The notes under the pieces: model-generated
What the model was told of the DNA's origin: nothing
The model's database searches: none
What the model saw: the letters and a program-made list of their open reading frames with translations, nothing else
Program-made: the position numbers and the translations under genes
Part shown: positions 1-64,000 of the stretch, in pieces
How positions within the stretch are numbered: the first letter of the stretch is position 1
Layout of the letters: each line of letters starts with the position of its first letter
NCBI RefSeq assembly: GCF_013122565.1
Contig: NZ_CP053258.1
Strand: one strand, 5' to 3'
From: Escherichia coli
GTDB taxonomy: Bacteria; Pseudomonadota; Gammaproteobacteria; Enterobacterales; Enterobacteriaceae
DNA: 64,000 bases

Positions 1-9704: not shown

Positions 9705-9770
9705 AGTGATATTTTACTATCAACCCGAGGCCTCCTATATGCAGAACACATGTAGAGTGCCTCTTACTGA
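9705..9770 (-). ncRNA. sokC: Putative sokC antisense RNA of the hokC/mokC toxin-antitoxin locus
   Basis: Placed by analogy with hok/sok organisation (antisense RNA overlapping the mok initiation region); the boundaries were not determined from the sequence. Confidence 0.3.
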
Positions 9771-9948
9771 CCGTAAGGTCAAGGAGAAGAGAGCAATGAA
9801 GCAGCATAAGGCGATGATTGTCGCCCTCATCGTCATCTGTATCACCGCCGTAGTGGCGGCGCTGGTAACGAGAAAAGACCTCTGTGAGGTTCACATCCGA
9901 ACTGGCCAGACGGAGGTTGCTGTTTTCACGGCTTACGAATCCGAGTAA
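9739..9948 (+). CDS. mokC: MokC, overlapping regulatory reading frame of hokC
   Basis: 69-codon frame (MQNTCRVPLTDRKVKEKRA...) ending at the same stop as hokC. Confidence 0.65.
   Translation: MQNTCRVPLTDRKVKEKRAMKQHKAMIVALIVICITAVVAALVTRKDLCEVHIRTGQTEVAVFTAYESE
9796..9948 (+). CDS. hokC: HokC (Gef) small membrane toxin, type I toxin-antitoxin
   Basis: 50 aa, MKQHKAMIVALIVICITAVVAALVTRKDLCEVHIRTGQTEVAVFTAYESE, matching Hok-family toxin. Confidence 0.9.
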   Translation: MKQHKAMIVALIVICITAVVAALVTRKDLCEVHIRTGQTEVAVFTAYESE

Positions 9949-10024
9949 GAGCAACGGCGGGGAGTGATCCCCGCCACTTTACAGGTGCTCGCATATCTTC
10001 AACGCACCCTATTTTTACCCAGGC

Positions 10025-10048
10025 CTGCCCACGAGCAGGCTTTTGGGG
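10025..10048. terminator. Hairpin between convergent hokC and dnaJ
   Basis: GCCTGC-ccacga-GCAGGC followed by TTTT on the + strand. Confidence 0.4.
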
Positions 10049-10051
10049 AGG

Positions 10052-11182
10052 TTAGCGGGTCAGGTCGTCAAAAAACTTCTTCACACCATCAAAGAAGCTC
10101 TTTGAGCGCGGGCTGTTGTGCTCGCCGGTTGGGCCACCGAAGCTTTCTTGCAGCTCTTGCAGCAGCTGTTTCTGCTTCTCGTTCAGGCCTACCGGTGTTT
10201 CGACGACAACGCGGCACAGCAAATCACCCTGTGCGCCACCGCGGACAGACTTGACGCCTTTACCGCGCATACGGAACAGCTTACCGGTCTGGGTTTCGCC
10301 AGGCACTTTCAGTTTGACGCGACCATCAAGGGTCGGTACTTCGATTTCACCCCCCAGCGCCGCCATAGCGAAGTTGATCGGGACTTCGCAATACAGGTTG
10401 TTGCCTTCACGCTCGAAAATCGGGTGCTGTTTAACCTGAACCTGAACGTACAGATCGCCTGCTGGTGCGCCATGCTCGCCCGCTTCACCTTCGCCCGCAA
10501 GACGGATGCGGTCTCCAGTGTCCACCCCTGCCGGGATTTTAACGGACAGCGTTTTGCTGCGCTCAACACGACCATGACCATGACATTTGTTGCACGGATC
10601 TTTGATCAGCGTACCGCGGCCCTGACAGTGTGGACAGGTCTGCTGCACGGCAAAGAAACCCTGGCGCATCTGCACCTGACCAGAACCATGACAGGTCGGA
10701 CAGGTCTGCGGCTGTGTACCTGGTTTTGCACCGCTACCGTGGCAAACGTCACACTCTTCCAGAGTCGGAATGCGGATCTCTTTGGTCACGCCACGTACAG
10801 CTTCTTCGAGGGTGAGCTCCATGTTATAGCGTAAATCAGCACCGCGCGCCGCACGTTGACGACCACGTCCGCCGCCAAAAATATCGCCGAAAACGTCACC
10901 AAAAATATCGCTGAAGTCTGCGCCACCGCCAAAACCGCCGCCGCCCATGCCACCTTGCTCAAACGCAGCATGACCATACTGATCGTATGCCGCACGTTTT
11001 TGTGAGTCGGTCAGAACTTCATAAGCTTCCTTGATCTCTTTAAATTTCGCCTCGGCCTCTTTGTCACCCTGGTTACGGTCCGGGTGGTATTTCATGGCCA
11101 GGCGTTTGTAGGCCTTTTTGATTTCACGCTCTTCCGCTGTTTTGGAAACGCCTAAAATCTCGTAATAATCTTGCTTAGCCAT
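10052..11182 (-). CDS. dnaJ: Chaperone DnaJ (Hsp40)
   Basis: [21 protein letters not shown]..., with G/F-rich region and four CxxCxGxG zinc-finger repeats; 376 aa. The track ORF extends 10 codons upstream. Confidence 0.97.
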
Positions 11183-11270
11183 CTTTTTTAAATTGCCCCT
11201 AGATGAATGCACGGGCGGAGAGGAAATTCCCCTTCGCCCGTGTCAGTATAATTACCCGTTTATAGGGCGA

Positions 11271-13187
11271 TTATTTTTTGTCTTTGACTTCTTCAAATTC
11301 AGCGTCGACAACATCGTCATCTTTCGCGTTGTTTGCAGAAGCATCAGCACCGGCAGTCTGCTGCTGGGCATGTTGCTGCTGGGCGATTTCCATCAGTTTC
11401 TGGGAAACCTGTGCCAGTTCCTGCATTTTCGCTTCGATAGCGGCTTTGTCTTCACCTTTCAGAGCAGTTTCCAGTGCAGTCAGCGCAGACTCGATAGCAG
11501 TTTTGTCGTCAGCCGGCAGTTTGTCGCCTGCTTCTTCAACCTGCTTACGGGTGCTGTGCAGCAGATGGTCGCCCTGGTTGCGAGTCTGTACCAGCTCTTC
11601 AAACTTACGGTCAGCTTCGGCGTTAGCTTCTGCGTCGCGTACCATTTTCTGGATTTCATCTTCGTTCAGACCAGAAGAAGCCTTGATGGTGATCTTCTGC
11701 TCTTTACCGCTGTTTTTATCTTTCGCGGAAACGTGCAGGATACCGTCAGCATCAATATCGAAGGTAACTTCGATCTGCGGCATGCCGCGCGGTGCCGGGT
11801 TGATACCATCCAGGTTGAACTGACCCAGAGATTTGTTATCAGCCGCACGTTTACGTTCACCCTGCAGCACGTGGATGGTTACCGCAGACTGGTTGTCTTC
11901 AGCGGTAGAGAACACCTGGCTGTGCTTGGTCGGGATAGTGGTGTTTTTCGCGATCAGCGTCGTCATCACACCGCCCATGGTTTCGATACCCAGAGACAGC
12001 GGGGTAACGTCCAGCAGCAGTACGTCTTTCACGTCACCAGTCAGAACACCACCCTGAACAGCAGCACCGATTGCTACAGCTTCGTCCGGGTTAACGTCTT
12101 TACGCGGCTCTTTACCAAAGAACTCAGCAACTTTCTTCTGAACCATTGGCATACGAGTCTGACCACCAACGAGGATAACGTCGTCGATATCAGATACGGA
12201 CAGGCCAGCGTCCTGCAGTGCAACTTTCAGCGGCTCAATGGAACGGTTTACCAGATCTTCAACCAGGCTTTCCAGTTTCGCACGAGTCACTTTGATGTTC
12301 ATGTGTTTCGGACCGGTCGCGTCTGCAGTGATGTACGGCAGGTTAACGTCGGTCTGCTGAGCAGAAGACAGTTCGATTTTCGCTTTTTCTGCCGCTTCTT
12401 TCAGGCGCTGCATTGCCAGCGGATCGTTGCGCAGGTCAATGCCCTGATCTTTCTTGAATTCTTCAACCAGGTAGTTGATCAGACGGCTGTCGAAGTCTTC
12501 ACCACCCAAGTGTGTATCACCGTTGGTTGCCAGAACTTCAAAGGTTTTTTCGCCGTCAACTTCGTCGATTTCGATAATAGAAATATCGAAAGTACCACCA
12601 CCCAGGTCATAAACCGCGATAGTACGGTTGCCAGTACCTTTGTCCAGACCGTAAGCCAGCGCAGCTGCGGTTGGTTCGTTAATGATACGTTTTACTTCCA
12701 GACCAGCGATACGGCCTGCGTCTTTCGTTGCCTGACGCTGAGCATCGTTAAAGTATGCCGGTACGGTAATAACAGCTTCAGTTACCGGTTCACCCAGGTA
12801 ATCTTCAGCGGTTTTCTTCATTTTTTTCAGCACTTCAGCAGAAATCTGCGGCGGTGCCATTTTTTGGCCTTTAACTTCGACCCATGCGTCGCCGTTATCA
12901 GCAGCAATAATTTTGAACGGCATGATGGAAACATCACGCTGTACTTCTTCGTCCTGGAAGCGGCGGCCAATCAGGCGTTTAATCGCAAACAGGGTGTTTT
13001 GCGGGTTCGTCACTGCCTGACGTTTAGCCGGCTGACCAACCAGAGTTTCACCATCCTGGGTATAGGCAATGATAGAAGGCGTGGTGCGATCGCCTTCGGC
13101 GTTCTCCAGCACACGAGGAGTGGTGCCATCCATAATCGCTACACAAGAGTTGGTAGTACCCAGGTCGATACCAATTATTTTACCCAT
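11271..13187 (-). CDS. dnaK: Chaperone DnaK (Hsp70)
   Basis: 638 aa, [21 protein letters not shown]..., full-length match to E. coli DnaK as recalled. Confidence 0.98.
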
Positions 13188-13304
13188 CTAAACGTCTCCA
13201 CTATATATTCGGTCATCATGTGGTTGTGAGTCTGTAATAGGGGCGAAACGTCTGGTTTCAACTGCCCAATTTCATTTTTTTGCAGACTCACTCACTGCGG
13301 TTGA

Positions 13305-13341
13305 CTACTAAATGGGGTCGTAACCCACGTCATCAAGGGGG
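13305..13341 (-). promoter_or_regulatory. Sigma-32 heat-shock promoter dnaK P1
   Basis: Minus-strand reading gives CCCCCTTGATGA (-35) and CCCCATTTAG (-10), matching the classic dnaK P1. Confidence 0.7.
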
Positions 13342-13563
13342 AGATGCAAAAATTTTTCGTGCTTTTGCGCAGAAATTTCGCGATATAGCAGGACAAGACG
13401 TAAAACTGAGAGCAATTTTATTCATATAAAGAATGAATCGCAGCCAAGGCATTCATCAAAAAATTGTAATAAAAAGAAAACATTACGTACCTGAATCTTC
13501 TCTTTATCAGCAGTAAACTAATGGGTATTCATCCCCCTACCTCTCCCTACTAAGAGAATCCTT

Positions 13564-13968
13564 ATGAAATCCGTTTTTACGATTTCCGCCAGCCTGGCGA
13601 TTAGTCTGATGCTGTGCTGCACGGCACAGGCAAACGACCATAAAATCCTCGGCGTCATTGCGATGCCACGTAACGAAACCAACGATCTGGCGCTGAAACT
13701 TCCTGTTTGTCGCATTGTTAAACGCATACAACTCTCTGCCGACCATGGCGATTTACAGTTAAGCGGTGCATCGGTTTATTTCAAAGCCGCACGTAGCGCC
13801 AGTCAGACCCTGAATATTCCTTCAGAAATAAAAGAAGGGCAAACCACTGACTGGATCAACATTAACAGTGATAACGACAATAAACGCTGCGTCTCAAAAA
13901 TCACCTTTTCTGGTCATACGGTGAACTCAACGGATATGGCCACGCTGAAAATTATCGGCGACGACTAA
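13564..13968 (+). CDS. yaaI: Exported DUF2541 protein YaaI
   Basis: 134 aa with signal peptide; position and sequence match K-12 yaaI, 377 bp upstream of and divergent from dnaK. Confidence 0.85.
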
Positions 13969-13993
13969 CGCCAGAATATAGAAGCCACAAAAA

Positions 13994-14707
13994 ATGAATG
14001 TTAATTACCTGAATGATTCAGATCTGGATTTTCTCCAGCATTGTAGTGAGGAACAGTTGGCAAATTTCGCCCGATTGCTCACCCATAATGAAAAAGGCAA
14101 AACTCGCCTCTCCAGCGTACTGATGCGCAACGAACTGTTTAAATCGATGGAAGGGCATCCCGAGCAACATCGCCGCAACTGGCAGCTGATTGCCGGAGAA
14201 TTACAGCATTTTGGTGGCGATAGTATCGCCAACAAACTGCGTGGACACGGTAAATTGTATCGGGCCATTTTGCTCGATGTTTCAAAGCGATTGAAGCTGA
14301 AAGCCGACAAAGAGATGTCTACGTTTGAGATTGAGCAACAGTTACTGGAACAATTTCTGCGTAATACCTGGAAGAAAATGGACGAGGAACATAAGCAGGA
14401 GTTTCTGCACGCGGTCGATGCCAGGGTGAATGAGCTGGAAGAGCTGCTGCCGCTGCTGATGAAAGACAAATTATTGGCAAAAGGTGTGTCGCATTTGCTT
14501 TCCAGCCAATTGACCCGCATTTTACGCACCCACGCAGCAATGAGCGTGCTTGGGCATGGTTTGCTGCGCGGCGCGGGTCTGGGAGGCCCTGTGGGTGCAG
14601 CATTAAATGGGGTTAAAGCGGTCAGCGGCAGCGCCTATCGCGTGACGATTCCAGCCGTACTGCAAATCGCCTGCCTGCGCCGGATGGTTAGCGCCACTCA
14701 GGTCTGA
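13994..14707 (+). CDS. yaaW: Uncharacterized protein YaaW
   Basis: 237 aa, conserved position between yaaI and satP. Confidence 0.85.
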   Translation: MNVNYLNDSDLDFLQHCSEEQLANFARLLTHNEKGKTRLSSVLMRNELFKSMEGHPEQHRRNWQLIAGELQHFGGDSIANKLRGHGKLYRAILLDVSKRLKLKADKEMSTFEIEQQLLEQFLRNTWKKMDEEHKQEFLHAVDARVNELEELLPLLMKDKLLAKGVSHLLSSQLTRILRTHAAMSVLGHGLLRGAGLGGPVGAALNGVKAVSGSAYRVTIPAVLQIACLRRMVSATQV

Positions 14708-14855
14708 TACCGGAAACCGGGGAAAATTTTCATTTTCCCCTCAAAAGATCGTAGACACTGCCCCACTGGCTGATTATTATGCCGCGCCCTGAAAACACTA
14801 CAGTTATTCAGGGAAATTATTTCACCATTCATTCGATGATGATTTTTGAGGAATT

Positions 14856-15422
14856 ATGGGCAACACTAAGTTGGCTAATCCGGCACCGCTGGGCCTGATG
14901 GGCTTCGGCATGACCACCATTCTGCTTAACCTGCACAACGTGGGTTATTTCGCTCTGGACGGTATTATTCTTGCCATGGGCATTTTCTACGGCGGCATCG
15001 CGCAAATTTTTGCCGGTCTGCTGGAGTACAAAAAAGGCAACACTTTCGGTTTAACCGCATTCACCTCTTACGGTTCTTTCTGGCTGACGCTGGTTGCGAT
15101 TCTGCTGATGCCGAAACTGGGTCTGACCGATGCGCCAAATGCACAGTTCCTTGGTGTCTACCTGGGGCTGTGGGGCGTATTTACGCTGTTTATGTTCTTC
15201 GGCACGCTGAAAGGCGCACGCGTCCTGCAATTCGTTTTCTTTAGCCTGACCGTGCTGTTTGCCCTGCTGGCGATCGGTAACATTGCCGGTAATGCCGCGA
15301 TCATCCACTTTGCCGGCTGGATTGGTCTGATCTGCGGTGCCAGCGCAATCTATCTGGCGATGGGTGAAGTGCTGAACGAGCAGTTTGGTCGCACCGTTCT
15401 GCCGATTGGTGAATCCCACTAA
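14856..15422 (+). CDS. satP: Succinate-acetate/proton symporter SatP (YaaH)
   Basis: 188 aa, six-TM GPR1/FUN34/YaaH-family sequence (MGNTKLANPAPLGLMGFGMTT...). Confidence 0.9.
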   Translation: MGNTKLANPAPLGLMGFGMTTILLNLHNVGYFALDGIILAMGIFYGGIAQIFAGLLEYKKGNTFGLTAFTSYGSFWLTLVAILLMPKLGLTDAPNAQFLGVYLGLWGVFTLFMFFGTLKGARVLQFVFFSLTVLFALLAIGNIAGNAAIIHFAGWIGLICGASAIYLAMGEVLNEQFGRTVLPIGESH

Positions 15423-15432
15423 TTGTTTTGAG

Positions 15433-15458
15433 ATCCCCCCGCTCGGGGGGATTTTTTT
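15433..15458 (+). terminator. Rho-independent terminator after satP
   Basis: TCCCCCC-gctc-GGGGGGA followed by TTTTTTT. Confidence 0.55.
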
Positions 15459-16044
15459 ATTCGCTAACGTCGCGTCTTGCACTCTTCGGTCTGAATGCAG
15501 CAACCACTTCTGGTGCCGTTTCAACGTATGGCCCTTCCAGCAACTGAATGCAGTACGGTACGCTGGCAAAAATACCGTGTACCACAACGTTACCCTCAGC
15601 GTCCTTCACACCTTCCAGCGTCTCTTTAATAGACTTCGGCTGACCGGGTAAGTTAAGGATCAGCGCCTGTTTGCGAATCACGCCCACCTGACGCGAAAGG
15701 ATCGCAGTTGGTACAAAATGCAGGCTGATCTGGCGCATCTGTTCACCAAAGCCAGGCATCTCGCGGTCCGCTACTGCCAGCGTCGCATCGGGCGTTACGT
15801 CACGACGCGCCGGGCCAGTTCCGCCCGTGGTGAGCACCAGATGGCAACTCATTTCATCCACCAGCTCACACAACGTTTGCTCGATGATCGCCTGCTCATC
15901 GGGGATTAAGCGGGTTTCCAGTTCAAACGGCGTGGTTAGCGCCGATGTCAGCCATTCTTCCAGCGCAGGGATGCCTTTATCCTGATAAACGCCGCTGGAT
16001 GCGCGATCAGAGATGGAAACTAAGCCAATACGTAAAGTATTCAT
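15457..16044 (-). CDS. mog: Molybdopterin adenylyltransferase Mog
   Basis: MNTLRIGLVSISDRASSGVY...; the track ORF has one extra N-terminal Met. Confidence 0.93.
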   Translation of the reverse strand: MNTLRIGLVSISDRASSGVYQDKGIPALEEWLTSALTTPFELETRLIPDEQAIIEQTLCELVDEMSCHLVLTTGGTGPARRDVTPDATLAVADREMPGFGEQMRQISLHFVPTAILSRQVGVIRKQALILNLPGQPKSIKETLEGVKDAEGNVVVHGIFASVPYCIQLLEGPYVETAPEVVAAFRPKSARRDVSE

Positions 16045-16158
16045 CAAGATTTTTCCGTTTAAACAGTCTCGTTAAACAGAATGATACACTGCGAAGGGAG
16101 TGACAGACAGGCTTCAGAAGAGGTAGCGTGACCGACTTCCCGGTCACGCTAAGAATGA

Positions 16159-17112
16159 TTACAGCAGATCGCCGATCATTTTTTCCAGTTTTTCCTGGTC
16201 AATAGCAAACTTACGGATACCTTCCGCCAGTTTATCTACTGCCATTGGATCCTGGTTGTGCTGCCACAGGAACTCGGACTCAGTGATACGCGCCGGACGC
16301 GCTTTCACTTCGCCGGTGTAAGACAGTTTACGTTCGATAGCCCCTTCGCTCTCCGCCAGCTCTTTCAGCAGTGCCGGTGCGATGGTCAGACGGTCACAGC
16401 CTGCCAGTTCCAGAATTTCGCCGATGTTACGGAAGCTTGCGCCCATAACCACGGTTTCATAACCGTGCTCTTTGTAGTACTGGTAGATTTCAGATACAGA
16501 AACCACGCCCGGATCTTCTGCCGGAGCGTACTCTTTCTTATCGGTATTCGCTTTGTACCAGTCAAGAATACGGCCAACAAACGGCGAGATCAGGAACACG
16601 CCCGCTTCCGCACAAGCACGAGCCTGAGCGAAGGAGAACAGCAGGGTCAGGTTACAGTTGATGCCTTCTTTTTCCAGCTGTTCCGCAGCACGGATACCCT
16701 GCCAGGTAGAAGCCAGTTTGATCAGAATACGATCGTTGCTAATACCTGCATCGTTGTAGAGTTTGATCAGGCGTTTTGCTTTCGCAATTGACGCTTCGGT
16801 GTCATAGGAAAGACGCGCATCAACTTCAGTTGAGATACGGCCCGGAACCAGTTTCAGGATTTCCAGACCAATATTTACTGCCAGTTTGTCGGTCGCGTCC
16901 ACGATCTGCTGCGCGCGATCGTTGCTCTGCTGTTTCGCCCAGGCGACAGCATCATCAATCAACTTACGGTATTCCGGAATCTGCGCTGCGTTAAGAATGA
17001 GAGAAGGGTTGGTTGTGGCATCCTGCGGTTGATACAGCTTCATTGCCGCGATGTCCCCAGTGTCGGCCACTACGGTGGTGTACTGACGAAGGGAGGTCAA
17101 TTTGTCCGTCAT
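16159..17112 (-). CDS. talB: Transaldolase B
   Basis: [40 protein letters not shown]...; 317 aa. The track ORF extends 21 codons upstream. Confidence 0.95.
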
Positions 17113-17390
17113 GATAGTATTTCTCTTTAAACAGCTTGTTAGGGGGATGTAACCGGTCTGCCCTGATGATATCACGACGCAACGTCAGCGCAACCGCCGA
17201 CAAGACGGTTATCGCCAGGCGAGACTGTTTCGGATTTCTGACACTGCGTTGATATCGCCCGCCATTTTTAAACAAAACCTCATGTATGCTACGCAGAAGT
17301 TATCAAGTACCTCGTAGCGTATATAATTCTTAAACAATTGGTAACGTTTACACAGGAAAGTCATCGCGACCGGCAATAAGAGGGATATGC

Positions 17391-18821
17391 ATGCCAGATT
17401 TTTTCTCCTTTATTAACAGCGTCCTTTGGGGATCGGTAATGATTTACCTGCTCTTCGGCGCAGGTTGTTGGTTCACTTTTCGCACCGGATTTGTGCAGTT
17501 TCGCTACATCCGCCAGTTTGGCAAAAGTCTTAAAAATAGCATTCATCCACAGCCAGGCGGTTTAACCTCATTTCAGTCATTGTGTACCAGTCTTGCGGCG
17601 CGCGTGGGTAGCGGCAACCTGGCTGGCGTTGCGCTGGCTATTACCGCCGGTGGACCTGGAGCCGTCTTCTGGATGTGGGTTGCTGCGTTTATCGGCATGG
17701 CGACCTCGTTTGCCGAATGTTCCCTGGCACAACTATATAAAGAACGTGACGTCAATGGGCAGTTTCGTGGCGGACCGGCATGGTATATGGCGCGCGGGCT
17801 GGGGATGCGCTGGATGGGCGTTCTGTTCGCCGTCTTTTTGCTCATCGCCTACGGCATAATTTTCAGCGGAGTTCAGGCGAACGCCGTTGCCCGCGCCCTA
17901 AGTTTTTCTTTTGATTTTCCTCCGCTGGTGACAGGCATTATTCTCGCTGTCTTTGCTCTGCTGGCAATCACTCGAGGTCTTCATGGCGTCGCCCGGCTCA
18001 TGCAAGGGTTTGTCCCGTTGATGGCGATAATCTGGGTGCTGACCAGCCTGGTGATTTGCGTAATGAATATCGGGCAACTTCCCCACGTCATTTGGTCTAT
18101 TTTTGAGAGTGCTTTTGGCTGGCAGGAAGCGGCAGGCGGCGCGGCGGGATATACCTTAAGCCAGGCGATTACTAACGGTTTTCAGCGCAGTATGTTTTCC
18201 AATGAGGCGGGAATGGGTTCGACGCCAAACGCGGCAGCAGCAGCGGCGTCCTGGCCTCCGCATCCGGCAGCGCAAGGAATTGTCCAGATGATTGGCATTT
18301 TTATCGACACCCTGGTCATCTGTACGGCAAGCGCCATGCTGATATTACTGGCGGGTAACGGCACAACCTACATGCCGCTGGAAGGTATTCAGCTTATCCA
18401 GAAGGCGATGCGGGTGCTAATGGGTTCCTGGGGTGCTGAGTTTGTTACCCTCGTGGTTATTCTGTTTGCCTTCAGCTCCATCGTTGCCAACTACATTTAT
18501 GCCGAAAACAATCTCTTCTTTTTACGCCTGAATAACCCTAAAGCGATCTGGTGTTTGCGGATCTGCACCTTCGCAACGGTCATCGGCGGCACCTTGCTAA
18601 GTCTTCCGCTGATGTGGCAACTGGCAGATATCATAATGGCCTGCATGGCTATTACCAATTTGACCGCCATTTTACTGCTCTCGCCTGTAGTTCATACCAT
18701 TGCCAGTGATTATCTACGCCAGCGTAAACTCGGCGTGCGCCCGGTGTTTGAACCGTTGCGTTATCCGGATATCGGTCGCCAGCTTTCTCCGGACGCGTGG
18801 GATGATGTTTCGCAGGAGTAA
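17391..18821 (+). CDS. yaaJ: Sodium:alanine symporter-family transporter YaaJ
   Basis: 476-aa polytopic membrane protein in the conserved position. Confidence 0.9.
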   Translation: MPDFFSFINSVLWGSVMIYLLFGAGCWFTFRTGFVQFRYIRQFGKSLKNSIHPQPGGLTSFQSLCTSLAARVGSGNLAGVALAITAGGPGAVFWMWVAAFIGMATSFAECSLAQLYKERDVNGQFRGGPAWYMARGLGMRWMGVLFAVFLLIAYGIIFSGVQANAVARALSFSFDFPPLVTGIILAVFALLAITRGLHGVARLMQGFVPLMAIIWVLTSLVICVMNIGQLPHVIWSIFESAFGWQEAAGGAAGYTLSQAITNGFQRSMFSNEAGMGSTPNAAAAAASWPPHPAAQGIVQMIGIFIDTLVICTASAMLILLAGNGTTYMPLEGIQLIQKAMRVLMGSWGAEFVTLVVILFAFSSIVANYIYAENNLFFLRLNNPKAIWCLRICTFATVIGGTLLSLPLMWQLADIIMACMAITNLTAILLLSPVVHTIASDYLRQRKLGVRPVFEPLRYPDIGRQLSPDAWDDVSQE

Positions 18822-18890
18822 TCACAACTATCGATCAACTCATTCTCTTTTTTTGCTAAAGTCGGCATAAATTTCCTGCAAGGACTGGAT

Positions 18891-19667
18891 ATGCTGATTC
18901 TTATTTCACCTGCGAAAACGCTTGATTACCAAAGCCCGTTGACCACCTCGCGCTATACGCTGCCGGAACTGTTAGACAATTCCCAGCAGTTGATCCATGA
19001 AGCGCGGAAACTGACGCCTCCGCAGATTAGCACGCTGATGCGCATCAGCGACAAACTGGCGGGTATCAACGCCGCTCGCTTTCATGACTGGCAGCCAGAT
19101 TTCACGCCGGAGAATGCCCGCCAGGCGATTCTGGCGTTTAAAGGTGATGTCTACACCGGCTTGCAGGCCGAAACCTTCAGCGAAGACGATTTCGATTTTG
19201 CCCAACAGCATTTGCGAATGCTTTCCGGCTTGTATGGCGTACTGCGCCCGCTCGATTTAATGCAGCCTTATCGTCTGGAAATGGGGATCCGTCTTGAGAA
19301 TGCCCGAGGGAAAGATCTGTATCAATTCTGGGGAGATATCATCACCAACAAGCTGAACGAGGCGCTCGCAGCACAAGGCGATAATGTGGTGATTAATCTG
19401 GCGTCAGATGAGTATTTTAAATCGGTGAAGCCGAAGAAATTGAATGCCGAGATTATCAAGCCGGTGTTCCTCGATGAGAAGAACGGCAAATTTAAGATCA
19501 TCAGCTTCTACGCTAAGAAAGCACGCGGTCTGATGAGTCGTTTCATTATTGAAAATCGGCTGACCAAACCAGAGCAACTGACTGGTTTTAATAGCGAAGG
19601 TTACTTCTTTGATGAAGCTTCCTCCAGCCATGGCGAACTGGTGTTTAAACGCTACGAGCAGCGTTAA
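18891..19667 (+). CDS. yaaA: Peroxide stress resistance protein YaaA (DUF328)
   Basis: 258 aa, [17 protein letters not shown]... Confidence 0.9.
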
Positions 19668-19675
19668 GTTTGTAG

Positions 19676-19792
19676 TCAATGTCGGATGCGGCGTGAACAC
19701 CTTATCCGGCCTACAAAAGCATGCAGATTCAATATATTGCAGAATTCACGTAGGCCTGATAAGACGCGCCAGCGTCGCATCAGGCGCTGAAT
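19676..19792. repeat. REP (repetitive extragenic palindromic) elements
   Basis: GCCGGATGCGGCGTGAAC.CCTTATCCGGCCTAC-type palindromes between yaaA and yaaX. Confidence 0.7.
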
Positions 19793-19819
19793 GGCGGACT
19801 GTTACCCGGCATTTGTTAT

Positions 19820-20119
19820 TTAGCGGTGATGTTTGCCTGGACCATTACCGCCGTGATGATCATGATGAGCTTTCTTATGGTGACGCGGCGGCGGTGGCGG
19901 CGGTCCGTGTGAGTGCCAGCGATTGCCTCGCCATTCATAATGTTGTTTCCACCAGCTGTGGTCGCGCCAGTGACCGCCATCCCAGTAATAGCCACGATTA
20001 TCACGATCGCCTATCTGTAATTTTACTGACGGGACTAACGTAATTTCCGCAGCCTGCGCTGCCATGGGAGCGACCAGAACCAGGGAAAGTGCGAGTACGA
20101 TAGATTGCATCTTTTTCAC
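19820..20119 (-). CDS. yaaX: DUF2502 secreted His/Pro-rich protein YaaX
   Basis: 99 aa with signal peptide and His/Trp/Pro-rich tail. Confidence 0.85.
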
Positions 20120-20273
20120 AGGTTACTCCTTTTATCATTGCCCGTTATGGGTCGATATCCGGAGATTACGCGATGAGAACGGCGGTTGTTATTCTCCGCA
20201 ATCCTAATCTCTAAGTTACCGCATTTATTGAGAATTTCTCCTTTTTCCCTGTCGTTTCTCTCCATATTTTCTT

Positions 20274-20310
20274 CACAAAAAAGCCGGGCTGCATAAAAGC
20301 AAACCCGGCC
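20274..20310 (-). terminator. thr operon rho-independent terminator
   Basis: Minus-strand stem GCCGGG...CCCGGC followed by UUUUUU, directly downstream of thrC. Confidence 0.6.
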
Positions 20311-20332
20311 TGATTGAGATAATGAATAGATG

Positions 20333-21619
20333 TTACTGATGATTCATCATCAATTTACGCAACGCAGCAAAATCGGCGGGCAGATTATGCGAAAGCAAGG
20401 GTAAATCGGCACGTTCTGCCAGCTCTTTTGGCAGATCCAACGTTTCACCGAGAATCGCTTCCACGCTCTCTTTAAATTTCGCCGGATGCGCGGTGCCGAG
20501 GAACAAGCCATATTCGCCTGGATTCAACTGGTCACGCAGCGCACGATACGCTACGGCAGCGTGCGGCTCCGAAGTGTAGCCCAGTTCTTTTAACTCACGC
20601 ATTGTCTGTTGCGTGGTTTCATCATCCACGGCTGCATAACCCAGCTCTTTCAGTTGCCAGATTTTGCGGCGGAACAATTCTTCCACACGCGGCCAGTTGT
20701 TCGGCTGGCTCACGTCCATCGCGTTGGATAACGTCGCCTGAGTCGCTTTGGGTGACCACTGACCGTCGTGCAGGAAACGTGGCACGGTATCGTTCACGTT
20801 GGTCGCAGCAATAAAACGTTTCACCGGCAGACCGAGTGACTTCGCCAGCAGACCCGCCGTCAAATCGCCGAAGTTTCCGCTTGGCACCGAGACAACCAGC
20901 TGGTTACGCGCTTCCTGCGGCAGCTGCGCAACAGCTTCAAAGTAATAGCAAATCTGCGCCAGCAAACGGCTGATGTTAATCGAGTTAGCTGAGTTTAACC
21001 CCAGCGCCACTTTCAGTTCTTCATCATCAAACGCCTGCTTCACCAGTGCCTGACAGGCATCGAAATCGCCGTCGATGGCAACAGTTTCGATATTGCCGCC
21101 CAATGTACAGAACAGTTTTTCTTGCAGTGGACTGATTTTGCCTCGTGGATAGAGGATAACCACTTTCACATTCGGTAAACCGTAGAAAGCATGAGCCACT
21201 GCCGCTCCGGTATCACCGGAGGTCGCGGTCAGAATGGTCACTGGCTTATCGCCCGCAATATGGGTCAGCATTTGTGCCATAAAGCGACCGCCGAAATCTT
21301 TAAATGCCAGCGTTGGCCCGTGAAACAATTCCAGACAACCGACATCGCTTTCAACATTAGCGACCGGAGCCGGGAAGGCAAACGCCACGCGCACGCGCTC
21401 TTCCAGGATTTCCTGCGGGATTTCATCACCAATAAACGCCGAGAGGATCTTCGCACTGCGGGTGACAAAATCCAGCTTCAGCATCTCATCAATTTCAGTC
21501 AGGCTGAATTCCGGCAGGTCGTGCGGAAAAAACAGCCCCTGATTTTTGCCCAACCCCTGGGTTACGGCTTGCGCAAAGCTGACCTGCTCATTGTGATCTT
21601 TAAGATTGTAGAGTTTCAT
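20333..21619 (-). CDS. thrC: Threonine synthase
   Basis: 428 aa, [19 protein letters not shown]... Confidence 0.97.
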
Positions 21620-22551
21620 TTAATTTCCAGTACTCGTGCGCCCGCCGTATCCAGCCGGCAAATATGAACAAAACCTTCCTGATTTTGCAGGTAGTTCTTA
21701 CCCAACCAGTCGGCAACGCGCTGGGCGGTATCCGGCTTGTCACACAGAGCGAACAAGGTCGGGCCGGAGCCGGAGATACCGCTCGCTACCGCGCCGATTT
21801 CCGCGACCGCCTGCCGCGCCTGCCGGAAGCCAGGCAGTAACCGTTCACGGTAGGGTTCTGCGATAACATCTTTCATCAGCTTCGCGGCAAGCTCAGGCTG
21901 ACGGGAATAGCAGGCGTGAATGAAGCCTGCCAGATGTCGCCCGTGCGCAATGCAATCCTGGCGGCGATACTGCGCCGGTAAAATAGCCCGGGCTTCTGCC
22001 GTCGAGACTTTAATCCCCGGATACGCCAGCACCCACAGCCACTCATCAAACCCTGGCACTTGCTGGCTGATGATGTCGTTTTCTTCGATCATCAACTGCA
22101 TACCACCAAGAAAACACGGTGCCACGTTGTCGTAATGAATGCTGCCGGAGATTCGTCCTTCCAGCTCGCCCATCAAAGCCAGCAAACGAGTGTCATTAAG
22201 CGGCTTGCCACAGTGTTCATTCATCGCCATCAGCGCCGCGACCACCGAACAGGCGCTGGAGCCTAAGCCCGAACCGATCGGCATATTCTTTTCCAGAGTC
22301 ATCGCCACTGGAATTTGCTTCCCAAGCTCCTGGCAAAAACGCTCCCAGCACTGATAAACGATATTTTCCCGTGGTTCTGACGGCAGCTTATCGGCAAAGC
22401 GTCCGAGGTTGTTGAGACTGAATGTCTCTGCCGCCTCAACCGTTACTACATCTCCGAGCAATGCACCATCAACGGGTGTCACCGCCGCCCCGAGCACATC
22501 AAACCCGACGCTCATATTGGCACTGGAAGCCGGGGCATAAACTTTAACCAT
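21616..22551 (-). CDS. thrB: Homoserine kinase
   Basis: [24 protein letters not shown]...; 4-nt overlap with thrC. Confidence 0.97.
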
Positions 22552-22552
22552 G

Positions 22553-25015
22553 TCAGACTCCTAACTTCCATGAGAGGGTACGTAGCAGATCGGCAAAGAC
22601 ACCGGCAGCTGTAACGTCATTGCCCGCACCATATCCGCGCAGCACCAACGGCAGCGGCTGATAATAGTGGCTATAGAAGGCCAGGGCGTTTTCGCCATTT
22701 TTCACTTTGAACAGCGGATCATTACCATCCACTTCGGCAATCTTCACGCGGCAGACGCCATCTTCATCAATATTGCCAACATAGCGCAAAACTTTTCCTT
22801 CATCACGGGCCTTCGCCACGCGCGCGGCAAAGAGCTCGTCGAGCTGTGACAGATTCGCCATAAAAGCGGCAACATCACCCTCGGCGTTAAACTCTGCGGG
22901 CAGCACAGGTTCAATTTCAATATCCGCCAGCTCCAGTTCACGTCCCGTTTCACGAGCGAGAATCAATAGTTTACGCGCCACATCCATACCAGAAAGATCA
23001 TCTCGCGGGTCCGGTTCGGTATAACCCATTTCCCGCGCCAGCGTGGTCGCCTCGGAGAAACTCATGCCTTCGTCTAACTTGCCGAAGATATAAGAAAGCG
23101 AACCTGAAAGAATGCCGGAGAACTTCATCAATTCATCACCAGCATTGAGCAGATTTTGCAGGTTCTCAATAACCGGTAATCCAGCCCCAACGTTGGTGTC
23201 ATAGAGGAATTTACGCCGCGATTTTTCCGCCGCATGACGCAACAGATGGTAGTAATCCATCGACGAGGTGTTGGCCTTTTTGTTCGGCGTGACAACGTGG
23301 AAACCTTCGCGCAAGAAGTCGGCATATTGATCCGCCACTGCCTGGCTGGAGGTGCAGTCAACAATGACCGGGTTCAGCAGATGATATTCTTTCACGAGGC
23401 GAATTAAGCGCCCGAGATTAAACGGCTCTTTGGCTTGCGCCAGTTCTTCCTGCCAGTTTTCCAGATTTAGGCCATGCACATTGGTGAGCAGTGCCTTCGA
23501 GTTGGCAACACCGCAGACACGTAAGTCGATATGTTTATTCTTCAGCCAGCTTTGTTGACGCTTCAGTTGCTCCAGCAGCGCACCGCCAACGCCACCGACG
23601 CCAATCACAAACACTTCGATAACCTGATCGGTATTGAACAGCATCTGATGAGTAACGCGCACGCCAGTGGTCGCATCATCGTTATTTACCACGACAGAGA
23701 TTGAGCGTTCAGAAGATCCCTGAGCAATAGCGACAATGTTGATATTGGCGCGGGCCAGCGCGGCAAAGAATTTCGCCGAGATCCCACGCAAGGTACGCAT
23801 ACCATCACCTACCACCGAGATAATGGCCAGCCGTTCCGTCACCGCCAGCGGCTCCAGTAAGCCTTCTTTCAGTTCCAGGTAGAACTCTTCCTGCATTGCC
23901 CGTTCAGCTCGCACACAGTCGCTTTGTGGAACGCAGAAACTGATACTGTATTCGGAAGATGATTGCGTAATCAGCACCACGGAAATACGGGCGCGTGACA
24001 TCGCTGCAAACACGCGCGCCGCCATGCCAACCATCCCTTTCATCCCCGGGCCGGAAACGCTGAACATTGCCATGTTATTCAGATTGGAAATGCCCTTGAC
24101 CGGTAATTCGTCTTCATCACGGCTGGCACCAATGAGCGTACCTGGTGCTTGAGGATTTCCGGTATTTTTAATCAGGCAAGGGATCTGGAACTGGGCGATG
24201 GGGGTAATGGTGCGGGGGTGAAGAACTTTAGCGCCGAAGTAGGAAAGCTCCATCGCTTCCTGGTAGGACATCGACTTCAACAACCTCGCATCGGGCACCT
24301 GACGCGGGTCGCAGGTATAGACCCCGTCAACGTCCGTCCAAATCTCGCAACAATCGGCGCGTAAACAGGCAGCCAGCACCGCCGCGGAGTAGTCGGAACC
24401 GTTACGTCCAAGCACCACCAGTTCGCCTTTTTCATTACCGGCGGTGAAACCTGCCATCAGCACCATGTGATCAGCCGGAATACGACTTGCCGCAATACGG
24501 CGGGTGGACTCTGCAATATCGACAGTAGATTCGAGGTAATGCCCCACTGCCAGCAGTTTTTCGACCGGATCGATAACGGTAACGTTGTGACCACGCGCTT
24601 CTAACACGCCGGCCATAATGGCGATCGACATTTTCTCGCCACGGCAAATCAGCGCAGCGTTAATGCTATCCGGGCACTGCCCCAATAAACTAATGCCATG
24701 CAGGACATGTTTTATTTGGGCAAATTCCTGGTCGACGAAAGTTTTCAATTGCGCCAGCGGGAATCCCGGCTGGGCGGCGGCGAGTCCCGTCAGAAGTTCG
24801 GCAAAAATACGTTCGGCATCGCTGATATTGGGTAAAGCATCCTGGCCGCTAATGGTTTTTTCAATCATCGCCACCAGGTGGTTGGTGATTTTGGCGGGGG
24901 CAGAGAGGACGGTGGCCACCTGCCCCTGCCTGGCATTGCTTTCCAGAATATCGGCAACCCGCAGAAAACGTTCTGCATTTGCCACTGATGTACCGCCGAA
25001 CTTCAACACTCGCAT
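22553..25015 (-). CDS. thrA: Bifunctional aspartokinase I / homoserine dehydrogenase I
   Basis: [40 protein letters not shown]...; 820 aa. The track ORF extends 14 codons upstream. Confidence 0.97.
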
Positions 25016-25041
25016 GGTTGTTACCTCGTTACCTTTGGTCG

Positions 25042-25077
25042 AAAAAAAAGCCCGCACTGTCAGGTGCGGGCTTTTTT
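25042..25077 (-). terminator. thr attenuator hairpin
   Basis: Minus-strand transcript AAAAAAGCCCGCACCUGACAGUGCGGGCUUUUUUUU between thrL and thrA. Confidence 0.8.
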
Positions 25078-25095
25078 CTGTGTTTCCTGTACGCG

Positions 25096-25164
<69 letters not shown>

Positions 25165-25374
25165 TGTTGTGTACTCTGTAATTTTTATCTGTCTGTGCGC
25201 TATGCCTATATTGGTTAAAGTATTTAGTGACCTAAGTCAATAAAATTTTAATTTACTCACGGCAGGTAACCAGTTCAGAAGCTGCTGTCAGAGACTCTTT
25301 TTTTAATCCACACAGAGACATATTGCCCGTTGCAGTCAGAATGAAAAGCTGAAAAATACTTACTAAGGCGTTTT

Positions 25375-26061
25375 TTATTTGGTGATATTTTTTTCAATAT
25401 CATGCAGCAAACGGTGCAACATTGCCGTGTCTCGTTGCTCTAAAAGCCCCAGGCGTTGTTGTAACCAGTCGACCAGTTTTATGTCATCTGCCACTGCCAG
25501 AGTCGTCAGCAGTGCCATGGCTCGTTCGCGTAAAGCTTGCAGTTGATGTTGGTCTGCCGTTGTGTCACTTTTCGTCGGTTGTTGTATTAATGTTGCTAAT
25601 TGATAGCAATAGACCATCACCGCCTGCCCCAGATTGAGCGAAGGATAATCCGCCACCATCGGCACACCAGTAAGAACGTCAGCCAACGCTAACTCTTCGT
25701 TAGTCAGCCCGGAATCTTCGCGACCAAACACCAGCGCGGCATGGCTCATCCATGAAGATTTTTCCTCTAACAGCGGCACCAGTTCTACTGGCGTAGCGTA
25801 GTAATGATATTTCGCCCGACTGCGCGCAGTGGTGGCGACAGTGAAATCGACATCGTGTAACGATTCAGCCAGCGTCGGGAAAACTTTAATATTATCAATA
25901 ATATCACCAGATCCATGTGCGACCCAGCGGGTGGCTGGCTCCAGATGTGCCTGACTATCGACAATCCGCAGTTCGCTAAAACCCATCGTTTTCATTGCCC
26001 GCGCCGCTGCCCCAATATTTTCTGCTCTGGCGGGTGCGACCAGAATAATCGTTATACGCAT
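25375..26061 (-). CDS. yjtD: SpoU-family RNA methyltransferase YjtD (LasT)
   Basis: MRITIILVAPARAENIGAAARAMKTMGF...; 228 aa. The track ORF extends 7 codons upstream. Confidence 0.9.
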   Translation of the reverse strand: MRITIILVAPARAENIGAAARAMKTMGFSELRIVDSQAHLEPATRWVAHGSGDIIDNIKVFPTLAESLHDVDFTVATTARSRAKYHYYATPVELVPLLEEKSSWMSHAALVFGREDSGLTNEELALADVLTGVPMVADYPSLNLGQAVMVYCYQLATLIQQPTKSDTTADQHQLQALRERAMALLTTLAVADDIKLVDWLQQRLGLLEQRDTAMLHRLLHDIEKNITK

Positions 26062-26460
26062 ATTGCCACTCTTCTTGACCAAATAACCGCGAACAGGGTG
26101 ATCACTGTCAACTTATTACGCGGTGCGAATTTACAAATTCTTAACGTAAGTCGCAGAAAAAGCCCTTTACTTAGCTTAAAAAAGGCTAAACTATTTCCTG
26201 ACTGTACTAACGGTTTAATTGTTAAAAAATGCTACATATCCTTCTGTTTACTTAGGATAATTTTATAAAAAATAAATCTCGACAATTGGATTCACCACGT
26301 TTATTAGTTGTATGATGCAACTAGTTGGATTATTAAAATAATGTGACGAAAGCTAGCATTTAGATACGATGATTTCATCAAACTGTTAACGTGCTACAAT
26401 TGAACTTGATATATGTCAACGAAGCGTAGTTTTATTGGGTGTCCGGCCCCTCTTAGCCTG

Positions 26461-26601
26461 TTATGTTGCTGTTAAAATGGTTAGGATGACAGCCGTTTTT
26501 GACACTGTCGGGTCCTGAGGGAAAGTACCCACGACCAAGCTAATGATGTTGTTGACGTTGATGGAAAGTGCATCAAGAACGCAATTACGTACTTTAGTCA
26601 T
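26461..26601 (-). CDS. yjjY: Small protein YjjY
   Basis: Hand translation of the minus strand gives MTKVRNCVLDALSINVNNIISLVVGTFPQDPTVSKTAVILTILTAT (46 aa), 96 bp upstream of and divergent from arcA. It is below the ORF-track length cutoff. Confidence 0.8.
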   Translation of the reverse strand: MTKVRNCVLDALSINVNNIISLVVGTFPQDPTVSKTAVILTILTAT

Positions 26602-26696
26602 GTTACGCCGATCATGTTAATTTGCAGCATGCATCAGGCAGGTCAGGGACTTTTGTACTTCCTGTTTCGATTTAGTTGGCAATTTAGGTAGCAAAC

Positions 26697-27413
26697 ATGC
26701 AGACCCCGCACATTCTTATCGTTGAAGACGAGTTGGTAACACGCAACACGTTGAAAAGTATTTTCGAAGCGGAAGGCTATGATGTTTTCGAAGCGACAGA
26801 TGGCGCGGAAATGCATCAGATCCTCTCTGAATATGACATCAACCTGGTGATCATGGATATCAATCTGCCGGGTAAGAACGGTCTTCTGTTAGCGCGTGAA
26901 CTGCGCGAGCAGGCGAATGTTGCGTTGATGTTCCTGACTGGCCGTGACAACGAAGTCGATAAAATTCTCGGCCTCGAAATCGGTGCAGATGACTACATCA
27001 CCAAACCGTTCAACCCGCGTGAACTGACGATTCGTGCACGCAACCTGCTGTCCCGTACCATGAATCTGGGTACTGTCAGCGAAGAACGTCGTAGCGTTGA
27101 AAGCTACAAGTTCAATGGTTGGGAACTGGACATCAACAGCCGTTCGTTGATCGGCCCTGATGGCGAGCAGTACAAGCTGCCGCGCAGCGAGTTCCGCGCC
27201 ATGCTTCACTTCTGCGAAAACCCAGGCAAAATTCAGTCTCGTGCTGAACTGCTGAAGAAAATGACCGGCCGTGAGCTGAAACCGCACGACCGTACTGTAG
27301 ACGTGACGATCCGCCGTATTCGTAAACATTTCGAATCTACGCCGGATACGCCGGAAATCATCGCCACCATTCACGGTGAAGGTTATCGCTTCTGCGGTGA
27401 TCTGGAAGATTAA
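26697..27413 (+). CDS. arcA: Two-component response regulator ArcA
   Basis: 238 aa, [43 protein letters not shown]... Confidence 0.98.
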
Positions 27414-27430
27414 TCGGCTTTACCACCGTC

Positions 27431-27466
27431 AAAAAAACGGCGCTTTTTAGCGCCGTTTTTATTTTT
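27431..27466. terminator. Bidirectional rho-independent terminator between arcA and creD
   Basis: AAAAAAACGGCGC-ttttta-GCGCCGTTTTTATTTTT; A/T runs flank both sides of the stem. Confidence 0.6.
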
Positions 27467-27471
27467 CAACC

Positions 27472-28824
27472 TTATTTCCAGATACGTAATTCATCGTCCG
27501 TTGTAACTTCTTTACTGGCTTTCATTTTCGGCAGTGAAAACGCATACCAGTCGATATTACGCGTCACAAACATCATGCCGGCCAGCGCCACCACCAGCAC
27601 ACTGGTTCCCAACAACAGCGCGCTATCGGCAGAGTTGAGCAGTCCCCACATCACACCATCCAGCAACAACAGCGCGAGCGTAAACAACATGCTGTTGCGC
27701 CAGCCTTTCAATACCGCCTGCAAATAAACACCGTTCATTAACGCCCCAATCAGACTGGCGATTATCCATGCCACGGTAAAACCGGTATGTTCAGAAAGCG
27801 CCAGCAAGAGCAAATAAAACATCACTAATGAAAGCCCCACCAGTAAATATTGCATTGGGTGTAAACGTTGCGCGGTGAGCGTTTCAAAAACAAAGAATGC
27901 CATAAAAGTCAGCGCAATCAGAAGAATGGCGTACTTAGTCGCCCGGTCCGTTAATTGGTATTGATCGGCTGGCGTCGTCACTGCGACGCTAAACGCCGGG
28001 AAGTTTTCCCAGCCGGTATCATTGCCTGAAGCAAAACGCTCACCGAGATTATTAGCAAACCAGCTGCTTTGCCATTGCGCCTGAAAACCTGACTCACTAA
28101 CTTCCCGTTTGGCTGGTAGAAAATCACCTAAAAAACTGGGATGCGGCCAGTTGCTGGTTAAGGTCATTTCGCTATTACGCCCCGCAGGCACCACAGAAAG
28201 ATCGCCGGTACCGCTTAAATTCAGTGCCATATTCAGCTTCAGGCTCTGCTTCCGCCAGTCCCCTTCGGGTAAAGGGATATGCACGCCCTGCCCGCCTTGC
28301 TCTAACCCGGTGCCGGGTTCAATGGTCAGCGCCGTTCCGTTAACTTCAGGCGCTTTCACCACACCAATACCACGCGCATCCCCGACGCTAATCACGATAA
28401 ATGGCTTGCCTAAGGTGATATTTGGCGCGTCGAGTTCGCTAAGACGCGAAACATCGAAATCGGCTTTTAGCGTTAAATCACTGTGCCAGACCTGACCGGT
28501 ATAAATCCCAATCTTGCGTTCTTCCACGTTCTGATTGCCATCAACCATCAATGACTCAGGTAACCAAAAATGGATAAAACTTCGTTTCCGCTCCACGGTT
28601 TTATCCTCTTCCTGCACCGTATAAAGCTCGGTCACAGGAATAGCGATAAGCGGCCCAACGAGTTTTTGCGGCCCGCTGGTACTTTGGCGAATCGCATCTT
28701 CCACATCGCTACGGTAATCGGCACGTTCGACAATCACCTGCCGAATCAGCATTATCGGAATCAACAACAGCAATACTGCACCAAACAGGGTGGTCATTTT
28801 CCAGAACAGGGGGGATTTCAACAT
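27472..28824 (-). CDS. creD: Inner-membrane protein CreD
   Basis: 450 aa in the conserved creABCD arrangement. Confidence 0.93.
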   Translation of the reverse strand: MLKSPLFWKMTTLFGAVLLLLIPIMLIRQVIVERADYRSDVEDAIRQSTSGPQKLVGPLIAIPVTELYTVQEEDKTVERKRSFIHFWLPESLMVDGNQNVEERKIGIYTGQVWHSDLTLKADFDVSRLSELDAPNITLGKPFIVISVGDARGIGVVKAPEVNGTALTIEPGTGLEQGGQGVHIPLPEGDWRKQSLKLNMALNLSGTGDLSVVPAGRNSEMTLTSNWPHPSFLGDFLPAKREVSESGFQAQWQSSWFANNLGERFASGNDTGWENFPAFSVAVTTPADQYQLTDRATKYAILLIALTFMAFFVFETLTAQRLHPMQYLLVGLSLVMFYLLLLALSEHTGFTVAWIIASLIGALMNGVYLQAVLKGWRNSMLFTLALLLLDGVMWGLLNSADSALLLGTSVLVVALAGMMFVTRNIDWYAFSLPKMKASKEVTTDDELRIWK

Positions 28825-28881
28825 AGTCTTCTCCTTTGCAATGGCAGCAGGATACGAAGGCTATGTGGAAAGAATTTGAAG

Positions 28882-30306
28882 CTATGTGAAGTGACGGTGA
28901 AGTCGAAGCGAGGCCAGCACGCCACCGTCCTGCACGTTGCGCAGAGTGACTTCGCCGTTAAACAAACGGGCGACCTCACTGACGAACGCCAACCCCAGAC
29001 CGCTGCTTTTTTGCCCATTTGCACGCGGCAAAGAGTAAAAGCGTTCAAAAATACGTGACAGCGCGTAGTCAGGAATACCACTACCGGTATCCAGCACCTT
29101 AAGCGTGACGTGTTCATGATCCACTTCGGCGCTTAGCGTGATGCAACCGCTCTCGGGAGTAAAATCGATGGCGTTATCCAGTAAATTCCCCAGCGCCTGC
29201 TCCAGTAACGCCGGTTCAGCAGCAACGTTAACCTCAGTAGGCATAACATGCAAAGTGATGTTTTTTTCTGCCAATTGCACGGTGCGCGCTTCGCTGACGC
29301 GGCGAAATAATGCCGCCACATCAACAGCAGTCAGAACGACTTCCTGACGATTCTCCAGTCTTGCCTGGCGTAGTAACGTTTCCACCAGCGCCTGCATTCG
29401 CGCATTTTGCGTCAGAATGTTGTCAGTAAAACGAGCCACCACTTCCGGCGGCGGACCTTCGCGTAAAATTTCCGCCGCGCCACGAATCGCCGCCAGTGGG
29501 CTTTTTAGCTCATGAGTTAACGCATAAACATATTGCTCAATATAGTTTTTCCCCTCCAGCTTCACGCGCATACTTTCCAGCGCCTGCGCGAGTTTACGCA
29601 GCTCGCTACTGCCGAGTTCAGGAAGAGGAACGGGCTTATTGTCAGTGACGGAATCAGCATAGCGAGTGAGCCGGGCAATGGAGCGGTTGATCCACCAAAC
29701 CATGCCTGCGCCAATCACCAGTGCAATCCCCAACAAAATGGCGCTGGCCCATAAAATTCGCCGCTCGCTACGCTTTATGACCGGAGCCATCGCCGCGTTC
29801 GGTTTGCCTACGCTCAAAACGCCAATAAGCCGCGAGCCGTCCATAATCGGCGCGGCAACATACATCACCGAACTTTCGGGATCGGCAGGATTTTGCAACG
29901 TGCTGCGCGCACCATACTGACCACGCAACGTTAGCCAGACGTCATTCCAGCGCGAATAATCCTGTCCAACGGCTTTATTTGCCGAATCGAACAATACTTT
30001 GCCCTGCGCATCGGTCATATAGACATGATATTCATTGCGCACTTTGTTAATGCCACCGATATTGGCGCGAAACGGGCGATGTTGTAGCTGATTAAACGCC
30101 TGCGCCAGTTGCCCATGCGTTGGGTCCCCAGAGAGCAAATCGGGACGCGCCAGCTCCGCCAGCAACGTTGCGGTGTCGATTAACGTCCCCTCCGTTGCTC
30201 TTCGCACGCCCGGTTTAACTTCTTTGACAAAAATTGCCAGTACGAACCAGGCTGCCACCGCCACCAGTAAAAAATAGCCCAGCAACAACCGCATGCCGAT
30301 ACGCAT
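28882..30306 (-). CDS. creC: Sensor histidine kinase CreC
   Basis: 474 aa with HAMP/HisKA/HATPase features (..HELKSPLAAIRGAAEIL..). Confidence 0.95.
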   Translation of the reverse strand: MRIGMRLLLGYFLLVAVAAWFVLAIFVKEVKPGVRRATEGTLIDTATLLAELARPDLLSGDPTHGQLAQAFNQLQHRPFRANIGGINKVRNEYHVYMTDAQGKVLFDSANKAVGQDYSRWNDVWLTLRGQYGARSTLQNPADPESSVMYVAAPIMDGSRLIGVLSVGKPNAAMAPVIKRSERRILWASAILLGIALVIGAGMVWWINRSIARLTRYADSVTDNKPVPLPELGSSELRKLAQALESMRVKLEGKNYIEQYVYALTHELKSPLAAIRGAAEILREGPPPEVVARFTDNILTQNARMQALVETLLRQARLENRQEVVLTAVDVAALFRRVSEARTVQLAEKNITLHVMPTEVNVAAEPALLEQALGNLLDNAIDFTPESGCITLSAEVDHEHVTLKVLDTGSGIPDYALSRIFERFYSLPRANGQKSSGLGLAFVSEVARLFNGEVTLRNVQDGGVLASLRLHRHFT

Positions 30307-30995
30307 TACAGGCCCCTCAGGCTATATCCCATGCCGCGATGAGTATTAATCGGTGAAAGATCGGGGTTGATGGCGCGCAGCTTGGCACGCAGCGTTTTAA
30401 TGTGGGTATCGACGGTGCGATCGTAGGTGTCCTGCGCATCTTCCCACACGCTATCCATTAGTTGCTGGCGGGACCAGACGCGGCCCGGCGACTTGAGTAA
30501 CGTCTTCAGCAATAAAAACTCATACCGCGTCAGCGTTAATGGCGTGTCAAACCAGCTGATCTGCGCCGCGGGTTCATTCAATTCAAAATGACCAATACGG
30601 ATGACGGGAGACGGCGTCGAGAACTTCTTCACCCGACGCAGTAAGGTGCGCACCCTGGCGCACACTTCGCGGGGTGAAAACGGTTTAGCCACATAGTCGT
30701 CAGCGCCAATTTCCAGCCCAAGCAGGCGATCGACCTCTTCACTTCGGGCCGTCAGGAACAGTACAGGTAACGCCGGATGGAGCGCCAGTAACTGGCGGCA
30801 CAATTCAAAGCCGCTGATATCAGGCAAACCAACATCGAGAATCATGACGTCGGGAACCTGCTGGCGAGCTTTATCCAGCACCGGCAAGCCTCGCTCAAAG
30901 ACCTCGACGGCAAAACCTTCCTGCTGCAACATGTAGACCAGCGTGTCGGCTATCCCTTGCTCGTCTTCTACTAACCAGACCGTTTCGCGTTGCAT
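30306..30995 (-). CDS. creB: Response regulator CreB
   Basis: 229 aa OmpR-family regulator; 1-nt overlap with creC. Confidence 0.95.
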   Translation of the reverse strand: MQRETVWLVEDEQGIADTLVYMLQQEGFAVEVFERGLPVLDKARQQVPDVMILDVGLPDISGFELCRQLLALHPALPVLFLTARSEEVDRLLGLEIGADDYVAKPFSPREVCARVRTLLRRVKKFSTPSPVIRIGHFELNEPAAQISWFDTPLTLTRYEFLLLKTLLKSPGRVWSRQQLMDSVWEDAQDTYDRTVDTHIKTLRAKLRAINPDLSPINTHRGMGYSLRGL

Positions 30996-31007
30996 AAATC
31001 GCCTCTG

Positions 31008-31481
31008 TTATTGCCGCCACGGCATGACAGGAACCGCGCTAATCGCGTTTTTCGGCGAACCTTCTACAACTTTGTCGGAGTAAGCCAGATAAGCGAGCGC
31101 GTTGCGTTTAGCATCATAAAAGCGCACGACCTGTAACGACTTAAAGACCAGGGACGTGCGTTTTTTGAATACTACCTCGCCCTGAGCTTTGCCGTTTTTA
31201 ATACGATCCGACAGTTCAATCGGCCCGACTTGCTGACAAGAAATGGCCGCATCGGAGGTATCTTCCGCCAGCCCCAATCCCCCTTTAATACCCCCGGTTT
31301 TCGCCCGGCTCACATAACAGGTGACATTTTTCACATCGGGATCGTCAAAGGCTTCCACAACAATTTTGTGATCCGGGCCGATCATTTTAAATACGGTGTC
31401 GACCGAACCAATCTCTTCTGCATGAGCCAATGGCCCCAGCATTATCAGGCTTAAAGACAGGATCAAATGCTTGTATTTCAT
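31008..31481 (-). CDS. creA: Periplasmic protein CreA
   Basis: 157 aa with signal peptide. Confidence 0.9.
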
Positions 31482-31692
31482 ATTGTTACCATTTTTATCT
31501 ATTACACGAGCAATTAGTTCGTCACGGTAAATAACATATTGATTAAGAACAAAATCTCAATACTTTTATTTCCGTCAAGCCCTAAAACATACTCTAATAA
31601 GAAAAAAAACACTGAATGCTAAAACAGCAAAAAATGCTATTATCCAATTACCTGATGTCAGGTGCTCGTTGTTGAAAGGATGAGGATATTTT

Positions 31693-32562
31693 ATGGATCA
31701 GGCCGGCATTATTCGCGACCTTTTAATCTGGCTGGAAGGTCATCTGGATCAGCCCCTGTCGCTCGACAATGTAGCGGCGAAAGCAGGTTATTCCAAGTGG
31801 CACTTACAGAGAATGTTTAAAGATGTCACTGGCCATGCTATTGGCGCGTATATTCGTGCTCGTCGTTTGTCGAAATCGGCGGTCGCACTACGCCTGACTG
31901 CGCGTCCGATTCTGGACATCGCGCTGCAATACCGCTTCGACTCTCAACAGACATTTACCCGCGCATTCAAGAAGCAGTTTGCCCAGACTCCTGCACTTTA
32001 CCGCCGTTCTCCTGAATGGAGCGCCTTTGGTATTCGCCCGCCGCTACGTCTGGGTGAATTCACTATGCCAGAGCACAAATTTGTCACCCTGGAAGATACG
32101 CCGCTGATTGGTGTTACCCAGAGCTACTCCTGTTCGCTGGAGCAAATCTCTGATTTCCGCCATGAAATGCGTTATCAGTTCTGGCACGATTTTCTCGGCA
32201 ACGCGCCGACCATTCCGCCAGTGCTCTACGGCCTGAATGAAACGCGTCCGAGTCAGGATAAAGACGACGAACAAGAGGTATTCTATACCACCGCGTTAGC
32301 CCAGGATCAGGCAGATGGCTATGTACTGACGGGGCATCCGGTGATGCTGCAGGGCGGCGAATATGTGATGTTTACCTATGAAGGTCTGGGAACCGGCGTG
32401 CAGGAGTTTATCCTGACGGTATACGGAACGTGCATGCCAATGCTCAACCTGACGCGCCGTAAAGGTCAGGATATTGAGCGATACTACCCGGCAGAAGATG
32501 CCAAAGCGGGAGATCGCCCAATTAATCTGCGCTGTGAACTGCTGATTCCGATCCGTCGTTAA
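31693..32562 (+). CDS. rob: AraC/XylS-family regulator Rob (right origin-binding protein)
   Basis: 289 aa, MDQAGIIRDLLIWLEGHLDQPLSLDNVAAKAGYSKWHLQRMFK... Confidence 0.95.
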   Translation: MDQAGIIRDLLIWLEGHLDQPLSLDNVAAKAGYSKWHLQRMFKDVTGHAIGAYIRARRLSKSAVALRLTARPILDIALQYRFDSQQTFTRAFKKQFAQTPALYRRSPEWSAFGIRPPLRLGEFTMPEHKFVTLEDTPLIGVTQSYSCSLEQISDFRHEMRYQFWHDFLGNAPTIPPVLYGLNETRPSQDKDDEQEVFYTTALAQDQADGYVLTGHPVMLQGGEYVMFTYEGLGTGVQEFILTVYGTCMPMLNLTRRKGQDIERYYPAEDAKAGDRPINLRCELLIPIRR

Positions 32563-44124: not shown

Positions 44125-44388
44125 ATGATCGATCTGGAAAACCAGGAACGGGAGATTATCAATTTAATGTTCAGCCAGCGTATTTCCTGGCTAGCCGCCG
44201 TGCGTATCAGGCATAAATTATCGCTTGCTGAAGTAAGTAAAATGTTAGGTATCTCGATTAATTCTCTAAAACAGATCGAAAAGACGGAACGGCTTAGCTC
44301 AAACATCAAAAGCAAAATGGCAGAAATTTATGGTTGTCCACCAGAGTTGCTGATATGCCCTTCCTGGATGACGGCTGAACATAAATGA
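44125..44388 (+). CDS. XRE/HipB-like HTH-only ORF; probable remnant of the N-terminal domain of yjjJ (hipH) with the kinase domain absent
   Basis: 87 aa with HTH signature (LSLAEVSKMLGISINSLKQIE). It occupies the lplA-deoD interval, which is about 455 bp here versus about 1.4 kb holding a 443-aa HipA-like gene in K-12 as I recall. Confidence 0.5.
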   Translation: MIDLENQEREIINLMFSQRISWLAAVRIRHKLSLAEVSKMLGISINSLKQIEKTERLSSNIKSKMAEIYGCPPELLICPSWMTAEHK

Positions 44389-44485
44389 ATAGATTCGTGA
44401 ATAGATACTTGAATGTATTTTATTTTCTATCCATATGAAAAATAATAGTAAATCTATAAATCAGTTGCTATTGATGAATAGATAC

Positions 44486-44514
44486 TAAAAACCGGAGCAG
44501 TCCCCCACTCCGGC
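44486..44514 (-). terminator. deoD rho-independent terminator
   Basis: Minus-strand stem CCGGAG..CUCCGG followed by UUUUU. Confidence 0.55.
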
Positions 44515-44547
44515 TTAACACGACAATCGCCTTTCAGCGAAACACAA

Positions 44548-45267
44548 TTACTCTTTATCGCCCAGCAGAACGGATTCCAGTGCGATTTTGATCATGTCGT
44601 TGAAGGTGGTCTGACGCTCAGCGGCAGTGGTCTGCTCGTGAGTGCGGATGTGGTCAGATACGGTGCAGATGGTCAGGGCTTTCGCGCCAAATTCTGCAGC
44701 GACGCCGTAGATACCAGCCGCTTCCATTTCCACGCCGAGAATGCCGTATTTTTCCATCACGTCGAACATTTCGCCGTCCGGAGAGTAGAACAGGTCAGCG
44801 GAGAACAGGTTACCAACGCGAGCATCAACGCCCAGTGCTTTAGCCGCGTCTACCGCGTTACGCACCATGTCAAAGTCAGCGATAGCCGCAAAGTCATGGT
44901 CTTTAAAACGGATGCGGTTAACTTTGGAATCGGTGCAGGCACCCATACCGATAACGACGTCGCGCAGTTTTACGTGTGGCAGAACAGCGCCACAGGAACC
45001 CACGCGGATAATTTTCTTCACGCCGAAATCGGTGATCAGTTCTTTGGTGTAGATGGAGCAGGACGGGATACCCATACCGTGACCCATTACGGAAATTTTG
45101 CGGCCTTTGTAAGTACCGGTGAAGCCCAGCATACCGCGAACGTTGTTCACTTCACGGGCATCTTCAAGGAAAGTTTCAGCAATATACTTCGCACGCAGCG
45201 GGTCGCCTGGCATCAAAACTACGTCAGCGAAATCGCCCATTTCTGCATTAATGTGTGGGGTAGCCAT
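44548..45267 (-). CDS. deoD: Purine nucleoside phosphorylase DeoD
   Basis: 239 aa, [59 protein letters not shown]... Confidence 0.97.
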
Positions 45268-45292
45268 TGTTTTATCCTTATCAACATGTTTT

Positions 45293-45328
45293 CACCCTCT
45301 CCCTGTGGGAGAGGGCCGGGGTGAGGGC
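45293..45328. repeat. GC-rich palindromic intergenic element (boxC-like) between deoB and deoD
   Basis: CACCCTCTCCC-tgt-GGGAGAGGG-CCGGGGTGAGGGC; resembles a dispersed E. coli intergenic repeat family. Confidence 0.4.
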
Positions 45329-45346
45329 ATCAAGCCGCACCCATTA

Positions 45347-46591
<1,245 letters not shown>

Positions 46592-46621
46592 TCAAATTTA
46601 AATGATCAGATCAGTATACCG

Positions 46622-47944
46622 TTATTCGCTGATACGGCGATAGACAGTTGGTGTGCTTTCCGGTGCTTTATCGGCAAGTTTAATTGCCGCTTTCACCGCT
46701 TTCGCCGCTTCCTGCCAGCTGTTTTCGTCTTTCGCGTGGATAACCGCCAGCGGACGCTGACCGTCTACCTGGTCGCCCAGACGCGCCATATCAGTAAAGC
46801 CGACGCTGTAATCGATGGTGTCAGATGCCTGACGACGACCGCCGCCCATTGCAACCACTGCCATCCCCAGCGCGCGGGTATCCATTTCACTGACAAAACC
46901 TTCGGTATCAGCATAGACTGCTTTCGTCAGCATCGCTGTCGGCAGATACTTCGCGTAGTTCTCAACGAAGTCGGTCGGGCCTTTTTGTGCCGCTACCATA
47001 CGACCAAAGACTTCTGCCGCTTTACCGTTGTCCAGCACCGCCTGCAATTTCGCGCGCGCTTCGGCGTCATCTTTCGCCAGTTTGCCGGAGAGCAGCATCT
47101 CCACGCACAGCGCCATCGTGACATCAAACAGACGCGGGTTACGATACTCACCCGTCAGGAACTGCACCGCTTCACGAACTTCAACCGCGTTACCTGCACT
47201 GGAGGCCAGTACCTGATTCATGTCGGTGAGCAGCGCGGTGGTGCGCACGCCAGCGCCGTTAGCCACGCCAACAATCGCTTCGGCAAGGGCTTCAGAGAGT
47301 TCGTAGGTCGGCATAAACGCGCCGCTACCCACTTTCACGTCCATCACCAGCGCGTCCAGACCTTCCGCCAGTTTCTTCGCCAGAATAGAGGCGGTGATCA
47401 GCGGGATTGAATCCACGGTTGCGGTAATATCGCGGGTCGCGTAGAAACGTTTATCCGCCGGAGCCAGTGAGCTGGTCTGGCCGATAATCGCCACGCCGAC
47501 GTCTTTAATAATTTCGCGGAAACGGTTGTCATCCGGGAAAATGTCGAAGCCAGGGATGGATTCCAGTTTGTCGAGCGTACCGCCAGTATGACCGAGGCCG
47601 CGACCGGAGATCATCGGAATATAGCCGCCGCAGGCAGCGACCATCGGCCCCAACATCAGCGAAGTCACATCGCCGACACCGCCGGTCGAGTGTTTATCAA
47701 CAATCGGGCCATTCAGATGCAGGCTTTTCCAGTCGAGAACGGTTCCTGAATCTCGCATCGCCATGGTCAGCGAGACACGCTCAGGCATTGTCATATCGTG
47801 GAAGAAAATGGTCATCGCGAGGGCGGCAATCTGCCCTTCGGAGATAGTGTTGTCGCGAATACCGTTGATAAAGAAACGAATTTCTTCATCGCTCAGCGCA
47901 TGACCATCACGTTTTTTACGAATAATTTCTTGTGCGAGAAACAA
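46622..47944 (-). CDS. deoA: Thymidine phosphorylase DeoA
   Basis: (M)[30 protein letters not shown]... with a TTG start preceded by GGGAGG; 440 aa. The track ORF extends 23 codons upstream. Confidence 0.95.
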
Positions 47945-48021
47945 GGTAACCTCCCGTGGAAAAGAGACGAGGTAATCGGGGAACCGGATGAGCATCGCTG
48001 CGTCATCCGGCAAATCAAGCC

Positions 48022-48801
48022 TTAGTAGCTGCTGGCGCTCTTACCGTCGCCGTGGCCCAGAGCCTTCAGCAGGCTTGCCAGCAAGCTGGAAGCACCAAAG
48101 CGGTAGTGACGCGCATCAGCCCAGTCAGCACCGAACAGTTCATCGGCGATGGCGAGATATTTCTGCGCATCTTCTGCAGTACGTACGCCGCCCGCCGGTT
48201 TGAAACCAACGGTTTTTTCTACGCCCATATCACGGATCACTTCCATCATGATGCGCGCGCTTTCCGGCGTCGCGTTCACTGCTACTTTACCGGTAGAGGT
48301 TTTGATGAAGTCAGCACCCGCTTTGATGGAGATTTCAGACGCTTTACGGATCAGCGCTTCGTCTTTCAGTTCGCCGGTTTCGATGATCACTTTCAGAAGT
48401 ACATTCGCTGCCGCGCAAGCCTCTTTACAGGCTTTCACCAGGTCAAAACCAACCTGCTCGTTACCCGCCATCAGCGCGCGGTACGGGAACACAACGTCAA
48501 CTTCATCAGCACCGTAGGCGATTGCCGCACGGGTTTCTGCCAGCGCGATTTCGATGTCGTCGTTACCATGTGGGAAGTTGGTTACCGTAGCGATACGGAT
48601 TTCCGGGGTGCCCTGCTCTTTCAGGGTTTTGCGAGCAATCGGAATAAAGCGAGGATAGATACAGATAGCGGCGGTATTGCCGACCGGAGTTTTGGCCTGA
48701 TGACACAGGGCAATCACTTTCTCGTCGGTGTCGTCGTCATTCAGGGTGGTCAGGTCCATCAATTTCAGTGCACGCAGGCTGCTTGCTTTCAGATCAGTCA
48801 T
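48022..48801 (-). CDS. deoC: Deoxyribose-phosphate aldolase DeoC
   Basis: [54 protein letters not shown]...; 259 aa. The track ORF extends 8 codons upstream. Confidence 0.95.
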
Positions 48802-49058
48802 TTCATTCTCCTGGCTTGTCGCCAATAAAATTCACCTTGCGAGTTTGTTAGTATTCTAACATCTACTCCGCAACACACTTCGATATACATCACAATTAAG
48901 GAAATCTACTTACAAGTTTGCATCACTGTTATGCGATCTGGTTCAAATAATTCGCTTTCAAATGAATGCGTCAGTGGTGGCAAACGCATCAGGATCAAAG
49001 TGAACATCATGAAACTTCTTACAATGGCGCATCACCTTCGGCATAAAAGGAAAAGAAG
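48802..49058. promoter_or_regulatory. Divergent deoCABD / yjjI promoter-operator region
   Basis: Positional: intergenic region between divergent deoC and yjjI, where deoP1/P2 with DeoR and CytR/CRP sites lie in K-12. Individual sites were not mapped. Confidence 0.45.
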
Positions 49059-50609
49059 ATGCCCACTTCTCATGAAAATGCACTGCAACAACGTTGCCAG
49101 CAAATTGTCACCAGTCCAGTGCTTAGCCCGGAGCAGAAGCGCCATTTTCTGGCACTGGAAGCAGAAAACAATCTGCCTTACCCGCAGCTTCCTGCCGAAG
49201 CCCGCCGCGCGCTGGATGAGGGTGTAATCTGCGATATGTTTGAAGGTCATGCGCCGTACAAACCGCGCTATGTCTTACCCGATTACGCCCGTTTTCTGGC
49301 GAACGGTTCCGAATGGCTGGAGCTGGAAGGCGCGAAAGATCTTGATGACGCACTCTCTCTGCTGACCATTCTTTACCACCACGTACCGTCGGTCACATCG
49401 ATGCCGGTCTACCTGGGGCAACTGGATGTGTTGCTGCAACCGTATGTTAGAATTCTAACACAAGACGAGATTGATATTCGAATAAAACGTTTCTGGCGTT
49501 ACCTCGACAGAACCCTGCCAGACGCCTTTATGCACGCCAATATCGGCCCATCTGATTCGCCCATTACCCGCGCGATCTTACGTGCAGACGCAGAGTTGAA
49601 GCAGGTTTCACCGAACCTGACCTTTATCTACGATCCTGAAATCACCCCTGATGACCTGCTGCTGGAAGTGGCGAAGAACATCTGTGAATGTAGCAAACCG
49701 CACATCGCCAACGGTCCGGTGCATGATAAAATTTTCACAAAAGGGGGCTACGGGATTGTGAGCTGTTACAACTCACTGCCGCTGGCAGGTGGTGGCAGCA
49801 CGCTGGTACGCCTTAACCTGAAAGCCATTGCCGAGCGCAGCGAATCGCTGGATGACTTCTTTACGCGCACTCTACCGCACTACTGCCAGCAGCAGATCGC
49901 CATCATCGATGCGCGGTGTGAATTCCTCTATCAACAATCACACTTCTTTGAGAATAGCTTCCTGGTGAAAGAAGGGCTGATTAACCCTGAACGTTTTGTG
50001 CCAATGTTTGGCATGTATGGGCTGGCGGAAGCGGTTAACTTGCTGTGTGAGAAAGAAGGGATTGCCGCGCGCTACGGTAAAGAAGCCGCCGCAAATGAAG
50101 TGGGTTATCGCATCAGCGCGCAACTGGCGGAGTTTGTCGCCAATACCCCCGTGAAATATGGCTGGCAAAAACGCGCCATGTTACACGCACAGTCGGGGAT
50201 CAGTTCCGATATCGGCACCACGCCGGGCGCGCGTTTGCCGTATGGCGATGAGCCAGATCCGATCACCCATCTGCAAACTGTCGCCCCGCATCATGCTTAT
50301 TATTATTCCGGCATCAGCGACATTCTGACGCTCGACGAAACCATCAAACGTAACCCGCAGGCACTGGTACAGCTTTGCCTCGGTGCCTTTAAAGCCGGAA
50401 TGCGTGAATTTACCGCCAATGTCAGCGGTAACGATCTGGTTCGCGTTACCGGTTATATGGTGCGTTTGTCGGATTTAGAAAAATATCGCGCCGAAGGTTC
50501 ACGTACCAACACCACCTGGCTGGGCGAAGAAGCCGCACGCAACACTCGTATTCTGGAACGCCAGCCGCGCGTGATAAGCCATGAACAGCAGATGCGCTTT
50601 AGTCAGTAA
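49059..50609 (+). CDS. yjjI: Glycyl-radical-enzyme-like protein YjjI (DUF3029)
   Basis: 516 aa, followed by and overlapping its activase-like partner yjjW. Confidence 0.9.
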
Positions 50610-51444
50610 GATTATCCCCTTCTCCTGCGTTGACGGGCCAGGCAGTCGTCTGGCTCTGTTTTTGCAGGGCTGCAATCTGCGCTGCAAAAACTGTCACAAT
50701 CCGTGGACGATGGGACGTTGCAATGACTGCGGGGAGTGCGTGCCACAGTGTCCGCATCAGGCGTTGCAGATTGTTGACGGCAAAGTGGTGTGGAACGCTG
50801 TGGTCTGCGAGCAGTGTGATACCTGCCTGAAGATGTGTCCGCAACATGCCACGCCAATGGCGCAGTCCATGAGCGTGGATGAGGTGCTTAGCCATATCCG
50901 CAAAGCAGTGCTGTTTATCGAAGGGATAACGGTAAGCGGCGGCGAAGCCACGACCCAGCTGCCGTTTGTGGTGGCGCTGTTTACTGTTATCAAAAACGAT
51001 CCGCAACTGCGCCACCTCACCTGCCTGGTGGACAGTAACGGTATGTTGAGCGAAACCGGCTGGGAAAAATTGCTCCCGGTGTGCGACGGCGCAATGCTCG
51101 ATCTCAAAGCGTGGGGGAGCGAATGTCATCAACAACTCACCGGACGCGATAATCAGCAGATTAAGCGCAGCATCTATTTGCTGGCAGAGCGCGGCAAGCT
51201 GGCGGAACTGCGTTTGCTGGTGATCCCTGGCCAGGTGGATTATTTGCAACACATCGAAGAACTGGCGGCGTTTATCAAGGGACTCGGCGATGTTCCGGTA
51301 CGCCTGAACGCGTTTCATGCCCACGGCGTGTATGGCGAGGCGCAAAGCTGGGCGAGCGCCACGCCGGAAGACGTTGAGCCGTTGGCTGATGCGTTAAAGG
51401 TGCGCGGGGTGAGCCGGTTGATATTTCCGGCGCTCTATTTGTGA
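50581..51444 (+). CDS. yjjW: Glycyl-radical enzyme activating (radical SAM) protein YjjW
   Basis: 287 aa with CxxxCxxC (CNLRCKNC) and ferredoxin-like Cys clusters; 29-nt overlap with yjjI. Confidence 0.9.
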
Positions 51445-51712
51445 CATGCCGGATACGGCCTACGGTTCGGCACAGACTTGTAGGCCTGATAAGACGCGTC
51501 AAGCGTCGCATCAGGCATTGTGCGCCAACTGCCGGATGCGGCGTGAACGCCTTATCCGGCCTACGGTTCGGCACAAACCTGTAGGCATGATAAGACGCGA
51601 CAAGCGTCGCATCAGGCATTATGCGCCGACTGCCGGATGCGGCGTAAACGCCTTATCCGGCATTGAGCGCCAACTGCCGGATGCGGCGTGAACGCCTTAT
51701 CCGGCCTACGGC
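51445..51712. repeat. BIME / cluster of at least four REP elements
   Basis: Tandem alternating GCCGGATGCGGCGTGAACGCCTTATCCGGCCTAC and GCCTGATAAGACGCG..GCGTCGCATCAGGC palindromes between convergent yjjW and yjjV. Confidence 0.85.
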
Positions 51713-52485
51713 ACGTTAAACACCGTATACGTGTTATTAAGCAACGCTTGTGCAATCTCATCCGCGGGTTCCGGGCGCAACTCGCAAAGCACGTCAAACA
51801 CCCGCGCAGCCTGTTCCGGGCGGTTAGGCTGCCCCTGAAAGCCGTTGAGCGGCATATCCGGCGCGTCGGTTTCCAGCAACAACGATGCCAGCGGTAATTT
51901 TGCGATGACATCGCGGGTTTTACTGGCGCGTGGATAGGTGATAGTACCGCCTACGCCGATTTTGTAGCCCAGCTGTACAAACCGTTCAGCCTGTTGCTGG
52001 CTACCAGAAAATCCGTGGACAACACCAGCACGCGGCAAATCGTGGCGTTTAAGATGCATCGCCAGTTTGTCGTGCGTGCGCCGTGAATGCAGGATCACCG
52101 GCAGATCGTAGCGTTTCGCCAGTTTCAGTTGTTCGTCGAGCAACCACTGCTGCCTCTCAAATTGCGGATCGTCGCCAAAGAGATCCAGGCCGATCTCTCC
52201 CACCGCCACCACCTTCGCCGGACGCCTTTCCAGCGCCTGCTGTAGCTGATCAAGAGACACATCGCTATGTTTTTCCAACATACCAGGATGCAAGCCCAAT
52301 GCGGCATACAGCGGTTGATAATTTTCCGCTAACGCCTGCACGCGGGCAAAATTTTCCGCCTCTGTCGCCGGAACAATGATCTTGCCTACGCCCGCTTGTG
52401 CCGCGCGTTGCAGGCTGGCCTCTTCATCGCCACTAAACGGCGGGAAATCAAAATGGCAGTGGGTGTCGATAAAACGGCAAATCAA
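51706..52485 (-). CDS. yjjV: TatD-family metal-dependent hydrolase YjjV
   Basis: 259 aa, MICRFIDTHCHFDFPPF... Confidence 0.9.
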   Translation of the reverse strand: MICRFIDTHCHFDFPPFSGDEEASLQRAAQAGVGKIIVPATEAENFARVQALAENYQPLYAALGLHPGMLEKHSDVSLDQLQQALERRPAKVVAVGEIGLDLFGDDPQFERQQWLLDEQLKLAKRYDLPVILHSRRTHDKLAMHLKRHDLPRAGVVHGFSGSQQQAERFVQLGYKIGVGGTITYPRASKTRDVIAKLPLASLLLETDAPDMPLNGFQGQPNRPEQAARVFDVLCELRPEPADEIAQALLNNTYTVFNVP

Positions 52486-53555
52486 GCCAAATCCTCATTG
52501 TTAAATGCCGGGTCGTTCGCCTGTGGAGCATCGCTCACTTCGGCAACCAGCGTATCGTTGGCGACTGGCGCAGGCGGAATAACGATCGATTCCGGCGTCA
52601 CCACCGGCACCAGATGGCGGGTAAGCGGCGCTTTTTCAGTCAATAACTTACCGACCGTTGCCAGAAAATAACGACCGCATAAACGCCCAAGTTTATAGTC
52701 TTCACGCAGCGCCGGAATCCGACTGCCAAGCGCGATACTATGTAATGGCTTCGGCGGATAAATTTCGAATATCCGCAGCTTGCCCGGTGGTTTCTCAATA
52801 AATTGCTGAATGTCACGATAGCTGGTTTCATGATGCTGCACCAGATTGACCAGCGGCTGCAGGCTACTGTCACCCAGCCAGCGTTCCATGCGTTTGAACC
52901 ACTGCGGCGTGTAGTACATTTGTGACGGCACAGTGCGAATGACGACCAACGTTTTAGCGCCCTGCCTTGCCGCCTCTTTAACCGGAATCGCATCACTGAT
53001 CCCGCCATCCAGGTAGTTAATGCCTTCCAGCGACACTCCGCTACGATAAAAGCCAGGTATCGCACTGGAGGCGCGAATCACATCCAGCCAGTTTTGTTTG
53101 GTTGGTAAAAAGTAATTCGGCGCGTAGTCATCCTGACGACAGGCGCACATATAAAACGATTTGCCGCTGTCAAACAACCGCGCGGCGGTATCCATTTGCA
53201 ACGGCATCTGGCTTGCGGTGGCCTCCACCAGCCAGTCGAGATCGATAAGATTTCCTCCACGGACAAAGCGCAATGGATCGAAAAATTCGCGTTTTGTGGT
53301 ATAGCGCATGATGACTTTGCGCGCGTAACCGGGCTGATTGCAGATATACGCCGAGAGGTTCTGCGCCCCGGCAGATGTGCCGAGATAAAGATCGAAAGGA
53401 TTAAACTGCGCGCGCATAAACTCATCCAGCACGCCAGCCGTGAAAATTCCACGCTGCCCGCCGCCTTCGCACACCAGAGCTATTCGTCCAGGCTGGAACG
53501 GCCTTAGCGACAACGGCGCAATATTACCAAGCGTTACAGGTATTCGCTGCCCCAC
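52482..53555 (-). CDS. yjjU: Patatin-like phospholipase YjjU
   Basis: GGGQRG and GTSAG patatin motifs. Start is uncertain; a GTG giving 357 aa was chosen (the track ORF is 369 aa). Confidence 0.85.
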   Translation of the reverse strand: MGQRIPVTLGNIAPLSLRPFQPGRIALVCEGGGQRGIFTAGVLDEFMRAQFNPFDLYLGTSAGAQNLSAYICNQPGYARKVIMRYTTKREFFDPLRFVRGGNLIDLDWLVEATASQMPLQMDTAARLFDSGKSFYMCACRQDDYAPNYFLPTKQNWLDVIRASSAIPGFYRSGVSLEGINYLDGGISDAIPVKEAARQGAKTLVVIRTVPSQMYYTPQWFKRMERWLGDSSLQPLVNLVQHHETSYRDIQQFIEKPPGKLRIFEIYPPKPLHSIALGSRIPALREDYKLGRLCGRYFLATVGKLLTEKAPLTRHLVPVVTPESIVIPPAPVANDTLVAEVSDAPQANDPAFNNEDLA

Positions 53556-53676
53556 CTCTGCCTTCCTGTTTTTGTTGTGAAAGAATGACAAAGTAACGCA
53601 ATTTATTATTCGCTAAAACCGCAAAAGCCAGTCCGCTGGACTGGCTTTGGATAAAATTTTCTTAATGGTCTGAAAT

Positions 53677-53838
53677 CTAGGGTCGTTTTCGGCCCATGAA
53701 CAAACTCACCAGGAACAGAATAATCCCGACGACAAAGACAATTTTAGCTGCGCCTGCAGCGGTACCGGCCAGACCACCAAACCCAAGTGCGGCGGCGATT
53801 AACGCGATAACCAGAAATATGATGCCCCAACGAAACAT
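53677..53838 (-). CDS. ytjA: Small membrane protein YtjA (DUF1328)
   Basis: [53 protein letters not shown] (53 aa); the track ORF extends 10 codons upstream. Confidence 0.8.
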
Positions 53839-53964
53839 AAGCGTCTCCTTTACCATAGTTAATGTCACCGCTTGATATGAGCGTGAAAATCACTCAATGC
53901 GATATTTTTAGTGTGGTGCACATCGCGCCTCCCGACAAAGTTCGGGAGGACGAATTACGACGAA

Positions 53965-54570
53965 TTACTTAGTTTTCAGATCATTTTTAACGCTTTTCAC
54001 ACCATCTACCGCTTTGGCGATACTTTCAGCACGGTCACTTTGTGCCTGAGAATCTACGGTACCGGAGAGCTGAACCACGCCATCGGTGGTTTCAACTTTC
54101 ACATGACGGGAAGGGACGATATCGTCCGCCAGCAGTTTGGCTTTGATTTCACTGGTGGTGGCGGTGTCACCCGCGTAGCCTTTCACCGAGCCTTCTTTAG
54201 CGTCGCGAACGTGCAGTTTGTCGCTGACAGAGGTCACGCCTTCAACGCCTTTCGCCACTTTCACTGCCTCTTCGGCCTGAGCCTGGCTTTCAACGAAACC
54301 GCTCAGGGTCACGACTTTTTGATCGGTTTTGACAGAGATATCGGTGCTCTTGATGTTGTCATGATCCACCAGCGCCGCCTTCACTTTCGCGGTGATGGCG
54401 CTGTCATCCATGAAATTACCGACTTTATTCATAGAGCTATCGACTTTTTGCCCTGCGCTTTCATTGGTAGTCTGCGCGTTGTTTTCCGCGTAGGCAGAGC
54501 CGGTCGCGACGGCAGAGGTCAACATTACAGCCAGCAGAGTTTTCGAAATCTTCAGTCTTGTCATAGTCAT
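53965..54570 (-). CDS. osmY: Osmotically inducible periplasmic protein OsmY
   Basis: [28 protein letters not shown]... with two BON domains; 201 aa. The track ORF extends 26 codons upstream. Confidence 0.95.
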
Positions 54571-54962
54571 CGATTTATTCCTGTATGTTTGCTCGTAATT
54601 TGAGCCTGGCAACACGAGGTTGCATTGCTGAATAGGGAGAGACTTCACCCTCTACAGAAGTCAATGGTCGCCATCACAAAAGCGATGGGTGATGAATAAC
54701 GACCATTACAGCCTCTGAATCAGTTATTAATATCGGTAGAATGACAATCGACGGCTTTAGATACTGATATCTACGCATTGAACGGTATTTAACGCCGTCA
54801 GAAATGTCATCACTTTGTTAAATATAGATCACAATTTTGAAACCGCTCGGGATATCAGCGAAAACATAAGCAAAAGTGAATGTTTTAAGAACATTCCGTA
54901 AGCGGCTAATAAGGAAGGGAAATTGACAGGGCGCAGCGGCTACCGCGCCCTGGAGGCAAGAA

Positions 54963-56552
54963 TTAATGCTCGCGGGTCTGGTGGAACTGAACGTCCGGAT
55001 AACGTTCCTGCGCCAGGCGCAGGTTAACCATGCTGGTAGCGATGTAAGCGAGGTTATCGCCGCCATCAAGCGCCAGTTGGCTTTCGTTCTTACGCTTGAA
55101 CTCTTCGAATTTCTTCGCGTCCGCACATTCTACCCAGCGGGCAGTGGCAACGTTGACTGACTCATACACTGCTTCAACGTTGTATTCGCTCTTCAGGCGC
55201 GCTACCACCACATCAAACTGCAGCACACCAACTGCACCAACGATCAGGTCGTTGTTGGAGATCGGACGGAACACCTGCACCGCGCCCTCTTCGGAAAGCT
55301 GTACCAGCCCTTTGAGTAGCTGTTTTTGCTTCAGCGGATCTTTCAGACGGATACGACGGAACAGTTCTGGCGCGAAGTTCGGAATACCGGTGAACTTCAT
55401 CATCTCACCCTGGGTAAAGGTGTCGCCGATCTGAATGGTGCCGTGGTTGTGCAGACCAAGGATATCGCCAGGATACGCTTCTTCAACGTGCGAACGGTCA
55501 CCCGCCATAAAGGTCAGCGCGTCGGAGATCACCACATCTTTCGCAGTACGCACCTGGCGCAGCTTCATGCCTTTTTCATATTTACCGGACACCACACGCA
55601 TAAACGCCACGCGGTCGCGGTGTTTCGGGTCCATGTTGGCCTGAATTTTAAATACGAAGCCGGTAAATTTATCTTCGCTCGCTTCTACGGTACGGGTATC
55701 GGTCTGACGCGGCATCGGCGCAGGCGCCCACTCCACCAGGCCATCCAGCATATGATCGACGCCGAAGTTACCCAGCGCAGTACCGAAGAATACCGGAGTG
55801 ATTTCGCCCGCAAGGAACAATTCTTTGTCGAACTCGTTAGACGCGCCTTTCACCAGTTCCAGTTCGTCACGCAGCTGCTGTGCCAGATCTTCACCAACCG
55901 CAGCGTCGAGATCCGGGTTGTTCAGCCCTTTAACAATACGGACTTCTTGAATCGTGTGACCTTTACCGCTCTGATAGAGATAGGTTTCGTCTTTATAAAG
56001 GTGGTAAACGCCTTTAAACAGCTTGCCGCAGCCAATCGGCCAGGTGATCGGCGCACAGCCGATTTTCAGCTCGTTCTCAACTTCATCGAGCAGCTCCATC
56101 GGGTCGCGGATATCACGGTCAAGTTTGTTCATAAAGGTGAGGATCGGCGTGTCGCGCAGACGGGTAACTTCCATCAGCTTACGGGTACGATCTTCAACAC
56201 CTTTTGCAGCGTCGATAACCATCAGGCAGCAGTCCACCGCCGTCAGGGTACGATAGGTATCTTCCGAGAAGTCTTCGTGCCCCGGGGTGTCGAGGAGGTT
56301 AACCAGGCAATCGTGATACGGAAACTGCATCACAGACGTAGTAATGGAGATCCCACGCTGCTTTTCCATCTCCATCCAGTCCGACTTAGCGTGCTGGTTG
56401 GAACCACGGCCTTTTACTGTACCGGCGGTCTGAATGGCCTGTCCGAACAGCAGCACCTTCTCGGTGATGGTAGTCTTACCGGCGTCCGGGTGAGAAATAA
56501 TGGCAAAAGTGCGGCGCTTCGCCACCTCTTGCAAATAAGGAGACAACGTCAT
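54963..56552 (-). CDS. prfC: Peptide chain release factor 3
   Basis: [37 protein letters not shown]...; 529 aa GTPase. The track ORF extends 9 codons upstream. Confidence 0.96.
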
Positions 56553-56642
56553 AATTCTTTCTTCTTGAGTAAGCGGCATCGCGCCGCGCTTGTTGAAAAC
56601 GAAAAATTGCGGCTATTTTACCCATCAACGGGGGGGAGGCAA

Positions 56643-57320
56643 TCAGTGTTTACACAGGAGCTGCTCCAGTTCGTGCAACGAAGAAACGGTCCAGGTGGGC
56701 GCGATGCCTTCTGGTTGCTCGCGATTGTGCGCATTCAGCCAGCAGGTCGCAAGCCCGGCGTTGATGCCACCGAGAATATCGGACTCGGCAGTGTCGCCAA
56801 CCATCAGCACGCGTGAACGGTCAGGATTGCCCGCCTGTTCCAGCGCATAATCGAAAATTTTCTTATTCGGTTTAGCAACGCCAACTTCTTCGGAAATCAC
56901 CAGCAAATCGAAATAATCACGCAGGCCCGTGCGTTCCAGACGCACTTGCTGCAAGGCGCTAAAGCCGTTGGTGATGATGCCAATTTTAGCGTTGCCACGA
57001 ATGGCGTTAAGCAGAGAAACCGCGCCCGGCAGCGGCGTACAGATTTCCGCCATCGCATTAATAAAGGCTTCGTTGAGTTTACCCGGCTCGACGTTCAGCC
57101 GTTCGGCCCAGCTCTCAAACCGCCCGTGCTGAAGCTGTAATGAAGTGATCGCGCCGTTTTGATAATCCACCCACAGTGGCTTGTTAACGGCCTGATAGTC
57201 CTGAAAATCTTCAGCGGTAAAGGTGACGCTGTAATCAAGAAACATCCGCTGCAGGCCGGTGAATGAGTCAAAGGTAAACAGCGTTTCATCGGCATCAAAG
57301 AAAATCCAGTCCCACTTCAT
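56643..57320 (-). CDS. yjjG: HAD-family pyrimidine 5'-nucleotidase YjjG
   Basis: 225 aa, [17 protein letters not shown]... (DxDxT HAD motif). Confidence 0.93.
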
Positions 57321-57334
57321 TATTCCACCTTGTA

Positions 57335-64000: not shown

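What the first reader, a model, noticed from the sequence alone, without database searches (positions are those of the whole stretch)
45293..45328. GC-rich interrupted palindrome (boxC-like) between deoB and deoD
CACCCTCTCCC-TGT-GGGAGAGGG-CCGGGGTGAGGGC forms a strong hairpin inside the deo operon between deoB and deoD. It resembles the dispersed GC-rich boxC repeat family of E. coli rather than a REP element. Intra-operon hairpins of this type can act as mRNA stabilisers or partial terminators and could modulate deoD expression relative to deoCAB.
Basis: partly seen in the sequence, partly recalled or inferred. Interest (0 to 1): 0.3.

Follow-up and report, generated by a model that had tools for sequence, protein, structure and literature searches.

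The report
Known BoxC repeat between deoB and deoD
The GC-rich palindrome between deoB and deoD is a perfect copy of E. coli's already catalogued BoxC (PIT/TMECO) dispersed repeat; it is present at this spot in about half of sequenced strains, where it replaces an older terminator-like hairpin, and it has no demonstrated function.

Summary
Window + strand 45295-45328 reads CCCTCTCCC-TGT-GGGAGAGGG-CCG-GGGTGAGGGC, inside the 79-bp deoB-deoD spacer; both genes are on the - strand. The 34-mer is identical to BoxC/PIT/TMECO "type B" copies 1 and 4 of K-12 MG1655 (Holder et al. 2015, PMC4666352).

The copy is strain-variable: 2489 of 5426 complete E. coli genomes carry it. Another 2933 (K-12, O157:H7, ST131) and E. 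albertii have a 56-bp spacer with an unrelated GC hairpin followed by a T-run that scores as terminator-like. Across 80 Enterobacterales species the same spacer holds BoxC (6), REP (about 15), ERIC (about 10) or a simple hairpin.

In deo mRNA the element folds into a 10-bp hairpin with no U-tract, so it is not an intrinsic terminator. Published tests of these elements found no promoter or terminator activity.

It is most likely a passive repeat that swapped one hairpin for another. Any effect on the deoD/deoB ratio is untested. Interest is low.

The parts
45268..45346 (-). deoB-deoD intercistronic spacer, 79 bp (long, BoxC-bearing allele)
   Evidence: ORF list and NCBIfam assignments. The same 79-bp spacer is present in E. 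coli B REL606 and B-LamR.
45287..45340 (.). Full BoxC repeat unit, about 54 bp, shared with other genomic copies. In deo-sense orientation it reads GTGCGGCTTGATG-CCCTCACCCC-GG-CCCTCTCCC-ACA-GGGAGAGGG-TGAAAACA.
   Evidence: blastn hits to other loci cover query positions 7-60, which correspond to window 45340-45287. Alignment with the ilvC-ppiC, hrpB-mrcB and phnD-phnE copies supports the same limits.
45295..45328 (+). TMECO/PIT/BoxC type B 34-mer: CCCTCTCCCTGTGGGAGAGGGCCGGGGTGAGGGC
   Evidence: It is identical to TMECO nos. 1 and 4 of MG1655 in Table 1 of PMC4666352 and to no. 327 of REL606 at the deoB-deoD spacer. It matches the published family pattern.
45295..45303 (+). Pyrimidine block CCCTCTCCC (hairpin arm 1)
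45304..45306 (+). Loop 1 (TGT)
45307..45315 (+). Purine block GGGAGAGGG (hairpin arm 2)
45316..45318 (+). Loop 2 (CCG), which defines 'type B' in Holder et al.
   Evidence: type definition
45319..45327 (+). Third block GGGTGAGGG. Read antiparallel to GGGAGAGGG, it gives 7 G.G-C, 1 T.A-T and 1 A.A-T triads, i.e. no mismatch.
   Evidence: The triads are read directly from the sequence. In vitro triplex formation by type B oligonucleotides is published.
45294..45316 (-). Predicted hairpin in deo mRNA: GCCCUCUCCC-ACA-GGGAGAGGGU, 10 pairs, followed by GAAAACAUGUUG with no U-tract
   Evidence: RNA fold. The terminator scan finds nothing in the spacer.
45319..45342 (-). Weaker predicted 5' helper helix in deo mRNA: GGGUG.CGG...GCC..CACCC
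   Evidence: RNA fold
45275..45279 (-). deoD Shine-Dalgarno AAGGA. It is left single-stranded 14 nt downstream of the hairpin foot and is identical in both spacer alleles.
45347..46570 (-). deoB (phosphopentomutase), upstream cistron
   Evidence: TIGR01696 E 6.8e-210
44548..45267 (-). deoD (purine-nucleoside phosphorylase), downstream cistron
   Evidence: TIGR00107 E 1.9e-127

Best explanation
What it is (shown). This is one complete, single (unpaired) copy of the E. coli BoxC repeat, also published as the PIT element and as TMECO type B. It occupies the deoB-deoD spacer, with its G-rich strand on the window + strand and its C-rich strand in deo mRNA. It is one of two alleles of this spacer in E. 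coli. The other allele, shared with E. albertii and resembling the spacers of several other genera, has a simple GC hairpin followed by a T-run, so the BoxC allele is probably the derived one.

How it works (inferred).
- It is a non-coding, non-autonomous dispersed repeat whose way of spreading is unknown.
- At this site it has replaced the older hairpin rather than simply inserting next to it.
- In the transcript it folds into a very stable 10-bp hairpin that lacks a U-tract and leaves the deoD ribosome-binding site free. It therefore should not terminate transcription or block deoD translation.
- Its net effect is probably close to neutral. At most it removes a weak termination signal, and it may still shield upstream deoCAB RNA from 3' exonucleases, as REP hairpins do.
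- In double-stranded DNA it is most likely ordinary duplex. The in vitro triplex has not been detected in vivo.
For: Identity:
- The 34-mer matches catalogued copies 34/34, and the same locus is catalogued in REL606.
- It matches the family pattern, with none expected by chance.
- The 54-bp unit is shared with three other loci.
- blastn at E <= 0.01 finds a median of 4 and up to 11 places per E. coli genome that has any match. Holder et al. count 20 TMECOs in REL606.

Allele status:
- 2489 genomes carry the BoxC junction and 2933 carry the short allele, out of 5426.
- The alignment shows the whole spacer interior differs between the alleles, not a simple insertion.

Polarity:
- E. albertii and the GTDB E. 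coli representative carry the short allele.
- Kluyvera, Kosakonia, Buttiauxella and Pluralibacter have similar GGGCGG...CCGCCC hairpins.

RNA behaviour:
- The fold is -32.1 kcal/mol with the SD unpaired.
- There is no terminator-like site in the BoxC spacer, but there is one in the K-12 spacer.

Literature:
- No promoter or terminator activity was found, and no triplex protection was seen in in vivo DMS footprinting.

Near-neutrality:
- Both alleles are common.
- The coding flanks are ordinary E. coli, with no cluster of changes next to the spacer.
Against: - A stable hairpin is kept at this position in most Enterobacteriaceae, either as a simple stem or as a REP, ERIC or BoxC element. That could mean the structure is selected and the swap is not neutral.
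- Nobody has measured mRNA stability or the deoD/deoB ratio with and without the element.
- The polarity rests on one close outgroup (E. albertii). E. fergusonii and Salmonella were not retrieved.
- The Pseudocitrobacter faecalis spacer is about 92% identical to this allele over its whole length. That fits an old or horizontally shared allele rather than a recent E. coli insertion.
Confidence: 0.75

Rival explanations
1. One reading: the hairpin is a working intra-operon RNA element. It would act either as a partial terminator or as a 3'-exonuclease barrier that stabilises deoCAB RNA and sets deoD expression relative to deoB.
For: - The RNA hairpin is very stable.
- Among the 52 of 80 species spacers not flagged as carrying a repeat, 34 have a stable stem (MFE <= -10 kcal/mol) in the first 48 nt, and others carry REP, ERIC or BoxC elements that also fold.
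- REP hairpins in operon spacers are an established precedent for exonuclease barriers (from general knowledge, not tested here).
Against: - There is no U-tract and no terminator-like call.
- Published tests of PIT/BoxC elements found no terminator or promoter activity and no effect on RNA polymerase.
- 54% of genomes lack the element here.
- Holder et al. found no positional or functional bias of these repeats relative to genes.
Confidence: 0.18
2. DNA-level reading (Holder et al.): the G-rich strand transiently folds into an intrastrand purine-motif triplex during replication or transcription. That would make the site a hotspot of local rearrangement, which would explain why this spacer is polymorphic.
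For: - The third block gives nine mismatch-free triads.
- Type B oligonucleotides form triplexes in vitro with Tm about 78 C.
- The spacer is biallelic in E. coli and mosaic across genera.
- A second presence/absence difference (hipH versus an 87-aa HTH gene) lies just downstream of deoD.
Against: - In vivo DMS footprinting gave no triplex signal, and the duplex form dominates once the complementary strand is present.
- Two clean alleles account for 5422 of 5426 genomes, rather than a spread of decayed forms, and sampled BoxC copies are 98-100% identical.
- The coding flanks show no excess change.
- The hipH difference is not linked to BoxC: O157:H7 has the short spacer but the HTH gene.
- REP and ERIC, which are not triplex motifs, occupy the same spacer in other genera.
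Confidence: 0.06
3. The palindrome is a chance or locus-specific palindrome, or a REP/BIME element.
For: Only one copy is present in the 64-kb window.
Against: - It is identical to catalogued BoxC copies elsewhere.
- Several copies occur per genome.
- No matches are expected by chance.
- REP-derived Rfam matches (naRNA4) occur elsewhere in the window but not here.
Confidence: 0.01

Closest known systems
BoxC repeat of E. coli (Bergler et al. 1992; Bachellier et al. 1999) = PIT element (Hoyne and Maher) = TMECO (Holder et al. 2015, PMC4666352)
   Same: - The sequence is identical (34/34) to type B copies.
- It shares the same roughly 54-bp unit.
- It is intergenic and multi-copy.
- This locus is itself listed for REL606.
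   Different: Nothing essential differs. This copy is single rather than paired with an inverted type A copy as at hrpB-mrcB and phnD-phnE. It also has T instead of A after the hairpin and a slightly different 5' part (GTGCGGCTTGATG against GTGCGCGCTGATG).
REP / BIME (PU) elements
   Same: Both are GC-rich imperfect palindromes found in intergenic and intra-operon spacers. REP occupies the same deoB-deoD spacer in about 15 of the 80 species examined. REP is the precedent for RNA hairpins that protect upstream mRNA.
   Different: The consensus sequence is unrelated, REP has no three-block triplex architecture, and there is no naRNA4/REP match here. REP has known protein partners and a dedicated transposase family (general knowledge); BoxC has none described.
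Intrinsic (Rho-independent) terminator or attenuator hairpins
   Same: It is a stable GC stem-loop 3' of a stop codon. The alternative K-12-type allele fits this class.
   Different: The BoxC hairpin is followed by GAAAACAUGUUG, not a U-run. Published assays found no terminator activity.
ERIC / IRU elements
   Same: ERIC is a dispersed enterobacterial intergenic repeat. It fills the same spacer in Citrobacter, Kluyvera, Buttiauxella, Rahnella and Dickeya.
   Different: ERIC is about 127 bp with an unrelated sequence.

Membership tests
BoxC / PIT / TMECO | Matches 5'-CCCTCNCCC N3-6 GGGNGAGGG N3 GGGNGAGGG-3' (Holder et al. 2015) | tested here: met
   There is one exact match at 45295-45327 (+) and none in 100 shuffles. 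The pattern is quoted.
BoxC / PIT / TMECO | Sequence identity to catalogued members | tested here: met
   34/34 identity to MG1655 TMECO nos. 1 and 4 and to REL606 no. 327 at 4610112-4610079. That position lies between deoB (ends 4610060) and deoD (starts 4610140).
BoxC / PIT / TMECO | Dispersed and multi-copy within a genome | tested here: met
   blastn of the 67-nt element finds a median of 4 and up to 11 places per E. coli genome that has any match. Copies were seen at ilvC-ppiC, hrpB-mrcB and phnD-phnE. Only one copy lies inside this window.
BoxC / PIT / TMECO | Intergenic location | tested here: met
   It lies wholly within the 79-bp deoB-deoD spacer.
BoxC / PIT / TMECO | Extended unit of about 50-56 bp conserved beyond the core palindrome | tested here: met
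   54 bp (45287-45340) align with the other copies. The literature gives 56 bp, or a 50-bp HMM.
BoxC / PIT / TMECO | The single strand forms an intrastrand purine-motif triplex | not testable with these tools
   The sequence allows nine mismatch-free triads. In vitro CD and NMR data exist for type B oligonucleotides, and the in vivo footprint was negative.
Intrinsic terminator | GC-rich stem-loop immediately followed by a U-run on the transcribed strand | tested here: not met
   The scan finds no terminator-like site in 45268-45346 on the - strand. The same scan finds one in the K-12 spacer at L001 462-483.
REP / BIME | REP consensus palindrome | tested here: not met
   Rfam naRNA4 (REP-derived) matches 51483-51706 and 59376-59458 but not this site. 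A permissive Rfam scan of 44000-47000 gave only two chance-level matches.

The most novel reading that the evidence does not exclude
The swap of the ancestral terminator-like hairpin for a BoxC hairpin may be a working expression polymorphism. Strains with BoxC would read through into deoD more fully, giving a higher deoD:deoB ratio, while keeping a protective stem for deoCAB RNA. More generally, BoxC, REP and ERIC repeats may home to, or recombine into, hairpins that sit just after stop codons, which would make the deoB-deoD spacer a hotspot shared across genera.
Probability: 0.12. Interest if true: 0.45.

Novelty: already known. Interest (0 to 1): 0.15.

Why it matters
It matters little in itself. 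The element belongs to a repeat family described in 1992 and catalogued genome-wide in 2015, and this locus is in that catalogue.

The modest added value is a clean natural experiment. About half of complete E. coli genomes, including the laboratory B lineage (REL606; BL21 was not checked), carry BoxC between deoB and deoD. K-12, O157:H7 and ST131 instead carry a terminator-like hairpin. Comparing these backgrounds, or swapping the 56-bp and 79-bp spacers, would be a cheap direct test of whether BoxC does anything to an mRNA. That question has stayed open since the family was found.

Tried and rejected
- Rfam at a permissive threshold over 44000-47000 gave only chance-level matches (mir-320, SNORD41), and no Rfam family covers BoxC.
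- I searched the window for further copies of the core, the half-sites and the family pattern. There are none beyond this one.
- From memory I expected the original BoxC just downstream of fabI in MG1655. That region holds only a plain terminator. The catalogued copy (no. 9, 1351204-1351239) lies upstream of fabI.
- I tested whether the BoxC allele came in as a foreign DNA tract. The 300 bp of deoB and of deoD next to the spacer differ from K-12 at 10 and 2 sites, against 44 and 24 for Pseudocitrobacter, with no clustering at the spacer. No imported tract is visible.
- I tested whether the nearby hipH/HTH gene difference is linked to BoxC. It is not: O157:H7 has the short spacer with the HTH gene.
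- A literature search for a mapped terminator or 3' end between deoB and deoD found nothing relevant. The Esr055 paper is unrelated to this spacer, and the GlnZ paper concerns a Salmonella-specific site in the first deoD codons.
- My regex classification of the 80 spacers was rough. It gave false REP calls for L015, L023 and L068 and missed the BoxC variant in L022. The counts I quote were corrected by eye.

Full report
**Observation**

The two 9-nt arms are perfectly complementary with a 3-nt loop.

The flanking ORFs are deoB (45347-46570) and deoD (44548-45267), with deoA upstream. All are on the - strand and were identified with NCBIfam equivalog models. The element therefore lies in a 79-bp intercistronic spacer, and deo mRNA carries its complement: GCCCUCACCCCGG-CCCUCUCCC-ACA-GGGAGAGGG-UGAAAAC.

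The core, with up to three mismatches, and the published family pattern each occur once in the window. Neither occurred in any of 100 shuffles. The spacer RNA folds at -32.1 kcal/mol (z = -3.48). The fold contains a 10-pair hairpin and a weaker 5' helper helix, and it leaves the deoD Shine-Dalgarno AAGGA unpaired.

**Identity**

The window is E. coli: 5423 of 5426 complete genomes match the region. The element alone finds further places in most genomes, with a median of 4 and up to 11 at E <= 0.01. Copies at ilvC-ppiC, hrpB-mrcB and phnD-phnE share a 54-bp unit with 45287-45340. At hrpB-mrcB and phnD-phnE the unit is paired with an inverted second copy.

Holder et al. 2015 (PMC4666352) treat this motif as the BoxC repeat of Bergler 1992, the PIT element of Hoyne and Maher, and their own TMECO.
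- Their family pattern is CCCTCNCCC N3-6 GGGNGAGGG N3 GGGNGAGGG.
- Their Table 1 lists the MG1655 copies. Nos. 1 and 4 are CCCTCTCCCTGTGGGAGAGGGCCGGGGTGAGGGC, type B, identical to window 45295-45328.
- MG1655 has no copy near deo. Their Supplementary Table S8, however, lists no. 327 in E. coli B REL606 at 4610112-4610079 with the same 34-mer.
- In REL606, deoB ends at 4610060 and deoD starts at 4610140, and the spacer sequence equals the window's.

This very insertion is therefore already catalogued. An independent survey also recovers BoxC as a known E. coli family, given as 56 bp and 32 copies in the literature. Rfam has no model for it.

**A two-allele locus**

Alignment with K-12, O157:H7 and ST131 shows that these strains have a 56-bp spacer whose interior is unrelated to BoxC: TGGATTTGGGCGGAGCGTTGACTCCGCCTTTGTTATGTCACAAA. 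The stop codon side and the AAGGATAAAAC-ATG side are shared. The difference is a replacement, not a simple insertion.

Junction-specific searches give the following counts:

| Allele | Genomes (of 5426) |
|---|---|
| BoxC allele | 2489 |
| Short allele | 2933 |
| Accounted for | 5422 |

Both alleles occur in phylogroup A: K-12 is short, and E. coli B carries BoxC (the phylogroup assignments are from general knowledge). The collection is biased towards clinical and laboratory strains, so 46% is not a population frequency.

The short allele's hairpin plus T-run scores as terminator-like. Nothing in the BoxC spacer does. The short spacer RNA folds at -18.4 kcal/mol.

**Polarity and wider context**

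One scan of species-representative genomes with DeoD returned 80 Enterobacterales loci, from which I extracted the spacers.
- E. albertii and the E. coli representative carry the short allele.
- Similar GGGCGG...CCGCCC stems follow deoB in Kluyvera, Kosakonia, Buttiauxella, Pluralibacter and others. The simple hairpin is therefore probably ancestral.
- BoxC sits in the same spacer, always with the C-rich strand in the sense orientation, in six other taxa: Enterobacteriaceae RIT691, Phytobacter massiliensis, Pseudocitrobacter faecalis, an Enterobacter MAG, Leclercia adecarboxylata and E. cloacae.
- REP elements occupy the spacer in about 15 species and ERIC in about 10.
- Of the 52 spacers in which my regexes flagged no repeat, 34 have a stable stem in the first 48 nt and 14 are short and unstructured. 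This tally is approximate; the regex calls were partly wrong.

The P. faecalis spacer is about 92% identical to the window's over its whole length, including bases outside the repeat unit. Its coding flanks differ by 8-15%. The window's own coding flanks are ordinary E. coli, with no sign of an imported tract. I cannot decide between an old shared allele, a very short recombination patch and parallel insertion.

**How it most likely works**

Shown:
- the element's identity;
- its allele status;
- the predicted RNA hairpin without a U-tract;
- a free ribosome-binding site for deoD.

From the literature: PIT/BoxC elements showed no promoter or terminator activity and no effect on RNA polymerase. 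Single-stranded type B DNA forms a triplex in vitro (Tm about 78 C). In vivo DMS footprinting gave no triplex signal, and the duplex dominates when the complementary strand is present. The repeats show no bias towards gene classes or operon positions.

Inferred: this copy is a passive repeat that took the place of the older hairpin. Its consequences are small. Possibly a weak termination signal is lost and deoD is coupled more tightly to deoB, while a stem is kept that could slow 3' exonucleases as REP stems do.

The stems of family members are almost invariant while the loops vary, and the commonest K-12 subtype keeps a stem mismatch. This pattern fits recent spread or sequence-specific constraint better than selection for base pairing alone.

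**Rivals**

Its terminator half is contradicted.
- The instability reading of Holder et al. fits the mosaic nature of the spacer. It fits poorly with two clean, well-conserved alleles, with unremarkable flanks, and with REP and ERIC using the same site.
- A chance palindrome and a REP element are both excluded.

**Verdict**

The function is unproven and, as a terminator, unlikely. The element and this insertion site are already in the literature, so novelty is nil and interest is low. The useful by-product is a ready-made natural comparison, E. coli B against K-12, for testing whether BoxC affects an operon transcript.

Noticed in passing
L001 462-483 (K-12 deoB-deoD spacer); no counterpart in the window: K-12, O157:H7, ST131 and E. 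albertii have a GC hairpin plus T-run (GGGCGGAGCGTTGACTCCGCCT TTGTTATGTC) right after deoB that scores as terminator-like. Similar stems follow deoB in several other genera. I found no paper that maps a 3' end there.
   Followed up: partly
L013-L052, about 60-200 bases upstream of position 1501 in each locus: The deoB-deoD spacer is a mosaic across Enterobacterales. BoxC occurs in 6 species, REP/BIME in about 15, ERIC in about 10, and simple hairpins in most of the rest. All BoxC copies have the same orientation relative to deo transcription.
   Followed up: partly
L024 1420-1500 (Pseudocitrobacter faecalis): The whole 78-bp spacer is about 92% identical to the E. coli BoxC allele, including bases outside the repeat unit, while the neighbouring coding sequence differs by 8-15%. 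An old shared allele, a short-patch transfer or parallel insertion could each explain this; it is not resolved.
   Followed up: partly
L049 1372-1500 (Enterobacter cloacae DSM 26481): The spacer holds one and a half BoxC units in tandem. The first unit is truncated inside its hairpin (…CCCTCTCCCTCGAGAGATAC…).
   Followed up: no
window 44125-44388 (+): Between deoD and lplA the window has an 87-aa ORF; the gene in the corresponding position in REL606, O157:H7 and strain 510016 is annotated as a helix-turn-helix protein. K-12 and ST131 instead have the 443-aa HipA-family toxin gene hipH (yjjJ). This second polymorphism is not linked to the BoxC allele. I did not compare the window ORF's sequence with those proteins.
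   Followed up: partly
window 45222-45287 (-): The repeat's GGGAGAGGG arm resembles a Shine-Dalgarno sequence and is followed 7 nt later by an ATG at 45287. That ATG opens a 22-codon frame overlapping the deoD start out of frame. The SD-like arm is buried in the hairpin, so this is probably meaningless.
   Followed up: partly
window 51483-51706 and 59376-59458: Rfam naRNA4 matches, which are REP-derived repeats, on both strands. They show ordinary REP/BIME clusters elsewhere in the window.
   Followed up: no
window 9646-9798 (+), 11183-11260 (-), 19715-19757 (+), 25041-25160 (-): Rfam gathering-level matches to the sok antitoxin RNA, tpke11, ES036 and the threonine operon leader. All are expected features of this part of the E. 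coli chromosome.
   Followed up: no

What the first reader, a model, noticed from the sequence alone, without database searches (positions are those of the whole stretch)
51445..51712. Large BIME: at least four tandem REP units between convergent yjjW and yjjV
About 270 bp consists almost entirely of alternating REP palindromes in opposite orientations. Such clusters are known in E. coli and bind DNA gyrase and IHF, and they serve as targets for IS insertion and as recombination substrates, so this site is prone to strain-to-strain copy-number variation. Several ORF-track entries in this interval are artefacts of the repeat.
Basis: partly seen in the sequence, partly recalled or inferred. Interest (0 to 1): 0.2.

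Follow-up and report, generated by a model that had tools for sequence, protein, structure and literature searches.

The report
Known REP repeat cluster between yjjW/yjjV
The 265 bp between the ends of the convergent genes yjjW and yjjV are an ordinary, already catalogued E. coli cluster of REP hairpin repeats (a BIME-2, REP352 in K-12), present here as a shorter and slightly unusual copy-number variant.

Summary
Window 51445-51709 fills the whole yjjW/yjjV intergenic space with REP palindromes. There is one collapsed Y remnant, then Z2-Y, Z2-Y and a further Y, giving five complete REPs against 0 expected by chance. The array is built from a 101-bp unit present twice, plus a 44-bp half unit.

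It is a BIME-2-type cluster: Y and Z2 REPs with a 14-nt inner linker and a 16-nt outer linker.

It is the counterpart of K-12 REP352a-h, which has four Z2-Y pairs in 419 bp. In a sample of 59 complete E. coli genomes the locus ranges from a single Y REP (33 bp) to five pairs (about 518 bp). Two strains with identical flanks carry one and five pairs.

The window's allele looks like a three-pair allele that lost 57 bp (one Z2 plus a linker). This left two Y REPs in direct order, a junction found in none of 5,426 complete E. coli genomes.

The likely role, inferred and not shown here, is a two-way 3'-end hairpin block and transcription attenuator, and a gyrase site. This is ordinary and already known, so interest is low.

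The parts
50581..51444 (+). yjjW (YjjW-family glycyl-radical enzyme activase), upstream convergent gene; stop codon TGA at 51442-51444
   Evidence: NCBIfam TIGR04041, 397 bits against a cut-off of 250. RefSeq genomes annotate the matching DNA as yjjW.
51448..51463 (+). Collapsed Y REP remnant GCCGGATACGGC plus CTAC tail, starting 3 nt after the yjjW stop. It still forms a 4-bp GC hairpin.
   Evidence: Strains L002 and L007 carry a full Y REP at this position. Predicted hairpin energy is -6.8 kcal/mol on + and -5.9 on -.
51464..51479 (.). 16-nt outer (tail-to-tail) linker ggttcggcacagactt; first base of 101-bp unit 1
   Evidence: Sequence; unit dissection; period 101.
51480..51516 (-). Z2 REP number 1 (GTAG tetranucleotide at 51480-51483 plus the palindrome at 51484-51516)
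   Evidence: One mismatch to the Z2 consensus, 0 matches expected by chance. Hairpin energy -20.4 / -21.3 kcal/mol.
51517..51530 (.). 14-nt inner S-type linker attgtgcgccaact
   Evidence: Sequence. It aligns to the linker of the Rfam naRNA4 model.
51531..51564 (+). Y REP number 1 (palindrome 51531-51560 plus CTAC)
   Evidence: No mismatches to the Y consensus. Hairpin energy -21.3 / -19.5 kcal/mol.
51565..51580 (.). 16-nt outer linker ggttcggcacaaacct; start of 101-bp unit 2
51581..51617 (-). Z2 REP number 2 (GTAG plus palindrome). It carries a C>A change that breaks one stem pair.
   Evidence: One mismatch to the consensus. The Rfam alignment flags a non-standard pair. Hairpin energy is only -13.8 / -14.7 kcal/mol.
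51618..51631 (.). 14-nt S-type linker attatgcgccgact
51632..51661 (+). Y REP number 2, lacking its CTAC tail
   Evidence: One mismatch to the consensus. It is followed directly by an S-type linker.
51662..51675 (.). 14-nt S-type linker attgagcgccaact; the atypical Y-S-Y junction, probably the scar of a 57-bp deletion
   Evidence: Alignment to the three-pair allele L005 shows one 57-bp gap here and 4 substitutions overall. The junction is absent from 5,426 complete E. coli genomes and from 100,044 species-representative genomes.
51676..51709 (+). Y REP number 3 (palindrome 51676-51705 plus CTAC at 51706-51709). The CTAC tail contains the yjjV stop codon (TAG on the - strand, 51706-51708).
   Evidence: No mismatches to the consensus. 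ORF end coordinate. The K-12 counterpart REP352 is reported to overlap yjjV by 2 nt (bioRxiv 10.1101/2024.07.17.603846).
51483..51662 (-). Two full two-hairpin units (inverted Y, S linker, Z2) on the yjjV-sense strand that match Rfam naRNA4 (RF02564)
   Evidence: 83.1 and 77.0 bits against a gathering score of 59.5, full model length 1-77.
51706..52485 (-). yjjV (TatD-family metal-dependent hydrolase), the other convergent gene
   Evidence: NCBIfam NF008522, 571.6 bits against a cut-off of 481.

Best explanation
This is the yjjW/yjjV allele of a known E. coli BIME-2-type REP cluster, called REP352a-h in K-12. It is an array with the layout Y-(linker-Z2-S-Y)n, where n is between 2 and 3 here. 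Its REP content is one collapsed Y remnant, two Z2-Y pairs and one extra Y. The extra Y was most likely left when a three-pair allele lost 57 bp (a CTAC tail, the 16-nt linker and one Z2 REP), probably by slippage between the similar stem feet ATCCGGC and ATCAGGC.

Mechanism, inferred from the family and not shown here. Both convergent transcripts run into strong REP hairpins of about -20 kcal/mol each. These hairpins would block 3'-to-5' exonucleases and attenuate read-through in a partly Rho-dependent way, so the array serves as a two-way 3'-end element for yjjW and yjjV. As DNA, the Y REPs of a BIME-2 are preferred gyrase cleavage sites, which suits a place where convergent transcription piles up positive supercoils. 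The outermost Y REP starts at the yjjV stop codon, so it may also dampen yjjV translation termination.

Copy number is labile and apparently unconstrained. The extra units are probably near-neutral products of slippage, recombination or RAYT activity.
For: Anatomy:
- The Y and Z2 consensus matches have 0 expected by chance.
- The array has a 101-bp period.
- The unit dissection is the same as in K-12 and eight other strains.

Family:
- The architecture fits the published BIME-2 definition: z2 plus y REPs, a short S linker, tandem copies, and a copy number that varies between strains (PMC3333891).
- It matches Rfam naRNA4, in effect a BIME-2 unit model (it aligns as inverted Y, linker, Z2), above the gathering score.

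Locus identity:
- MG1655 has four Z2-Y pairs in the same intergenic space.
- That K-12 element is named REP352a-h and is reported to overlap yjjV by 2 nt.

Copy-number lability:
- The distance between the flanks is about 33, 115, 216, 317, 418 or 518 bp across 59 sampled genomes.
- Strains L003 and L006 have identical flanks (0/237 and 0/240 differences) but carry one and five pairs.

Deletion origin:
- Against the three-pair allele L005 there is a single 57-bp gap plus 4 substitutions.
- The third linker differs by 1 base from the unit-1/3 type and by 3 bases from the unit-2 type.

Hairpins:
- Individual REP energies range from -13.8 to -21.3 kcal/mol on both strands.
- Whole-region fold z-scores are -9.1 and -8.1.

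Function by analogy:
- REP325 acts as both terminator and stabiliser, and REPs between convergent genes go with higher expression of both genes (bioRxiv 10.64898/2026.03.23.713779).
- Gyrase cleavage is enriched in BIME-2 elements and prefers Y over Z2 (PMC6379681).
- REPs within 15 nt of a stop codon are reported to stall ribosomes (Liang 2015, as summarised in PMC12306157).
Against: - No functional data exist for this locus or this strain. All of the mechanism is by analogy.
- Alleles ranging from 1 to 10 or more REPs coexist in E. coli, which argues that REPs beyond the first contribute little that is selected.
- The cited preprint found no general lengthening of mRNA half-life by terminal REPs.
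- yjjV and yjjW were not found in the held, partly truncated, supplements of the gyrase Topo-Seq paper.
- The deletion-versus-duplication inference rests on a handful of substitutions.
Confidence: 0.9

Rival explanations
1. The array is essentially a selfish or neutral repeat. The REP doublets (REPINs) would be amplified and trimmed by the REP-associated tyrosine transposase (RAYT, TnpA-REP) or by replication slippage, and the units beyond the first REP would have no local function.
For: Copy number runs from one REP to five pairs among E. coli strains, and it differs (one versus five pairs) between strains with identical flanks. TnpA-REP cleaves and recombines BIMEs in vitro, and the authors propose that this drives copy-number variation (PMC3333891).
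Against: Every allele examined keeps at least one REP abutting both stop codons, which suggests the basal REP is retained. REP presence between convergent genes correlates with higher expression. This view is not exclusive of the main explanation.
Confidence: 0.3
2. The units are genes for naRNA4-like, HU-binding, nucleoid-associated RNAs that help condense the chromosome.
For: There are four matches to Rfam RF02564 above the gathering score, the best at 83.1 bits, on the yjjV-sense strand. naRNA4 from REP325 was reported to bridge cruciforms together with HU (PMC4550694).
Against: The Rfam model aligns as a generic BIME-2 unit (inverted Y, linker, Z2), so any BIME-2 scores; another one at 59376-59458 also does. 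A 2026 preprint that includes the same senior author reports that REP325 and naRNA4 do not measurably compact the nucleoid and form no stable ternary complex. No promoter-like site lies in or next to the array.
Confidence: 0.08
3. It is an IHF-binding BIME (BIME-1, also called RIP or RIB).
For: None specific to this element. It shares the Y REP with BIME-1.
Against: There is no Z1 REP and no long L linker. None of the four IHF-consensus matches in the window falls in 51445-51712. IHF sites are a feature of the BIME-1 L linker only.
Confidence: 0.02
4. One of the ORFs across the array (for example 51446-51691, 81 aa) encodes a real small protein.
For: The ORFs exist mechanically.
Against: None has a Pfam match at E<=0.1. 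No CDS is annotated there in the other alleles fetched. The 101-bp and 44-bp units shift the reading frame whenever copy number changes, so the ORF cannot be conserved. The peptide is the Arg/Cys/Pro-rich read-through typical of REP sequence.
Confidence: 0.01

Closest known systems
E. coli K-12 REP352a-h (the yjjV-yjjW intergenic BIME)
   Same: Same locus, same flanking genes, same collapsed Y remnant, same 101-bp unit (linker, Z2, S, Y), and the same overlap of the last REP tail with the yjjV stop codon.
   Different: K-12 has four Z2-Y pairs (eight REPs) in 419 bp. The window has two pairs plus a lone Y in 261 bp, joined by a Y-S-Y junction not seen in K-12 or in any of the 5,426 complete genomes.
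REP325 / naRNA1-6 (the yjdM-yjdN BIME-2), Rfam RF02564
   Same: Same two-hairpin Y-linker-Z2 unit repeated in tandem. The window's units match the model full length at 77-83 bits.
   Different: REP325 has six units and lies between tandem genes inside an operon. This array lies between convergent genes, so both strands are 3'-UTR-like. Transcription and HU binding have not been tested here.
Gyrase-cleaved BIME-2 elements (for example sucC-sucB and tldD-yhdP)
   Same: Same Y/Z2 composition. Y REPs are the preferred cut sites (PMC6379681).
   Different: No cleavage data were found for the yjjV-yjjW array.
BIME-1 / RIP / RIB elements
   Same: They contain a Y REP and lie at the 3' ends of transcription units.
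   Different: BIME-1 is a single Y-L-Z1 copy with an IHF site in the L linker. Here there is no Z1 REP, no L linker and no IHF consensus.
REPIN-RAYT systems
   Same: Inverted REP doublets of about 100 bp that change copy number within a species.
   Different: RAYT dependence cannot be assessed from this window, and I did not look for a RAYT gene in it.

Membership tests
REP / palindromic unit (PU) | An imperfect palindrome of about 30-40 nt with a conserved GTAG (or CTAC) tetranucleotide at its foot | tested here: met
   Five units match the Y or Z2 consensus with 0-1 mismatch. Four of the five carry GTAG or CTAC; Y number 2 has lost its tail.
REP / palindromic unit (PU) | Many dispersed copies in the genome, in extragenic positions | tested here: met
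   Further Y REPs lie at 19681, 33839, 59317 and 59428 in the window. The 551-bp query found a median of 32 places per E. coli genome. The array is intergenic apart from 3 nt shared with the yjjV stop codon.
BIME-2 | [quoted passage not shown] | tested here: met
   There are two Z2(-)/S(14 nt)/Y(+) pairs. The definition is from PMC3333891.
BIME-2 | Tandem repetition of the pair, with short flanking (s/l/r) linkers | tested here: met
   Period 101 bp x 2.0 copies at 93% matches; 16-nt outer linkers.
BIME-2 | Strict alternation of REP orientation along the array | tested here: not met
   The last two Y REPs (51632-51661 and 51676-51705) are direct repeats separated by an S-type linker. Strictly, this end is an atypical or derived arrangement.
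BIME-2 | [quoted passage not shown] | tested here: met
   Alleles range from 1 REP to 5 pairs in the sampled genomes. Identical flanks carry one versus five pairs.
BIME-2 | Bound and cleaved by DNA gyrase | not testable with these tools
   Literature only (PMC6379681). This locus was not found in the held supplements.
BIME-1 / RIP (IHF-binding) | A Z1 REP plus a long L linker carrying an IHF site | tested here: not met
   No Z1 match in the locus. No WATCAANNNNTTR match inside 51445-51712.
Rfam RF02564 naRNA4 | Covariance-model score at or above the gathering threshold (59.5 bits) | tested here: met
   83.1 and 77.0 bits on the - strand; 64.2 and 61.0 bits on the + strand.
Rfam RF02564 naRNA4 | Expressed as a discrete HU-binding RNA | not testable with these tools
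   No expression data for this genome. The function itself is disputed.
Intrinsic (Rho-independent) terminator | A GC-rich hairpin followed by a U-tract | tested here: not met
   The terminator scan found nothing in the array; its only hit, at 51899-51917, is inside yjjV. REP hairpins lack a T-run.

The most novel reading that the evidence does not exclude
The unique Y-S-Y junction could be a natural footprint of excision of a single REP plus linker by the REP-associated transposase, rather than of replication slippage. One possible register of the 57-bp deletion ends at ATCA|GGC. On the opposite strand this is the published type-I TnpA-REP cleavage site TGCC|TGAT of a Z2 REP. If so, the allele would be in vivo evidence for the BIME excision model, which so far rests on in vitro work.
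Probability: 0.08. Interest if true: 0.3.

Novelty: already known. Interest (0 to 1): 0.07.

Why it matters
It matters little beyond annotation.

- The interval should be labelled as a REP/BIME-2 array (the REP352 counterpart), and the ORFs across it should be suppressed.
- The Rfam naRNA4 hits should be read as 'BIME-2 unit', not as a distinct sRNA gene.
- The locus is a convenient natural series for testing how REP dosage affects two convergent 3' ends, because it ranges from one REP to five pairs, sometimes on identical flanks.
- The Y-S-Y junction is a simple lineage marker for the source strain.

Tried and rejected
- **IHF site.** A search for WATCAANNNNTTR gave 4 hits in the window against 2.6 expected, none of them in the array.
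- **Intrinsic terminator or promoter.** The scan found nothing in the array.
- **Coding potential.** Five ORFs overlapping the array had no Pfam match.
- **44-bp duplication origin.** I considered this and judged it less likely than a 57-bp deletion.
- **RAYT-mediated deletion.** Only one of the two boundaries can be placed on a known C|T cleavage site, and the register is ambiguous by 4 positions, so I kept it only as the speculative case (and the sequence).
- **Y-S-Y junction elsewhere.**
  - No full match in 5,426 complete E. coli genomes. The best was one partial match (91% coverage, 90% identity) at another locus in strain KMi006.
  - No hits in 100,044 species-representative genomes.
- **IS insertion at this site.** The only sampled genome with half coverage (EC100) turned out to have a 149-bp deletion inside yjjW and a normal two-pair BIME. 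The other roughly 33 low-coverage records could not be listed with the tools.
- **Source organism.** The best identity to any complete E. coli genome is 98.8-99.0% over three different segments. The source is therefore a lineage of the E. coli group absent from that collection. Shigella is possible but was not shown.
- **Papers.**
  - Liang et al. 2015 (on REPs close to stop codons) is not held, so I cite it only through PMC12306157.
  - A search of the Topo-Seq supplements for yjjV and yjjW found nothing, but the files were cut when stored.

Full report
**1. Observation**

The stretch 51445-51709 lies between the stop codon of a 287-aa ORF on the + strand (50581-51444) and the stop codon of a 259-aa ORF on the - strand (51706-52485).

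- NCBIfam identifies the two ORFs as the YjjW glycyl-radical activase (397 bits, cut-off 250) and the YjjV metal-dependent hydrolase (572 bits, cut-off 481). yjjI lies upstream of yjjW, and an ORF in the position of K-12's patatin-like phospholipase gene yjjU lies upstream of yjjV.
- RefSeq E. coli genomes annotate the matching DNA the same way.
- The sequence itself is a chain of REP palindromes.
- A 30-nt Y consensus matches three times in the interval with 0-1 mismatch.
- A 33-nt Z2 consensus matches twice on the opposite strand.
- Dinucleotide shuffles of the window gave no match to either pattern.
- Tandem Repeats Finder reports a 101-bp period (2.0 copies, 93% matches) followed by a 44-bp period (2.2 copies). 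The repeat finder gives the same picture.

There are five complete REPs plus one collapsed remnant.

**2. Anatomy**

Reading 5' to 3' on the + strand:

| Coordinates | Feature |
|---|---|
| 51445-51447 | cat |
| 51448-51463 | collapsed Y REP GCCGGATACGGC + CTAC |
| 51464-51479 | 16-nt outer linker |
| 51480-51516 | GTAG + Z2 (inverted) |
| 51517-51530 | 14-nt S-type linker |
| 51531-51564 | Y + CTAC |
| 51565-51580 | 16-nt outer linker |
| 51581-51617 | GTAG + Z2 (inverted) |
| 51618-51631 | S-type linker |
| 51632-51661 | Y with no CTAC tail |
| 51662-51675 | a third S-type linker |
| 51676-51709 | Y + CTAC |

- The final CTAC contains the yjjV stop codon (TAG on the - strand, 51706-51708).
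- The remnant begins 3 nt after the yjjW stop codon.
The last two Y REPs are direct repeats.
- Each Y and the first Z2 fold to about -20 kcal/mol on either strand. The second Z2 carries a C>A change that breaks a pair, giving about -14 kcal/mol. The remnant still forms a 4-bp GC hairpin of about -6 kcal/mol.
- The whole interval folds far better than shuffles on both strands, with z = -9.1 and -8.1.
- Y and Z2 stems differ by a compensatory change, visible directly in the sequences and folds: GCCGGAU/AUCCGGC against GCCUGAU/AUCAGGC.

**3. What it is**

The composition fits the published definition of a BIME-2 (PMC3333891). That definition requires Y plus Z2 REPs, a short inner linker, tandem copies with short outer linkers, and a copy number that varies between strains.

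- There is no Z1 REP and no L linker.
- None of the four IHF-consensus matches in the window falls in the array.
- IHF binding, which belongs to the L linker of BIME-1, is therefore not expected here.
- Rfam's naRNA4 model (RF02564) aligns to the window as inverted Y, linker, Z2, which is a BIME-2 unit.
- It matches the two full units on the yjjV-sense strand at 83.1 and 77.0 bits (gathering score 59.5), and matches more weakly on the other strand.
- Another BIME at 59376-59458 also scores, so the hit marks the repeat family rather than a specific sRNA gene.

**4. Comparison with other genomes**

In MG1655 the same intergenic space is 419 bp. It holds the same remnant followed by four Z2-Y pairs. 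A mobilome study calls that element REP352a-h (EcoCyc naming), notes that it overlaps yjjV by 2 nt, and lists it among eight REP regions protected from exonuclease under stress (bioRxiv 10.1101/2024.07.17.603846).

I searched with a query made only of the two 250-bp flanks. It matched 5,423 of 5,426 complete E. coli genomes. From the coordinates of the 59 evenly spaced hits that covered both flanks, I calculated the distance between the flanks:

| Distance between flanks (bp) | Genomes |
|---|---|
| about 33 | 2 |
| about 115 | 16 |
| about 216 | 10 |
| 221 or 234 | 2 |
| about 317 | 5 |
| about 418 | 7 |
| about 518 | 17 |

- Dissection of representative alleles shows a single Y REP abutting both stop codons, then 1, 2, 3, 4 and 5 Z2-Y pairs, plus variants with a full Y on the left or a truncated Y on the right.
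- Strains OkiPb01716 (one pair) and FDAARGOS_1266 (five pairs) have identical flanks, with 0/237 and 0/240 differences. Copy number therefore changes faster than point substitutions accumulate.

**5. The window's own allele**

The 260-bp interval between my anchor sequences (261 bp intergenic) matched none of the sampled alleles.

- No place in any of the 5,426 genomes had the full 551-bp structure.
- A 65-nt probe across the Y-S-Y junction had no full match. The best was one partial match (91% coverage, 90% identity) at another locus.
- A degenerate junction pattern found nothing in 100,044 species-representative genomes.
- Aligned to the three-pair allele of the strain with the closest flanks (OkiPb01695), the window differs by four substitutions and one 57-bp gap. 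The gap removes CTAC, the outer linker, GTAG and one Z2 REP.
- The alternative is a 44-bp duplication of S plus Y in a two-pair allele. It would require the new linker to have drifted at three positions, two of them towards the sequence of the unit-1/3 linker type.
- I therefore favour the deletion, probably by slippage between the similar stem feet ATCCGGC and ATCAGGC. This is an inference.
- One register of the deletion coincides with a published TnpA-REP cleavage site, but the other end does not. RAYT involvement is only a speculative possibility.

**6. How it most likely works**

Nothing here is shown for this locus. What follows is inferred from the family.

- REPs lie overwhelmingly at 3' ends. 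About 60% lie between convergent genes.
- The best-studied BIME-2, REP325, acts both as a partly Rho-dependent attenuator and as a stabiliser of the upstream mRNA.
- REPs between convergent genes go with higher expression of both genes, and many fall within predicted bidirectional terminators (bioRxiv 10.64898/2026.03.23.713779).
- Here both transcripts meet about -20 kcal/mol hairpins within 0-40 nt of their stop codons, and there is no U-tract terminator. A two-way 3'-end block and attenuator is the most economical reading.
- For yjjV the hairpin starts at the stop codon itself. That is inside the 15-nt range in which REPs are reported to stall terminating ribosomes (Liang et al. 2015, as summarised in PMC12306157).
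- At the DNA level, BIME-2 elements are enriched for gyrase cleavage. Cleavage prefers Y loops and is independent of transcription (PMC6379681).
- The HU/naRNA chromosome-condensation model (PMC4550694) has been contradicted by later work that includes the same senior author. I rank it low.
- E. coli tolerates anything from one REP to five pairs here, so units beyond the first are probably close to neutral.

**7. ORFs in the interval**

ORFs of 47, 81, 114, 33 and 99 aa overlap the array.

- None has a Pfam match.
- None of the annotated genomes fetched calls a CDS there.
- The 101-bp and 44-bp units change the reading frame whenever copy number changes.

**8. Verdict**

This is a correct call of an ordinary, already catalogued element. 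There are two corrections: it is of the gyrase-associated, non-IHF type, and it is not strictly alternating. There is one small addition: the allele is a rare, deletion-derived variant. The source genome is 98.8-99.0% identical to the nearest complete E. coli genome over three segments, so it belongs to a lineage not represented in that collection. Interest is low.

Noticed in passing
window 59598-59684 (+): There is only one tRNA-Leu(CAG) gene here (ARAGORN and Rfam). K-12 has three tandem copies, leuQ, leuP and leuV, at the same place between rsmC and yjjZ/fhuF. This is a second tandem copy-number difference in the window.
   Followed up: partly
window 59317-59457: Another small BIME (Y, Z2, Y) lies between rsmC (58266-59297) and the tRNA-Leu gene. 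It also scores as Rfam naRNA4 (70.7 bits at 59376-59458, - strand).
   Followed up: partly
window 51706-51709 and loci L003, L004, L006, L008, L009: The yjjV stop codon sits inside the CTAC tail of the last REP. Some strains have a different yjjV 3' end (a 783-nt CDS instead of 780), with a truncated terminal Y REP (gccggatgctgcctac...). The gene/BIME boundary is therefore itself polymorphic.
   Followed up: partly
window 51208-51444 versus 51716-51955: The yjjW-side flank is identical to strains OkiPb01716 and FDAARGOS_1266 (0/237 differences). The yjjV-side flank differs from them at 12/240 positions and is closest to OkiPb01695 (4/240). This hints at a recombination breakpoint in or near the BIME.
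   Followed up: no
whole window: No complete RefSeq E. coli genome is more than 99.0% identical over three tested segments. Gene order is otherwise K-12-like across the thrL / 0-min point, in reverse orientation. The source is an E. coli-group lineage absent from that collection, possibly Shigella.
   Followed up: partly
window 5535-9183 (-): Three ORFs of 426, 509 and 253 aa sit between nhaA (4117-5283) and the sok/hok locus. The 509-aa ORF resembles a sulfatase, and the 253-aa ORF matches the PRK11528 hypothetical family. From memory, K-12 has only IS186 and hokC there.
   Followed up: no
window 292-2142 (+): A fimbrial usher ORF of 616 aa matches only positions 204-826 of its 826-position NCBIfam profile. 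It may be truncated or split at the N-terminus.
   Followed up: no
window 9646-9798, 11183-11260, 19715-19757, 25041-25160: Rfam matches above the gathering score: sok antitoxin (117.6 bits), tpke11 (69.6 bits), ES036 (38.8 bits, immediately next to a Y REP at 19681-19710), and the thr operon leader (121 bits).
   Followed up: no
locus L013 (E. coli EC100) 3070-3784: In this strain yjjW is annotated as a frameshifted pseudogene. Alignment shows a 149-bp internal deletion (yjjW positions 623-772), while its BIME is a normal two-pair allele.
   Followed up: yes
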